57,816 nucleotides of DNA from Eubacteriales bacterium (GTDB lineage Bacteria; Bacillota; Clostridia; Oscillospirales; CAG-272). Made by a program: the position numbers and the translations under genes. Shown here in pieces: positions 1 to 57,816 of the stretch; the first letter of the stretch is position 1; every line of letters starts with the position of its first letter. The notes below the pieces were generated by a model. It saw only the letters and a list, made by a program, of their open reading frames with translations, searched no databases and was not told the DNA's origin. The stretch covers positions 1 through 57,816 of the forward strand of contig JAZQWF010000057.1 in assembly GCA_045632185.1 (NCBI GenBank), read 5' to 3'.

Positions 1-690
1 AAGAGAAGCCCACTCGGGACGGTCGAAGAACTCCTTGGTAAGGCCAACGCCCAGGCCCTCGGTGGTGAGGGTGGCAAGGGGAAGCTTGCCAAGAATGGTG
101 CGGATCTTGGCCTTGGCCTCGTCAGCCGCATTGTCGGCTGCATCGGTCAGCAGATCTGCTACCTTTGCTACAAGTGCCTCGCCCTTTGCGGTGTTGGCGC
201 GAAGAGCATAACCGCCCTCGACCTCCCAAACGGTTACGTCACCCTTGGGGTCTGCTGCGTCGATGCCGAAGGTGGCACAGAAGCAGGTGTCGGTGGGTCT
301 GCCGCATGCCATCGTCACAACGACGCCGTGCTCGCGGCGGTTCTTGTAGTAGGAGTCAACGGGATCAACGAGGTAAACGCGATCCAGAATGTCAAAGGAT
401 GCGGCGTCACAAGCGCGTACGCCGAACAGTACGAAGTCCTCGCACTCCTCGCGGGTGTCGATGACCTCGATCTTCTTGCCCTCCATCTTGAACTCCATCA
501 GGTTCTCGGTCTGGGGGAAGAAGAAGTCCTTGGCGGAACGGGTGGTGTTCAGCTTCTTGGAAAGCTCAACGCCCTCATTCCACTTCTTGAACTCGGAGCC
601 GGCGGCCGTATCAACGGGAAGGTACACAGCGGCGTCCTTGGAAAGGGCGGCAAAGAATGCCTGCAATTTGTCAGCAGAAAGCATCTTCAT
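1..690 (-). CDS. 4Fe-4S protein, AsrA / sulfhydrogenase-beta-like, 5' part only (gene runs off the left window edge)
   Basis: Absent from the ORF track because it is open at the edge. The minus-strand ATG at 690-688 shares its A with the TGA (692-690) of the upstream gene. My hand translation MKMLSADKLQAFFAALSKDAAVYLPVD...DFFFPQTENLMEF...FVLFGVRACDAASFDILDRVY...MACGRPTDTCFCATFG is stop-free to nt 1. Confidence 0.6.
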   Translation of the reverse strand, partial: MKMLSADKLQAFFAALSKDAAVYLPVDTAAGSEFKKWNEGVELSKKLNTTRSAKDFFFPQTENLMEFKMEGKKIEVIDTREECEDFVLFGVRACDAASFDILDRVYLVDPVDSYYKNRREHGVVVTMACGRPTDTCFCATFGIDAADPKGDVTVWEVEGGYALRANTAKGEALVAKVADLLTDAADNAADEAKAKIRTILGKLPLATLTTEGLGVGLTKEFFDRPEWASL

Positions 691-1655
691 CAGTGGGCAC
701 CTCCTTGTCCGGCCTCACGGTCATTTTTGGTGTAAGTACCAAGCGGGGGCTTGGCACCCGGATCCTCGCCTGCCTGATAGGTGCCGTAGAACTCGTTGAT
801 GTCCTTGATGAACTTGCGGTTCAGAAGGTGCAACGGAATGTTCTGGGGGCACACACGGGAGCATTCGCCGCAGTCAGTGCAGCGGCCTGCCACGTGGAAG
901 GCGCGGATGATGTGGAACATATTCTCCTCAAAGGAGGTAGCGGCTGCCTTCTGGGACACGCCGGAATTGGGATTGTCGAACACGCACTGCTCGCAGGTGC
1001 AAGCGGGGCAGACATTACGGCACGCGTTGCAGCGTACGCAACGGGAAAGCTCGCCACGCCAGAACGCAAAGCGCTCGTCGGGGGTCATGGCCTCCAATTT
1101 TTCTACCATATCAAAGCGTCCGCAATCCTCAATGACCTCGCCGTCCTCGCCGATCAGCTCGTCGTAAGCGACGTGCTTCTTGCTCTTGCAGGAGAGGCAA
1201 CGCTCGGCGGTCGCGTCAGCGGCCTTTACGGTCTCGGTGCCGTAAACGGTTTCCACCACGTACTCGCCGTCAACCTTGCGGATACCGGTGATGCCGGAGA
1301 TGCCCATTGCACGCAGCTTCTCTACGTCGGCCTTGCCGTAGCACTCGATACCGATCACGTAAACGTTCTCACGAATGATGCGGTGCTCAGCCACCAGCTG
1401 GTTGAAGCTGTAAGTGTCGCAGGGTTTGAGGAACACGAGGATCTTGCCCTCCTTGCGGCTCTCCTTTACCAAATACTTGGAAAGGTTAGCGGCGCAGAAG
1501 TCGTTGTAAAGGAAGCCGTTTTGCAGCTCCTCTGCCGTTTCGAATACGGCGGGGGTAACGTCATAGACGAATTCGCCTGCGGTCCAGCCCAGCACGCGGT
1601 TTACGGTGCCGTCAGCCAGCAGTTCAAGCGCTCTTTTTTCCATTACTGCTTGCAT
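690..1655 (-). CDS. 4Fe-4S dicluster protein associated with the Hdr/Mvh module
   Basis: 321-aa ORF with two ferredoxin motifs (CVRCNACRNVCP, CTDCGECSRVCP) and an LKPCD motif. Its start overlaps the end of mvhD and its stop overlaps the next ATG. Confidence 0.7.
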   Translation of the reverse strand: MQAVMEKRALELLADGTVNRVLGWTAGEFVYDVTPAVFETAEELQNGFLYNDFCAANLSKYLVKESRKEGKILVFLKPCDTYSFNQLVAEHRIIRENVYVIGIECYGKADVEKLRAMGISGITGIRKVDGEYVVETVYGTETVKAADATAERCLSCKSKKHVAYDELIGEDGEVIEDCGRFDMVEKLEAMTPDERFAFWRGELSRCVRCNACRNVCPACTCEQCVFDNPNSGVSQKAAATSFEENMFHIIRAFHVAGRCTDCGECSRVCPQNIPLHLLNRKFIKDINEFYGTYQAGEDPGAKPPLGTYTKNDREAGQGGAH

Positions 1656-2077
1656 CTCAGATCCTCCAATCTCTTGTTTTCACCGAGAGCGGCCACAGCG
1701 GCGGTGAACTCGGTCATGGTCTTGGAGAATTTCGCGCCCTCAGCGGCGGAGATCCATTCCAGACGGATGCGCTCCTTCTCAATGCCGAGGTATTCCAGCA
1801 TAGAGAAGAGCAACGCCATACGGCGGCGGGTGAAGTAGTTACCGCTGGTGTAGTGGCAGTCGCCGGGATGGCAGCCTGCGATGATGACACCGTCGGCACC
1901 GCGCTGGAATGCGCGGAGAATGAACATGGGGTTTACGCGGCAGGAGCAGGGAACGCGAATGACCTTTACGTCAGCGGGATATGCAAGACGGGCAGAACCT
2001 GCACCGTCAGCGCCTGCGTAAGAGCACCAGTTGCAGCAGAAGGCAACGATTTTCGGCTTGTATTCATTTACTTGCAT
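1643..2077 (-). CDS. mvhD: MvhD-like hydrogenase iron-sulfur subunit (methyl-viologen-reducing hydrogenase delta family)
   Basis: 144 aa with KIVAFCCNWCSYAGAD...VPCSCRV...AGCHPGDCHY cysteine pattern. Overlaps the 3' end of hdrA by 10 nt. Confidence 0.8.
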   Translation of the reverse strand: MQVNEYKPKIVAFCCNWCSYAGADGAGSARLAYPADVKVIRVPCSCRVNPMFILRAFQRGADGVIIAGCHPGDCHYTSGNYFTRRRMALLFSMLEYLGIEKERIRLEWISAAEGAKFSKTMTEFTAAVAALGENKRLEDLRCKQ

Positions 2078-4056
2078 ATTGCGTCAACCTCCGCCATGAT
2101 TTGTTTGTTAGTGAAGCCCTTCAAGTCCATAGCACCGGAGGGGCAAGCCACGGTACAAGCGCCGCAACCCTGGCAAACTGCGGGATTTACGGAAGCTACG
2201 CGGCGGATAAGCGTGGTGCGGTTCGGGCCGCGGTACTCCTTGTCGCTGTAACTGATCGCGCCGTAGGGGCAGACCTTCTCACAGGAGGAGCAGCCGTTAC
2301 AAAGCATCTCGTCGGAATGTGCCACGCAGGGATTGCACAGCAGCTTATCCTTAGCCAGCACGCCAATGACCTTGGCGGCGCATGCGGATGCCTGAGAAAC
2401 GGTTTCGGGAATATCCTTGGGACCCTGGCAAACGCCCGAGAGGAAGATGCCCGCGGTGGGGGACTCTACGGGACGAAGCTTGGGATGTGCCTCGGTGAAG
2501 AAATCGTTGGTGTCCATGCTGGCGGTCAGCATCGTAGCGATGGAGCGTGCGCTCTTATCGGGCTCGATCGCGGTAGCCAGTACGACGAGGTCTGCATCGA
2601 TGTGCATCTGCTCGCCTGCCAGCAGGTCGCTGGCCTGCACGCGCAGCTGCTTGCCGTTCTGCGTGACCTTGCCAACCATACCTTTAATATAATGTACGCC
2701 GTATTGCTCAACTGCGCGACGGTAGAACTCGTCAAAGTTCTTGCCGGGGGTACGTACGTCGATGTAGAATACGTAAACCTCGGTATCCGGATACTTCTCG
2801 CGGATCAGCATCGCGTGCTTTGCGGTGTACATGCAGCAGATCTTAGAGCAGTACTGCTTGCCGCGCTCCTCCTCGCAACGGGAGCCCACGCACTGAACGA
2901 AGACGATCTTGTGGGGGTGCTCGTTATCGGAGGGACGAAGCAGAGTGCCGTTGGTGGGGCCTGCCGCGTTCATCAATCTTTCCAATTCCAGGGAGGTGAC
3001 AACGTCGGGGTAGGTTGCGTAGCCGTACTCGTTGTATGCCTTGGCGTCAATGGGATTGAAGCCGGTAGCGGCAACGATGGCACCGTACTCTCTCTCGATG
3101 ATCTCGTCCTTCTGGGTGTAGTCGATCGCGCCTGCGCCACAGATCTTGGAGCAAACACCGCACTTGCCGGTTTTGAGCATGGTGCAGTAGTTGGGATCGA
3201 TGGTGGCTACCTTCGGCACGGCCTGTGCGAAGGGAATGTAGATGGCGCGACGGGTGTCAAGACCCATATTGAACTCGTTGGGAACCTTCTTCTGGGGGCA
3301 CTTCTCGGTGCAAAGGCCACAGCCCGTGCACTTGTTCTCGTCAACGAAGCGTGCCTTGCGGCGGATCTTCGCGCGGAAGTTACCTACGTAACCCAGAACG
3401 GCCTCGACCTCGCTGAACGCGTAGATGTTGATCTTCTCGTTCTGTGCGGCGTCTACCATCTTGGGGGTCAGGATACAAGCGGCACAGTCCAGCGTGGGGA
3501 AGGTCTTATCCAGCTGAGCCATCTTACCGCCGATGGTGGGGGATTTCTCTACGATATCAACCTCAAAGCCTGCCTCTGCGATATCAAGTGCAGTCTGAAT
3601 GCCTGCGATACCGCCGCCGATGACCAGCGCACGCTTGGTAACGGGGGACTCACCTGCCTGCAAGGGCTGGTTGAGGTGTACCTTTGCGATAGCGGCACGG
3701 CCGAGAATGATGGCCTTTTCGGTGGCTTCCTTCACGTCCTTGTGGATCCAGGAAACGTGCTCGCGGATGTTGGCGATCTCCACCATGTAGGGGTTCACGC
3801 CTTCCAGCTCTGCGGCCTTGCGGAAGGTTGCCTCGTGCATACGGGGCGAGCAGGAGCAGACGACAACGCCGGTGAGCTTCTTCTCACGGATGGCGGTGCG
3901 CATCAGCTGCTGACCGGACTCGGAGCACATGTACTGATATTCGGTGGAAAACACCACGCCTGCTTCACGGCCAAGGGCTTCTGCCACGGCCTTTACGTCA
4001 ACGGTGCCGGCAATGTTGGTACCGCAATGACAGACAAATACGCCAATTCTTTGCAT
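2068..4056 (-). CDS. hdrA: Heterodisulfide reductase subunit A-like FAD/Fe-S oxidoreductase
   Basis: 662 aa. N-terminus MQRIGVFVCHCGTNIAG, FAD fold VIGGGIAGIQTALDIAEAG, and four CxxCxxCxxxCP-type motifs (CTGCGLCTEKCP, CNGCSSCEKVCP, CQGCGACTVACP and others). Confidence 0.85.
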   Translation of the reverse strand: MQRIGVFVCHCGTNIAGTVDVKAVAEALGREAGVVFSTEYQYMCSESGQQLMRTAIREKKLTGVVVCSCSPRMHEATFRKAAELEGVNPYMVEIANIREHVSWIHKDVKEATEKAIILGRAAIAKVHLNQPLQAGESPVTKRALVIGGGIAGIQTALDIAEAGFEVDIVEKSPTIGGKMAQLDKTFPTLDCAACILTPKMVDAAQNEKINIYAFSEVEAVLGYVGNFRAKIRRKARFVDENKCTGCGLCTEKCPQKKVPNEFNMGLDTRRAIYIPFAQAVPKVATIDPNYCTMLKTGKCGVCSKICGAGAIDYTQKDEIIEREYGAIVAATGFNPIDAKAYNEYGYATYPDVVTSLELERLMNAAGPTNGTLLRPSDNEHPHKIVFVQCVGSRCEEERGKQYCSKICCMYTAKHAMLIREKYPDTEVYVFYIDVRTPGKNFDEFYRRAVEQYGVHYIKGMVGKVTQNGKQLRVQASDLLAGEQMHIDADLVVLATAIEPDKSARSIATMLTASMDTNDFFTEAHPKLRPVESPTAGIFLSGVCQGPKDIPETVSQASACAAKVIGVLAKDKLLCNPCVAHSDEMLCNGCSSCEKVCPYGAISYSDKEYRGPNRTTLIRRVASVNPAVCQGCGACTVACPSGAMDLKGFTNKQIMAEVDAICK

Positions 4057-4070
4057 TGTGCTTTCCCTCC

Positions 4071-4463
4071 TTACTTGCTGTATTTTCTGAATGCGCTGGT
4101 GAAGAGCTGCTGCGGCATATCCTCTTCCAGCATAGCGGGGATCTGTTCGGGCTTGAAGTGGTTCTGACCCTGCTTGCGAACAACGGCCACGCGAACGGCC
4201 TCGATCACCTTTGCGGGCTCAACGCCGCGGGGGCAACGGTCTACGCAAGCAAAGCAGGAAAGGCACTTGAAGATCGAGGGGCTGGCAGCCAGCTTTTCGA
4301 CCTCACCCTTTTCTACCATGTAAACGAACTGATGGGGGTGATACTCCATCTCGTCAAAGGCGGGGCAGGTTGCGGTGCATTTGCCGCAACGCATGCATTT
4401 CAGCACGTTGACGCCCGCAGAGCGGATGACCTGCTCGGTCATATTATTTCCATGACTCATCAC
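4071..4463 (-). CDS. hdrC: Heterodisulfide reductase subunit C-like 4Fe-4S protein
   Basis: 130 aa with CMRCGKCTATCP and CLSCFACVDRCP, located between the hdrB-like and hdrA-like genes. Confidence 0.75.
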   Translation of the reverse strand: MMSHGNNMTEQVIRSAGVNVLKCMRCGKCTATCPAFDEMEYHPHQFVYMVEKGEVEKLAASPSIFKCLSCFACVDRCPRGVEPAKVIEAVRVAVVRKQGQNHFKPEQIPAMLEEDMPQQLFTSAFRKYSK

Positions 4464-4473
4464 ACGCCTCCTT

Positions 4474-5253
4474 TCACTTCACGCCAAGCGCTTCTGCAAG
4501 CAGCTCGGTGAAGTATACGACGGGCAGATCGGTGCCGCCGTTCTTTGCAAGGTTGTAAAGGCAAAGGGGGCAAGCGGTGATCACGGTGTCGGCGCCGTTA
4601 TTTGCGGCGTCCTCCATCACGATGTTGCTGCGCTTCTTTGCCTGTGCGCGATCCTCGGCTGCCACGTAACCGCCGCAGCACTCGTTGCGCATGCCCCAGA
4701 TCACGGGCTCGGCGCCGATGGCGCGGATAAAGTCCTCCAAGATCGTGGGGTTTTCAGGATCGTCAAATTGCATCACCTTGCCGGGACGCAGCAGAAGGCA
4801 GCCGTAGTAAGCGGCGATCTTGCGGCCGGTCAGGGGATTTTTGACAGCTGCTTTGAGATTGTCGAAGCCCACGCGATCGCGGAGGACTTCAAGGAAGTGG
4901 AGCACGTTGGTCTCGCCTGCATAGGGCGTTTCCAGCGCCATGTAGTTGTTGACGCGAAGGGCGATGTTCTCATCGGTCTTCATGTCGTGGTTGACCTGCT
5001 TGATGACGTTGTGGCAAGCGGAGCAGAGGGTCACCAGATCCTCGCCGTTTTCGCGTGCACTTACAAGCGCGCGTACGGATGAAAGCTTGGTTGCGATCTC
5101 GTCCTTTGCCATCGGATATACGGCACCGCAGCATTGCCAGTCTGCCAGCTCACAAAGCTCAAAGCCAAGTGCCTCGGCGCTTTTGCGCGCGTAAATATCG
5201 AGGTCCTTGCCCTTGGTTTTCAGCGTACAGCCGGGGAAATAACTGAACTTCAT
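4474..5253 (-). CDS. hdrB: Heterodisulfide reductase subunit B-like CCG-domain protein
   Basis: Two CCG cysteine motifs (CCGAVYPM, CCGGYVAAE). I chose the start MKFSYFPGC at 5253, behind the SD AAAAGGAGAAAACA, rather than the track start at 5316. Confidence 0.75.
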   Translation of the reverse strand: MKFSYFPGCTLKTKGKDLDIYARKSAEALGFELCELADWQCCGAVYPMAKDEIATKLSSVRALVSARENGEDLVTLCSACHNVIKQVNHDMKTDENIALRVNNYMALETPYAGETNVLHFLEVLRDRVGFDNLKAAVKNPLTGRKIAAYYGCLLLRPGKVMQFDDPENPTILEDFIRAIGAEPVIWGMRNECCGGYVAAEDRAQAKKRSNIVMEDAANNGADTVITACPLCLYNLAKNGGTDLPVVYFTELLAEALGVK

Positions 5254-5324
5254 TGTTTTCTCCTTTTGGCTTATTTTTTTGTTTCTGTCAAAAGGGCATA
5301 CGTGTGCCCTAAACATTACTTATA

Positions 5325-5353
5325 ATTATATCATCTTTGTTTTTGCGTGTCAA
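5325..5353 (-). promoter_or_regulatory. Consensus sigma-70 promoter of the hdr operon
   Basis: Minus strand reads TTGACA - 17 nt - TATAAT. On the plus strand this is tgtcaa at 5348-5353 and attata at 5325-5330. Confidence 0.6.
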
Positions 5354-5470
5354 TACACACGTGCGCGCCAAGCGCACGTAAAGGGGGACAATTTTTGCTG
5401 ATTTTTATGATATCTTTTTGTCAATGTTGTATATTTTTGTAGAAAGAGGGCGGAAATACATGCTCCCCAC

Positions 5471-5499
5471 TTGAATTTTTCACGGGAATGTGCTATACT
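5471..5499 (+). promoter_or_regulatory. Sigma-70 promoter of sufC
   Basis: TTGAAT (5471-5476) - 17 nt - TATACT (5494-5499), about 40 nt upstream of the sufC ATG. Confidence 0.55.
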
Positions 5500-5540
5500 A
5501 ACACTGATTTATTTCCAAGTATAAGCAAGGAGTTTTCAAC

Positions 5541-6269
5541 ATGCTGGAATTGCAACATGTCGGGTTTGTCGTGCCTGCGGAAAACGGCGGCAAATCCGTG
5601 ATTTTAGAGGACGTTAACTTGAAGGTGTCCGAGCGCTTCGTGGCGATCACCGGCCCCAACGGCAGCGGTAAGTCCACCGTGGCCAAGATCATTGCGGGCA
5701 TCGAAAAGCCCACCTCCGGCCGCGTGCTGTTCGACGGTGTGGATATCACCGATCTGTCGATCACCGAGCGCGCCAAAATGGGCATCAGCTTCGCCTTCCA
5801 ACAGCCCGTGCGCTTCAAGGGCATTACCGTTAAGGATCTGATCTCGCTGGCGGCGGGCTCCAAGATCTCGGTCGCCACCGCGTGCGAGTATCTGTCTGAG
5901 GTCGGCCTTTGCGCCAAGGAGTATATCAACCGCGAGGTGAACGCCTCTCTTTCCGGCGGCGAATTGAAGCGCATTGAGATCGCTATGATCAACGCGCGCG
6001 GCACAAAGCTTTCCGTGTTTGACGAGCCGGAGGCCGGCATCGACCTTTGGAGCTTCAACAGCTTGATCCGCGTGTTTGAAAAGATGCACGAGCGCACCAA
6101 CGGCTCGATCCTGATCATTTCCCACCAGGAGCGCATTCTGGATATCGCGGACAAGATCGTGGTGATTGCAAACGGCCACGTAGCGGCTGAGGGCGCAAAG
6201 GCAGATATCCTGCCCGAGCTTCTGAACGCCAGAAGCGCTTGCCGCGTGATCGAGGAGGTGACGAAGTAA
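5541..6269 (+). CDS. sufC: Fe-S cluster assembly ATPase SufC
   Basis: Walker A GPNGSGKST, signature LSGGELKR, Walker B LSVFDEPEAGID, SHQERIL tail. SD AAGGAG upstream. Confidence 0.85.
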   Translation: MLELQHVGFVVPAENGGKSVILEDVNLKVSERFVAITGPNGSGKSTVAKIIAGIEKPTSGRVLFDGVDITDLSITERAKMGISFAFQQPVRFKGITVKDLISLAAGSKISVATACEYLSEVGLCAKEYINREVNASLSGGELKRIEIAMINARGTKLSVFDEPEAGIDLWSFNSLIRVFEKMHERTNGSILIISHQERILDIADKIVVIANGHVAAEGAKADILPELLNARSACRVIEEVTK

Positions 6270-7192
6270 TGGCACTGGACAGCATTCAAAAGACGCTTTT
6301 AGAGCAGGTCGCAGACCTGCATGAGATCCCCGAGGGCGCGTATTCCTTGCGCGTGGACGGTGAGACCTTTGCCAAGAACTCTACCGAGGATATCGAGATC
6401 GTCAAAAAGACGGACAAAGAGGGCATTGACATCTATATCAAGCCCGGTACGAAAAAGCAGAGCCTGCACATTCCCGTCCTGCTTGCCAAGAGCGGCCTTA
6501 AAGAATTGGTGTATAACGATTTCCATATCGGTGCGGATTGCGACATTACCATCGTTGCGGGCTGCGGCATTCACAACGGCGGCGCCAAGGACAGCGAGCA
6601 TAGCGGCATTCACAGCTTTTTCGTGGGTGAGAATGCGCGTGTCAAATATGTGGAAAAGCATTACGGTGCAGGAGATGGCAACGGCAAGAACCTGATGAAC
6701 CCCACCACCGAGATCGTGATGGAGAAGAACAGCTATATGGAGATGGAAACCGCACAGATAGGGGGCGTGGACTCCACCAAGCGCATCACGCGTGCCAAGC
6801 TGGCCGAGGGCGCCACGCTGATCACGCACGAAAAGATCATGACGCACGGCGAGCAGTATGCGGAAACCTATTTCGAGATCGACCTTAACGGCGAGAACTG
6901 CGGTGCGCACATCGTATCCCGCTCGGTTGCCAAAGACAAGTCCCGCCAGCATTTCGTGTCCCACGTGAACGGCAACAACCTTTGCTCGGGTCACACCGAG
7001 TGTGACGCCATTATCATGGACGAGGCCTCCGTCAGCGCGGTGCCCGAGATCATGGCAAATCACCCTTCCGCATCCCTTATCCACGAGGCGGCGATCGGCA
7101 AGATTGCGGGCGAGCAGCTGATCAAGCTGATGACCCTCGGCCTTACGGAGAAAGAGGCAGAGGAGCAGATCATCAACGGCTTCTTAAAGTAA
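6269..7192 (+). CDS. SufB/SufD-family Fe-S assembly scaffold protein
   Basis: The ATG at 6269 overlaps the sufC TAA (TAATG). 307 aa ending ...LIHEAAIGKIAGEQLIKLMTLGLTEKEAEEQIINGFL, typical of the SufBD C-terminus. Confidence 0.75.
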   Translation: MALDSIQKTLLEQVADLHEIPEGAYSLRVDGETFAKNSTEDIEIVKKTDKEGIDIYIKPGTKKQSLHIPVLLAKSGLKELVYNDFHIGADCDITIVAGCGIHNGGAKDSEHSGIHSFFVGENARVKYVEKHYGAGDGNGKNLMNPTTEIVMEKNSYMEMETAQIGGVDSTKRITRAKLAEGATLITHEKIMTHGEQYAETYFEIDLNGENCGAHIVSRSVAKDKSRQHFVSHVNGNNLCSGHTECDAIIMDEASVSAVPEIMANHPSASLIHEAAIGKIAGEQLIKLMTLGLTEKEAEEQIINGFLK

Positions 7193-7270
7193 GACCGACA
7201 TCTTTGGCGCAGGGCACGCGCTCTCGGGGAAACTCGACGTAGGTTACTACGCCTTCGCCCCGAGATCACG

Positions 7271-7416
7271 CACCCTGCATCCAAACCTGGCGGTCTTTTG
7301 TTATTTTTGCGGAGTCGCCCCGCGTTTTGGCACTCTGCATCCAAACCTGGCGGTCTTTTGTTATTTTGCGGAATTGCCCTGCGTTTTTGCACTCTGCATC
7401 CTAAATCTCCGCAGCG
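7271..7416. repeat. Intergenic tandem repeat, about 60-nt unit, about 2.4 copies
   Basis: Unit A 7271-7330 (caccctgcatccaaacctggcggtcttttgttatttttgcgg...). Unit B 7331-7389 (cactctgcatccaaacctggcggtcttttgttattttgcgg...). Partial unit C 7390-7416 (cactctgcatcctaaatctccgcag). Confidence 0.85.
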
Positions 7417-7445
7417 AAAAATGTATTTGTGAAAGGAGTAGTTTT

Positions 7446-8531
7446 ATGGACGAAAACAAAAAATTGATATTGCCCGATATGAAGTTGCTCCTTTCGTGGT
7501 ATGAGGCAAACAAGCGCGATCTGCCTTGGCGCCACACGCGCGATCCGTATCGCATCTGGGTGTCGGAGATCATGCTGCAACAGACCCGCGTGGAGGCGGT
7601 GATCCCGTATTACGAGCGCTTTCTTTCCCGCCTGCCCACGGTGCGCTCACTTGCCGCGTGTCCCGAGGACGAGCTGATGAAGCTTTGGGAGGGGCTCGGC
7701 TATTACAGCCGCGTGCGCAATATGCAAAAGGCAGCACGCAGCATCATGGAGCTGCACGGCGGCATTTTCCCCGCCACGTATGCGGAAATTCGCGCACTTT
7801 GCGGCATTGGCGACTACACGGCGGGGGCGATCGCTTCCTTTGCGTTTGATCTCCCCGCGCCTGCGGTAGACGGCAACGTGCTGCGCGTGGTCGCGCGTCT
7901 TTGTGCTTATGGAGAGGACGTTTTGTCCCCCGTGGCCAAGCGTACCATTACCGCAGCAGTCGCGGCGGCAATGCCGCAAGACCGCGCGGCGGATTTCAAT
8001 CAGGCGCTCATTGAGTTGGGTGCTATCGTGTGCCTGCCGAACGGCGTGCCGAAGTGCGGTGAGTGCCCCTTGCAGGACGTATGCGCTGCCCGTGCCGAGG
8101 GACTGGAAACACAGCTGCCCGTGCGCAAAAAAGCGGCTCCGCGCAAAATTACCCCCAAAACGGTGTTGATTTTGCGTGACGGTGAGCGCGTGGCGCTCTG
8201 CCGCCGCCCCGACACGGGGCTGCTTGCGGGGCTATACGAGCCGCCCTCGCTGGCGGGACATTGGTGCGAGGGGGATCTGCGCGCGATGCTGCTTGATAAC
8301 GGCATCGATCCGCTCTACCTGACCCCCTTGGAAAATGCCAAGCACATTTTCACGCATCTGGAATGGCACATGGTGGGGTTTGAGATCGTTCTGCGCGAGG
8401 AGGACGCCGTAAAAATCGGCAATATCCCCCTTGACGGTGTGAAAAACGAGGTGTTTTTCGCACCGCGCGAGGAAATCGACAAAAACTACGCGATCCCCGG
8501 TGCGTACCGCGCGTACAGACCTTATATGTAA
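7446..8531 (+). CDS. mutY: A/G-specific adenine DNA glycosylase MutY
   Basis: LPWRHTRDPYRIWVSEIMLQQTRV, HhH GIGDYTAGAI, Fe-S loop CLPNGVPKCGECPLQDVC, C-terminal MutT-like domain. Start set at MDENKK (7446) behind the SD AAAGGAG. Confidence 0.85.
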   Translation: MDENKKLILPDMKLLLSWYEANKRDLPWRHTRDPYRIWVSEIMLQQTRVEAVIPYYERFLSRLPTVRSLAACPEDELMKLWEGLGYYSRVRNMQKAARSIMELHGGIFPATYAEIRALCGIGDYTAGAIASFAFDLPAPAVDGNVLRVVARLCAYGEDVLSPVAKRTITAAVAAAMPQDRAADFNQALIELGAIVCLPNGVPKCGECPLQDVCAARAEGLETQLPVRKKAAPRKITPKTVLILRDGERVALCRRPDTGLLAGLYEPPSLAGHWCEGDLRAMLLDNGIDPLYLTPLENAKHIFTHLEWHMVGFEIVLREEDAVKIGNIPLDGVKNEVFFAPREEIDKNYAIPGAYRAYRPYM

Positions 8532-8532
8532 C

Positions 8533-8568
8533 AAAAAACGGCTTGCCGAGCGGCAAGCCGTTTTTTTT
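8533..8568. terminator. Bidirectional intrinsic terminator (mutY / citrate synthase)
   Basis: aaaaaaCGGCTTGCCgagCGGCAAGCCGtttttttt: a GC stem flanked by an A-run and a T-run. Confidence 0.85.
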
Positions 8569-8569
8569 G

Positions 8570-9949
8570 TTATCTTTCTTCAAGCGGTACGTACTGCTTG
8601 GTGGGGGTGATGCACTTGTAAGCGGGACGAATGATCTTCTTTGCGGTGGTGTATTCCTCCATGCGGTGTGCGCACCAGCCGGCAACACGGGCGATGGCAA
8701 ACAGGGGGGTATACATCGAAACGGGAATACGGAGCATACGGTAGATCAGACCCGAATAAAGGTCGACGTTTGCGCAGATCGTACGGTCCACGCCTTTGAG
8801 CTGACGGAATGCCTCGGGCGTCAGACGCTCGATCGCTTCCAGCAGTGCGAAATCGTCACCGTAGCCCTTCTGCATCGCCAGGTCGCGTGCATAGCGTTTG
8901 AGCATGACTGCACGGGGGTCGCTCTTGGTGTAGATGGCGTGTCCCATACCGTAGATCAGGCCGCTGTGGTCGAATGCCTCGCCGCGCAGGATCTTGGAAA
9001 GGAAGGAAAGCACCTCATCATCGTCATGTACGTCGTGGATGTTCTCCTTGATGCAGTCGAACATCTCCTGTGCCTTGATGTTGGCACCGCCGTGACGGGG
9101 ACCCTTCAAGGAGCCGATGGCTGCACCGATGGCGGAGTAGGTGTCGGTACCCGAGGAGGAAAGCACGCGGCAGGCGAAGGCGGAGTTGTTACCGCCGCCG
9201 TGCTCGGCGTGGATGACGAGTGCAAGGTCAAGCAGCTTTGCCTCCTCGTCGGTGTAGGATTTATCCGAGCGGAGCATGCGCAGGAAGTTTTCTGCGGTGG
9301 AAAGCTCGGGCTTGGGATTGTTGATATGCAAGCTGTGGCCGCCGAAGATGTTGCGGGACACGGCATAGGAGTGTGCCGCGATCACGGGGACGCGCGCGAT
9401 CAGCTGCATGCACTGACGCAGCATGTTGGAAAGCGTGGTTTCGTCGGGGTTTTCATCGTAGGCGTAAAGCGCCATCACCGCGGTCGACATCTTGTTCATG
9501 ATCGAGGGGGTGGGGGCCTTCATCAGAATATCCTCGTCAAAGCGGGGAGGGAGCTTTTCAAAACGGCTCATCAGATGGCAGAAGCGCTCCAACTGGGGCT
9601 TGGTGGGCAGATGGCCGAAGAACAGCAGGTAGCAGGTTTCTGCAAAGCCGAAGCGATCCTCAGAGGCGAAGTTGTTGACCAGGTCGCTCATGCGGTAGCC
9701 GCGGTAGTAAAGCTCGCCGTCGATGGGGAAGCGCTCGCCCTCATTCAACACGTAGCCGTGCGCGTTACCGATGCGGGTAACACCGGCCATAACGCCCGTG
9801 CCGTCCGGTTCGCGCAGACCGCGCTTCACGCGGTAGTTCTCAAACGCAGCGCCGGGGATCTGGTATTCCGTTTGCGACTCGGCAACCAGCTCATCCAAAA
9901 GCTCAGAGCATTCTGCGTCAAACAGATCGTTCTTGTCAAAATAATTCAC
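8570..9949 (-). CDS. Citrate synthase
   Basis: 459 aa with HAEHGGGNNS, GPRHGGAN, GMGHAIY and NVDLYSG motifs. GTG start with a GAGG SD. Confidence 0.9.
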   Translation of the reverse strand: MNYFDKNDLFDAECSELLDELVAESQTEYQIPGAAFENYRVKRGLREPDGTGVMAGVTRIGNAHGYVLNEGERFPIDGELYYRGYRMSDLVNNFASEDRFGFAETCYLLFFGHLPTKPQLERFCHLMSRFEKLPPRFDEDILMKAPTPSIMNKMSTAVMALYAYDENPDETTLSNMLRQCMQLIARVPVIAAHSYAVSRNIFGGHSLHINNPKPELSTAENFLRMLRSDKSYTDEEAKLLDLALVIHAEHGGGNNSAFACRVLSSSGTDTYSAIGAAIGSLKGPRHGGANIKAQEMFDCIKENIHDVHDDDEVLSFLSKILRGEAFDHSGLIYGMGHAIYTKSDPRAVMLKRYARDLAMQKGYGDDFALLEAIERLTPEAFRQLKGVDRTICANVDLYSGLIYRMLRIPVSMYTPLFAIARVAGWCAHRMEEYTTAKKIIRPAYKCITPTKQYVPLEER

Positions 9950-10224
9950 GTTGTGGGACCTCGCTTTCGTGAAAATAAGATAAATTTAATATATTATATC
10001 ATTAAAAAATAAAAAATGCAATAGTTTTCTGCTCTTTTGCAAGATTTTGATGAGAAAAATGCAAAATGTGCGCCGTTTTTCACCAAAATCCGACAAAAGT
10101 GGTGCGCAAATGGCGCTTTGGGTAAGAAAAAATGCAAGCACGTGTGCGTTCTTTTGTAAAAGCAGTGTTATTTTTTGCCTTTTGTGCATATACTCTTTTA
10201 TATGCCGAAAAGGGAGGAATGTCT

Positions 10225-12147
10225 ATGCAGGAGCTGCCGCTGTATCTGTTTCACGAGGGGACAAATTACCGCGCGTGGGAGTATCTCGGCGTGCATCGCA
10301 CGGCGACGGGGTTTGTGGCACGCGTGTGGGCGCCGAATGCAAGTGCCGTTTTTTTGGCAGGTGATTTCAACGCCTGGCAGGAAACGCACCCTATGGCGCG
10401 CGTGAGCGAAAAGGGCGTTTTCGAGTGTGTGTTTGAGAGCGAGGCATTCGGCGAGGGATCGCTTTACAAATTCAAGATCTACCACCGAAACGGGGTGAGT
10501 TATAAGGCAGATCCGTATGCGCGCGGAGCGGGAGAATTCCCCGAAACCGCCTCCGTATACCGCGAGGTGGAGGGCTTTGATTGGACAGATGCAGGGTGGC
10601 TTGCTTACCGCGAAAGGCAGAGAAAAAAAGGAGCGTACGCGCAACCGATCAATATTTACGAAATGCACGCCGGCTCCTGGAAAAGGGGCTCTGACGGGGG
10701 ATCTCTGCGCTTTTCGGAGCTTGCCGAGGAGCTGGCACCTTACCTCAAACAGATGGGCTACACGCACGTGGAGCTGATGCCTGTGATGGCGCACCCCTTC
10801 GATGGCTCGTGGGGATATCAGGTGACGGGGTATTACGCGCCCTGTGCGCGCTATGGCACGCCGCGGGAGCTGATGGATTTCGTGGACAAGATGCACGGCG
10901 CGGGGATCGGTGTGATCCTTGACTGGGTGCCTGCGCATTTCCCGAAGGACGCGCACGGGCTTTATGAGTTTGACGGCGCGCCGCTTTACGAATATCAGGG
11001 GGCGGATCGCATCGAGCATCGTGAGTGGGGCACGCGCTTTTTTGACGTGGGGCGTGAGGAGGTACAAAGCTTTCTTATTTCCAATGCGCTCTACTGGGCA
11101 GAGGTTTATCACGCGGACGGCTTGCGCGTGGACGCGGTGGCGTCGATGCTGTATCTGGACTACGACCGCTTACCCCACGAATGGGTGCCGAACGTGCACG
11201 GGGATAATCGTAATTTGGAGGCGATCGCTTTCTTTCAAAAGCTGAACGCGGCGATGCGCACGCACGCGCCGCAGCTGCTGATGATCGCAGAGGAGTCCAC
11301 CGCGTGGGGGAATTTGACAGGCACGGAAAACGGTGGGCTTGGATTTTCCCTGAAATGGAATATGGGGTGGATGAACGATACGCTGTTTTACGCCGCGCTG
11401 GACCCCGTTTATCGCAAATATCACCACACGTGTGTGAATTTTTCGCTGACCTATGCCTTTGGTGAGCGGTACGTACTGCCGATCTCTCACGACGAGGTGG
11501 TGCATGGGAAAAGGTCCTTGATCGAGCGTATGCCGGGGGACTACGCGCAGAAATTTGCAGGGGTACGCACCTTCCTTGCCTATATGATGACGCATCCGGG
11601 CAAGAAGCTGCTTTTTATGGGCTGCGAGATCGGGCAATTTCGCGAATGGGATCACGCGGGCGAGATAGAGTGGTTCTTGCTTGGATATGAAAAACACGCA
11701 AAGCTGCAACGCTATGTGGCGGCGCTCAATCATTTTTATTTGCAAAATCCGCCGCTTTACGAGTGTGATCACGATTGGAACGGATTTCAATGGATCGATG
11801 CCGACAACGCAAGCGAGGGCGTGGTTGCCTACCGCCGCATTGACGCGCGTGGGAAAGAGGTGGTGGTGATCCTCAATTTCACGCCCGTCAAGCGGGAGAA
11901 TTTCCGCGTTGGCGTCCCCATACACGGCGTGTGGCGAGAGGTGTTTAATTCAGATGCAGCCGAGTACGGCGGAGAGGGAGTTTGTAACGGGGGAGTACTT
12001 TGCAGCGAGGAACTCTCGTGCAACGGCATGCCGCAATCCTTGCTCCTGACGCTGCCGCCTATGGGGGCAATATTCTTAAAAGTGGGCAAACGGTATAAAA
12101 AAACGCAGAAAATACAACAAAACAACAACAAGGAGGAGCAGAAATGA
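10225..12147 (+). CDS. glgB: 1,4-alpha-glucan branching enzyme
   Basis: GH13 motifs VILDWVPAHFP, GLRVDAVASMLY, IAEESTAW, ISHDEVVHGK. ATG 10225 lies 7 nt after GGAGG; ATG 10219 is an in-frame alternative. Confidence 0.9.
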   Translation: MQELPLYLFHEGTNYRAWEYLGVHRTATGFVARVWAPNASAVFLAGDFNAWQETHPMARVSEKGVFECVFESEAFGEGSLYKFKIYHRNGVSYKADPYARGAGEFPETASVYREVEGFDWTDAGWLAYRERQRKKGAYAQPINIYEMHAGSWKRGSDGGSLRFSELAEELAPYLKQMGYTHVELMPVMAHPFDGSWGYQVTGYYAPCARYGTPRELMDFVDKMHGAGIGVILDWVPAHFPKDAHGLYEFDGAPLYEYQGADRIEHREWGTRFFDVGREEVQSFLISNALYWAEVYHADGLRVDAVASMLYLDYDRLPHEWVPNVHGDNRNLEAIAFFQKLNAAMRTHAPQLLMIAEESTAWGNLTGTENGGLGFSLKWNMGWMNDTLFYAALDPVYRKYHHTCVNFSLTYAFGERYVLPISHDEVVHGKRSLIERMPGDYAQKFAGVRTFLAYMMTHPGKKLLFMGCEIGQFREWDHAGEIEWFLLGYEKHAKLQRYVAALNHFYLQNPPLYECDHDWNGFQWIDADNASEGVVAYRRIDARGKEVVVILNFTPVKRENFRVGVPIHGVWREVFNSDAAEYGGEGVCNGGVLCSEELSCNGMPQSLLLTLPPMGAIFLKVGKRYKKTQKIQQNNNKEEQK

Positions 12148-13571
12148 AGAAAATTTTGTTTTTGGGTGCAGAGGCCGTTCCCTTTGCCAGCACGGGCGGA
12201 CTTGGTGACGTCATGTCCTCGCTCCCCACAGCGCTTTGCCGTTCGGGGGAGGACGCCCGCGTGGTGCTTCCGCTTTACCGTGCCGTAGACGCGCGCTGGC
12301 GCGAGCAGATGCAAAAGATCGCGGAATTTGAGGTAACACTTGCTTGGCGGCGCCAGTATTGCGGCGTGCATATGCTGCAACGGGAGGGCGTGACCTACTA
12401 TTTCATTGACAACGAATACTATTTCGGTCGCAACGGACTTTACGGGCATTTTGATGATGGCGAGCGTTATGCCTTTTTCTGCATGGCGGCGCTTTCGATG
12501 CTGCCGCAGATCGGATTTTATCCGGACGTGCTGCACGCACACGACTGGCAGGGGGCACTTGGGGTGATCTATCTGCGCACGCTTTTTTCGCAAAATGAGG
12601 CTTACCGTGGCATACGCAGCGTGTTTACTATCCATAATATCGAGTATCAGGGGCGTTTTTCTGCGGATATTCTGGGGGACGTGTTCGCGCTTGGCGAGGA
12701 TACGCGCGGCGTGCTTGATTTTAGCGGAGGACTGAATTTGATGAAGGGGGCGATCCTTCTTTGCGATCGCGTTACCACCGTCAGCCCCCGCTATGCCGAG
12801 GAGATCTGCACCCCTGCCTTCGGGTGGGGGCTGGACGCGATTTTGCGGGAGAGCGCCTACAAGTTAGAGGGGATCGTCAACGGCATTGACTACAAGCACT
12901 ACGACCCCGCCAAGGACCGCGAGATCGCAAGGCAGTTTACCGCGCGCTCGATCTCTCGCAAGGCGGAAAACAAGATGTCCCTGCAACGCGAGCTGGGCTT
13001 GCCCGTGCGCGGGGACGTGCCGATGCTTGCCGTGATCTCGCGCCTTGCCGCACACAAGGGGCTGGATCTGGTGGCGGGGGCGGCGCAAGCGCTTTTGCAG
13101 CAGGACGTGCAGCTGGTGGTGCTTGGGTGCGGTGACCCGCGCTTGGAGGATTTCTTTTGCACATTGGAAAGGGAAAATCCGGAACGGGTGCGCGCGTGCA
13201 TCGGGTATGACCGTGCGCTGGCCTCCCGCATCTATGCGGCGTGCGATATCTTTTTGATGCCCTCTGCAAGCGAGCCGTGCGGGCTTTCACAGATGATCGC
13301 CTCGCGCTACGGCGCACTGCCCGTAGTGCATACCGTTGGGGGGCTTTTTGACACCATCAAGCCGTATGAAATGACAGAGGACGGCATCACGGGCAACGGC
13401 TTTTGCTTCGCGGATTACAGCGCGGGTGCGTTGCTTGATTGCGTGAACAAGGCGCTTTCTGTATGGCGGGATAGTGCGCAGCGTGAGCGGCTGGTGGCGC
13501 GTGTGATGCGCACTGATTTTTCCTGGACGCGCTCGGCAGCGGTCTATCATCGGCTTTACGCGCTTTTGTAA
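12144..13571 (+). CDS. glgA: Glycogen synthase
   Basis: MKKILFLGAEAVPFASTGGLGDV and HAHDWQ. The ATGA start overlaps the glgB stop. Confidence 0.9.
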   Translation: MKKILFLGAEAVPFASTGGLGDVMSSLPTALCRSGEDARVVLPLYRAVDARWREQMQKIAEFEVTLAWRRQYCGVHMLQREGVTYYFIDNEYYFGRNGLYGHFDDGERYAFFCMAALSMLPQIGFYPDVLHAHDWQGALGVIYLRTLFSQNEAYRGIRSVFTIHNIEYQGRFSADILGDVFALGEDTRGVLDFSGGLNLMKGAILLCDRVTTVSPRYAEEICTPAFGWGLDAILRESAYKLEGIVNGIDYKHYDPAKDREIARQFTARSISRKAENKMSLQRELGLPVRGDVPMLAVISRLAAHKGLDLVAGAAQALLQQDVQLVVLGCGDPRLEDFFCTLERENPERVRACIGYDRALASRIYAACDIFLMPSASEPCGLSQMIASRYGALPVVHTVGGLFDTIKPYEMTEDGITGNGFCFADYSAGALLDCVNKALSVWRDSAQRERLVARVMRTDFSWTRSAAVYHRLYALL

Positions 13572-13608
13572 CGGGAAGTTTAATTTTGCAATACGGGGGA
13601 GGAGTTTT

Positions 13609-16044
13609 ATGGCAAAAAAGTGGGACGCACGCGCAGTGCGCGCGGCGCTGGAAAACAAGCTGGCGCGCCAGTTTGGGTGTGGCGCGAAGGAGGCAAGCGA
13701 GGAGCAGATCTATAAGGCGAGCGCGCTTTGCGTGAAGGATATTCTGGCCGAGCGACGCGCCGCCTTCAAGAAAAAGGTAAACAGGGCGGGGGCGAAGCAG
13801 GTGTACTATCTGTGCATGGAATTTTTGCTTGGCCGCTCCTTGCGCAACAACCTTTGCAATCTGGGCTTGGAGGGCGAGTATCGTGCCGCGTTGGAGGGAC
13901 TTGGCTTTTCGGCAGATCGTATCTATGAATGCGAGCCGGACGCAGGGCTTGGCAACGGGGGACTTGGGCGTCTTGCCGCCTGCTTTATGGACGCCCTTGC
14001 CGGCGGGGGATATCCCGCCATGGGTTTTTCCATTTGCTATGATTACGGCCTTTTCCGCCAGATGATCGTGGACGGAATGCAGGTGGAGCTGCCCGACGTA
14101 TGGCTGCCCGGCGGGGAGGTGTGGTTGCAGCCCCGCACCGACCGCATTCAGCGCGTGCATCTGGGCGGCCATATCCGTGAGGAATGGCGCGACGGGCATC
14201 TTGCCATCATGTATGAGGGCGGCGAGGAGATCGAGGCCGTGCCCTATGATATGATGGTCTCGGGCGCGGGGAACGAGGCGGTCTGCGCGCTGCGGCTTTG
14301 GCGCGCGCGGAATATCCGCAATTTCAACATGGGGCTTTTCTCGCAGGGCGAGTATATGAAGGCACTGGAAAAAAGCAACAGCGCAGAGATCCTTTCCAAG
14401 GTCCTTTACCCCTCCGACAATCATGCGGAGGGGAAGCTGCTGCGCCTATCGCAGCAATATTTTTTGGTGTCGGCCTCCTGTCAAAGTATCCTTGCCGATC
14501 ATCTGCGTGCGTACGGAATGCTGGAAAATCTGCCTGACAAGGTGGCGATCCATGTCAACGATACGCACCCTGCGCTGGTGATCCCCGAGCTGATGCGCAT
14601 CTTCTTGGACGAGTATCATTTTTCTTGGGAGAAGGCGTGGGATCTTGTCGTGCGCACGGTGTCCTACACCAATCACACCGTCATGCCGGAGGCGCTGGAA
14701 TGTTGGAGCGAGGATATTTTTGCGCTCCGTCTGCCGCGTATCCACACGATCGTGCGGGAGATCAACGAGCGCTTTTGCCGCGAGGCGTGGGCGCGCTTCC
14801 CGGGCGAGTGGGACAGAATTTCGCGCATGAGTGTGATCGCCGCGGGGCAGGTGCGTATGGCAAATCTGTGCGTGATCGGCTCGCACGCAGTGAACGGCGT
14901 GTCGGCGCTTCATTCCGAGATCCTCAAAAAAAGCGTATTTTCCGACTTTTACAAAATGTATCCGACGCGCTTTTGCAACGTGACAAACGGTGTGGCGCAC
15001 CGTCGGTTTTTGAATTACGCCAATCCGTCGCTGGGGGCGTTGCTTGACGAGTGTATCGGCGCGGATTACCGCAAAAACCCCGCACGTCTGTCGGATTTTG
15101 CGAAATTTGCGGGGGACGGCGCGGTGCTTGCCCGCCTTGGCGAGATCAAGCGCGCGAATAAGGAGAGCTTTGCTGCATGGCTGCACGAGCGCAGCGGAAA
15201 GCTGATCGATCCCGCCGCCATGTTTGACGTGCAGATCAAAAGATTGCACGAGTACAAGCGCCAGCTTCTGAACTGTCTGCATATCATCGGGCTGTATCTG
15301 GATCTGAAAGAAAATCCCCATCTTGATATGCAGCCGCGCGTGTTTTTGTTCGGCGCCAAGGCAGCGCCGGGGTACGAGATGGCCAAGCGTATCATCAAGC
15401 TGATCTGCATGCTGGAAAAGCAGATCGACGCAGACCCTGCGGCGCGTGAGAGGTTGCGCGTGGTGTTTTTGGAGGACTATAACGTGTCAATGGCGGAGCG
15501 ACTGATCCCAGCAACGGAGCTGAGCGAGCAGATCTCGATGGCGGGCAAGGAGGCCAGCGGCACGGGGTGTATGAAGCTGATGATGAACGGTGCGCTCACC
15601 ATCGGGACGGCGGACGGCGCGAACGTGGAGATTGCCGAGGCGGTGGGCGAGGAAAATATTTTCCTGTTCGGTCATAGTGCCGCCGAGGTGGAGGAGATCT
15701 GGGCGCGCGGGTATCAGGCGGCAAGCTTTTACACGGGGAACGAGCGACTTGCGCGTATTGTGAACGCGCTGGGGCCAGGGATCGGGGGCGAGAGCTTTTC
15801 GGATATTGCCACCTATCTTTTGGCAGGGCAGGGCGTGGCGGATCCTTATTTATGTCTGGCGGATTTTGAGGCGTACCGCCGCGCACAGCTGGCGGCCGCG
15901 ATGGCTTACGGCGATCGGGACAGATGGAACGAAATGTCCCTTCGCAACATTGCTGCCTCGGGCTATTTTTCCGCCGATCGCAGTATTGCGGAGTATGCCG
16001 CGCACATCTGGGGTATCAAGCCCGTGGGGGAAAACAAATGCTGA
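13609..16044 (+). CDS. glgP: Glycogen/maltodextrin phosphorylase
   Basis: 811 aa with GNGGLGRLAACF and the PLP region GKEASGTGCMKLMMNGALTIGTADGANVE. Confidence 0.9.
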   Translation: MAKKWDARAVRAALENKLARQFGCGAKEASEEQIYKASALCVKDILAERRAAFKKKVNRAGAKQVYYLCMEFLLGRSLRNNLCNLGLEGEYRAALEGLGFSADRIYECEPDAGLGNGGLGRLAACFMDALAGGGYPAMGFSICYDYGLFRQMIVDGMQVELPDVWLPGGEVWLQPRTDRIQRVHLGGHIREEWRDGHLAIMYEGGEEIEAVPYDMMVSGAGNEAVCALRLWRARNIRNFNMGLFSQGEYMKALEKSNSAEILSKVLYPSDNHAEGKLLRLSQQYFLVSASCQSILADHLRAYGMLENLPDKVAIHVNDTHPALVIPELMRIFLDEYHFSWEKAWDLVVRTVSYTNHTVMPEALECWSEDIFALRLPRIHTIVREINERFCREAWARFPGEWDRISRMSVIAAGQVRMANLCVIGSHAVNGVSALHSEILKKSVFSDFYKMYPTRFCNVTNGVAHRRFLNYANPSLGALLDECIGADYRKNPARLSDFAKFAGDGAVLARLGEIKRANKESFAAWLHERSGKLIDPAAMFDVQIKRLHEYKRQLLNCLHIIGLYLDLKENPHLDMQPRVFLFGAKAAPGYEMAKRIIKLICMLEKQIDADPAARERLRVVFLEDYNVSMAERLIPATELSEQISMAGKEASGTGCMKLMMNGALTIGTADGANVEIAEAVGEENIFLFGHSAAEVEEIWARGYQAASFYTGNERLARIVNALGPGIGGESFSDIATYLLAGQGVADPYLCLADFEAYRRAQLAAAMAYGDRDRWNEMSLRNIAASGYFSADRSIAEYAAHIWGIKPVGENKC

Positions 16045-17981
16045 TCGCATGGCCGACGCAAGCCCCTGCACCCATTTTGAAAAAACGGGTGCAGGGCAGG
16101 GACGAAAGCGATAAGAACGCGTTTTCCCGCGCGGCTGCGGTGAGCTTTACCTTGCGTATCCCGCGCGCGCTTGGCGCGCGGGGTGCGGTGCTGCGCTTGC
16201 ACGCAGACGGCGCGGGATACCGCGATCTCTCCTTTGGCTTTGCGCAGACACGCGGCGGGTGGGACGAGTACGCGCTGACGCTCCCGCTTTTTGAAATAAC
16301 CCCCGAAACGGGTGGGTTTTTCGAGTACGAGCTGCTTTTTTTGCGCGGCGCGGATACGTTGTTTTCACACACAGAGGACCAAGTGCATATGACGCTTTCG
16401 CCCGTTTCAAACGGGCGTTTTTTTCTCACAGTGTATGATGAGAGGCTTGAAACGCCGCGCCCCTTGTGGGGGAGGACGATGTACCACGTGTTCGTGGATC
16501 GTTTTGCGCGCGGCGGCGGCGCGAAGCGCCGTGACGCCGTGTACCATCGGCGCTGGGACGAGGAGATCGTGCAGTATCCCGCTTCCCCGGGTGCGCACGT
16601 AGAGAACAACGAGCTTTTTGGCGGCACGCTTTGGGGCGTGCGGGAAAAGCTTTCGTATTTGAAGGCCTTGGGCGTGGGTGTGCTGTATCTTTCCCCCGTT
16701 TTTCGCGCTTATTCCAATCACAAATACGATACCGCCGATTACGCAGAGGTGGATCTTGGCTTCGGCGGGGAAAGTGCTTTGCGCGCCCTGCTTGACGAAT
16801 GTAAAAAATATGATATAATAGTAGTATTGGACGGCGTGTTCAACCACACGGGGGATCACAGCCGTTATTTTGAGCGCCGCGGAGATTACGGTGGGCAAGG
16901 GGCGTATCGCTCTCAGGCCTCGCCCTATGCCGACTGGTATACCTTCACGGATTTCCCCGATGGCTATGAGGCGTGGTGGGGGATCCCCATTCTGCCCCGC
17001 TTGCGCTTGGAAGATCCCGCCGTGCGGGCGTATTTTCTCGGTGAGAAGGGCATCGTAGCGCACTATATGCGTCTGGGCGTCGGCGGTTGGCGTTTGGACG
17101 TTGCCGACGAGCTGCCCGATCTGTTTTTGGAGGAGCTTCGCTTGCGTGTGAAAAGCCAAACGGGCGGCAACGGGGTGATTTTCGGCGAGGTTTGGGAGAA
17201 CGCCGCCGCAAAGATCGCCTACGGCAAGCGCCGTCGTTATCTGCTTGGCGCACAACTGGACGGCGTGATGAATTATCCCTTGCGCGAGGGGCTTATTGCC
17301 TTTGCGCGCGACGGAGATGCGCCGACACTTTGCCGCGTGCTGCGGGAGCTGTGGGCAAGCTATCCCACCCCCGTTTGCCACACCTTGATGAACCTGCTTT
17401 CCACGCACGATACCGCGCGGATCTTGACCGAGCTTGGCGGCGTGCGTGCCGAGGGGTATACGATGGCAGAGCTGCGCGATCTGCGCCTTTCCAACGCGGA
17501 AAAAGCGCTTGCTAAGAAGCGACTTTTGATCGCCGCTGCGCTGCAATACACGGTTTTCGGTATTCCGTCGCTGTTTTACGGGGACGAGGCGGGCGTGCAA
17601 GGGTATGGAGATCCCTTCTGCCGCCGCACCTTCCCGTGGGGGGGCGAGGACAAGGAAATTCAGGTGTTTTATCGCAAATTAGGCGCCATACGGTGTGAAA
17701 ATTCCGCGTTTGGCGACGGAGATTTCAGCGTTTTGTGCGTGCGCGCGCATGCGCTTGCCTTTTCCCGTCAAAACGCAAAAAATCATATCATCGTGGCGGC
17801 TAATCGCGGCAAGGAGCCGTTCGCGCTGCGCTTGCCCGCTGATGTGGTGGAGCTGCTTTCGGGAAAGCGCGAGAAAAAAGGAAAAATCACTGTTCCTTGC
17901 GACAGTGTGAGGATTTGGAGGATCGACAATGTTCAAAAAGCTGTGGGAGAAATGGACGAAAAGCAACAACCCCGAAAGTAA
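16038..17981 (+). CDS. GH13 alpha-amylase-family glycosidase (neopullulanase/cyclomaltodextrinase-like)
   Basis: DGVFNHTG, GGWRLDVADE, FGEVWE, LLSTHDT. I chose the ATG at 16038, which overlaps the glgP stop, instead of the track start at 15924 inside glgP. Confidence 0.8.
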   Translation: MLIAWPTQAPAPILKKRVQGRDESDKNAFSRAAAVSFTLRIPRALGARGAVLRLHADGAGYRDLSFGFAQTRGGWDEYALTLPLFEITPETGGFFEYELLFLRGADTLFSHTEDQVHMTLSPVSNGRFFLTVYDERLETPRPLWGRTMYHVFVDRFARGGGAKRRDAVYHRRWDEEIVQYPASPGAHVENNELFGGTLWGVREKLSYLKALGVGVLYLSPVFRAYSNHKYDTADYAEVDLGFGGESALRALLDECKKYDIIVVLDGVFNHTGDHSRYFERRGDYGGQGAYRSQASPYADWYTFTDFPDGYEAWWGIPILPRLRLEDPAVRAYFLGEKGIVAHYMRLGVGGWRLDVADELPDLFLEELRLRVKSQTGGNGVIFGEVWENAAAKIAYGKRRRYLLGAQLDGVMNYPLREGLIAFARDGDAPTLCRVLRELWASYPTPVCHTLMNLLSTHDTARILTELGGVRAEGYTMAELRDLRLSNAEKALAKKRLLIAAALQYTVFGIPSLFYGDEAGVQGYGDPFCRRTFPWGGEDKEIQVFYRKLGAIRCENSAFGDGDFSVLCVRAHALAFSRQNAKNHIIVAANRGKEPFALRLPADVVELLSGKREKKGKITVPCDSVRIWRIDNVQKAVGEMDEKQQPRK

Positions 17982-18267
17982 GCGTTACCGTTATGATATG
18001 GCGAATCGCATCTGCGGGCATCACGTGAAATACGTGACCGAGCGCATCGACAACGTGGACGAGGTCATCGGCCGCTCGGGAAGCTTGAATATGCGCAACG
18101 ACGAGCTTTTGGTCTATGCCTCCTTTGACGTGCTGATGCGCTGCAAGATCGAGCAGATGCAGGCCAGCGAGCTACTCTCCAAGGACGGCGTGGTGATCAC
18201 CGCCCCCGATTTGGAGCATGGTGGAAAAGAGCGCACCATCATCGTGTATTACGTGTATTACAGATAA
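17929..18267 (+). CDS. Hypothetical 112-aa protein
   Basis: ORF with SD GGAGG 7 nt upstream. Overlaps the last 53 nt of the GH13 gene. I do not recognise a family. Confidence 0.45.
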   Translation: MFKKLWEKWTKSNNPESKRYRYDMANRICGHHVKYVTERIDNVDEVIGRSGSLNMRNDELLVYASFDVLMRCKIEQMQASELLSKDGVVITAPDLEHGGKERTIIVYYVYYR

Positions 18268-18297
18268 AAAAGAGCCGCCCGCGGGCGGCTCTTTTTT
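18266..18297. terminator. Bidirectional intrinsic terminator
   Basis: aaaaaaGAGCCGCCCgcgGGGCGGCTCtttttt between two convergent genes. Confidence 0.85.
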
Positions 18298-19117
18298 ACA
18301 GCGCGACTTCTTCAAATTTCTTGCCGTTGAAGATGAATTTGGAGGTGTATCCCGCCTCGCGCAAGAACTCGGCGGCCAGATCGTAGCCAAAATCAACGTA
18401 CTGCTTGTCGTGGCAGTCAGAGGAGATCGTCGCACCAAATCCACTTTCCCGCAAAAGCTTCAAAATGTCCATCGCGGGGTAGGGGGACGTGCGATATCCG
18501 CGCGCGATCGCGCCGGTGTTCAGCTCGAAAAAGGGGATCTTGCCCCTCAGCGCGCTTACGGCATCGGCCACGAAGGAGCGGTAGCGGGCAGTATCCGTGT
18601 CAATGAAATGATGCAATTCGTTGTTCTTTGTGACAAGGTCAAAATGCCCGATGATATCAAATTTGCCGTAGTCGGCGGCGGTAGAGAGCGCCTCGTAATA
18701 CGCCTTTGCAAATTTCATGCCGTCGCCCTCAAAATACTTTTCCACGTAGGCAAGCGTTTTTTCAAGCCCTGTGTCAAAGGACACAAGCCCCTCGTGCGTG
18801 TGCAGGTAATGCACCGAGGCGATCGTATAATCATACCCGTCCCACGGGGAATCGGCATAAATGTCAAATTCCACGCCGCGATAAACGGGGAAGATATCCT
18901 TGTATTTTGCTTTCAGACGTTCGATCTCGGCATTGTATGCTGCCTGCTTTTCAAGGGAGAGAAATCCGCTTTTAGAGCAGCTCATATACGAGTGAATGGA
19001 AAAGCCGAGCGAGTCAAGACCTGCGGCCATTGCCGCCGCGATCATTTCCTCGGGCGTGTCCTTGCCGTCACAGTAAACGGAGTGTACGTGCAGGTTTTGC
19101 GTGTGCTTTTTTAACAT
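18296..19117 (-). CDS. Histidinol-phosphatase, PHP (HisJ) family
   Basis: MLKKHTQNLHVHSVYCDGKDTPEEM... PHP metal-binding N-terminus. Start moved to the fifth codon of the track ORF. Confidence 0.75.
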   Translation of the reverse strand: MLKKHTQNLHVHSVYCDGKDTPEEMIAAAMAAGLDSLGFSIHSYMSCSKSGFLSLEKQAAYNAEIERLKAKYKDIFPVYRGVEFDIYADSPWDGYDYTIASVHYLHTHEGLVSFDTGLEKTLAYVEKYFEGDGMKFAKAYYEALSTAADYGKFDIIGHFDLVTKNNELHHFIDTDTARYRSFVADAVSALRGKIPFFELNTGAIARGYRTSPYPAMDILKLLRESGFGATISSDCHDKQYVDFGYDLAAEFLREAGYTSKFIFNGKKFEEVAL

Positions 19118-19149
19118 ACGTGTCACCACTTTTCACAAGTATTTTGAAG

Positions 19150-19177
19150 GGGGAAAGCTTTTGCCAAAGCTTTCCCC
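19150..19177 (-). terminator. Perfect 12-bp hairpin after the M20 peptidase gene
   Basis: GGGGAAAGCTTTtgccAAAGCTTTCCCC. The flanking T-run on the minus strand is weak. Confidence 0.5.
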
Positions 19178-19186
19178 TTGGATCTT

Positions 19187-20632
19187 TTACGCGTTCTGCA
19201 ATACGCGCAGATAAAATTCTACGGTCTTTTCGATCGTTTCCACGGGGATGCGCTCGTCGTTGCCGTGAATGCTGGCGCGCTCGGCCTTGGAAAGCGCCAT
19301 GGCAGAGAAACGGTAGACCTTGTCGCTGATGCGGCCGTAGTGACGCGAGTCAGAGCAGGCAAGCATCAGATAAGGAGATACGATCGTACCCTGCCAGGTG
19401 TCGGCGATTGCGTTTTTGAGGTTTTCCCAGCCCTCTCCCTCGGTCACGGAGATGCGCGAGGGGTTCATGCCGTAAATGGGCGTGAGGGTGATCTTATCAT
19501 TGTCGATCGTCTTGCGGATGCGCTCTACGGCGCTGTCCACGGTATCCCCCTCCATCAATCGCAGGTTAGCAAGCATCGATGCCTCGGGCGGGATCACGTT
19601 CATGCCCTTGCTGCCCTGCATCTGTGTGAAGGCAACGGTGGTGCGCACCAGGGCGTTGAGCTCGCCGCCGGATTTCTTGCAGATCATATTCAGCACGGGG
19701 CGGAAGAACCACAGGTTCGCAAAGATCAAGCGATAAACAAAAGAGGAGTGTCTGCCCAGCGTGTCGAACATTTCAAGCGCGGGCTTGGACAGGCGGAAGG
19801 GGAAGGGATCATTCTCCACCTTGACGCAGGCGGCGGAAAGCACGCCCACGGGGGTGTGCGGCGGGGGAGAGGAGGCGTGTCCGCCGTTTGTCTGCACGGA
19901 AAATTGCAAATTGAGCATGCCCTTTTCTGCAATGCCGATGAGGGCGCAGGGCGCCTTCACGCCGGGGAATACGTTTTCCACAACGGCGCCGCCCTCGTCA
20001 ATGACAAGGCCGGGCTCGATGTCGTTTTTCTCTAAGTAATCTACGATGGCGGGCGCGCCCTTGCCATTGACCTCCTCGCTACCGGAAAAGGCGAAATATA
20101 CGTCCCGTTTTGGGGTATATCCCTTTTCCAACAGCGTCTCGGCGGCTTGCAGCACACCGTTGAGCGTGCCCTTGGTGTCAAGGGTGCCGCGTCCCCAGAG
20201 GACGCCGTCCTCCAAAAGTCCTTCAAAGGCGGGACGCGCCCAGTTTTCCTCCACGACGGATACCACGTCGTAGTGGGACATCAGAATGAGGGGGGCTTCG
20301 CTGCTCTTGCCGCGAAGGCGCAGGAAGATGGCGCGCTGGCCAACGTCGATCTGCTCGCACGCGGCGTATACGCGGGGGAAAAGAGTGGGCAAGAGCGCGT
20401 GGAACTTTTCAAATTCCGCCGCGTCCTCCTTTTGGGGATCGTGATCGGATACCGTTTTGCAGCGGATCATTTGTGCAAGGTCGTTTACCGCCTTTTCGCG
20501 GTCAAAGTCTACGGGGGCTACGGTGCGTGCCTCCTGCGCGCGGGGCTTGAAGCACAGCGCACGCAGAATAAGAATGGCAAGAAGGAGCGCTACGGCGCCG
20601 CCGATACCGATGCCGATATATGCGCCGATCAT
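19187..20632 (-). CDS. M20-family metallopeptidase/amidohydrolase with an N-terminal membrane anchor
   Basis: N-terminal helix MIGAYIGIGIGGAVALLLAILILRAL, then M20 metal motifs LMSHYDVV, GRGTLDTKG, SGSEEV. The ATGA start overlaps the upstream stop. Confidence 0.8.
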   Translation of the reverse strand: MIGAYIGIGIGGAVALLLAILILRALCFKPRAQEARTVAPVDFDREKAVNDLAQMIRCKTVSDHDPQKEDAAEFEKFHALLPTLFPRVYAACEQIDVGQRAIFLRLRGKSSEAPLILMSHYDVVSVVEENWARPAFEGLLEDGVLWGRGTLDTKGTLNGVLQAAETLLEKGYTPKRDVYFAFSGSEEVNGKGAPAIVDYLEKNDIEPGLVIDEGGAVVENVFPGVKAPCALIGIAEKGMLNLQFSVQTNGGHASSPPPHTPVGVLSAACVKVENDPFPFRLSKPALEMFDTLGRHSSFVYRLIFANLWFFRPVLNMICKKSGGELNALVRTTVAFTQMQGSKGMNVIPPEASMLANLRLMEGDTVDSAVERIRKTIDNDKITLTPIYGMNPSRISVTEGEGWENLKNAIADTWQGTIVSPYLMLACSDSRHYGRISDKVYRFSAMALSKAERASIHGNDERIPVETIEKTVEFYLRVLQNA

Positions 20633-21336
20633 GCTTCGTCCTCCGCATGTGCCATGGCGCTGCCGCGCTCGCCAAGCATACCCTTGTTATACATAACGCG
20701 GGATACGGCAAGGGCGAAAAGCACGCCGACGGGTACCATGATGCCGACAAGGCCTGCGTTGAGGTAGGGAACAAAGAAGAACAGCACCAGCATCAGGCAG
20801 ATGGGGGCTACGGCGATCTTCCAGTTCTTCGAGATATAAACTACGCCAAGCGCGCCGAAAAGGGCGGGCAGGACGCTGTCAAAGGCGGGAGTAAGGGTGG
20901 GATTTTCCAGCACGGGGGTAAGCGGTACGATCAAGAGCACGCCAAGCGCAATGATCAGCGTGGTGACGATAGAGGAGGTTGCGATGGCGATGGTGGAGAT
21001 GATCTCGCCCTCCTCGCTGGTGGGGCTGACGTTTGCCTTGTCCATGGCGTTCAGCGCGCAGGGAACCTTTAAGTTGGTCAGGTTGCCCGTAACGAAGCTC
21101 AGGTAAGCGCCGCCTGCACCGAGCATGGGGATATAGGTAAACACCTCGATAATGCCGACGGTCCAGAAAAGCGGAGCCACGCCAAGCAGACCTTTGAGAA
21201 GTCCTGTGGGATCAGGCAGGGCGCGGAACAAGATCGCAACGATCACGGGGAAAAGCAGGATCGCAAAGGCGGCGGCAAGTCCCCAAAGGCGGCCGTAGAA
21301 GTGGACGCTTTCGATATAAGTTCTTTCTTTTTTCAT
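20629..21336 (-). CDS. Multi-pass membrane protein, family not recognised
   Basis: About 6 hydrophobic segments. Start set at MKKERTY (21336) behind AAAGGAG, 16 nt after the upstream gene. Confidence 0.6.
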   Translation of the reverse strand: MKKERTYIESVHFYGRLWGLAAAFAILLFPVIVAILFRALPDPTGLLKGLLGVAPLFWTVGIIEVFTYIPMLGAGGAYLSFVTGNLTNLKVPCALNAMDKANVSPTSEEGEIISTIAIATSSIVTTLIIALGVLLIVPLTPVLENPTLTPAFDSVLPALFGALGVVYISKNWKIAVAPICLMLVLFFFVPYLNAGLVGIMVPVGVLFALAVSRVMYNKGMLGERGSAMAHAEDEA

Positions 21337-21352
21337 ATCTGTCACACTCCTT

Positions 21353-22114
21353 TCAGGCAAGCCAAGCCGTGATCGGTATGGCTGCCAGCATGCCGCAAAG
21401 CATACTGATGGGCAGGGCGTAGTCGTTCATCCAGGCCCATTTCAGCTTCTTCATCAAAAGGCCGCAAACCACCATCACGATGGCAGAGGCGAACATGACA
21501 AGCAGCGGAATGAAATCCTTGGAGGCGTAATTGAAGATCACGCCATCGTCGGTCTGGATAAATCCGAGGTTGCAGATGATCAGCCCGAGGAATGCGCTGA
21601 TCATGCCCATGAACAGGGCAGTCATAAAGATCTCGCCCCATTTGGTGTCCTTCTGACGGATCTTCATCACGCCGCCGGATACCTTTTTACCAAGCAAGGG
21701 GGCAAGGAACAGGCTGGCGGCAATGCCGATGGTCATGACCGCGGCAATGGTAACGAATTGTGATGCCGTGAAGGGCGTTGCCGAGTCCGAGAGGGAGTTA
21801 CCCGCGCCGGAGGCGGCCAGCTCAGCGGCGGAAAGCTCGTAGGTGAGCGAGCCGATGACGGAAAGGCGCAGCCAGGGCAGGGCGATACCCAGCTTTTTGG
21901 AAAGCGTGATCACGCCGATGAAGATGCCGATCGCGGGGGCAACGGTGAAAAGAGCCGCACCCTTGATGACGCCGTTCAGCGTTTTGCGCTGCATGCCGAT
22001 GGCAAGCCCGCGGCGGTAGGCGCGCACCAGGAAGAACGCCGATTGCGCTACCACGAAGGCGATGATGGCTCCCACGATGATAAACAACGCGGGGTGGTTA
22101 ACGGGGAAGTTCAT
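21353..22114 (-). CDS. Multi-pass membrane protein, possibly DUF5058-type
   Basis: 253 aa with 6-7 hydrophobic segments; first gene of a three-gene operon. The family name is from memory of similar neighbourhoods and is not verified. Confidence 0.55.
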   Translation of the reverse strand: MNFPVNHPALFIIVGAIIAFVVAQSAFFLVRAYRRGLAIGMQRKTLNGVIKGAALFTVAPAIGIFIGVITLSKKLGIALPWLRLSVIGSLTYELSAAELAASGAGNSLSDSATPFTASQFVTIAAVMTIGIAASLFLAPLLGKKVSGGVMKIRQKDTKWGEIFMTALFMGMISAFLGLIICNLGFIQTDDGVIFNYASKDFIPLLVMFASAIVMVVCGLLMKKLKWAWMNDYALPISMLCGMLAAIPITAWLA

Positions 22115-22213
22115 ACAAAGACCTCGTTTCTTTTAAAGTACATTTCATTATAACATAATACACGCGCAAGCGCAAGGAAATTTTCGACTTTATTCTTTTT
22201 TTGGCGAAAAGTC

Positions 22214-22242
22214 TTGACACAACGGCACAGTTGTGCTATACT
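22214..22242 (+). promoter_or_regulatory. Sigma-70 promoter of the T-box/trpB unit
   Basis: TTGACA (22214-22219) - 17 nt - TATACT (22237-22242). Confidence 0.6.
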
Positions 22243-22249
22243 TTTCCTA

Positions 22250-22512
22250 CAAACCGTTGATGCGGAGATAAAGGCGGCACGCGCTGCACAGAGAGCCCGG
22301 GGTGGTGAGAGCCGGGTGAGAAGGCAACCGTCAAATGGACCGCGGAGGGCGCAGTCAAAGGCATTTTGCCAAGTATTCTGCGACGCATGACAAGCGTCAT
22401 TTGTCGGGGGTATATTCGTACCCGTGAGAGCGCATTTTTGCGAACCAAGGTGGCACCGCGGAGCTTTTCCGTCCTTGGTAGAGAGGAATTCTCTGCCCGG
22501 GGACGGTTTTTT
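22250..22512 (+). promoter_or_regulatory. T-box leader with a Trp (UGG) specifier
   Basis: Stem I AGAGAG...GGTGGTGAGAG elements. Specifier context aaaTGGa, with TGG at 22336-22338. T-box sequence aaccaaGGTGGCACCGCGg (22444-22461). Terminator CCGTCC...GGACGGtttttt at 22469-22512. Confidence 0.8.
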
Positions 22513-22613
22513 CTTTCCCACGGGGGAATGGAGGCAAATATGTTCATTCTGTCCGCGCGATGGCGATCGCACACCTGAACCCACGCAAGAATACATCAAA
22601 AGGAGAATATAAA

Positions 22614-23843
22614 ATGAAATTCAACAACGTCGATTTTGACACCTACTTCCAACAGTATCCCGACGAAAACGGCTTCTTCGGCCCTTACGGCGGTGCTTAT
22701 ATCGCAGACGAGCTCAAGGACGCGATGCGTGAGATCACGGACGCGTACTTCTCCATTTGCCAGTCTCGCAAGTTTATCAACGAGCTGCGCCGCGTGCGCA
22801 AGGAATTCCAGGGACGTCCCACGCCCATTTCGCATTTGGAGCGCCTTTCCAACGCGCTCGGCAACGTACAGCTTTACGTCAAGCGCGAGGATCTGAACCA
22901 CTCCGGCGCACACAAGCTTAACCATTGCATGGGTGAGGCGCTGCTTGCCAAGTATATGGGCAAGAAGAAGGTGATCGCAGAAACCGGTGCCGGCCAGCAC
23001 GGCGTGGCGCTTGCCACCGCCGCCGCTTACTTCGGCTTGGAGTGCGACATCTACATGGGCAGCGTGGATATCAAGAAGCAGGCGCCCAACGTGGCAAGAA
23101 TGAAGATCCTCGGTGCGAACGTGGTCGAGGTCAAGCACGGCCTTGCAACCTTGAAGGAGGCGGTTGACGCCGCATTTGAGGCATACGCAAGAGAATATAA
23201 GGATTGCATCTACTGCATCGGCTCGGTGCTGGGCCCGCACCCCTTCCCGATGATGGTGCGCGACTTCCAGCAGGTCGTGGGTATCGAGGCAAGAGAGCAG
23301 TTCCTGGATATGACGGGTCACCTGCCCACCGCTATCACTGCGTGTGTGGGCGGCGGATCGAACGCCGCAGGATTTTTCTCCGGCTTCCTCAACGACCCTG
23401 TGGATATTTATGGCATTGAGCCCCTTGGCCGCGGCGCCAAGCTCGGCGATCACGCCGCCAGCTTGCAGTACGGCAGCGAGGGTATCATGCACGGCTTTAA
23501 CAGTATCATGCTCAAGGACGAGAACGGCGAGCCCGCGCCCGTTTACTCGGTGGCAAGCGGTCTGGATTATCCTTCCAGCGGCCCCGAGCACGCCTTCTGG
23601 CACAAGCTTGGTCGCGTCAAGTACGACGTGATCGACGACGAGGAGGCCGTGGACGCCTTCTTCACTCTGGCGCGCATGGAGGGTATCATTCCCGCCATCG
23701 AGAGCAGCCATGCCGTGGCACACGGCATCAAGCTTGCAAAGCAGATGAAGCACGGCTCGGTGCTGATCAACCTCTCCGGCCGTGGCGACAAGGATATGGA
23801 CTACGTCATTGAGAACTTCGGCGAGAAGTACGGCTTGAAATAA
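22614..23843 (+). CDS. trpB: Tryptophan synthase beta chain (stand-alone)
   Basis: PLP lysine motif [17 protein letters not shown], 409 aa. Start MKFNNVDF sits behind AAAGGAG; the track start at 22560 lies in the leader. Confidence 0.9.
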
Positions 23844-23852
23844 TTGAAGCAT

Positions 23853-23892
23853 AAAAGAATGGCGCACCGATCATCGGTGCGCCATTCTTTTT
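23853..23892. terminator. Bidirectional intrinsic terminator
   Basis: aaaAGAATGGCGCACCGATcATCGGTGCGCCATTCTtttt. Overlaps the stop of the minus-strand decarboxylase gene. Confidence 0.85.
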
Positions 23893-25231
23893 ATTTGACT
23901 GTGTCGATCTCCTCAATGCCGTAGGCCTTGAAAAGTGCGATATGCTCGCGCGTGATGCGCTCGCCGCTCACCGCGATCGGGATCGCAGGGGGGCAGGATA
24001 CGCAGGGGGAGGCACAGATCTTCCCTTCGGCTTTTCCTGCGGGAATGCGCTCGCGTGCCGAGAGCATTGCCTCACGGATCGAGAGCGCTTTTTCGGCGTT
24101 ACGTGGCATAACGGTATGAGTTTTCGACAGCTCTGCGCGCTGCGGCAACGAGCAAAGCGCCAGCGCCACGCGGGAAAGCTCCTCGTCCGTGTTCTGCGGT
24201 GTGCACATCAGCACCACGCAGTCGCGGTCAACAAATTCCGGCTCAACACCGCCCTCTCGCAGGGCGCTTGCCAGCGCCTCGCCCGAGTAGCCGCGCGCGC
24301 GGCCGTCTACGGTCAGCTTCAAGGGCTCGTTGCCGAGCAGCTCGTAGCCCACGGAGGTGAGCAGCTCCTTCAATCCCGCCACGCGCGCCGTGCAATCGGC
24401 AAGCTGCGCGGGGAATTCATTTGCAAGATATGCGTTGCAAAGGTCAAGTGACTGCAAAAGCAGATAGGAGGGGCTGCTGCTGGCAAACATGGCCAGCGCT
24501 TGTCTTGCACCCTCAAAAAATGCCTTGGGCGCGTCCTTGGCAATATGCAGATACGCCGTGCCGGTGAGCGCAGGCAGCGTTTTGTGCGCAGAGTCCGCAC
24601 ACATGGTGGCGCCAAGTGCCATTGGGTGGCAAACGGGGTGAGAAAACGCCGTATAAGCACCATGCGCATTGTCCACCAAAAGCGGCACGGCGTGGCGCGT
24701 GCAGACCCCCACAAGTGCGGCAATATCCAGCACGTTGCCCAGATAATCGGGCGATGTTACAAACACCGCGCAATAGGGGGCTTCGGCTCCCGAAAGTGCG
24801 CTTTCCAACTCCGCGGCATCTACGCGACATTCGCAAAGATGCGTGTTCTCGCCGTAGAGCCAATCTACGTCAATGTCTAAAAGTCCGCACCCGTAAAGGA
24901 AGGACTTGTGCGCGTTTCTTGTTGCTAAAATGCGCGGACGGGTGCCGTTTTTTGGCGCGTTTTGCACCGCAAGCGCCAGCATCGCCTTGATGGGGAGCGT
25001 GGCCCCCTCCGTGGAATAGAAGGTCGCACCCGCGCCGAACAGCGCGGCGGCGTTTTGCTCGCTTTCGGCGATCACGCCCTCGGCATGGAACAGATCGTCC
25101 GCGCCCGCGATCTCGGTGATATCCAGCTGCTCGCAGCCAAGGAGCTTAACGCCCTTGTGCCCCGGCATATGCAATCGTGCCGTGCCGCTTTCCAGATAGG
25201 CACGCACGAAATCTACGATGGGGGTGTTCAT
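23891..25231 (-). CDS. Orn/Lys/Arg decarboxylase-family PLP enzyme
   Basis: MNTPIVDFVRAYLESGTARLHMPGHKG and PLP lysine DSAHKTLP. The ATG at 25231 overlaps the TGA of scfB (ATGA). Confidence 0.8.
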   Translation of the reverse strand: MNTPIVDFVRAYLESGTARLHMPGHKGVKLLGCEQLDITEIAGADDLFHAEGVIAESEQNAAALFGAGATFYSTEGATLPIKAMLALAVQNAPKNGTRPRILATRNAHKSFLYGCGLLDIDVDWLYGENTHLCECRVDAAELESALSGAEAPYCAVFVTSPDYLGNVLDIAALVGVCTRHAVPLLVDNAHGAYTAFSHPVCHPMALGATMCADSAHKTLPALTGTAYLHIAKDAPKAFFEGARQALAMFASSSPSYLLLQSLDLCNAYLANEFPAQLADCTARVAGLKELLTSVGYELLGNEPLKLTVDGRARGYSGEALASALREGGVEPEFVDRDCVVLMCTPQNTDEELSRVALALCSLPQRAELSKTHTVMPRNAEKALSIREAMLSARERIPAGKAEGKICASPCVSCPPAIPIAVSGERITREHIALFKAYGIEEIDTVK

Positions 25232-26604
25232 TGCTCCTCGTGCTCTGCGACCTGCATCATCACGGCACATTCGATGCGCTTTTTGAACAGCTCGCAGCCG
25301 TATTCATATACGCCGCTGATCGAGCCCGTGGCGTGGTAGGCGTTGGCCGCACAACCGCCCGAGCAGAACATTCTTGCCCAGCAATCACGGCACGCGGGAC
25401 GTGCGTAGGCGTTGCAGGCGCGGAACTCGTCCTGCACGGGGGTGTTCTTCACACCCTCCCACACGTTACCAAGCAGATACTTTTCGTCGCCCACGAACTG
25501 GTGGCAGGGATACAGATCGCCCCACGGTGTCACCGCCATATACTCGGTGCCCGAGCCACAGCCGGTGATGCGCTTATAGATACAGGGGCCGTTTTTGAGG
25601 TCGATCATATAGTGATAGAAGGTAAAGGGCTTGCCGTGCTTTTTGCGCTTGATCATTTCCTTGGCGAGGATCTCGTACTGCTCAAAGAGCTTCGGCATAT
25701 CCTCGGCGGTCAGAGCGTAGGGATCGCCGGGAGGGCAGACCACGGGCTCCATCGAAAGCTCGGTAAAGCCGAGATCCGCCATATGGAACAGATCGTTCGT
25801 GAAATCCACGTTGTTATTGGTGAACGTGCCGCGTACGTAATAATTTTTGCCGCCGCGCTTTTCCACCAGGCGCTGGAAGTGGGGGACGATGGTATCGTAG
25901 CTGCCCTTGCCCGTGTAGTCCTTGCGGAAGTGATCGTTCACTTCCTTGCGGCCGTCAAGCGAGAGCACCACGTTGCTCATCTCCTTGTTCAACCAGTCGA
26001 TCAGCTCGTCGTCCATGATCATACCGTTGGTGGTGAAGGTGAAGCGGAAGTTCTTGTTGTAGTCCTTCTCAATGCTGCGGGCATACTCGACAAGCTGTTT
26101 AACAACGTCCAGATTGAGCGTTGGCTCGCCGCCGAAGAAGTCCACTTCAAGGTTGCGGCGCGTGCCGGAATTCTTGATCAGAAAGTCAAATGCCTGCTTG
26201 CCCACCTCAAAGGACATCAGGGCGCGCTCGCCGTGATACTTGCCCTGGCTTGCGAAGCAGTAAGAGCAGTTGAGGTTGCAGGTGTGTGCCACGTGCAGGC
26301 AAAGCGCCTTGACGACCTTGGAGTTGTTCTTGTAGTCGATGGCCAGGTTCTCGTACACGTCGGCAGAGTAAAGCTTGCCCGCCTTTTCAAGGGCCTTCAC
26401 GTCCTCGATACATTCCAGCAGCTCCTCGCGCGTCACGTCGGGCTTGTCCGCGTGCTTGGCAAGCAGCGCCTCCACGATCTCGTCAGCGGTGTGGGTCTTA
26501 TACATCTCGATGACGTCGTAAGCGACCTCGTCCACCGTATGCACCGAGCCCGAGCAGGTGTCCAGTACGATGTTGTATCCGTTCAGTTTATATTGATGTA
26601 CCAT
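25228..26604 (-). CDS. scfB: SCIFF radical-SAM/SPASM thioether maturase
   Basis: 458 aa with radical-SAM CNLNCSYC and a C-terminal SPASM Cys cluster (CGSG...CRDCWARMFCSGGC). It sits directly downstream of a SCIFF precursor. Confidence 0.9.
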   Translation of the reverse strand: MVHQYKLNGYNIVLDTCSGSVHTVDEVAYDVIEMYKTHTADEIVEALLAKHADKPDVTREELLECIEDVKALEKAGKLYSADVYENLAIDYKNNSKVVKALCLHVAHTCNLNCSYCFASQGKYHGERALMSFEVGKQAFDFLIKNSGTRRNLEVDFFGGEPTLNLDVVKQLVEYARSIEKDYNKNFRFTFTTNGMIMDDELIDWLNKEMSNVVLSLDGRKEVNDHFRKDYTGKGSYDTIVPHFQRLVEKRGGKNYYVRGTFTNNNVDFTNDLFHMADLGFTELSMEPVVCPPGDPYALTAEDMPKLFEQYEILAKEMIKRKKHGKPFTFYHYMIDLKNGPCIYKRITGCGSGTEYMAVTPWGDLYPCHQFVGDEKYLLGNVWEGVKNTPVQDEFRACNAYARPACRDCWARMFCSGGCAANAYHATGSISGVYEYGCELFKKRIECAVMMQVAEHEEQ

Positions 26605-26616
26605 AAATTACCTCAC

Positions 26617-26654
26617 AAAGAAAAACGCCGCTTTCGTCGGAAAGCGGCGTTTTA
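26617..26654 (-). terminator. Intrinsic terminator/attenuator between scfA and scfB
   Basis: Minus strand reads AAAACGCCGCTTTccgacgAAAGCGGCGTTTTTCTTT, immediately after the scfA stop. Confidence 0.7.
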
Positions 26655-26660
26655 TCCAAA

Positions 26661-26804
26661 TTACTTGTTGCTTTCGCAGCTCTGGTTGATAACGCCGCAA
26701 GAGGTCTTGCAAGCGGACTGGCAGGAGGTCTGGCACTCGCCGCAACCGCCGGTCTTTACGGTCTTCTGGATATCCTTGGTTTCGATGGTCTTGATTCTGC
26801 TCAT
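26661..26804 (-). CDS. scfA: SCIFF (six-cysteines-in-forty-five) ribosomal peptide precursor
   Basis: Not in the ORF track because it is under 60 aa. Hand translation: MSRIKTIETKDIQKTVKTGGCGECQTSCQSACKTSCGVINQSCESNK. SD AAGGAGG is 8 nt upstream. The GGCGECQTSCQSACKTSC core is the SCIFF signature. Confidence 0.9.
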   Translation of the reverse strand: MSRIKTIETKDIQKTVKTGGCGECQTSCQSACKTSCGVINQSCESNK

Positions 26805-26838
26805 GGGTAGAACCCTCCTTCTTTAAATTACTGATAAT

Positions 26839-26867
26839 ATTTTAGCACAAGTGTGCGCACTTGTCAA
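26839..26867 (-). promoter_or_regulatory. scfA promoter with an embedded palindrome
   Basis: Minus strand reads TTGACA - 17 nt - TAAAAT. The spacer contains CAAGTG-cgca-CACTTG (plus strand 26848-26863). Confidence 0.55.
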
Positions 26868-26890
26868 GCAAGAATTGCAATTTTTCGCAC

Positions 26891-28156
26891 TTATTTTCGC
26901 ACGGCACCCTCGCCCCACACGCGATATTTCACCGTGGTGAGTGCGTCAAGCCCCATCGGGCCTCTGGCGTGGAGCTTCTGGGTAGAGATGCCGATCTCCG
27001 CGCCGAAGCCGAACACCTCGCCGTCCGTGAAGCGGGTAGAGGCGTTGTGATAGACGGCGGCGGCGTCCACCAGATCGCAGAATTTGCCTGCGGCGATCTC
27101 GTCCTCGGTGATGATGGCCTCGCTGTGGCGGGTGCCGTATTTTTCAATGTGATCGATGGCTTCCTCGACCCCGTCTACCACCTTAACGGTCAGAACGTAG
27201 TCGTTGTATTCGGTGGCGAAGTCCTCCTCGGTCGCGGGAATTGCCTCGGGGAGAATGGCGCAGGTGTCGGCATCTCCGCGGAATTCCAGCTTCCATTCAC
27301 GGGTGGCTGCAAAAAGGGCGGGGAGAAGCTCTGCCGCTACGTCGCGGTGCACCAGCAGCGTTTCCGCCGCGTTGCACACGGACGGGCGTTGGCACTTGGC
27401 GTTCACCGTGACGGTGAGTGCTTTTTCAAGGTCTGCGTCCTTGTCTACATACACGTGGCAGTTGCCTGCGCCCGTTTCAATGACGGGGACGCGGGAATTG
27501 TTCACGCAATTCTGGATCAAGCTCTTGCCGCCGCGGGGGATCAGCACGTCCACAAGGCCGCGCATCTGCATCAGCGCATTGGCGCTTTCACGGTCGGTGA
27601 TCTCCACAAGTCCCACCACGTCGGGGGAGATATCAACACGGGTGAGCGCCTTTTGAATGGCGGCGACGACGGCGCGGTTGGTTTCAATGGCCTCCTTGCC
27701 GCCACGCAGGATCACGGCGTTACCCGACTTGATGCAAAGTGCTGCCGCATCGGCGGTGACGTTGGGGCGCGCCTCGTAAATGATGGCAACAAGCCCGAGC
27801 GGCACCTTGGCGCGGGTGATGGTGAGCCCCGCGGGGCGCGTCCAGGTGTCGCTGCCCTCCAAGGGGTCGGGGAGTGCGGTCAGATTTTTCACGGCCGCGG
27901 CAATGGCGTCAAGACGCGCCTCGGTCAGGGTAAGGCGATCCAGCATAACGCGCGGTACGCCGTTCTCAGCGGCGTTTGCAAGGTCGCGTTCATTGGCGGC
28001 GAGGATGCTCTGCTTTTCGGCAAGCAGCTGCTCGCTGATGGCGACAAGCGCCTTGTTGCGTGCGGCGTTTGAGGCAAGCGAGAGGGAGGGAAGTCCCTTT
28101 TTGGCGCGCTCGCAAAGCGATCTGACGGCAAGCGCGATCTCTTCCTTTGTGATCAT
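26891..28156 (-). CDS. proA: Gamma-glutamyl phosphate reductase
   Basis: 421 aa with IYEARPNV and the catalytic-Cys motif CNAAETLLVH. Confidence 0.9.
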   Translation of the reverse strand: MITKEEIALAVRSLCERAKKGLPSLSLASNAARNKALVAISEQLLAEKQSILAANERDLANAAENGVPRVMLDRLTLTEARLDAIAAAVKNLTALPDPLEGSDTWTRPAGLTITRAKVPLGLVAIIYEARPNVTADAAALCIKSGNAVILRGGKEAIETNRAVVAAIQKALTRVDISPDVVGLVEITDRESANALMQMRGLVDVLIPRGGKSLIQNCVNNSRVPVIETGAGNCHVYVDKDADLEKALTVTVNAKCQRPSVCNAAETLLVHRDVAAELLPALFAATREWKLEFRGDADTCAILPEAIPATEEDFATEYNDYVLTVKVVDGVEEAIDHIEKYGTRHSEAIITEDEIAAGKFCDLVDAAAVYHNASTRFTDGEVFGFGAEIGISTQKLHARGPMGLDALTTVKYRVWGEGAVRK

Positions 28157-28385
28157 GGTCTATCCTTTCTTTTGCGCGGGGCGCAAAATGCAAATTCCGT
28201 TTCAGCCCTTGGGGAGACGTGGAAGTAGTATAACACAATCTGCGGGAAAATGCAAGTATTTTTCCTCGCGCGCGTGTGTATATTAAAAAATGAGGGGGAA
28301 GTGTGTGTGCAGACGTGCGAAAACGGCTTGACTTTTTGCGCTTTTCGTGATAAACTGAAATTATCAAGAAAAAAGGAGAGAGGAT

Positions 28386-29264
28386 ATGACCTACACCATT
28401 TCCAACGACCAACTTTGCGTCAAGATCTCGGATCACGGCGCGGAGCTGCAATCCGTTGTTGATCTTGCCGATGGCTGCGAGTACATCTGGCAGGGCGACG
28501 CCAAATACTGGGAGGATCGCGCCCCCACGCTGTTCCCGATCTGCGGCAGATTTCTGGACGGCAAATACACCTATCGCGGTAAGACCTACGAGATGGGCAT
28601 GCACGGCTTTGCCGCCTCACAGGATTACGAGGTAAGCAACGTTGCCGCCGACCGCGTTACGATGACGCTTCGCGCCAACGATCAAACGCGCGCGCAGTAC
28701 CCCTTCGAGTTTTCCTTTGCGCTGACCTTTTCGCTTTCCGGCAGACGCCTTGCGATCGCAGCAGAGATCACGAACGAGGGTGAGGAGATCCTGCCCGCCA
28801 CCTTCGGTGCGCATCCCGGCTTTAACGTGCCCTTTACCGCGGGCCACGATTTCAGTGAGTACACGCTGACCTTCGGCGAGGTCTGTACCCCCAACCAGAT
28901 GGGCATCACGCCCGAGGGGTATTACACCGGCCAATGCCGCGCACTGCCCCTTGCCAACGGCACGACGCTGGCGCTTGACCACGAGAAGTTCGCCGTGGAC
29001 GGCATTTTTATGAGCCGCATGTCACGCAAGGTCACCTTGGGCGCTGCGGGTGATGCACACGGTGTTACGATGGAATTTGCCGATTTCCCCTACCTCGGCG
29101 TATGGCAGGAATACGGCAAGGATACGCCTTTTCTGTGCTTGGAGCCCTGGTGCGGTCTGCCCTCCTACCCGAATGTGACAGATGATATCGCAGAGAAGAA
29201 CGATATGTTCCATATCGCCAAGAATGCGAGCAAAAAGCTGCAATATACGATGGAATTCCACTGA
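28386..29264 (+). CDS. Aldose 1-epimerase family protein
   Basis: 292 aa with ...EYIWQGDAKYWEDRAPTLFPICGRF... and HPGFNVPF, typical of the galactose-mutarotase-like fold. Confidence 0.75.
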   Translation: MTYTISNDQLCVKISDHGAELQSVVDLADGCEYIWQGDAKYWEDRAPTLFPICGRFLDGKYTYRGKTYEMGMHGFAASQDYEVSNVAADRVTMTLRANDQTRAQYPFEFSFALTFSLSGRRLAIAAEITNEGEEILPATFGAHPGFNVPFTAGHDFSEYTLTFGEVCTPNQMGITPEGYYTGQCRALPLANGTTLALDHEKFAVDGIFMSRMSRKVTLGAAGDAHGVTMEFADFPYLGVWQEYGKDTPFLCLEPWCGLPSYPNVTDDIAEKNDMFHIAKNASKKLQYTMEFH

Positions 29265-29345
29265 TTTTTAGCTTTTTTTAATCAAAAAAACGCGGTGCCA
29301 AATGTAAACAAAGTATAAAATGGCACAAAAAATCATTTCAACCCG

Positions 29346-29374
29346 TTGACAAAATTGGCGGTGTGTGGTAGAAT
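29346..29374 (+). promoter_or_regulatory. Near-consensus sigma-70 promoter
   Basis: TTGACA (29346-29351) - 17 nt - TAGAAT (29369-29374), about 80 nt upstream of the substrate-binding-protein ATG. Confidence 0.6.
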
Positions 29375-29454
29375 TTTAAAGACCGAAGGGGAAAGTACCC
29401 CTAAAATCAAGAAAATAAGGAGGATGTTTTCGCATTCGCGGAAACGAACGCAAC

Positions 29455-30993
29455 ATGAAACTGTTTGTCAGACTGATTGCTCTGTTGCTGGCGTGCCTTA
29501 CGCTTACCGTTCTGATCGTTGCTTGTAAAGACGACGACAGCGGCAAGAAGAAGAACGACGGCCGACTGGACGCAACTAAGGACGAGAACGGCCGTGAGCT
29601 GGACGATCTTGATCAGTACAACCTGAATTACAGCGGCGAGGAAATCACTCTTCTTTACTGGAAAGAGGTAGAGCGCCCTGAGTTCGAGCAGAAGGAGCTT
29701 GCCAACGACAACGTTCTTGACGCTATCTACGACCGTAACATCAACGTAGAGGACCGTCTGGGTGTTGACCTGGTATTCGTTCCTATGTACGCTGCATACG
29801 GCGAGGGTGTCGCTGATGAGTTCCTTCGTAAGATCGACGCTGTTCGTCTGGCAAAGACTCACGACTACGATATCATCGCAACCTACGCCCGTACCGAGGC
29901 TTCTCTTGCAGTACGTGGCCACTTGCAGAACTTCTCTAAGATCGAGGAGTCCTACATCAACCTTGAAAAGCCCTGGTGGCCCGGTGAGCTGGTAGAGACC
30001 GTTTCCTTCGGTAACGACTCTTACTACTTCATCTCCGGCGATATGTCCACCAACGTGCTTTGGATGATGCACTGTATCTTCATCAACAAGGACATGTTCA
30101 CCAACTTGAAGATGGACATTCCTTACGAAATGGTTCGCTCCGGCAACTGGACCATCGACGAGATGATCCGTATGACCGAGAACCTCTGGATCGATAAGGA
30201 CAACAACAACAAGCCCTCTATCAACGACCAGATCGGTTTCTGCGCACTGAACTACGTGTGCGACTCCTTCTATCCCGGTGCTAACATGAGATATATCGAG
30301 GAAGATGACACCATGATGCTCAAAATCTCCCCCGACTATACCTCCGCTAAGGCCGTTAAGCTGATCAACAAGCTTGGCGACTGGGCATCCAGCAATGCTA
30401 TTTGGGTAACCAACGGTAACAGCGATCCCGAGATGGCAAACAACACCAGAACCATCTTCACCAAGGGTAACACCCTGATGTGGTTGGAGCACGCTCTGTA
30501 CGCAGAGTCCTCCCTTGCACTTGGTAAGGTTAAGTTCAGCTACGGTATGATCCCCACTCCCAAGTACGACACCAACCAGAAGAACTACTACACCGGTATG
30601 GGTAACCCCTGGTCCCTGTACGGCATCTACATTGACTTCGACACTCGTGGAGACAGACAGGAGACTCTGTCTATGTTCACCGCTGTGCTTGAATGCTACG
30701 CATCCGAGGCATACCGTCTGACCACCCCCGAGATCTTCGAGGTTAACATGTCCTTGAAGTACGCAGAGTCTAAGGACGAGACCGACATGTTCGAGTACGT
30801 TCGTTCCGGTATCGTATTCGACCTTGGTAAGATCTTCTCCGCAACGATGTCTGATAACCTGCCTGAGGCAGCTTCCAACGCAATCGTAGACCACACCTCT
30901 TGGTCCTCCAAGTACAAGACCTTCCTGTCCAGAGCAGAAGAGTCGCTGGCTAAGATCTGCGCAGACTTCCGTCAGGAGCAGGCATCCAAGTAA
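29455..30993 (+). CDS. Extracellular solute-binding lipoprotein (ABC family-1, sugar/oligosaccharide type)
   Basis: Lipoprotein signal MKLFVRLIALLLACLTLTVLIVAC|KDD; 512 aa. Codon usage visibly differs from the neighbouring genes (cgt/ggt/tcc/acc rich). No adjacent permease genes. Confidence 0.75.
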   Translation: MKLFVRLIALLLACLTLTVLIVACKDDDSGKKKNDGRLDATKDENGRELDDLDQYNLNYSGEEITLLYWKEVERPEFEQKELANDNVLDAIYDRNINVEDRLGVDLVFVPMYAAYGEGVADEFLRKIDAVRLAKTHDYDIIATYARTEASLAVRGHLQNFSKIEESYINLEKPWWPGELVETVSFGNDSYYFISGDMSTNVLWMMHCIFINKDMFTNLKMDIPYEMVRSGNWTIDEMIRMTENLWIDKDNNNKPSINDQIGFCALNYVCDSFYPGANMRYIEEDDTMMLKISPDYTSAKAVKLINKLGDWASSNAIWVTNGNSDPEMANNTRTIFTKGNTLMWLEHALYAESSLALGKVKFSYGMIPTPKYDTNQKNYYTGMGNPWSLYGIYIDFDTRGDRQETLSMFTAVLECYASEAYRLTTPEIFEVNMSLKYAESKDETDMFEYVRSGIVFDLGKIFSATMSDNLPEAASNAIVDHTSWSSKYKTFLSRAEESLAKICADFRQEQASK

Positions 30994-31010
30994 TCTTTAC
31001 ACTGTCTGCC

Positions 31011-31045
31011 AAAAGGCCATTCCGAGTAATTCGGAATGGCCTTTT
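31011..31045 (+). terminator. Intrinsic terminator
   Basis: aaaAGGCCATTCCGAgtaaTTCGGAATGGCCTtttc. Confidence 0.8.
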
Positions 31046-31065
31046 CTAAAAAATGCTGATACACA

Positions 31066-31100
31066 AAAAGCCCCTCGCCCGCAAAGGGGCAAGGGGCTTT
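31066..31100 (-). terminator. Intrinsic terminator of the small acidic protein gene
   Basis: Minus strand: AAAGCCCCTTGCCCCtttgcGGGCGAGGGGCTTTTTGTG. Confidence 0.75.
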
Positions 31101-31102
31101 GA

Positions 31103-31345
31103 TTATTCTGCTGCGATCTCGGCTTCCTCAACGACTTCCTCGATGATTTCCTCGGGAAAGTCCTCGTCGTCAAGTTCTTCCAGCTCGGCCAGGTCAAATT
31201 CCTCTTCTTCGGGCAACTGGTAGGTGTTGCAGAATTCGATCAGGTTGCGGAACAAGCGGTAGATGACGAAGGCGATGGCACAGGCGCTGGTTACGATGGA
31301 AAGCGTGATGGCAATGATCTTGCCGTAATTGGTGGTGTTTTTCAT
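31103..31345 (-). CDS. Small membrane-anchored protein with a poly-acidic tail
   Basis: 80 aa: MKNTTNYGKIIAITLSIVTSACAIAFVIYRLF... then ...PEEEEFDLAELEELDDEDFPEEIIEEVVEEAEIAAE. SD GGGAGGA upstream. The track start at 31459 is unsupported. Confidence 0.5.
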   Translation of the reverse strand: MKNTTNYGKIIAITLSIVTSACAIAFVIYRLFRNLIEFCNTYQLPEEEEFDLAELEELDDEDFPEEIIEEVVEEAEIAAE

Positions 31346-31435
31346 TATAGTTATCCTCCCTTCCGGATTTCTCAATTTTATTTTATCACAAAAAAAGAGA
31401 TTTGTACAGTAGTTTATGAAAAATAATTTGAAAGG

Positions 31436-32206
31436 GTGATATCCTTGACACAACAGCAAATCAAAGAGCAGCTGCTGGCGGCGGGTATAGAGAATGCCGC
31501 GCAGGAGGCGCGCTTATTATGTGAGAGCTTCTCAAAACAGGCGCTGGCTGACGCCGTAAAGCGGCGCTGCACGCATTATCCCTTGCAATATATTTTGGGG
31601 GAATGGTGCTTTTGGAAGGAAAGCTACGAGGTAAGCGAGCATTGTCTGGTGCCGCGCCCCGACACCGAGCATCTTGTAGAGCAGGCGATCAAGCGCTTGC
31701 CGCAAAACGGTAATTTCCTGGATCTTTGCACGGGAAGCGGCTGCGTGGCGATCTCTACGCTTTGCTCTCGCCCTGATACGTGTGCTACGGCGGTGGATCT
31801 TTTCCCCGAAACGCTGGCCTTGGCCGAGCGCAACGCTGTGAAAAATGGCGTGCGCGAGCGATTTACCCCCCGACTGTGTGACGTTTTGCAGGGTTGTGCG
31901 TGGGAGGAGCGATATGATGCGATCCTTTCCAATCCTCCCTATATTCGCGCGGCAGCGATGGACGGCTTGTCGTGCGAGGTAAAGCATGAGCCCGCCGCCG
32001 CGTTGCTTGGTGGCGAGGACGGCATGGATTTTTACCGCGCCATTTTGAGCAAGTGGAAGGGGCTTTTGAAAGAGGACGGCTTTTTTCTGTTTGAGATCGG
32101 CTATGATCAGGCCGAGGAGATCAAGGCGTTGGCGACGGAGCACGGTCTTTGCGCTACCATCTTCCGCGACTATGGCGGTAACGACCGCGTTGCATTATTG
32201 AAATAA
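31436..32206 (+). CDS. prmC: Peptide-chain-release-factor glutamine N5-methyltransferase
   Basis: SAM motif LDLCTGSGC and catalytic NPPY (LSNPPYI). GTG start at 31436; an in-frame TTG at 31445 is also possible. Confidence 0.85.
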   Translation: MISLTQQQIKEQLLAAGIENAAQEARLLCESFSKQALADAVKRRCTHYPLQYILGEWCFWKESYEVSEHCLVPRPDTEHLVEQAIKRLPQNGNFLDLCTGSGCVAISTLCSRPDTCATAVDLFPETLALAERNAVKNGVRERFTPRLCDVLQGCAWEERYDAILSNPPYIRAAAMDGLSCEVKHEPAAALLGGEDGMDFYRAILSKWKGLLKEDGFFLFEIGYDQAEEIKALATEHGLCATIFRDYGGNDRVALLK

Positions 32207-32259
32207 CACATTTTAAGCTCTCCCGCATACCCTGCCAAGGGGAAGGGAGGGCTTTTTCT

Positions 32260-33156
32260 ATGCAGATTTTGGTGGTGTATGGCGGTGTGAGTGAGGAGCG
32301 TGAGGTTTCGCTATGCTCGGGCGCGCGTGTATGCGAGGCGCTGCGCAGAGCGGGACACGAGGTGGTGGAAGCACAGGTGGATACGGAGCTGCCGAGCGAG
32401 GCGCTTTTGGCGCTTGCGAGAGAGGCGGATAGCGTTTTTCTTTGCCTGCACGGCGGGGCAGGGGAGAACGGGGGCTGGCAGCGGGCGCTGGAAGAGGCCG
32501 GGATCAGGCATTATACGGGGAGCGGTCCTGCGGCCTCTGCGCTGGCGATGGATAAGCCGCGTGCCAAAAGCGTGGTAGAGCGTCTGGCGGTGCCGACGGC
32601 GGCGGGGTGCGTTTGGCGTGCGGGCGAGGCAGCACCCTCCCTTGCATATCCGTTTATTGTGAAGCCCTGCAACGGGGGATCCAGCGTGGGCTTTTGCGTG
32701 GTAGAAGGGGCAGATGAGCTGCAAAAAATCACCCCGTCCGGGGACTTATTGTGCGAAACGTATCTGCCGGGGCGGGAATATTCCGTTGCCGTATGGAACG
32801 GACGCGCGCTGCCACCCGTTGAGATCCGCCCGCGGGGTGGGGTATACGATTATGCACACAAATACGAGGCGGGAGCAAGCGAGGAGATCTGCCCCGCGCC
32901 CCTGCCGCTCGCACAGCTCGCGCGCTTGCAGGATCTGGCGTTGCTTTGCTTTTCTGCATTGGGGCTGCGGGATTTCGCGCGGATAGATTTCAAGGAAAAC
33001 GCGCAGGGAGAGCCCTGCTTTCTGGAAGCAAATACGTTGCCCGGAATGACCGCTACCAGTCTGTTCCCGCTGGCCGCGCGTACGGTGGGGATCTCAATGG
33101 AGGGTCTTTGCGAGGGGATCGCACAAAAAAGCTCGGAAAGAAAAATAAAAAAATAA
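32260..33156 (+). CDS. ddl: D-alanine--D-alanine ligase
   Basis: VVYGGVSEEREVS, PFIVKPCNGGSSVG, EANTLPGMT. Confidence 0.9.
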   Translation: MQILVVYGGVSEEREVSLCSGARVCEALRRAGHEVVEAQVDTELPSEALLALAREADSVFLCLHGGAGENGGWQRALEEAGIRHYTGSGPAASALAMDKPRAKSVVERLAVPTAAGCVWRAGEAAPSLAYPFIVKPCNGGSSVGFCVVEGADELQKITPSGDLLCETYLPGREYSVAVWNGRALPPVEIRPRGGVYDYAHKYEAGASEEICPAPLPLAQLARLQDLALLCFSALGLRDFARIDFKENAQGEPCFLEANTLPGMTATSLFPLAARTVGISMEGLCEGIAQKSSERKIKK

Positions 33157-33168
33157 CAAATTAGGCGG

Positions 33169-33197
33169 TTGACAGAAAATTCCATAAATGTTATAAT
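33169..33197 (+). promoter_or_regulatory. Perfect consensus sigma-70 promoter
   Basis: TTGACA (33169-33174) - 17 nt - TATAAT (33192-33197). Confidence 0.65.
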
Positions 33198-33242
33198 AAA
33201 TTAAGTCTACCCAAAATGTGACGTAAAAAGGAGTGTTGATTT

Positions 33243-34700
33243 GTGTTTGATCCGAAACTGATTATTCTGATCGCCGTAATCGCTATTCTGGGCTTTGGTG
33301 TTTTCTGGGGCTTTTTGAGAAAGCTGAGAAGGACCCTGCTTCGCTTGGTGACGTTGCTGCTTTCCTTTGGCGCAGCGATCGTGCTGGTTAAGCTGATAGG
33401 AAGAAGTCTTGGAAAGTATGTTATTTCGCTTTTGCAGCCCCTGCTTGGCGAGAGCGTGGGTGAGCTGCTTGCACAGCCCGAGATGGGAATGGTGATCGAC
33501 GCCCTGTGCGAAATGGTGTCTGCGCCGATCCTGTTCCTGCTTTCCTATATCGTATTAAAGCTTGTTAGCTGGATCATTTATAAGATCTTTGCTATGATCC
33601 TTGGCGTGAAGGGGCCGAAGTTTGGCGGCCGTTTGCTGGGCGCCTTTGCGGGCGTGCTGTGCGGCATGGTCGGTCTTGTGGTATTTGTTACCCCCGTGTT
33701 CGGTTATATGACGCTTGCAAATGACGTATGGCATCAGATCGCCGCGCAAACGCAGGAAGAAGAGACGCAGGAGCCCAACGTGCTGGAACAAATGCTGGAA
33801 GCTCCTCTGGCCAAGGAGGCCTATCAGCTGGTTGGCAAGCATGTCTTTTCCTTGCTGACGACGGTTGATTTTGAGGAGGATACGATCTGCTTGGCCGATG
33901 AAACCGGCGCGATCGTCAATATCTGGAAGGATTTTTCCGTGCTGTCCGGCTCCTCTGCTGAGCAGTACGGTACGCAGGAAAGCCAGGCCATGAAGCAGAT
34001 GGTAGAGGATGTAGGCAGCTCCAAGATCGTATCTTGCGTAGTCGCTTATTTCCTGTCGGACGCCTCCGAGGCATGGTTGAACGGCGAGCAGGTGCTGGGT
34101 ATGGCCAAGCCGAACCTGGGCGAGGACGTGCAGGGTATTGCGGACGCTTTCCTTGCGGTATTTGCCACCACGAACACTGAAACGCTTGTGCAGGACCTTG
34201 GCACGTTTGCCGATGCGTTCGGTGTGCTGGTAGAGGAAGAGGTCTTTACGATGGGTAATGATAACGCCGATTTCGTGAACAAGCTGGTTTCCGGCGGTGT
34301 TGTGGAGAAGCTTTACACTGTATTGGACGCCAACCCGCGCATGGAGCCTGTCAAAACGGCGATCCGTGATACGGGTGTACGCGTGATGATGAGCTATCTC
34401 GGCGTGCCAGAGGATATCCGCGAAACGCATGGCGAGATGTTGGAGGATATGGCGGGTACGTTGCAGAGCGCCACACAGCCCGACGGCACCATCGATCAGG
34501 CGGCTCTCAGCACGGGTATTTGCGAGGTTATGAACAACTATGATATTGCTGTCAGCCCGGAGGCAAGCCAGCTGATCGCCGAGGCGATCGTGGAAAATCT
34601 GACGCCGGAGGAGATCCTTTCGATGACGCCTGAGCAGATCGCAGACAAAATGGCCGAAAGATTTCTTTCGGGAGAGGGTATTCAAGTCCCCGCTGCATAA
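33243..34700 (+). CDS. CvpA-like membrane protein with a long soluble C-terminal extension
   Basis: GTG start. Four N-terminal hydrophobic helices resemble the colicin-V-production (CvpA) family. The last 300 or so aa are acidic and have no motif I recognise. Confidence 0.55.
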   Translation: MFDPKLIILIAVIAILGFGVFWGFLRKLRRTLLRLVTLLLSFGAAIVLVKLIGRSLGKYVISLLQPLLGESVGELLAQPEMGMVIDALCEMVSAPILFLLSYIVLKLVSWIIYKIFAMILGVKGPKFGGRLLGAFAGVLCGMVGLVVFVTPVFGYMTLANDVWHQIAAQTQEEETQEPNVLEQMLEAPLAKEAYQLVGKHVFSLLTTVDFEEDTICLADETGAIVNIWKDFSVLSGSSAEQYGTQESQAMKQMVEDVGSSKIVSCVVAYFLSDASEAWLNGEQVLGMAKPNLGEDVQGIADAFLAVFATTNTETLVQDLGTFADAFGVLVEEEVFTMGNDNADFVNKLVSGGVVEKLYTVLDANPRMEPVKTAIRDTGVRVMMSYLGVPEDIRETHGEMLEDMAGTLQSATQPDGTIDQAALSTGICEVMNNYDIAVSPEASQLIAEAIVENLTPEEILSMTPEQIADKMAERFLSGEGIQVPAA

Positions 34701-34702
34701 AG

Positions 34703-34738
34703 AAAAAAGAAGCCGTGTCACACACGGCTTCTTTTTTT
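34703..34738 (+). terminator. Intrinsic terminator
   Basis: aaaaaaGAAGCCGTGtcacaCACGGCTTCttttttt. Confidence 0.85.
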
Positions 34739-34763
34739 CATATACTGCGGTGGGGGTGATGAG

Positions 34764-35333
34764 ATGCTGTGGATAGGGGCGTATGAGCGCGAACGGGCGC
34801 TGGCTTATGCAAGGAGATGGGCGCTTGCGCGCAACCCGCTTTTTTATAATTTCACGGGCGTGGGCGGGGATTGTACGAATTTTGTGTCACAATGCGTGCT
34901 GGCAGGGAGCTGTGTGATGAACGGCACGGTGGATTTCGGCTGGTATTATCAAAGCGAAACGGAGCGTGCGCCCGCATGGACGGGGGTGGAGTTTTTCTGG
35001 GATTTCTTTACGGGCGCACCGAGCTTTCGCGCAGAAAACGGCGGCGTAGGGCCCTTTGGCAGCGAGGTGCCAAAGGAACGGGTAGAGCGCGCAGACGTGG
35101 TGCAGCTGGGACGGGAAAACGGCGATTTTTACCATACGCTGCTGGTGTTGGAGCGCGTGGGTGGCGAGGTGTACGTGGCTGCACATTCCAATGACGTGTA
35201 TGACCGTCCGCTTTCCTCTTATAACGCACCACGTGTGCGATTTTTGCACATTGAGGGGGTAAGGATCGCACTGCCTTCTGCGCCTTGCTTTGAAGATCTG
35301 ATAGAGGGGATATCCCTTCCCGCGCCCTTTTGA
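34764..35333 (+). CDS. Putative amidase-domain protein
   Basis: 189 aa with ...YARRWALARNPLFYNFTGVGGDCTNFVSQCVLAG..., a Cys-containing motif typical of the putative-amidase (NlpC/P60-like) domain. Confidence 0.55.
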   Translation: MLWIGAYERERALAYARRWALARNPLFYNFTGVGGDCTNFVSQCVLAGSCVMNGTVDFGWYYQSETERAPAWTGVEFFWDFFTGAPSFRAENGGVGPFGSEVPKERVERADVVQLGRENGDFYHTLLVLERVGGEVYVAAHSNDVYDRPLSSYNAPRVRFLHIEGVRIALPSAPCFEDLIEGISLPAPF

Positions 35334-35420
35334 AAACTCGACGTGATTAGCAAGAATTTCCGTTTGTGACGGCGTTATTTTTTGCTATAATAATAGTGAT
35401 CAAGAAAAAAGGAGCGGAAT

Positions 35421-36572
35421 ATGAAGATCACAAATGATATTCGTTACATCGGCGTCAACGATCGAGATATTGATCTGTTTGAGAGCCAGTACGCCGTACC
35501 CGAGGGAATGGCGTATAATTCTTACGTGATCATGGACGAAAAAATCGCCGTAATGGACAGCGTAGATGCGCGCTTTGGCGAGGAGTGGCTGGCAAATTTG
35601 CAGGGCGTGGTGGGGGATAAGTCCCCCGATTACCTGATCGTGCAGCACATGGAGCCGGATCATTCTGCGGGGGTGATGCTGTTTGCACAGTGCTATCCTG
35701 CGGCAAGGATCGTGGCATCTGCCAAGGCGTTTGCCATGATGAGAAGCTTTTTTGGAACGGATTTTGCAAACAGACGGATCGTGGTAGAGGAGGGCTGCGA
35801 GCTTTCGCTCGGTCGGCACCACCTGACCTTTCTTGCCGCGCCTATGGTGCATTGGCCGGAGGTGATCGTGAGTTACGAGCGCACGGATAAGGTGCTTTTC
35901 TCGGCGGACGCGTTCGGTAAATTCGGCGCGCTGGGTGCAAAACAGGATTGGGCTTGCGAGGCAAGAAGATATTACTTTGGCATCGTGGGCAAGTATGGCG
36001 CGCAGGTGCGCTTGCTGCTTTCTAAGGTGGGGAAGCTGGACCTTCGCATCATTTGCCCCCTACACGGCCCCGTTCTTTCAGAAAATCTTTCCTATTATTT
36101 GGACCTTTACAACATCTGGTCAAGCTATGGTACGGAGAGCGAGGGCGTGGTGATCGCGTATACCTCGGTATATGGGAATACACGAAGGGCGGTAGAGGAG
36201 CTGGCTGCGCTGTTGGAAAAGCAGGGCTGCGCTAAGGTCGTGGTGAATGATCTTGCCCGTTGTGATATGGCAGAAGCCGTTGAGGACGCCTTCCGCTACG
36301 GCAAGCTGGTGCTGGCAACGACCACCTACAATGCGGATATCTTCCCCCCTATGCGCGCCTTTATCGAGCATCTGATCGCGCGTAATTTTCAAAACAAGAC
36401 GGTCGCCTTCATCGAAAACGGCAGCTGGGCCCCGATGGCGACCAAGGTGATGCGCGGAATGCTGGCAGGGTGTCAAAACCTCACTTACGTGGGGGACGGG
36501 GTAAGGATATTCTCTGCGTTGAGCGAGGAAAGCCGTGCGCAGCTTGCCTCCCTTGCCGAGGCGCTAAAATAA
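35421..36572 (+). CDS. fprA: Flavodiiron protein (FprA-type A-flavoprotein)
   Basis: Metallo-beta-lactamase diiron motif [10 protein letters not shown], followed by the flavodoxin module [11 protein letters not shown]. Confidence 0.85.
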
Positions 36573-36610
36573 ATCACCCCCACACGGGGGTGGGAAATAG
36601 GAGAGTTGAG

Positions 36611-36772
36611 ATGAAAAAATACGTTTGCAGTGTGTGCGGGTGGAGCTATGACGAGGCGTTGGGTAATCCCGATATGGGGATTGCCCGCGGCACGAAATTT
36701 GAGGATCTTGGTGAGAATTTTATCTGCCCCATTTGCGGTGTGGATAAAGATCAGTTTGAGCCGGAAGAATAA
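36611..36772 (+). CDS. Rubredoxin
   Basis: 53 aa: [15 protein letters not shown]...[14 protein letters not shown], with two CxxCG knuckles. The track ORF start at 36470 was rejected. Confidence 0.9.
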
Positions 36773-36783
36773 AAGGAATGAAT

Positions 36784-36825
36784 AAAAAAACGCCCTGCGT
36801 CCCCGTGGATACAGGGCGTTTTTTT
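36784..36825 (+). terminator. Intrinsic terminator
   Basis: aaaaaaaCGCCCTGcgtccccgtggataCAGGGCGttttttt. Confidence 0.8.
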
Positions 36826-37144
36826 GCTTTTCTTTGCAAAACTCGGTGCTTCCTATTACATACGCGTACGCACGCGCGAGGAAAACGAGGGGGGACGTGG
36901 TGGATTTTGGCGAAAAAAAAGGATAACTTTACACTTTGTAAAAAAGCGCCATAAATGTGTTCAAAAATGCAAATTAGGGCGTTTTATTTTTGTGCAAGTA
37001 ACCAAAATAACGCGCATACCATTGCGTACGTGCGCGATTTGTGTTATAATTTACAAATTTTGGAAATAAGTGCCGAAACGGCTTGATTTTGGTGCATTTT
37101 TGTGCTATAACATAAAGAATTTCAAGCAAAAGGGAGGTGGGCTC

Positions 37145-38065
37145 ATGACGATCGGATACGGAATTACGCTGGCGCTGGCCGTGGGCCTGCTGATCGGCTA
37201 TCTGACGATGGTCAAAAAGAAGGAATTCTGGCTGACGATGCTGTATGTCTGCGTCAGCGTGGTCAATTTGGGATATTTGTTGCTTTCCGTGTCGAAAAGC
37301 GTGGAATTTGCCATTTTTGCCAACGACGTGGCGTATCTGGGCAGCGTATTCCTTTGCATGTGTATGCTGCTGACCATTGTGCGCCTTTGCGGATTTGAGA
37401 TCAAAAAAGCGAACGTGATCGCATGCGTTTCGCTGGCCGCCTTGATGTTTGCCATGATCGCCACGGCAGGATTTTTGCCTTGGTATTACAAGAGCGTGAC
37501 GCTGGTGCAGATCAGCGGCGGCGCGAAGCTGGTCAAGGATTACGGCCCGCTTCACCCCGTGTATATGGTTTATCTGCTGGGCTATTTTGCCGCGATGATC
37601 GTGACGATCGTCCATTCGGTTACCGCCAAAAAGATCGGCAAGCCGAAGATCGCCAGCTTTATTGCGGGCGTGGTGGCAGGCAACATTCTGGTGTGGCTGT
37701 TTGAAAAGTTTATCTCCTGGGAATTTGAGTTTTTGGCCGTGACCTATATCCTTTCCGAAACGTTGCTGCTTCTTCTTTATTGGATGATGCAGGATTACGT
37801 ACATAAGCGCGACGTGCCGGAGGCGGCTCCCGCAGTGGACTGTGAGAAAGAGCAGAGCGAGAAATTGCTGGCACTTTCTGCGGACAAGGGGCTGACGCAA
37901 AAGGAGCGCGAGGTGCTGGAATTGATGATGGCGGGGCAGAGCCGCAAGGAAATGGCAGCGCAGCTGCACGTTTCCGAAAACACGGTAAAGACCCACGTGA
38001 AGCATATTTACGAAAAATTGGAGGTTGGCACAAGAGAGGAGATCTCTGCGCTGCTGCAAGGATAA
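37145..38065 (+). CDS. Membrane-embedded LuxR-family transcription regulator (multi-TM N-domain plus C-terminal HTH)
   Basis: About 6-7 hydrophobic helices, then LTQKEREVLELMMAGQSRKEMAAQLHVSENTVKTHVKHIYEKLEV (GerE/LuxR HTH). Start MTIGYG sits behind the SD GGGAGGTG. Confidence 0.75.
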   Translation: MTIGYGITLALAVGLLIGYLTMVKKKEFWLTMLYVCVSVVNLGYLLLSVSKSVEFAIFANDVAYLGSVFLCMCMLLTIVRLCGFEIKKANVIACVSLAALMFAMIATAGFLPWYYKSVTLVQISGGAKLVKDYGPLHPVYMVYLLGYFAAMIVTIVHSVTAKKIGKPKIASFIAGVVAGNILVWLFEKFISWEFEFLAVTYILSETLLLLLYWMMQDYVHKRDVPEAAPAVDCEKEQSEKLLALSADKGLTQKEREVLELMMAGQSRKEMAAQLHVSENTVKTHVKHIYEKLEVGTREEISALLQG

Positions 38066-38094
38066 AAAAGGGAACGCATTGGCGTTCCCTTTTT
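38064..38094 (+). terminator. Intrinsic terminator
   Basis: aaaaaaGGGAACGCattgGCGTTCCCttttt. Confidence 0.8.
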
Positions 38095-38131
38095 GCGTAA
38101 ATTCGCCCCGTTTGGGGGCTTTTTCTTTTTT

Positions 38132-38183
38132 ATCACCCGAAAATCACCCCGTGAAGGCGCAAATATCACCCCGCGCGGGTGAT
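38132..38183 (+). promoter_or_regulatory. ATCACCC repeat cluster / 19-nt palindrome (candidate operator)
   Basis: ATCACCC occurs at 38132-38138, 38143-38149 and 38165-38171. The last copy forms ATCACCC-cgcgc-GGGTGAT (38165-38183), which overlaps the -35 position of a TACAAT -10 box (38205-38210). Confidence 0.35.
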
Positions 38184-38267
38184 GTATGCGCGCACGCAAA
38201 GAAGTACAATGAAATCAAGGGAGGCGCCCGGGGCGCCGCTCAATCTCAATGCAAAGGAGAAAAAACA

Positions 38268-39707
38268 ATGAAAGCATTTTTCACAAAAGCATGGGCTTGG
38301 ATCCTTGCTCACAAGGTCATTTCCATCGCCGTTGCAGCGGTTGTCGTCATAGGCGCTACCTTGGGTATCGTGCTGCCGAGCGCCCTGCACGACCATGATT
38401 TTGCCACCGAGTGGTCAAGCGATGCCGAGAGCCATTGGCACGCCGCCACCTGCAAGCACGAGGAGGAGGTTGCCGACAAGGCGGCGCATACATACGCTGA
38501 CGCCTGCGACACCACCTGCGACGTTTGCGGATATACCAGAACGGTGGGGGCGCACGTTTACGATAATGCGTGCGACGCCGCTTGTAATGTCTGCGGAGCG
38601 ACCCGCACCCCTGCGGCGCACGCTTACGATAACGCGTGCGATACCGCTTGTAACGTTTGCGGCGCGCCCCGTGCCATCACCCACGCACACGGCACCACGC
38701 TGACCGCGGGTGAGACCACCCACTATTATGCTTGCTCCGTTTGCGGTGACAAGAAGGACGAGGCGGCTCACGCCTTTACGCAGACCGCTGCCACTACCGC
38801 TTATTTGAAGGCAGCTGCAACCCCCACCACCAAGGCGCAGTACTGGAAGTCCTGTGCGTGCGGCGCCGCTTCTACTACCGAATACTTTGAAACCGACAAG
38901 CGCCCTGTCAATCTTGCTGTGGCAGACGCTTCCAAGACCTACGACGGTCAGCCGATCGTTGAGCCCGAGCTCACCTTTGTAGACGAGGCAGGCGTTGGCG
39001 GCGAGTTCTTTGCTTACTATCAGGGTACCACCCTGCTTCCCGGCCGCCCCACCAATGCGGGTACTTATAAGGTGGTTGTTACCATCGAAGAGAGCGAAAC
39101 CCACGTGGGCGAAACGGTAGAGAGAGAGTTTACCATTGCAAAGAAGACCTTGAATTATCTCAACCTGACCAAGGTTTATGATGGCAAGGCAGGTTATAAT
39201 GACAGCGTATTCTTCCTTGATACCACGCACGGCTTGGTAGCAGGCGACGTGGTTTCCATTGAAACCAACGACGATGTCGATTACAACGTAGGCACTTATA
39301 CGCTTACCGACACCAGCGGCAGTTGGGATCTTGACGACGGCATTTATTTGGAAGGCGCAGATGCAGCCAACTACGCGTTTGACTATCAGGCCAACGGTGC
39401 TGTAGCTACCATTACCGTTACCCCCAAGCCCTTGAAGTTGCTGGATATTGAGGTCACTTACGACGGCGGCAATATTCCCGGCCGCTTTGATCTGACCGCT
39501 GCGGACGGCGTGATCGCAGGCGATGACGTTTACCTTTTAGGCGACGCTTGGCAAAGCTATGACGTGGCGTACGACGAATATACTCTGACCGATGATTTTG
39601 GCTCCGACGATTATGACGAGGGCGTGGCGCGGCGGGAACGTTGTGTCACGCAAAAATTTTGTCCAAAGTGCGAAGAAACGCGCCTGCGCATCTTGATTTA
39701 TATATAA
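38268..39707 (+). CDS. Signal-anchored surface protein with three 22-aa Cys repeats and MBG (YDG) domains; probably 3'-truncated
   Basis: Start MKAFFTKAWAWILAHKVISIAVAAVVVIGA behind AAAGGAG. Three tandem units AH-x-Y-(A/D)-(D/N)-ACD-xx-C-(D/N)-VCG. MBG-like KTYDGQP, KVYDGKA and VTYDGG units. The last 29 or so codons break the repeat pattern. Confidence 0.6.
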   Translation: MKAFFTKAWAWILAHKVISIAVAAVVVIGATLGIVLPSALHDHDFATEWSSDAESHWHAATCKHEEEVADKAAHTYADACDTTCDVCGYTRTVGAHVYDNACDAACNVCGATRTPAAHAYDNACDTACNVCGAPRAITHAHGTTLTAGETTHYYACSVCGDKKDEAAHAFTQTAATTAYLKAAATPTTKAQYWKSCACGAASTTEYFETDKRPVNLAVADASKTYDGQPIVEPELTFVDEAGVGGEFFAYYQGTTLLPGRPTNAGTYKVVVTIEESETHVGETVEREFTIAKKTLNYLNLTKVYDGKAGYNDSVFFLDTTHGLVAGDVVSIETNDDVDYNVGTYTLTDTSGSWDLDDGIYLEGADAANYAFDYQANGAVATITVTPKPLKLLDIEVTYDGGNIPGRFDLTAADGVIAGDDVYLLGDAWQSYDVAYDEYTLTDDFGSDDYDEGVARRERCVTQKFCPKCEETRLRILIYI

Positions 39708-39821
39708 TTTTATGTTATAATACAAGATGCGAACGTGTGCGCGCCCATTGCACGCGTGCGGACAAGCATTTGCACGGCGTGGGCCGTTTATGGATGAGAA
39801 AAAATTAAAGGAGATAAAGCT

Positions 39822-40310
39822 ATGGCAGCACAACACGATTTCAGCGCAGTGAGCGAGATCCTGAAAAAGCACGATTACAAGCAGGTGGATATCATTTCCA
39901 TTCTGCAAGAGATCCAGGAGGTCTATCACTATCTTCCCCGCGAGGTCTTTACCATTCTTGCAAAGGAATTGAAGATGGGTGAGGCCCAGATTTACAGCAT
40001 CGCCACCTTCTATGAGAACTTTTCCTTGGAGCCTAAGGGCAAGTACGTGATCAAGGTCTGCGACGGCACCGCCTGCCACGTCAGAAGATCCATTCCGATC
40101 TTGGAGAAGCTGCGTAGCGAGCTTGGCCTTTCCGAAGCCAAGAAAACCACCGATGACCTGAACTTCACCGTAGAAACGGTTTCCTGCCTTGGCGCTTGCG
40201 GATTGGCTCCCGTTATCACCGTTAACGACGTGGTGCATCCCGAAATGAACCCCGACAAGGTCGTGGCACTTCTCAATAAGTTGAAGGAGGAGATTGCAAA
40301 TGCTGAATAA
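39822..40310 (+). CDS. hydC: NuoE-like [2Fe-2S] subunit of an NAD(P)H-dependent [FeFe] hydrogenase
   Basis: 162 aa with CDGTACHV ... CLGACGLAP. The gene symbol follows HydABC/HndA naming. Confidence 0.85.
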   Translation: MAAQHDFSAVSEILKKHDYKQVDIISILQEIQEVYHYLPREVFTILAKELKMGEAQIYSIATFYENFSLEPKGKYVIKVCDGTACHVRRSIPILEKLRSELGLSEAKKTTDDLNFTVETVSCLGACGLAPVITVNDVVHPEMNPDKVVALLNKLKEEIANAE

Positions 40311-42195
40311 CAGAGCAGAGCTGATCGCTTACCGCGCGCAGGCCGAAAAGGACTACGCCGCACAGAAAAAGAAGATCATCGTTTGCGCGGGTACCGGCTG
40401 CGTGGCAGGCGGCTCGCTGAACATTTTTGACACCCTGAAAGCACTGATCGAGGAGAAGGGCCTTCCCGTTGAGATCGGTCTTATGGAGGATCCTCACTCC
40501 CCCGGCATCGGTCTGAAAAAGAGCGGCTGCCACGGCTTTTGCGAGATGGGTCCCTTGGTTCGCATCGAGCCCCAGGGCTGGCTTTACACCAAGGTAAAGG
40601 TAGAGGATTGCGCCGAGATCGTGGAGCAAACGATCGAGAAGGGCGAGTGCGTTGACCGCCTTGTTTACAAGCGCGACGGCGAGATCTACCGCGAGCAGTC
40701 CGAGATCCCCTTCTACCGTCAGCAGACGCGTATGGTATTGGAGCACTGCGGCAAGATCGACGCAGACTCTATCCGCGAGTACATTGCCATTGGCGGCTAC
40801 GCCGCACTGGAAAAGGCGCTGTTTGATATGACTGCCGACCAGATCGTGGCAGAGGTCTCCGAGTCCGGTCTTCGCGGCCGTGGCGGCGGCGGCTTCCCCG
40901 CTGGCAGAAAGTGGGAGCAGGTCAAGCGTCAGAAGGCAGACCAGAAGTACGTGGTCTGTAACGGTGACGAGGGTGACCCCGGTGCGTTCATGGACCGCTC
41001 CATCATGGAGGGCGACCCCCACAGAATGTTGGAGGGTATGATCATTGCAGGTATTGCCTGCGGTGCGACCGAGGGTTATATCTACGTACGCGCTGAATAC
41101 CCTCTCGCAGTAAGACGCCTTAGAACCGCCATCGCACAGGCAGAGGAGCTGGGTATTCTCGGCGATCACGTGCTTGGCACTGATTTCGCATTCCACCTGC
41201 ACATCAACTGCGGCGCAGGTGCATTCGTGTGCGGTGAGGGCTCTGCGCTCACGGCATCTATCGAGGGCAAGCGCGGCTTCCCGCGCGTTAAGCCCCCCCG
41301 TACGGTAGAGCAGGGACTTTTCGACAAGCCCACCTGCCTTAACAACGTAGAAACCTACGCCAACGTGGCTTCTATCATCACAAACGGTGCTGCTTGGTTC
41401 CGCGGCTACGGCTCCGAGAAGAGCCCCGGCACCAAGGCGTTCGCCCTGACCGGTAACATCAGAAACACCGGCCTTATCGAGGTCCCCATGGGTACCACCC
41501 TGCGCAAGATCATCTTCGACATTGGCGGCGGTATGCGCGGTGACGGCGAGTTTAAGGCCGTGCAGATCGGCGGTCCCTCCGGTGCGTGCCTGACCAAGGA
41601 GCATCTGGACCTTCCCCTTGACTTTGATACCTTGAAGAAGGTTGGCGCGATGATCGGCTCCGGCGGTCTGGTTGTTATGGACTCCAAGAGCTGTATGGTC
41701 GAGGTTGCCCGCTTCTTCATGAACTTTACGCAGAACGAGTCCTGCGGTAAGTGCGTTCCCTGCCGAGAGGGCACGAAGCGCATGCTGGAAATCCTGGAAC
41801 GCATCGTTGCAGGTGAAGGACAGGACGGCGATATCGAGCTGCTTCTGGAACTGGCAGAAACGATCTCCGCGACCGCTCTTTGCGGTCTTGGCAAGTCTGC
41901 CTCCTCTCCCGTTGTCAGCACGATCAAGAATTTCCGCAACGAGTACGAGGCACACATCTACGAGAAGCGTTGCCCCGCAGGCGCTTGCCAGAAATTGAAG
42001 CAGATCTTTATCGAGCGCGACGAGTGCATTGGCTGCGGTGCTTGCTCCAAGAAGTGTCCCGTAGGTGCGATCGAGCGTACCGACTATATCGCTCCCGGCA
42101 AGAAGCTGGCTGCGTTTGCGATCGATCCCGCCAAGTGCGTGAAGTGTGGCGCTTGTGTGGCTACCTGCCGCTTCAAGGCCATCAAGGAGGGTTAA
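40300..42195 (+). CDS. hydB: NuoF-like FMN/NADH-binding subunit of the hydrogenase
   Basis: GRGGGGFPAGRKW, ESCGKCVPCREG, C-terminal CIGCGACSKKCP and CVKCGACVATC. ATG 40300 lies 7 nt after GGAGGAG. Confidence 0.9.
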   Translation: MLNNRAELIAYRAQAEKDYAAQKKKIIVCAGTGCVAGGSLNIFDTLKALIEEKGLPVEIGLMEDPHSPGIGLKKSGCHGFCEMGPLVRIEPQGWLYTKVKVEDCAEIVEQTIEKGECVDRLVYKRDGEIYREQSEIPFYRQQTRMVLEHCGKIDADSIREYIAIGGYAALEKALFDMTADQIVAEVSESGLRGRGGGGFPAGRKWEQVKRQKADQKYVVCNGDEGDPGAFMDRSIMEGDPHRMLEGMIIAGIACGATEGYIYVRAEYPLAVRRLRTAIAQAEELGILGDHVLGTDFAFHLHINCGAGAFVCGEGSALTASIEGKRGFPRVKPPRTVEQGLFDKPTCLNNVETYANVASIITNGAAWFRGYGSEKSPGTKAFALTGNIRNTGLIEVPMGTTLRKIIFDIGGGMRGDGEFKAVQIGGPSGACLTKEHLDLPLDFDTLKKVGAMIGSGGLVVMDSKSCMVEVARFFMNFTQNESCGKCVPCREGTKRMLEILERIVAGEGQDGDIELLLELAETISATALCGLGKSASSPVVSTIKNFRNEYEAHIYEKRCPAGACQKLKQIFIERDECIGCGACSKKCPVGAIERTDYIAPGKKLAAFAIDPAKCVKCGACVATCRFKAIKEG

Positions 42196-42199
42196 GACA

Positions 42200-43885
42200 A
42201 TGAGTGAAAAGAAATATATGACGATCGACGGTATTCCCGTTCAGATCGAAGGTGAAAGAAATATTTTGGAGCTGTGCCGTAAGATCGGCATCAAAATGCC
42301 CACCTTCTGCTACCATTCCGAGCTTTCCGTGTACGGTGCTTGCCGTATGTGTATGGTAGAGAACGAGTGGGGCGGCCTTGACGCCGCTTGCTCCACGCCC
42401 CCCAAGGCGGGTGCGTCCGTCAAGACGAACACCGAGAGATTGCGCCGCTACCGCAAGAACATTCTGGAACTGCTGCTGGCCAACCATTGCCGCGATTGCA
42501 CCGTGTGCGAGAACAACAATAAGTGCAAGTTGCAGGATCTGGCAATGCGCTTTAACATCGAGGGCGTTCGCTTCCCGAACCGCGCCAAGTCCACCAAGGG
42601 CGAGGACGAGTCCTCCGTGTGCATCACCCGCGACGCGGGCAAGTGCATTCTTTGCGGCGACTGCGTGCGCGTTTGTAACGAGATCCAGAAGGTCGGCGCG
42701 ATCGATTTCGCACACCGTGGCTCGAATATGACGATCAGCACCGCATTCAATATGCCCCTGGCAGAATCCCCCTGTGTTGGCTGCGGTCAGTGTGCCGCTG
42801 TCTGCCCCACGGGCGCTATCGTGGTCAAGAACCACATCAAAAAGGTTTGGGCGGCTTTGGATAATCCCGAGCTTAAGACCTCTGTGCAGATCGCTCCCGC
42901 CGTGCGCGTAGCCATCGGCAAGGAGCTCAAGTGCAACGAGGGCGAGAATGTGATGGGCAAGATCGTTGCCGCGCTTCGCCGTATGGGCTTTGACGAGGTG
43001 TACGACACCACGCTTGGCGCAGATATCACCGTTATGGAAGAAACTGCTGAATTCATCGACAGACTGGAGAATGGCGGCAAGCTGCCCCTTATCACCTCCT
43101 GCTGCCCCGGTTGGATCCAGTTTGCAGAAAAGAAGCACCCCGAGTTCCTGGAAAACATCTCTACCTGCCGCTCTCCCATGCAGATGACCGGCTCCTTGAT
43201 GAAGGACCAGAACAAAACCGAGGAAAAGAAGCTGTTCCATGTGGCAGTAATGCCTTGTACCGCCAAGAAGTTCGAGGCGGATCGCCCCGAGTTCGAGAAG
43301 GATGGCATCAAGGACGTGGACGCCGTGATCACCACGCAGGAGCTGATCCTGATGATCAAGGAATCCGGCCTTGCCTTTGACGAGCTGGAGCCCGAGGCAG
43401 TGGATATGCCCTTCGGCACCGTTTCCGGTGCAGGCGTGATCTTCGGTGTCACCGGCGGTGTGACCGAGGCCGTGCTTCGTCGCGTGTCCGAGAATAAGTC
43501 CCGTGCGGCACTTCTTGAGGTGGCAAACGCAGGCCAGCGAGGCCTTGACGGCGTGAAGGAGCTTTACCTCAACTACGGTGAGCGCAAGCTGCACATCGCT
43601 GTGGTCAGCGGTCTTGGCAATGCCGAGGCTGTGCTGGATCGCGTCAGCGCTGGCGAGCATTTTGACTTTATCGAGATCATGGCTTGCCCCGGCGGCTGTA
43701 TCAACGGTGGCGGTCAGCCCTATGCAGGCGATGCAAAGGCTGCCAGAAGCCAGGGCCTTTATGACTCTGACAGAATGCTCAGCATTCGCCGCGCAGAGGA
43801 AAATCCCATTGTAAATTCCGTGTACAAGAAGATCATCAAGGATCGCGCACACGAGCTGCTTCACGTGCATTACAAGAAACACTAA
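42200..43885 (+). CDS. hydA: [FeFe] hydrogenase catalytic subunit (HydA/HndD type)
   Basis: N-terminal 2Fe-2S and ferredoxin domains. H-cluster motifs TSCCPGW, MPCTAKKFE, EIMACPGGCINGGGQP. Start MSEKKY behind AAGGAGG. Confidence 0.9.
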   Translation: MSEKKYMTIDGIPVQIEGERNILELCRKIGIKMPTFCYHSELSVYGACRMCMVENEWGGLDAACSTPPKAGASVKTNTERLRRYRKNILELLLANHCRDCTVCENNNKCKLQDLAMRFNIEGVRFPNRAKSTKGEDESSVCITRDAGKCILCGDCVRVCNEIQKVGAIDFAHRGSNMTISTAFNMPLAESPCVGCGQCAAVCPTGAIVVKNHIKKVWAALDNPELKTSVQIAPAVRVAIGKELKCNEGENVMGKIVAALRRMGFDEVYDTTLGADITVMEETAEFIDRLENGGKLPLITSCCPGWIQFAEKKHPEFLENISTCRSPMQMTGSLMKDQNKTEEKKLFHVAVMPCTAKKFEADRPEFEKDGIKDVDAVITTQELILMIKESGLAFDELEPEAVDMPFGTVSGAGVIFGVTGGVTEAVLRRVSENKSRAALLEVANAGQRGLDGVKELYLNYGERKLHIAVVSGLGNAEAVLDRVSAGEHFDFIEIMACPGGCINGGGQPYAGDAKAARSQGLYDSDRMLSIRRAEENPIVNSVYKKIIKDRAHELLHVHYKKH

Positions 43886-43954
43886 TTTGAATAAGGACGC
43901 GGCGGATAAAAGGTTTTTATCCGCCGTTTCCTGCGAGATAAAACGGAGGAAGTT

Positions 43955-45385
43955 ATGCGTAAGTTTGATACCAAGGTGCAGCACCTGAAATATAAGGTCT
44001 TGCGCGAGGTTGCCCGCCTTGCGTGGAAAGATCAGCTTTTGGACAATGTGCTGGACATCCCGAAAACGCTGGTGCCGGGTAACGAGCCCACGATGCGCTG
44101 CTGCGTATATAAGGAGCGCGCGATCCTTGCCGAGCGCGTGAAATGTGCGATGGGCGGTGATAAGGAAAACCCCAATGTTATCGAGGTGCTGGAGATCGCT
44201 TGTGACGAATGTCCCGCCGCAGGCTACGAGGTCACGAACGCCTGCCGCGGCTGTCTTGCACACCGTTGCGAGGATGTGTGCCGCTTTGGTGCGCTTACCT
44301 TTGATAAGGATCATGTAGCGCACATTGATAAATCCAAGTGCAAGGAGTGCGGTGCGTGCGCCAAGGTCTGCCCCTATACCGCTATCGTCAACCGCAAGCG
44401 CCCCTGCCAGAATGCCTGCAAGGTCAAGGCGATCTCTGCCAACGGACAGAAGGCGGCAACTATTGATAACAATAAGTGCATCAGCTGCGGTGCGTGCGTG
44501 TATCAGTGTCCCTTCGGCGCGATTACAGATAAGTCCTTTATCACCGATGCCATTTCGATTTTGAAGAACCGCGTGGCGGCCGACGGCAATAAGGCGTATC
44601 CCGTATATGCGATCGTAGCCCCTGCCATTGCCAGTCAGTTCTCCTACGCTAAACTGGGGCAGATCATCACGGGCTTGAAGCAGCTGGGCTTTGACGAGGT
44701 CGTGGAGGCGGCGCTTGGCGCGGATATGGTGGCACTTGCCGAGTCGCGCGAGCTTGCAGAGAAGGGCTTTTTGACCAGCTCCTGTTGCCCTGCGTTTGTG
44801 CGCTATGTGAACAAGGCGTACCCCGAACTTGCAGAATACGTGTCGCACAATCCCTCTCCTATGGTGGCGCTTGCCGAGTACATCAAGAAGGTGGATCCCG
44901 CCGCAAAGGTCATTTTTGTGGGCCCCTGCACGGCGAAAAAGGCGGAGGCGCGGCTGGATAGCGCCAAGGCCTTCGTAGACGTTGTGCTGACCTTTGAGGA
45001 GCTGCAAGCGCTGTTTGACAGTCGCAATATCGAGATTTCCGAGCTGGAGGAAGGTTCGCTGAACGACGCCTCTGCCTTCGGGCGCATTTTCGCGCGCTCC
45101 GGAGGGCTTTGTGAGGCGGTGGCTCAGGCGATGAAGGAGCAGGATATCTCCTTTGACTTGAAGCCGGTTGTTTGCGACGGTATCGAGGCGTGCCGCACGG
45201 CGCTGCTCAAAAAGAGCAAGAACGTGCTGGACGGCAACTTTATCGAGGGTATGGCCTGCATCGGCGGGTGTATCGGCGGTGCCGGATGCCTGACGCATGG
45301 TGAAAAGAATAGAGCAGAGGTCGACAAATACGGCCATGAAGCCGAGGAAAAGACCATCAGCGACGCCGTGTCGCAGATGAAATAA
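43955..45385 (+). CDS. Second [FeFe] hydrogenase-like protein (group-B-like, monomeric type)
   Basis: Ferredoxin motifs CKECGACAKVCP and CISCGACVYQCP. Variant H-cluster motifs TSSCCPAF, GPCTAKKAE, EGMACIGGCIGG. Confidence 0.75.
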   Translation: MRKFDTKVQHLKYKVLREVARLAWKDQLLDNVLDIPKTLVPGNEPTMRCCVYKERAILAERVKCAMGGDKENPNVIEVLEIACDECPAAGYEVTNACRGCLAHRCEDVCRFGALTFDKDHVAHIDKSKCKECGACAKVCPYTAIVNRKRPCQNACKVKAISANGQKAATIDNNKCISCGACVYQCPFGAITDKSFITDAISILKNRVAADGNKAYPVYAIVAPAIASQFSYAKLGQIITGLKQLGFDEVVEAALGADMVALAESRELAEKGFLTSSCCPAFVRYVNKAYPELAEYVSHNPSPMVALAEYIKKVDPAAKVIFVGPCTAKKAEARLDSAKAFVDVVLTFEELQALFDSRNIEISELEEGSLNDASAFGRIFARSGGLCEAVAQAMKEQDISFDLKPVVCDGIEACRTALLKKSKNVLDGNFIEGMACIGGCIGGAGCLTHGEKNRAEVDKYGHEAEEKTISDAVSQMK

Positions 45386-45413
45386 CAAAGTCCCCACCAT
45401 ATGGTATCATTAT

Positions 45414-45453
45414 AAAAAGCCCGCCCTGAGAAAACTCTCAGAGCGGGCTTTTT
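45414..45453 (+). terminator. Intrinsic terminator ending the hydrogenase locus
   Basis: aaaaAGCCCGCcCTGAGaaaaCTCAGaGCGGGCTtttt. Confidence 0.85.
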
Positions 45454-45804
45454 GAGCGTTGGGAATAAATTCAGATGAAATCAGAGAAATATATCAAAAC
45501 CGGATTTTGCGCTATTTTGCGCTTGAAAAGAAGATGATATCCGCTTCTTTTTAGCACTAATGATTTTTCTGATCGTATCCTGTCCATTGTGTTTCCTTTG
45601 CTCCGGGGAAATAGAGAAAGGGAGCAAATGCCACCGTTCGCTCCCAAACAAATTGGGAGCAATAAACAAAGAAAAAAGGGATTCCGGGAAAAAGAACGAG
45701 AATCCCTTTTTTGGTATATAAAGATGAACCACAATGTCACAGCAATCTGAATTTGCGGAGATGTAAAAAAATCAACGATCGTGCAATTTGTTTTAGGAAA
45801 TCAA

Positions 45805-45833
45805 TTGCTTTTTGTCGAGAATAGTGATATAAT
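45805..45833 (+). promoter_or_regulatory. Sigma-70 promoter of the AT-rich cassette
   Basis: TTGCTT (45805-45810) - 17 nt - TATAAT (45828-45833). The inverted repeat GCAATT-N14-AATTGC (45783-45808) overlaps the -35 box. Confidence 0.6.
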
Positions 45834-45872
45834 GGTAATTGTATAAAAATACTTATTTTTATGAGGTGGAAA

Positions 45873-46085
45873 ATGGCTGCTAGCTATAAGAAACTATTCA
45901 AAATGTTGATTGATCGTGAGATGAAAAGCAAAGACCTTGCCGCAAAAGCAGGTGTCAGCCCGGCAACACTCGCAAAGATGAAAAAAGATGGTGCAACCGT
46001 ATCGAGTGATGTGCTTGTAAAGATCTGCACGGCTTTGAATTGCACTGTAGATGACATCTTGGAAATTATTCCTGATACAAAGTGA
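45873..46085 (+). CDS. XRE/Cro-type helix-turn-helix regulator (70 aa)
   Basis: MAASYKKLFKMLIDREMKSKDLAAKAGVSPATLAKMKKDGATVSSDVLVKICTALNCTVDDILE, a classic short HTH_XRE layout. SD GAGGTGGA. Confidence 0.8.
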   Translation: MAASYKKLFKMLIDREMKSKDLAAKAGVSPATLAKMKKDGATVSSDVLVKICTALNCTVDDILEIIPDTK

Positions 46086-46097
46086 GAGGAGACAGAT

Positions 46098-46928
46098 ATG
46101 GCTATTAGTAAAAAACTTGAAATTATATATCACAACGGTCAGCCCGATGGCATTCGTTCTATTCGTAGGCACCTCTCCACAATGACTACCTATGTTATTC
46201 CGCGCCCTCTGCTATCGGAAGCTAAGAAGCTTTCGGGCATCAATCGCCCCGGCATATATTATTTGATCAGCGAGAACGACGATAACAAGATTGCTCAGAT
46301 CTATATCGGTCAGACAAGAAACGGAGTTGTTCGCCTTGATGATCACAATCGCTCAAAGAATTTTTGGAACAAGGCAATTATGTTCTTGGCAGATAATAAA
46401 ACCTTCTCCCTTGATATGATAAGCGGTCTTGAAGCCTATGCTATCAGCAAGGCGCAAGACTCCAAACGCTACAAAGTAGAAAACTCGGTTAATCCCAAAT
46501 ATGAGATTGATGAATACGACCTTCCATTAATCGAGGAAGTTTACGAAGAAATTCAATTCATCATGGCAACACAGGGTTATAAGATGGATAATTCCAAAGT
46601 GACCTTGAACGAAGCTAATACGTTACATACTACGCGCAATGGCATTATTGCTTTTGGCGTTTACGATGGGGAAAACTTCGAGGTTTTGGAAGGTTCGGAA
46701 ATCGACATAAACCGCAAATGCCATTCTGCGACGATAGAAAAGCAACGACAAACAGCTCTTGCAAACGGCAATATTGTTTGCATTGATGGCAAATACAAGC
46801 TGACTGTATCCGTATCCTTCACCTCCCCAAGCTCCGCTGGACAATTTGTTTTGGGAGGTAGTATTAATGGTTGGGCAGAATGGAAGGATAAGGATGGAAA
46901 GACATTGGACGAGATATACAGGAAATAA
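46098..46928 (+). CDS. GIY-YIG nuclease-domain protein with a DUF4357-like C-terminal domain
   Basis: GIY (PGIYYL), YIG (IYIGQT), downstream R/E/N positions (RLDDH, LEAYAI, ENSVNP). C-terminus FTSPSSAGQFVLGGSINGWAEWKDKDGKTL resembles DUF4357; the family name is recalled, not searched. Confidence 0.7.
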   Translation: MAISKKLEIIYHNGQPDGIRSIRRHLSTMTTYVIPRPLLSEAKKLSGINRPGIYYLISENDDNKIAQIYIGQTRNGVVRLDDHNRSKNFWNKAIMFLADNKTFSLDMISGLEAYAISKAQDSKRYKVENSVNPKYEIDEYDLPLIEEVYEEIQFIMATQGYKMDNSKVTLNEANTLHTTRNGIIAFGVYDGENFEVLEGSEIDINRKCHSATIEKQRQTALANGNIVCIDGKYKLTVSVSFTSPSSAGQFVLGGSINGWAEWKDKDGKTLDEIYRK

Positions 46929-46970
46929 TTCAAAAGAATATTATTATAAATATATCCTGTTTGAAAAAGC

Positions 46971-47369
46971 ATGACGAAAAATATGATAGAAGTAGTAGCT
47001 GCTCTTATATGGAACGCAAATAAATTTATGATCTGCCAACGTCCGGCGCACAAGGCAAGAGGTCTCCTGTGGGAGTTTGTTGGTGGCAAAGTCGAGCCGA
47101 GCGAAACAAAAGAGCAAGCACTTATTCGCGAGTGCAGGGAAGAATTGAATGTTCTTCTTTCTGTCGGTGACATATTTATGGAGGTTACTCATGAGTATCC
47201 CGATATAACAGTGCATTTGACTTTGTTCAATGCAGCCATTGCTGAGGGCAAACCGCAGAAGTTAGAGCACAACGATATCAAATGGATCACACCAAGCGAG
47301 ATCGCGAAGTATGAGTTCTGCCCGGCAGACGAAGAAATACTTGCAAGAATTTGCGAGGTATACAAGTGA
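46971..47369 (+). CDS. MutT-type Nudix hydrolase
   Basis: Nudix box GKVEPSETKEQALIRECREELNV preceded by LWEFVGG; 132 aa. Confidence 0.85.
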   Translation: MTKNMIEVVAALIWNANKFMICQRPAHKARGLLWEFVGGKVEPSETKEQALIRECREELNVLLSVGDIFMEVTHEYPDITVHLTLFNAAIAEGKPQKLEHNDIKWITPSEIAKYEFCPADEEILARICEVYK

Positions 47370-47740
47370 AAAGTTACGAAACTGAAGCTCGTGAACGCTA
47401 TGGTAATACTGTAGCTTATAGGGAACATGAGCAGAAAACAAAGAATTACAAAAAAGAGAAGTGGGCAGAGGCAAACGACGGCTTGATGGCAATCTTTGCT
47501 GAGTTTTCCGCGTGCAAGGATAGCGGCGTGAGTGCCGATTCTGCCGAGGCACAGGCACTTGTTGCAAAGCTTCAGGCGCACATCACCGCCAACTACTACA
47601 CCTGCACAGACGAGATTCTCGCAGGGCTTGGCAAGATGTACGTTGCCGACGAGCGATTCAAGAAGAATATCGACAAGTATGGCGTGGGAACTGCGGAGTT
47701 TGCGGCAGAAGGGATAAGGATATATGTTGAAAATAAATAA
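47366..47740 (+). CDS. Stand-alone TipAS (antibiotic-recognition) domain protein
   Basis: YETEARERYGNTVAYREHEQKTKNY...GKMYVADERFKKNIDKYGVGTAEF matches the TipAS domain. There is no MerR HTH. The GTG start overlaps the Nudix TGA (GTGA), with GAGG 7 nt upstream. Confidence 0.75.
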   Translation: MKSYETEARERYGNTVAYREHEQKTKNYKKEKWAEANDGLMAIFAEFSACKDSGVSADSAEAQALVAKLQAHITANYYTCTDEILAGLGKMYVADERFKKNIDKYGVGTAEFAAEGIRIYVENK

Positions 47741-48122
47741 ACGTTTTTTGATTGCTCTTCTAACTTTTGCGTTGCCATTTGGATGCGTTGGATGCTCGAA
47801 TGGCGGTTCTGCGACCTATGAGCAGATCAGCGGAGCAGAAGCCAAGGCATTGATGGACAGCGAGAGCGGATATATCATCCTTGACGCAAGAGAACAGGAT
47901 GAATACGACGAGGGGCACATCCCCGGAGCGCTTCTCATTCCTTATGGCGAAATTGCCGACCGCGCTGAAAAGGAGCTTCCCGATAAGGATCAGTTGATTC
48001 TCGTCTATTGCCGAAGCGGCAGACGAAGCAAAATCGCAGCCGAGGAGCTTGTCAAGCTCGGTTATACCAATGTAAAAGAATTCGGTGGCATTATCGATTG
48101 GGAATATGATATTGTGAAATAA
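47724..48122 (+). CDS. Rhodanese-domain lipoprotein
   Basis: Signal/lipobox LLTFALPFGCVGC|S. Active-site loop CRSGRRS. Overlaps the TipAS gene by 17 nt. Confidence 0.8.
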   Translation: MLKINKRFLIALLTFALPFGCVGCSNGGSATYEQISGAEAKALMDSESGYIILDAREQDEYDEGHIPGALLIPYGEIADRAEKELPDKDQLILVYCRSGRRSKIAAEELVKLGYTNVKEFGGIIDWEYDIVK

Positions 48123-48135
48123 GGAAGGTGCGATA

Positions 48136-48639
48136 ATGAATTCATGGCATGTAGGCGTTGCAGCTGAAGCAATGGTGGCTGCTCAATTTGCGCGATATGG
48201 ATATGATGTCTCTGTTCAGTATGGTGCGGATCAGCCCGAATACGATCTTATTGCAAGCCGTGGTGATGAGATACTCAAGGTATCTGTTAAGGGAAGCAAA
48301 GATGGTAGCTGGGGCTTAACTCAGAAATTCAAAAAAGGACGTACATACCACGAGGCAATCGAGATGTGGTTAAGTGGTCACCACAAGAAAACCATTTTCT
48401 GCTTGGTGCAGTTTGAGGATGTTGATGACTGTCAAATGCCGAGAATGTATCTGGCTTCTCCAGAGGAAATTGCATATGTGATGCGCAAGGAAGCTGCAGG
48501 ACGTGGTGATACCATTTTGTATGAATATCATGAATGGAGTCCTACCGCACAGGCATACGGAACGACCGATAAAATCCCCGAAGAATGGCGCTTCACTAGA
48601 GAGCGTGCAGATGAAATATTTACGAAGTACGCAAGGTGA
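48136..48639 (+). CDS. PD-(D/E)xK-like (Hjc/YraN-like) restriction-endonuclease-fold protein
   Basis: N-terminus GVAAEAMVAAQFARYGYDVSV...PEYDLIASRGDEILKVSVKGS follows the E...D...(D/E)xK layout, but SVK stands where ExK is expected. The C-terminal half is not recognised. Confidence 0.45.
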   Translation: MNSWHVGVAAEAMVAAQFARYGYDVSVQYGADQPEYDLIASRGDEILKVSVKGSKDGSWGLTQKFKKGRTYHEAIEMWLSGHHKKTIFCLVQFEDVDDCQMPRMYLASPEEIAYVMRKEAAGRGDTILYEYHEWSPTAQAYGTTDKIPEEWRFTRERADEIFTKYAR

Positions 48640-48657
48640 TTTAAAAGGTAATCTGAC

Positions 48658-49083
48658 ATGATTAAAGAACTTATGCACGATCCCATCTTCCTTGCAGGGA
48701 AGTCGGAGGTCGCAACAAAAGAGGATTTGCAGGTGGCTAAGGATCTGCTTGATACGCTGATGGCACATAGAGAAAGCTGTGTCGGTATGGCGGCGAATAT
48801 GATTGGTGTTCGTAAGCGCATTATCGCCTTTCTTGATGAAAGTGGACGAGCTCCTACATACACCGTGATGCTCAATCCAGAAATCATCAAAAAGGACAGC
48901 GCATACGACACCGAGGAGGGCTGTCTGTCGCTTCTCGGCGGCCCCCGTAAGTGCAAGCGCTATAAGACCATCAAGGTGCAGTATCAGACCTTGGATATGC
49001 AAACGCGCACGAAAAACTTCACCGGCTGGACGGCGCAGATCATTCAGCATGAGGTGGATCATTGTAATGGGATATTGATTTGA
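48658..49083 (+). CDS. def: Peptide deformylase, short divergent form
   Basis: Motif 2 EEGCLS and motif 3 QHEVDH are present. Motif 1 reads GMAANMIG, with Met where the conserved Gln of G-x-A-A-x-Q is expected. 141 aa. Confidence 0.8.
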   Translation: MIKELMHDPIFLAGKSEVATKEDLQVAKDLLDTLMAHRESCVGMAANMIGVRKRIIAFLDESGRAPTYTVMLNPEIIKKDSAYDTEEGCLSLLGGPRKCKRYKTIKVQYQTLDMQTRTKNFTGWTAQIIQHEVDHCNGILI

Positions 49084-49123
49084 CGCACAGATCTGCGTAG
49101 CAAACTGCGTAACAGAACAAACG

Positions 49124-49161
49124 AAAAAAGCCTTGGAAACAAAGTGTTCCAAGGCTTTTTT
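49124..49161 (+). terminator. Intrinsic terminator ending the AT-rich cassette
   Basis: aaaaaaGCCTTGGAAaCAaagTGtTTCCAAGGCtttttt. Confidence 0.85.
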
Positions 49162-49254
49162 ATGGTCGAGGTGACAAGGTATTCGCGCGGTGCGCGAAAA
49201 TTCACGCGCCCTGCGCCTGGCGTGCAAGCCCGCCGATCTTCGGGCGGTGAAACC
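49161..49254 (+). repeat. Direct repeat, copy 1 (identical to 57723-57816)
   Basis: tatggtcgaggtgacaaggtattcgcgcggtgcgcgaaaattcacgcgccctgcgcctggcgtgcaagcccgccgatcttcgggcggtgaaaccgaacttgcgt is identical base for base in both places. Copy 2 is cut by the window end. Confidence 0.95.
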
Positions 49255-49352
49255 GAACTTGCGTTGTTGCAAAGCAACAACCAAGCTCGCAAATGCCACG
49301 CACAAGCACAAAGAAAGCACCGCCAAAAGGGCGGTGCTTTCTTTATGGTCGA
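49161..49352 (+). ncRNA. Candidate structured small RNA or MITE-like element (unclassified)
   Basis: Four consecutive hairpins (TTCGCGCggtGCGCGAA; CACGC-N12-GCGTG; CCCGCCgatcttcGGGCGG; CTTGcgTTGTTGCaaaGCAACAAcCAAG) followed by the terminator-like AAAGCACCGCCaaaaGGGCGGTGCTTTcttt. TTTATGGTCGA occurs at both ends (49159-49169, 49342-49352). Confidence 0.3.
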
Positions 49353-50139
49353 ACTGAATTGGTCTAATACGAACCACCTGGTTCTTGTTTTTTATATTAC
49401 ATAGTAATATAAGTTTCCAAAATCACCACTATCAAAGGCAAGTTTTTGTCACCGAACAAACAGGCAAGCAAAGAAAATCCCCGTTTTTGTCTGCCCGGAG
49501 TATGGCGCTATTATAGCGCAATGCTCCTTTTGTCAATGAGGAGGGGACGAAGAAAAGACTCACCCAAATAGTATAACAGATATTGCAGGCGCTTTTGTTG
49601 CGCGATTTCGAAAAATTTCTCAAAAAAGTTTTGCAATGTTGAAATCTTGATAAACTTTTATCATTCACATTCACAACGACAACGAAGTAAGCACTATTGA
49701 ATGCCAAGTTGACGGCGATTGACGGTATCTTTGCAATCGGGCTTTTGAAGAAAAAACTCTTGTTTGTGTAGCTGCGGCAGATTTCGATGCAGAAGAAGAC
49801 TTTGGAAAAGAGGATACGGCCGATCAAAGCAAGGGGTGTGCCGAGCCGGCGTGTAAACTCGCTCGGAAAACGGCGCTGTTAGGGGGGAGTTGGTGATTTT
49901 TTTGCTTTTTTCTCCGTGGACGGAGTTGATTTCAAAGCCTCTATACATAGTATAGAGGCTTTGCACTGCAAATGTTTTATGAAAAGAGAGAAAATTCCGG
50001 ACGATTCGACAATTACGCGCGTGCGCGTATGTATGAAATTTTAGTCATATTGTTGATTTTTTTTGCACAAATATACATAAAAGTGGGCGCTTCAAAGCGC
50101 CGTTTTTTCTTTTTGGTGACAGCACCGCGTCCCGGTCTC

Positions 50140-50168
50140 TTGCAAAATCGAACGCGTTGTGTTACAAT
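50140..50168 (+). promoter_or_regulatory. Sigma-70 promoter with an extended -10, upstream of the envelope operon
   Basis: TTGCAA (50140-50145) - 17 nt - TACAAT (50163-50168), preceded by TGT. This leaves a leader of about 165 nt before ATG 50335. Confidence 0.55.
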
Positions 50169-50334
50169 ATGTGCGAATTTGTTGATTTCAAAAAGCATTT
50201 TTATTGCAACACCAGCATCACATTCCTGGTAAAATCCGTTCCTGTTACTCGTAATCCGGCGCTTTGCCGTTCTCCGTTTTGCACGCGCGTCCGGGGGACA
50301 AGCAAATCCTTATTTCGTTTGTTTAGGAGTTATT

Positions 50335-51765
50335 ATGCTATATTTTGCGCTTACTTTGGTGCTGGCCGCAGCCTTTGTTGTCGGCTTTCTATTGTTTACT
50401 AAAATAGCACCTCAAAAACAAAACACCTTGCTTAAAGCAGCGGCCATACTTTTGTGCACCATTGGCTTCTTCCGCTTGATGCTCTCGGACTCATTCATGT
50501 TCGTCATTAACGGTGGATACTACGGCGAAACCTTCTATGAGGTTACCGATCCCTTGCAGACTGTCCTGCGTTGGGGTTACTACCTCAATTATGCCGTACT
50601 GCCAATAGCTATCTTTTTTGACAGCCGTCTTTTCCGCAACATTGCCTGCTATTTCTGCTTACCCTTTTCGCTGCTTAGTGCCTTCTTTTTTATGGATTTT
50701 ATGCCCTATTTCCTGGCAGCCGAAGGGAATGGACTACACCTTGTGCCCTGGTTCCGCTATGCCTACTTTGTATTGGAGCTGGCTGTTGCCATTGCCATTC
50801 CGGTTCTCATTCAGATCTGCTATCGCCACGTGCTGAACGTAAAGGACCGCAAGGAGCTTTTGCGCCTGGGCGTTACGCTTCCCGTTATCGTTGCACTGAT
50901 GATCCCGGTTTATGCTCCGCAATCGCTTTTCGGTTATTCTCAAACGATCGCAAAGCAGGGCTCAAATTTCCACCTTGTATGGATTGTGCTGCTGGTGGCT
51001 TCCACTCTGGCGCTTTATTACCTTTTCCGCTTCAAGCCCTACCGTGAGCGTTATATGCTTTGCGTGTTTCTCACCATTGTGCTTTTCTTCCATTACGATT
51101 CGCTTTATCTGATGGGCTTCAGTATCCCGCGCCTGCCGATCCAGCTGTGTAACATTGCTTCCTATCTTTACATGATTGCCATTCTGTTTAAGGCGACGCG
51201 CTTGTTTCAGTTTTGCTTCATTGCCAATATTACGGGTACGGTCCTTGCCATTCTGTTGCCTGACTTTACGCCCGGCGCCTTTGGCTTCTGGAATATGCAT
51301 TTTGTATTAGAGCACTCGCTGGTGCTGATGATCCCCGCGCTTGCGATGGGACTGCGTATCTTCCCGCGCATCACCAAAAAATCCCTGAAATACACCTTCA
51401 TCGGCTTTTCTATCTATTTTGTGTTCTGTCTGACGTCCGGTATGATCCTGAACGGCTATTCTGACGTTACCGGATTCGAGGTCAATTACTTCTTCCTTTT
51501 CGATCTTGAAAAAGCCTTCGCACAATTCCCGTTCTTTACCTTTACCGAGCGCGTACACTGGCAATTCGGACGCTTTGAGGTCTATCCAGTTTTCGTTTTT
51601 TGCATCTATGTGATTTTTCAGCTGCTTTGTGTTTGCTTTTATCACGCGGTGTGTTACTTTTACAAGCTGGAGGACGACCATCTTGCATTGCGTCGCTCGG
51701 CCATCGAGATGCGCGAAAGACGAACCGGCAAGCCGTCCCGTGCACCCAAGGAATTCGTTGACTGA
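50335..51765 (+). CDS. Polytopic membrane protein with a YwaF/TMEM164-like C-terminal half
   Basis: 476 aa with at least 12 hydrophobic segments. The motif RLPIQLCNIASYLYM resembles the LP(L/I)xLC signature of the TIGR02206/YwaF family (recalled). Confidence 0.55.
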   Translation: MLYFALTLVLAAAFVVGFLLFTKIAPQKQNTLLKAAAILLCTIGFFRLMLSDSFMFVINGGYYGETFYEVTDPLQTVLRWGYYLNYAVLPIAIFFDSRLFRNIACYFCLPFSLLSAFFFMDFMPYFLAAEGNGLHLVPWFRYAYFVLELAVAIAIPVLIQICYRHVLNVKDRKELLRLGVTLPVIVALMIPVYAPQSLFGYSQTIAKQGSNFHLVWIVLLVASTLALYYLFRFKPYRERYMLCVFLTIVLFFHYDSLYLMGFSIPRLPIQLCNIASYLYMIAILFKATRLFQFCFIANITGTVLAILLPDFTPGAFGFWNMHFVLEHSLVLMIPALAMGLRIFPRITKKSLKYTFIGFSIYFVFCLTSGMILNGYSDVTGFEVNYFFLFDLEKAFAQFPFFTFTERVHWQFGRFEVYPVFVFCIYVIFQLLCVCFYHAVCYFYKLEDDHLALRRSAIEMRERRTGKPSRAPKEFVD

Positions 51766-51786
51766 TACCGATAAGGAGCTTATATT

Positions 51787-52524
51787 ATGGTAGAAATCAA
51801 AAATTTGACAAAAAGCTACGGCAACTCTGCCGCGAATGCCGTAGAGAATCTTTCCATCTCTTTGCAGCCCGGCGAGATCTATGGCTTTCTGGGATCCAAC
51901 GGTGCCGGCAAAAGCACCACCATCAAGTGCCTTGTCGGTATTTATCCCTTCCAGCACGGCGATATCCTCGTCAACGGCATCTCGATCAAGACCAATCCGC
52001 TTGAGGCGAAAAAGCAGATCGGCTACGTTTCCGATAACCACGCCGTATTTGAACGCCTGACCGGACGCGAATACGTCAACCACATCGCCAACCTTTACCG
52101 CGTTAATATTGCCGATATGGAGCAGCGGTGCGCACGCCTTTTGAAGATCTTTAAGCTGGAGGAGGCGTTTGACCGTCCCATCAAAAGTTATTCGCACGGT
52201 ATGAAGCAGAAGATCACCGTGATTGCGGCGCTGGTACACAACCCCAAGCTCTGGGTGCTGGACGAGCCGCTTACAGGCCTTGATCCGCAAAGCGCTTACC
52301 AATTAAAAAAGGTTATGAAGCAGCACGCGCGAGAGGGGAATACGGTATTCTTCAGCTCGCACATTCTTGACGTGGTGGAAAATCTGTGCCAGCGCTGCTG
52401 CATCATTGAAAAAGGACACCTGCAGGGTGTTTACGACCTCAAGCAGCTGAAGGCTGAGGGCCGCTCGCTGGAGCGTATTTTTATGCGCGTGACGGGCGAG
52501 GTCGGCGAAGACGAGGATCTGTAA
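51787..52524 (+). CDS. ABC transporter ATP-binding protein
   Basis: Walker A GSNGAGKST, signature YSHGMKQK, Walker B LWVLDEPLTGLD. Confidence 0.9.
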   Translation: MVEIKNLTKSYGNSAANAVENLSISLQPGEIYGFLGSNGAGKSTTIKCLVGIYPFQHGDILVNGISIKTNPLEAKKQIGYVSDNHAVFERLTGREYVNHIANLYRVNIADMEQRCARLLKIFKLEEAFDRPIKSYSHGMKQKITVIAALVHNPKLWVLDEPLTGLDPQSAYQLKKVMKQHAREGNTVFFSSHILDVVENLCQRCCIIEKGHLQGVYDLKQLKAEGRSLERIFMRVTGEVGEDEDL

Positions 52525-52525
52525 T

Positions 52526-54127
52526 ATGACAACGATTCTGGACTTGCTTCGCTTGCAGATCGACAATAAAACGGATCTGTTCAAAGCGGCATCACCGCAA
52601 AAGATGGCGTGGGCTGCTTTTAAGATCCTGCTTGCAATGGGTGTTGGCATTGTGGGCGTGGCAGTGCTTTTGCTGCGCATCTTTTCGCTTGGCATTCACA
52701 TCAATGCGGAATTGCTTGGTATCCTTCTGGTGATCGTGCAGGGTATTTCGGTTTGCTTTGCCATCGGCCATATCATCACCACCCTGTATCTGTGCCGCGA
52801 TAACGAAATGCTGATCTGCCTGCCCGTAACGCCCAATCAGCTCTTCATTTCCAAGATGCTGCTGCTTTATTGCAAGGAGCTGGGGGTAAACACGATCATC
52901 TCCTTGCCGCTGCTGCTCTCGCTTGGCTTTTTCGGCGGTCTTGGCCCTGCCTTCTATTTTTCCATTCCGCTGATCCTTTTGATCCTGCCCGTGTTTTCGA
53001 TCGCCTTTGCGGCGCTGCTCAGCTTGCCGATCATGGCGGTTATCCGCTTCCTTAAGCCGCGCCCCTTCCTTTCCGTTGTCACCATTTTGCTTTTGGTGGG
53101 CGGATGCCTTTTCGGCTATATCAGCCTGATCGGCAGTGTAGCGGAAAGCTTCAATATCGCGGCAAAGCAGCTGGAAACGGTGCGCGCCATCAATGCCAAG
53201 GTGCTTGATATCGGCGGCAAGATCCCGTTCTACTATCAGGTGGCAAGCGCCATGTTTGACTTCAAAAGATGGTATTTCTTCGCCCTTTACCTTGCCATTT
53301 CCGTTGCGGTGTTCGTGGTGACCATCCTCTTTGTCCGCCCCCTGTATTTCAGGATCGCTATGACAAGCCTGGAAAACACGGTAAAGACCAAGCGCCGCAT
53401 CAAGCATTATGTAAACCGCTCGCCCTTCGTCAGCCTGATCGAGCGCGAGATCCGCTGCATCTTCCGCTCTCCCACCGACATTTTCGATTATTTCCTTTTC
53501 ACCTTGCTGATGCCCTTTATCGTGTTCACTTATGACAAGCTGCTGATGACGATCACCGTTAATCAGGCGGGTATCAATATGATCGCGGGCTCGCACATGA
53601 TGATCGTGGCGATTATGGCAATGCTTTCCAACATCGTTTCGGCCTCGGCCATCTCGCGTGACGGAAACAACTTCCATACCTCCAAGACCATTCCCATCAA
53701 CTATTTTGAGCAGGTCTTTGCGAAGGTCGCCTTCAATGCCATCTTCACGGTTGGCGCACTGTTGCTCACCATGGTGGTGTCCTTCTTCATTTACCCTGCC
53801 TGGCAGGTCATTCTCGGTACCGTTGCCGTCATCTTTGCTGCCATCGGGCATATTGCGTTCAGCGCAGATATGGATATCAAATCCCCCACCATCAATATGC
53901 AGGGCAACGAGGCAGCCTCTACCACCAGCAAAAGCACGCCGAAAAGCCTGATCTCCGGCCTTATCATCGGCTTTATCATGGGCTTGCTTGTTATTATGTA
54001 TTCGGGCGGCGGCAATCCCCTCACTGCATACCTGTTGCTGATCGTGGCGTCGGTCATCTTTGCCGTGTACCGCATCCGAATGCTGGTTTTGCGCATCAAT
54101 CTCACTTACGATAAAATAGAAATGTGA
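52526..54127 (+). CDS. Large ABC-exporter-type permease (about 12 TM)
   Basis: 533 aa, highly hydrophobic, starting 2 nt after the ATPase stop. Resembles the putative-ABC-exporter permeases of Firmicutes. Confidence 0.65.
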   Translation: MTTILDLLRLQIDNKTDLFKAASPQKMAWAAFKILLAMGVGIVGVAVLLLRIFSLGIHINAELLGILLVIVQGISVCFAIGHIITTLYLCRDNEMLICLPVTPNQLFISKMLLLYCKELGVNTIISLPLLLSLGFFGGLGPAFYFSIPLILLILPVFSIAFAALLSLPIMAVIRFLKPRPFLSVVTILLLVGGCLFGYISLIGSVAESFNIAAKQLETVRAINAKVLDIGGKIPFYYQVASAMFDFKRWYFFALYLAISVAVFVVTILFVRPLYFRIAMTSLENTVKTKRRIKHYVNRSPFVSLIEREIRCIFRSPTDIFDYFLFTLLMPFIVFTYDKLLMTITVNQAGINMIAGSHMMIVAIMAMLSNIVSASAISRDGNNFHTSKTIPINYFEQVFAKVAFNAIFTVGALLLTMVVSFFIYPAWQVILGTVAVIFAAIGHIAFSADMDIKSPTINMQGNEAASTTSKSTPKSLISGLIIGFIMGLLVIMYSGGGNPLTAYLLLIVASVIFAVYRIRMLVLRINLTYDKIEM

Positions 54128-54134
54128 GCTTATT

Positions 54135-55052
54135 ATGAAGAAAACCGTTATTTTGATTCTTGCTCTGCTGCCGATCGTGCTGGTTATCACGATCGCCTTT
54201 GCAGGGAAGATCCTATCCATTTATCATCATATCGCCGTGGAAAAGGTGGACTTTGTGAATGAGCTTGGCGTGCCGCTTGACGACGAGTTTATTCTTTACG
54301 TGAACGCGGGCGAAAGCAAGCCCACCACCGTGCGAGTCCTGCCGGAGATGGCCTCTAACCCCAAGGTTTCCTACGTTTCGCAGGACGAAACGATCTGCAC
54401 TGTTGATGCGGAAGGGAACGTGACCGGCGTGGCTGTCGGCGGCACAACGGTCCTGGTCAAATCGCTTGAGGGCGGAAAGACCGATATGCTTAACGTGGTA
54501 GTCACGGCGGACGCCGTCACAGGAGTTACGCTTCCGCAGAGCGCGCTGACGATGACCGTGGGAGAAACGCAGCTGCTGACCCCCACCGTACAGCCCTACA
54601 CGGCGCTGAACAAGGCGGTAACCTTTACCACTGACAATCCCGACGTGATCGCCGTTTCGGCAATGGGACACATTGCAGCCCGCGCGATCGGCACGGCAAC
54701 CGTTACCGTTACCACAGCAGACGGTAATTATACCGCCACCTGTACAGTCACGGTAGAGGACGGGACCCCGCCGCTTTCCTTTGATGCTTCCGCCGGTGTG
54801 GACATCGTTGCGCTGGGCGAGGGCTATTACCTGAACACCGATACCATTGATCTTGCCCCCTTCCTGATCTGTGATACCAACAAGATCGATCCGGCCACCG
54901 TTCAATGGCGCATCGCCGCCGGCAACGACGTTGCGGCCGTAACGGGCAGCACCGTAACCTTCGCAAAGAAGGGGCTGGTCACCGTGGAGGCCTTCGTGGG
55001 GAATGTAGCAGCGCCCACCTATTTCATTCAGATCAAGCTGCTGCACCAATAA
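54135..55052 (+). CDS. Signal-anchored protein with bacterial Ig-like (Big_2) domains
   Basis: N-terminal helix MKKTVILILALLPIVLVITIAFAG. Big_2-like units ...KVSYVSQDETICTVDAEGNVTGVAVGGTTVLV and ...VTFTTDNPDVIAVSAMGHIAARAIGTATVTV. Confidence 0.7.
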   Translation: MKKTVILILALLPIVLVITIAFAGKILSIYHHIAVEKVDFVNELGVPLDDEFILYVNAGESKPTTVRVLPEMASNPKVSYVSQDETICTVDAEGNVTGVAVGGTTVLVKSLEGGKTDMLNVVVTADAVTGVTLPQSALTMTVGETQLLTPTVQPYTALNKAVTFTTDNPDVIAVSAMGHIAARAIGTATVTVTTADGNYTATCTVTVEDGTPPLSFDASAGVDIVALGEGYYLNTDTIDLAPFLICDTNKIDPATVQWRIAAGNDVAAVTGSTVTFAKKGLVTVEAFVGNVAAPTYFIQIKLLHQ

Positions 55053-55116
55053 TTTGTCCTTAACATATTCGCCCACGGGTGGATATGCCAAAATAAAACT
55101 TAAGGAGAACAAAATT

Positions 55117-57519
55117 ATGAAAATCTTGAAAAAGCTATCCATCATTTGCCTGGCAATGCTGATGCTTTTCCTTCTTGTTGCCTGTGACGACAGCAAGGGA
55201 GAGCTGACGCTTCAGGCCGACAAGACCACTGCCTTGCGTGGCGAAACGGTCACTTTGAGCGTTGTGCTTAAAGTGGACGGCGCCGAAAGCACGCCTGAAA
55301 CCGTTACCTATGAGATCACCGAGGGTGCGGACAATGCGACCCTTACCGACAACAAGCTGGTGATCAAGGATGCTGCGCCTCATGGCGCGCAGATCAAGGT
55401 AAAGGCAAGCGCAAACGACCTCACCTCTAACGAGATCACCGTGAAGGTCAACGTGCCGCTGACGGCACTTTCTGCCACCTCATCCGCACAGGGCGAGATT
55501 GCACGCGGCTCCAGTGTCATTCTGCAAAAGACGATGACGCCAGCCGATTGTGCCGCTACGGTCACCTGGGTTCTGGTTGAGGGCGATACCGCCGCAGCCG
55601 TCGCGGGCGACGTGCTGGTCGTGAACCAGAATGCCGCAGCCGGCACCGTGATCAAGGTAAAGGCTGTTTGCGGCAGCATTGAAAGTAACGTGCTGACCTT
55701 CACCGTGTCGGCAACGCAGGAGGAGATCAACAGCTCCCGTTACCTGCTCAGCTTCCAAGAGGACCGCATCGTATTTGACAAGAACGGTCTTTCCGCCCCT
55801 GTGCTTGGCGTTGGCGTTTACAACTACAACCTGGAGGTCGTTACCGGTCTTATCGTGGATTATGAGATCCTCTCCGGCGAGGAATTTCTTGCGATTACCC
55901 CCAACGGCTACACCTGCGCACTCAGCGCGCTTGGCCACGGTGAGGCTACGGTGCGTGCCACCATTCGCGGCACCTCCGTTTCCCAGATCGCAACGGTCAA
56001 TGTAATCGTGCCCCCCTCTGCCATCAACCTCCCCGAGGTGTTCCGTGAGCGTCCCGGTTACACCTACACCCTTTCGATGCAGAATCCCAAGACCGCTGCT
56101 GCATACACGCTGCCCTTTGCACCTGTTGCGGCCGGCTCCGGCGCTTGCACGGATATGACCGTGACCTTCACGCACAAGGATGGCACCACCGGTGACGCTG
56201 TTGCGACCTTTGCCAACAATGCCATCACCTTTAACAAGGAGGGAGAAGTTACTGTTACCGTTTCCTCTAACTCCGGCAGCCGTTACGAGACCACGGTCTC
56301 TTACAAGTTCAACGTGAACAAGGGCTATAATGTTTCCAGCTTTGAGGAGCTGGTCGCTATCGCCAATGATCCCACCTATACCGGCACGCAGCCCATCAAT
56401 CTGGTCGTGACCCAGAAGCCCGTTGGAGCCACCGGCTACACCTATGGCTACGATCTTGTTCCCGCAACCGCACTGCTTGCACAAAGCCAACAGGCCTTTG
56501 CAGACATCATCGACATGAACAAGAGTCGCATCATCTTCTCGAACAAGGGCGGCGTGATCTACGGCAACCAGCATAAGATCGACGCTTCTCAGCTGCGCAT
56601 TCCCACAAGCGAAGAGATCAATGCCTTCAATGCCTTGGGCGGTGCCGGTTGGAGTGAGCACACGGCTCTGCTCAGCTTTGAGCCGTATGCCGATACCACA
56701 CTTCCTCTTGCCACCTATCGCGTAGAGCTTTATGATCTGGAGGTCGTTGGCAACTGCCCCATCACGCTGGACGCCAATACGGCAAGACCCGCAGGCGTTT
56801 ATAGGCGCGGCATTTACGTCGGCAGCTTGAATAACAACTTCCCGGCCAACTATTATCTGACCATGGAGAACGTCAATGCCACCGCTTGCTACGTTGGTAT
56901 GCGTTTGCTGCACGTGGTGGATGGCCGTATCGACAACGCGTTTGTTAACAACTGCTTCTCTAACGGTTTTGAGATCGGCGGCAGTATCCTGACGCTGAGC
57001 AACATCACCTACGGCGCTTGCGGTGCCACCGGTGTCGAGCTGGTTGCCGATCACTGCGATAAGGCAGGCATCGACCGCAATCAGAATCAGCAGATCACCT
57101 ACGCAGGCGACGTGAACGTGGAGTTCAGAAATAATAACCAGACCGAATATATGGAAAACTACAAGATCGATCTTGCCGGCTCCCAGATGACCATTGCACA
57201 GATCCTGGCGGCTTGCTTTGAGGCAAACGGCATGCAGCCCGCTCAGCTTGCACACTTCCTGAATGCTGACAACGAGATCGTTTATGTCACCTTCGTGTTC
57301 CACGATCTGGATCACGGCACACCCAACACCAGCCAAATCATTTATCCCGGCTTCCAGACCGGCGGTATCATCAATGCAAGAGATCTGCCCACCGACGGCA
57401 GCGTGGACAGCACGCATGAGTACATCGAATTTGACGTTGCGATTGCGGGCGTGGGTAACGCAGGTAAGGCCTATTTCTACAACTACAACTACGTTGCACC
57501 CGCCGGTGCAGCCAACTGA
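55117..57519 (+). CDS. 800-aa surface lipoprotein: N-terminal Ig-like repeats plus a probable beta-helix C-terminal region
   Basis: Lipobox LMLFLLVAC|DDS. Repeated units (TVTYEITEGADNATLTDNKLVIKD...IKVKA / TVTWVLVEGDTAAAVAGDVLVVNQ...IKVKA). Later NNCFSNGFEIGG-type segments. Start behind AAGGAG. Confidence 0.7.
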   Translation: MKILKKLSIICLAMLMLFLLVACDDSKGELTLQADKTTALRGETVTLSVVLKVDGAESTPETVTYEITEGADNATLTDNKLVIKDAAPHGAQIKVKASANDLTSNEITVKVNVPLTALSATSSAQGEIARGSSVILQKTMTPADCAATVTWVLVEGDTAAAVAGDVLVVNQNAAAGTVIKVKAVCGSIESNVLTFTVSATQEEINSSRYLLSFQEDRIVFDKNGLSAPVLGVGVYNYNLEVVTGLIVDYEILSGEEFLAITPNGYTCALSALGHGEATVRATIRGTSVSQIATVNVIVPPSAINLPEVFRERPGYTYTLSMQNPKTAAAYTLPFAPVAAGSGACTDMTVTFTHKDGTTGDAVATFANNAITFNKEGEVTVTVSSNSGSRYETTVSYKFNVNKGYNVSSFEELVAIANDPTYTGTQPINLVVTQKPVGATGYTYGYDLVPATALLAQSQQAFADIIDMNKSRIIFSNKGGVIYGNQHKIDASQLRIPTSEEINAFNALGGAGWSEHTALLSFEPYADTTLPLATYRVELYDLEVVGNCPITLDANTARPAGVYRRGIYVGSLNNNFPANYYLTMENVNATACYVGMRLLHVVDGRIDNAFVNNCFSNGFEIGGSILTLSNITYGACGATGVELVADHCDKAGIDRNQNQQITYAGDVNVEFRNNNQTEYMENYKIDLAGSQMTIAQILAACFEANGMQPAQLAHFLNADNEIVYVTFVFHDLDHGTPNTSQIIYPGFQTGGIINARDLPTDGSVDSTHEYIEFDVAIAGVGNAGKAYFYNYNYVAPAGAAN

Positions 57520-57545
57520 TTTTGCCTGCGCGAATACGTGCAGAC

Positions 57546-57582
57546 AAAAAGATCCCCCCGCATAGCGGGGGGATTCTTTTTT
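57546..57582 (+). terminator. Intrinsic terminator
   Basis: aaaaaGAtCCCCCCGCataGCGGGGGGaTTCtttttt. Confidence 0.85.
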
Positions 57583-57631
57583 ACTTCGTATTATGTGTCT
57601 TGTCAAGATGGTGATAAGAATGAGATTGGAC

Positions 57632-57675
57632 AAAAAACAACCCCTCCAACATTTCTGTTGAGGGGGGTGTTTTTT
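57632..57675 (+). terminator. Second terminator-like hairpin
   Basis: aaaaaacaaCCCCTCcaacatttctgttGAGGGGggtgtttttt. Confidence 0.6.
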
Positions 57676-57722
57676 CTTGCCTCGTCCGAATTACACGTTC
57701 GTATGGGTAAGGTATGGTCGAG

Positions 57723-57816
57723 GTGACAAGGTATTCGCGCGGTGCGCGAAAATTCACGCGCCCTGCGCCTGGCGTGCAAGCCCGCCGATCTTCGGGCGGT
57801 GAAACCGAACTTGCGT
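57723..57816 (+). repeat. Direct repeat, copy 2 (identical to 49161-49254; truncated by the window end)
   Basis: 94 of 94 nt identical to copy 1 by direct comparison. The flanks differ upstream (t at 49160, g at 57722). Confidence 0.95.

Follow-up and report, generated by a model that had tools for sequence, protein, structure and literature searches.

A low-GC seven-gene cassette in a Eubacteriales genome: probable truncated cargo arm of an integrative-element family of gut Clostridia

Seven genes behind a hydrogenase operon

We analysed a window of 57,816 nt on the forward strand of contig JAZQWF010000057.1 from a Eubacteriales bacterium (GCA_045632185.1), in which seven + strand ORFs, g1 to g7, are tightly packed, with a promoter-like site ahead of them and a strong terminator behind. 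The features of the locus are as follows.

45414-45453, + strand: terminator of the [FeFe]-hydrogenase operon, an 18-nt inverted repeat, 94% complementary
45805-45833, + strand: promoter-like site 5' of g1, read from the sequence
45861-46085, + strand: g1, 74-aa XRE/Cro-C1 HTH regulator (Pfam HTH_26, 2e-20)
46098-46928, + strand: g2, 276-aa GIY-YIG nuclease with a C-terminal DUF4357/RAMA-like domain, slot 1 cargo (Pfam)
46971-47369, + strand: g3, 132-aa MutT/NudG-like Nudix hydrolase (Pfam NUDIX_4, 9e-24)
47366-47740, + strand: g4, 124-aa stand-alone TipAS domain (Pfam TipAS, 3.4e-40, whole protein covered)
47724-48122, + strand: g5, 132-aa single-domain rhodanese, cargo (Pfam Rhodanese, 1.8e-18)
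48136-48639, + strand: g6, 167-aa PD-(D/E)xK-fold protein with an SxK variant motif, cargo between rhodanese and Def (Pfam PDDEXK_5)
48658-49083, + strand: g7, 141-aa minimal peptide deformylase (Def) with a GMAANM motif (Pfam Pep_deformylase, 2e-31)
49085-49110, no strand assigned: right junction motif GCACAGATCTGCGTAGCAAACTGCG, common to the empty site of the sister species L183
49124-49161, bidirectional: cassette-closing intrinsic terminator with a perfect 15-bp stem and an 8-nt loop

The ORFs, their common strand and the gene-to-gene spacings from g1 to g7 (12, 42, -4, -17, 13 and 18 nt) were all as an earlier note on this DNA had described them, and both terminators that it had reported were found. 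The closing terminator has A and T runs on either side and is kept in L183 at positions 13719-13752, and a terminator scan returned no + strand terminator-like sites within the cassette. The site upstream of g1, which had been called a consensus promoter, does contain a perfect extended -10 element (TGaTATAAT), but its -35 element (TTGCTT) is weak, with three of six positions matching, and for this reason the site was missing from the consensus promoter scan. Judging from the spacing and the absence of an internal terminator, g1-g7 appear to be co-transcribed as a single unit. The hydrogenase terminator forms the left landmark of a site that varies among relatives.

The cassette is the lowest-GC 3.4-kb stretch of the window, with a GC content of 0.442 compared to 0.560 in positions 1-45400, and the low GC extends beyond 49161 to approximately 52 kb. 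Third-position values point the same way, with GC3 ranging from 0.40 to 0.59 in the cassette genes compared to about 0.71 in the hydrogenase genes. The flip in composition on which the earlier note had relied was reproduced exactly, with 20 G+C in 46081-46140 and 38 in 44221-44280.

Backbone genes and the variable slots of their relatives

Sequence comparison indicates that g1, g3 and g7 make up the backbone conserved across an integrative-element family of gut Clostridia, and we surveyed this backbone in 80 Def-centred metagenome loci. The left half of full-length relatives consists of an XRE gene, a first cargo slot, often a Nudix gene, a minimal deformylase gene and a second cargo slot, which is followed by a right-hand module encoding an HTH_17/AlpA excisionase-like protein, an HTH_36/DnaD_N replication-like protein and two Phage_integrase tyrosine integrases. 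The same layout was found in IMG/VR contigs (L192-L195). Backbone identity between the window and the integrase-bearing loci is 74-83%, and the closest Def relatives (94-97% identical) lie on short contigs.

In 10 of the 27 loci with enough flank, a g1 homologue (74-79% identical, counted at a threshold of at least 60% identity) lies 3-8 kb upstream of Def, and cargo directly follows it in each case. A Nudix gene 78-83% identical to g3 directly adjoins Def in 14 of 67 relatives. Since Nudix and XRE genes hold these positions in only these fractions of the loci, the backbone must be regarded as somewhat fluid. Where more than 9 kb of flank was available, 9 of 14 loci have tyrosine integrases downstream of Def.

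An intact Nudix box is kept in 22 g3 homologues, and the nearest solved structure to g3 is E. coli CTP pyrophosphohydrolase NudG (2rrk, 1e-24). For g7, the score against NCBIfam NF006670 was 194 bits (cutoff 162), and the protein also matches the phage peptide deformylase family PHROG 2890 (2.7e-38). Among 92 g7 homologues, the motifs GMAANMIG, EGCLS/ESCLS and HExDH are retained in 78, 87 and 90, respectively. Only a few residues follow HEVDH in g7, which lacks a C-terminal helix. Its PDB matches include the 137-aa orf60T deformylase chain 5mtc (5e-12), presumably the PDF of Vibrio phage Vp16. Like minimal phage deformylases, g7 is short and keeps the metal ligands EGCLS and HExDH, while unlike canonical deformylases its first motif is GMAANM, with Met replacing the catalytic Gln; its deformylase activity is thus a prediction from sequence.

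The slots of the relatives hold varying genes, including a type IV methyl-directed REase (4e-225), a DRT UG5-nitrilase reverse transcriptase (8e-184), SIR2-APAZ/pAgo (E=0), HerA, type II R-M, DUF4238 and UDG genes. DISARM-like slot genes (DrmE, helicase, MZB and methylase) occur as well, and AIPR and a giant PNP-domain protein adjoin a Def with 94% identity to g7. DNA homology between the window and every relative stops at ORF boundaries.

Cargo genes of the cassette

The Pfam matches of g2 are to DUF4357 (4e-19), GIY-YIG (4e-5) and RAMA (6e-4). Its homologues are 95-96% identical as proteins and only 85% identical as DNA, with homology confined to the ORF. Outside the window, g2 has type I R-M genes and also a serine recombinase as neighbours, and none of ten loci with copies at this protein identity carries any of the other six cassette genes.

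The PDDEXK_5 match of g6 is borderline (26.7 bits, cutoff 26.1). A PDB profile search aligned g6 with YraN/UPF0102 (3fov, E=0.009), with D37 and S50-V-K52 of g6 placed against D and E-V-K of 3fov. In addition, an AF2 model (pLDDT 78) gave SPARDA complexes, a tRNA-splicing endonuclease and Hjc as its best fold matches. The g6 family is spread over several phyla at 57-80% identity, and its neighbours are HsdR upstream in 27 of 70 species and HsdM downstream in 20 of 66. Because no R-M genes were found in the window, both g2 and g6 are orphans here. In one relative (L105), a UDG-superfamily gene occupies the slot of g6.

The earlier statement that the cassette matches no named system has to be qualified, since two genes gave full-length matches to candidate models in PADLOC-DB v2.0.0, namely g2 to PDC-S14 (3.8e-66) and g3 to PDC-S07 (2.3e-45). 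Both models describe one-gene candidates that were put forward on the basis of genomic association, and they stand in the papers found as predictions only. As g3 is a backbone gene flanking defence slots, its link to defence genes may reflect its position and not its function. The defence flavour that had been assigned to the cassette is supported by these matches, by the links of the g2 and g6 families to type I R-M and by the named systems in the slots of relatives.

The remaining cargo lies in the Nudix-Def slot. The g4 gene has a GTG start, with an in-frame TTG at 47351, and its product has no MerR HTH. A TipAS gene between Nudix and Def, or directly 5' of Def, is present in a minority of relatives only (L005, L013, L105, L108, L113, L116 and L147). 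The g5 protein, whose gene overlaps g4 by 17 nt, begins with a signal or lipoprotein-like peptide and contains the active-site loop CRSGRRS, as read from the sequence; its NCBIfam matches are PspE/GlpE-like and fall below the cutoffs. A close g5 copy was found in only 1 of the 80 Def-centred loci. Contigs of the same lineage carry TipAS, rhodanese and Def copies with 86-96% identity, and the three genes occur as a group in several same-lineage loci (L005, L013 and L105); part of the cassette could form a sub-module whose products function jointly.

Origin of the cassette and comparison with known systems

The seven genes were acquired horizontally, as the earlier note had proposed. Their composition is atypical, close homologues of g1, g3 and g7 are carried by integrase-bearing elements and IMG/VR contigs, and a search of related genomes uncovered an empty site in L183, which is 86.5% identical in nucleotide sequence over the hydrogenase operon and has none of g1-g7 at the matching position. 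The right junction motif is identical to L183 positions ~11588-11612 at 24 of 25 nt, about 80 nt 3' of the L183 hydrogenase terminator. The closest relative, L184 (93% nucleotide identity), is collinear with the window past the hydrogenase terminator to 45618, and weakly to ~45676, and three relatives each carry different DNA behind the hydrogenase operon, one of them with an integrase fragment. The flanks of the g4-g7 block are wholly different among the window, L005, L013 and L011.

We consider it likely that the cassette represents, in truncated form, the cargo arm of this gut-Clostridia element family, and a mosaic of independently swappable genes. Because the window yielded neither an integrase nor an excisionase nor an att site, truncation is deduced from the homology of three small genes only. 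In this model, g1 probably represses the cassette promoter, from which one transcript would reach the closing terminator, and each gene product would work alone and not as a subunit of a single machine. We envisage that g2 cuts foreign DNA, with its DUF4357/RAMA-like domain selecting targets, while g6 would be a small nuclease-fold helper of a type usually found as part of type I R-M operons. Like NudG, the Nudix enzyme g3 may hydrolyse non-canonical (d)NTPs, g7 may deformylate nascent proteins as an element-encoded housekeeping aid, and g4 and g5 would be unrelated stress or antibiotic-type cargo. Fresh cargo could arrive through recombination between elements with common backbone genes, which would account for the exact coincidence of homology breaks with gene boundaries.

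An origin in a prophage or phage-satellite lysogeny or moron region, with the XRE protein as a phage repressor and Nudix and Def as phage auxiliary genes, seems unlikely compared to an integrative or conjugative element. PHROG matches link g1 to phage repressors, g2 to phrog_12629 (3e-40) and g3 to MutT/Nudix proteins (1.6e-22), in addition to the g7 match; the Def family is present in 19 IMG/VR contigs, and a Peptidase_S24 repressor-like and an AlpA-like gene lie nearby in L005. However, no capsid, tail, terminase or lysis genes were seen in any annotated 10-kb flank, the conserved module comprises HTH_17, HTH_36/DnaD_N and two tyrosine integrases, and non-viral integrative elements can figure among IMG/VR calls.

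Distinctly less probable is a resident housekeeping operon with two stray nuclease genes and an incidentally low GC content, in which the Nudix enzyme sanitises nucleotides, Def matures proteins and the rhodanese handles sulfur. The NCBIfam score of g7, the resemblance of g3 to NudG/MutT and the close same-lineage copies of TipAS, rhodanese and Def would fit such an operon, but the genes are missing from the L183 site, the g4-g7 block changes flanks entirely between loci and GC3 departs from that of the neighbouring genes. Moreover, Def homologues lie a few kb from tyrosine integrases and also in IMG/VR contigs, and g7 has phage-like minimal length and GMAANM in place of the canonical GxGxAAxQ.

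Very improbable is the single new seven-gene defence or stress system of the earlier note, its products cooperating under one XRE regulator, despite the one promoter-like site, the one terminator, the tight or overlapping junctions, the two PADLOC candidate matches and the two nuclease folds, because the complete set recurs in none of about 200 related loci, g2 and g6 are in 0 of the 80 Def-centred loci, g2 loci lack the other six genes, only one same-lineage genome among the 80 species loci kept in the g6 scan repeats g4-g7 (with two extra genes inserted), the slots of relatives are filled by unrelated complete defence systems and homology breaks at every gene boundary. That the seven genes did not occur together in the related loci is an outcome that the earlier note had itself set against this idea.

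As a truncated cargo arm, the cassette can be compared with several known arrangements. Defence hotspots between conserved genes include those of P2/P4 prophages and satellites and those of ICEs. The 'core defense hotspots' of Pseudomonas aeruginosa are flanked by conserved core genes (PMC10250203). As in such hotspots, conserved genes (XRE, Nudix, Def and the integrase module) bracket slots whose contents vary among close relatives and are mostly defence systems, with breakpoints at gene boundaries. Unlike them, the element backbone is built from a small XRE regulator, a Nudix protein of the NudG type and a minimal deformylase, the hosts belong to the uncultured gut Clostridia, and the window copy lacks the recombination module and carries non-defence cargo (TipAS and rhodanese).

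The pSAM2-type integrative and conjugative elements of actinomycetes combine a tyrosine integrase with an XRE-family regulator and the Nudix hydrolase Pif, which is described as preventing redundant transfer (PMC11706625). By description, both are modular integrative elements with these three components, but RepSA, FtsK/SpoIIIE and Spd were not seen in the elements studied here, which encode a deformylase and a tandem pair of integrases. To assign g3 a Pif-like role would be only an analogy.

Finally, g2 and g6 resemble additional genes found inside type I R-M loci, such as the PrrC anticodon nuclease and the 'restriction-linked ORFs' of Campylobacter. Unlike PrrC, to which they have no sequence relationship, both are orphans in the window. 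Elsewhere, g2 is an immediate neighbour of type I R-M genes, and in approximately 40% of species loci the g6 family is placed between hsdR and hsdM.

Structure and composition of the cassette

The genes downstream of the [FeFe]-hydrogenase operon are arranged as follows:

45741-49161, + strand: seven genes encoding, in order, an XRE regulator (g1), a GIY-YIG/DUF4357 protein (g2), a Nudix hydrolase (g3), a TipAS protein (g4), a rhodanese (g5), a PD-(D/E)xK-like protein (g6) and a minimal peptide deformylase, Def (g7)
49124-49161: closing terminator, a perfect 15-bp hairpin

An earlier note, made from the sequence alone, had described these seven ORFs, with spacings of 12, 42, -4, -17, 13 and 18 nt and a strong closing terminator. 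ORFs, strand, spacings, domain assignments and terminator were all confirmed, and its spot counts of 20 and 38 G+C proved exact on recount. Its "consensus promoter" was overstated, because the -35 element is weak (TTGCTT) despite a perfect extended -10 (TGaTATAAT). A scan of the + strand found no terminator-like sites inside the cassette, whose genes probably share one transcript from the XRE promoter. The GC content of the cassette is 0.442, compared to 0.560 across the 45 kb upstream, making it the lowest-GC 3.4-kb stretch of the whole window, and GC3 is 0.40-0.59 in its genes against ~0.71 in the hydrogenase genes. Rfam searches of 45000-50500 gave sub-threshold matches only, on terminator hairpins. 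Exact-sequence look-ups with g2, g7 and the hydrogenase returned no match, and the look-up with g6 returned only contigs of <=1.2 kb.

Interesting domains in a tidy operon need not form a system. The same note had taken the cassette for one new seven-gene defence or stress system, to be judged by the co-occurrence of its genes elsewhere. Among the 80 Def loci obtained by scanning metagenomes with g7, neither g2 nor g6 was present in any and a rhodanese was found in one, while the other six cassette genes were absent from all ten g2 loci. The g6 scan, with 80 species loci kept, showed g3 to g7 together only in L013, a locus of the same lineage, and there with extra genes inserted. In these loci the gene set does not recur together in unrelated genomes, and we rejected the seven-gene system because the co-occurrence data speak against it. 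The statement that the cassette matches no named system also had to be narrowed, since two of its genes are catalogued PADLOC candidates (g2, PDC-S14; g3, PDC-S07). A type II toxin-antitoxin module headed by the XRE protein as antitoxin found no support: matches of g1 to HigA, HipB-like and PezA profiles (E=0.002-0.008) lay far below cutoffs, and domain and defence profile searches detected no toxin family adjoining g1.

A conserved backbone with variable slots

The cassette is best read as the truncated cargo arm of an XRE/Nudix/Def integrative-element family. In the Def loci, Def has a Nudix gene directly beside it in 14/67 (product 78-83% identical to g3) and an XRE gene 3-8 kb upstream in 10/27 (74-79% identity to g1), and tyrosine integrases follow downstream in 9/14. 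The right-hand module is conserved and consists of a 96-aa ORF, an 83-aa ORF, HTH_17/AlpA, HTH_36/DnaD_N, a 69-aa ORF and two tyrosine integrases; IMG/VR contigs show the same layout. Comparison of L123, L124, L125, L130, L135, L136, L154, L162, L005 and L013 shows XRE, Nudix and Def to be conserved, and variation in what lies between and behind them. PADLOC matches in the slots of relatives include a type IV mREase (4e-225), a DRT UG5-nitrilase reverse transcriptase (8e-184), a SIR2-APAZ/pAgo fusion (E=0), HerA and type II R-M. Further slot genes encode DISARM-like proteins (L005), AIPR (L185), a giant PNP-domain protein, DUF4238 and UDG.

Defence-cargo hotspots on mobile elements are known, and the cassette is another such: the backbone brackets variable slots, and these slots hold recognised defence systems in relatives. 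The tidy structure of the cassette arises because cargo is slotted between conserved backbone genes, and each cassette product probably works alone. In the whole window, the 1.1 kb of non-coding DNA past the cassette included, tblastn with both integrases, the excisionase-like HTH_17 and the replication-like HTH_36 protein of relatives detected no integrase module; no match was significant (none better than E=0.04). Actinomycete integrative elements that combine a Nudix hydrolase with an XRE regulator have been described (PMC11706625); their likeness to the elements described here is one of analogy only. The XRE/Nudix/deformylase backbone, with type IV restriction, DRT, SIR2-pAgo and DISARM-like genes already seen in its slots, offers a possible handle for mining new defence genes from uncultured gut Clostridia.

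Of the backbone proteins, g3 (46971-47369) matches PDC-S07 almost end to end (E=2.3e-45; residues 4-129 against profile positions 5-130 of 135). The Nudix box of g3, Gx5Ex7REx2EE, is shared by 22/22 homologues from related loci, and the protein most resembles E. coli NudG. Because Nudix genes of the g3 type border defence slots in Def-centred loci (L110-L165), the status of PDC-S07 as a defence candidate, which comes from genomic association, may be a positional artefact of the flanking slots. The deformylase g7 is only 141 aa long and ends just after HEVDH. It matches NCBIfam NF006670 (194 bits, cutoff 162) as well as a phage deformylase PHROG, and carries both metal-binding motifs, EGCLS and HEVDH; among 92 homologues, EGCLS or ESCLS is found in 87 and HExDH in 90. 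In place of motif 1, GxGxAAxQ, g7 reads GMAANMIG, with Met where solved deformylases align the catalytic Gln, and this GMAANM reading is family-wide (78/92 homologues).

The block from g4 to g7 is itself modular, as seen from loci that differ in flanks, content or order. In L005, of the same lineage, DNA homology (~84% identity) begins at TipAS and stops with the last codon of Def, with DISARM-like genes upstream and SIR2-pAgo downstream; L013 has two extra genes between g6 and Def; L105 carries a UDG-family gene in place of g6; and in L011 the gene order differs. g4 comprises TipAS only (residues 9-125 against profile positions 1-117 of 117), and Pfam found no HTH domain in it, which sets it apart from TipA-class MerR regulators with their N-terminal MerR HTH. 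On same-lineage contigs (L005 1-14016; L123 10431-13487), genes for a DISARM-like methylase, DrmE_C, a helicase and MZB were seen directly upstream of TipAS, and a 1015-1019-aa SIR2-APAZ/short-pAgo fusion directly downstream of Def.

Two cargo genes linked to restriction-modification

The GIY-YIG/DUF4357 protein g2 matches PDC-S14 over nearly its whole length (E=3.8e-66; residues 1-274 against profile positions 13-295 of 301). Pfam assigns both DUF4357 and GIY-YIG to it, and its sequence shows the GIY...YIG, Arg and Glu motifs. Protein identity is 93-96% in >120 clusters, while DNA is only ~85% identical and homology stops at the end of the ORF, indicating strong purifying selection on a gene-sized unit. 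The ten g2 loci fall into two different contexts, and in each a large serine recombinase and type I R-M genes are close by. The DUF4357 domain was noted earlier both in GIY-YIG proteins and in type IV enzymes of the GmrSD type (PMC4619093). In the papers found, PDC-S14 and PDC-S07 appear as predictions only.

The PD-(D/E)xK-like protein g6 belongs to a tightly conserved and widespread family, with 1897 matching database entries, for which "hypothetical protein" was the only source name seen, and 284 matching stretches in a one-genome-per-species collection; at 50% clustering, only 294 representatives had E <= 1e-10. Identity to g6 is 57-80% across Bacillota, Acidobacteria, Planctomycetes, Nitrospirae, Bacteroidota and one archaeon. 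Several lines of evidence place g6 in the restriction-endonuclease-like fold. Pfam PDDEXK_5 scores just above cutoff, and a profile match links g6 to YraN 3fov (E=0.009). Foldseek with the AF2 model (pLDDT 78) retrieved SPARDA complexes, the matched part of which we take to be the SPARDA nuclease domain, together with a splicing endonuclease and Hjc (best E=1.6e-3, TM ~0.4). E11, D37 and K52 are invariant in the family, and the (D/E) position is occupied by an invariant Ser50, giving SVK. Counted by species loci, type I HsdR adjoins the g6 homologue upstream in 27/70 and HsdM downstream in 20/66, and the family looks like an undescribed R-M-linked accessory gene. In the window itself no HsdR, HsdM or HsdS homologue, nor any other R-M gene, was found.

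Placement of g6 homologues between hsdR and hsdM was seen in many species (L008, L014-L017, L022-L027, L030, L031, L033, L035, L038, L041, L047, L049, L055, L058, L059, L066, L075, L077 and L092). Outside the Def context, a trio of Nudix gene, shared 77-aa ORF and g6 homologue recurs in L029 9347-10513 (Candidatus Scatosoma MAG) and L034 1304-2464 (Christensenellaceae MAG); here the Nudix protein is 79-81% identical to g3 and the g6 homologue 65-66% identical to g6.

The two uncharacterised R-M-linked families, GIY-YIG/DUF4357 and PD-(D/E)xK-like, are single-gene targets of note and, together with the Nudix-deformylase backbone, the parts most worth testing. Two linked readings go further, and we think it rather doubtful that they hold. 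One is that the XRE...Nudix-minimal-deformylase backbone defines an undescribed tyrosine-integrase element family in gut Clostridia, serving as swap-in platforms for defence genes, in which the abutting Nudix-deformylase pair would not be passive and would have an element-specific role, for instance in entry exclusion, establishment or counter-defence. The other is that g6 would stand for a small, so far unannotated accessory of type I R-M systems, with a nuclease fold and a spread across phyla.

Acquisition and flanking DNA

The hydrogenase operon of a sister species (L183) is 86.5% identical to that of the window. In L183, only ~80 nt separate the hydrogenase terminator from a motif (24/25 nt) which in the window comes just past the stop codon of Def; an unrelated 633-aa gene follows, and then homologues of the window terminator and of a 104-nt element. 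The L183 site is thus unoccupied by the seven genes, in agreement with the earlier note's view of the cassette as horizontally acquired. DNA past the hydrogenase operon also differs in the closest relative L184 (93% identical) and in L206 (hydrogenase protein 86% identical), showing that this site is hypervariable; as an empty-site test, L184 extends only to where its contig stops, ~60 nt past the last homology to the window. An alternative view of the cassette as a housekeeping operon was rejected because the site is empty in L183, the flanks vary and the composition is atypical.

Variable DNA downstream of the hydrogenase operon, different in every relative examined:

Window 45454-45860
L183 11432-13700; a GH42-like gene lies downstream of the operon
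L184 7819-8240; insert of ~420 nt, rich in TGGTCA/ATGGTCAAG motifs
L206 11432-13140; a 259-aa ORF and an integrase fragment lie downstream of the operon

The only att-like repeats around the cassette form a weak 21-nt direct pair (45504-45524 and 50332-50352, 86% identical). Its copies are 4828 nt apart: the first is found ~50 nt past the terminator of the hydrogenase operon, and the second coincides with the start codon of a 476-aa membrane gene. The pair is probably due to chance, being within expectation for short two-copy families.

Two further features lie to the right of the cassette:

49161-49264 and 57713-57816: perfect 104-nt direct repeat, the second copy running into the window end
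49265-50334: ~1.07 kb, GC 0.44, no convincing ORF and no Rfam match

The repeat copies enclose 8.5 kb with genes for a TMEM164-like membrane protein, ABC transporters, a Big_2 protein and an unknown protein of 821 aa. The repeat had no Rfam match, was absent from the viral contig collection and showed no folding beyond that of shuffled sequence (z=0.18). With 49084-50340 as query, blastn gave no match in loci L001-L182. In L183 (13754-13854) the 104-nt unit reaches 99% identity, against only ~86% for coding genes, and TGGTCA-like motifs follow it there. Hairpins within the 1.07-kb stretch lie at 49307-49347, 49933-49963 and 50086-50101, and two of the terminator-like hairpins are each followed by a copy of the short motif TTTATGGTCGA (49156 and 49339).
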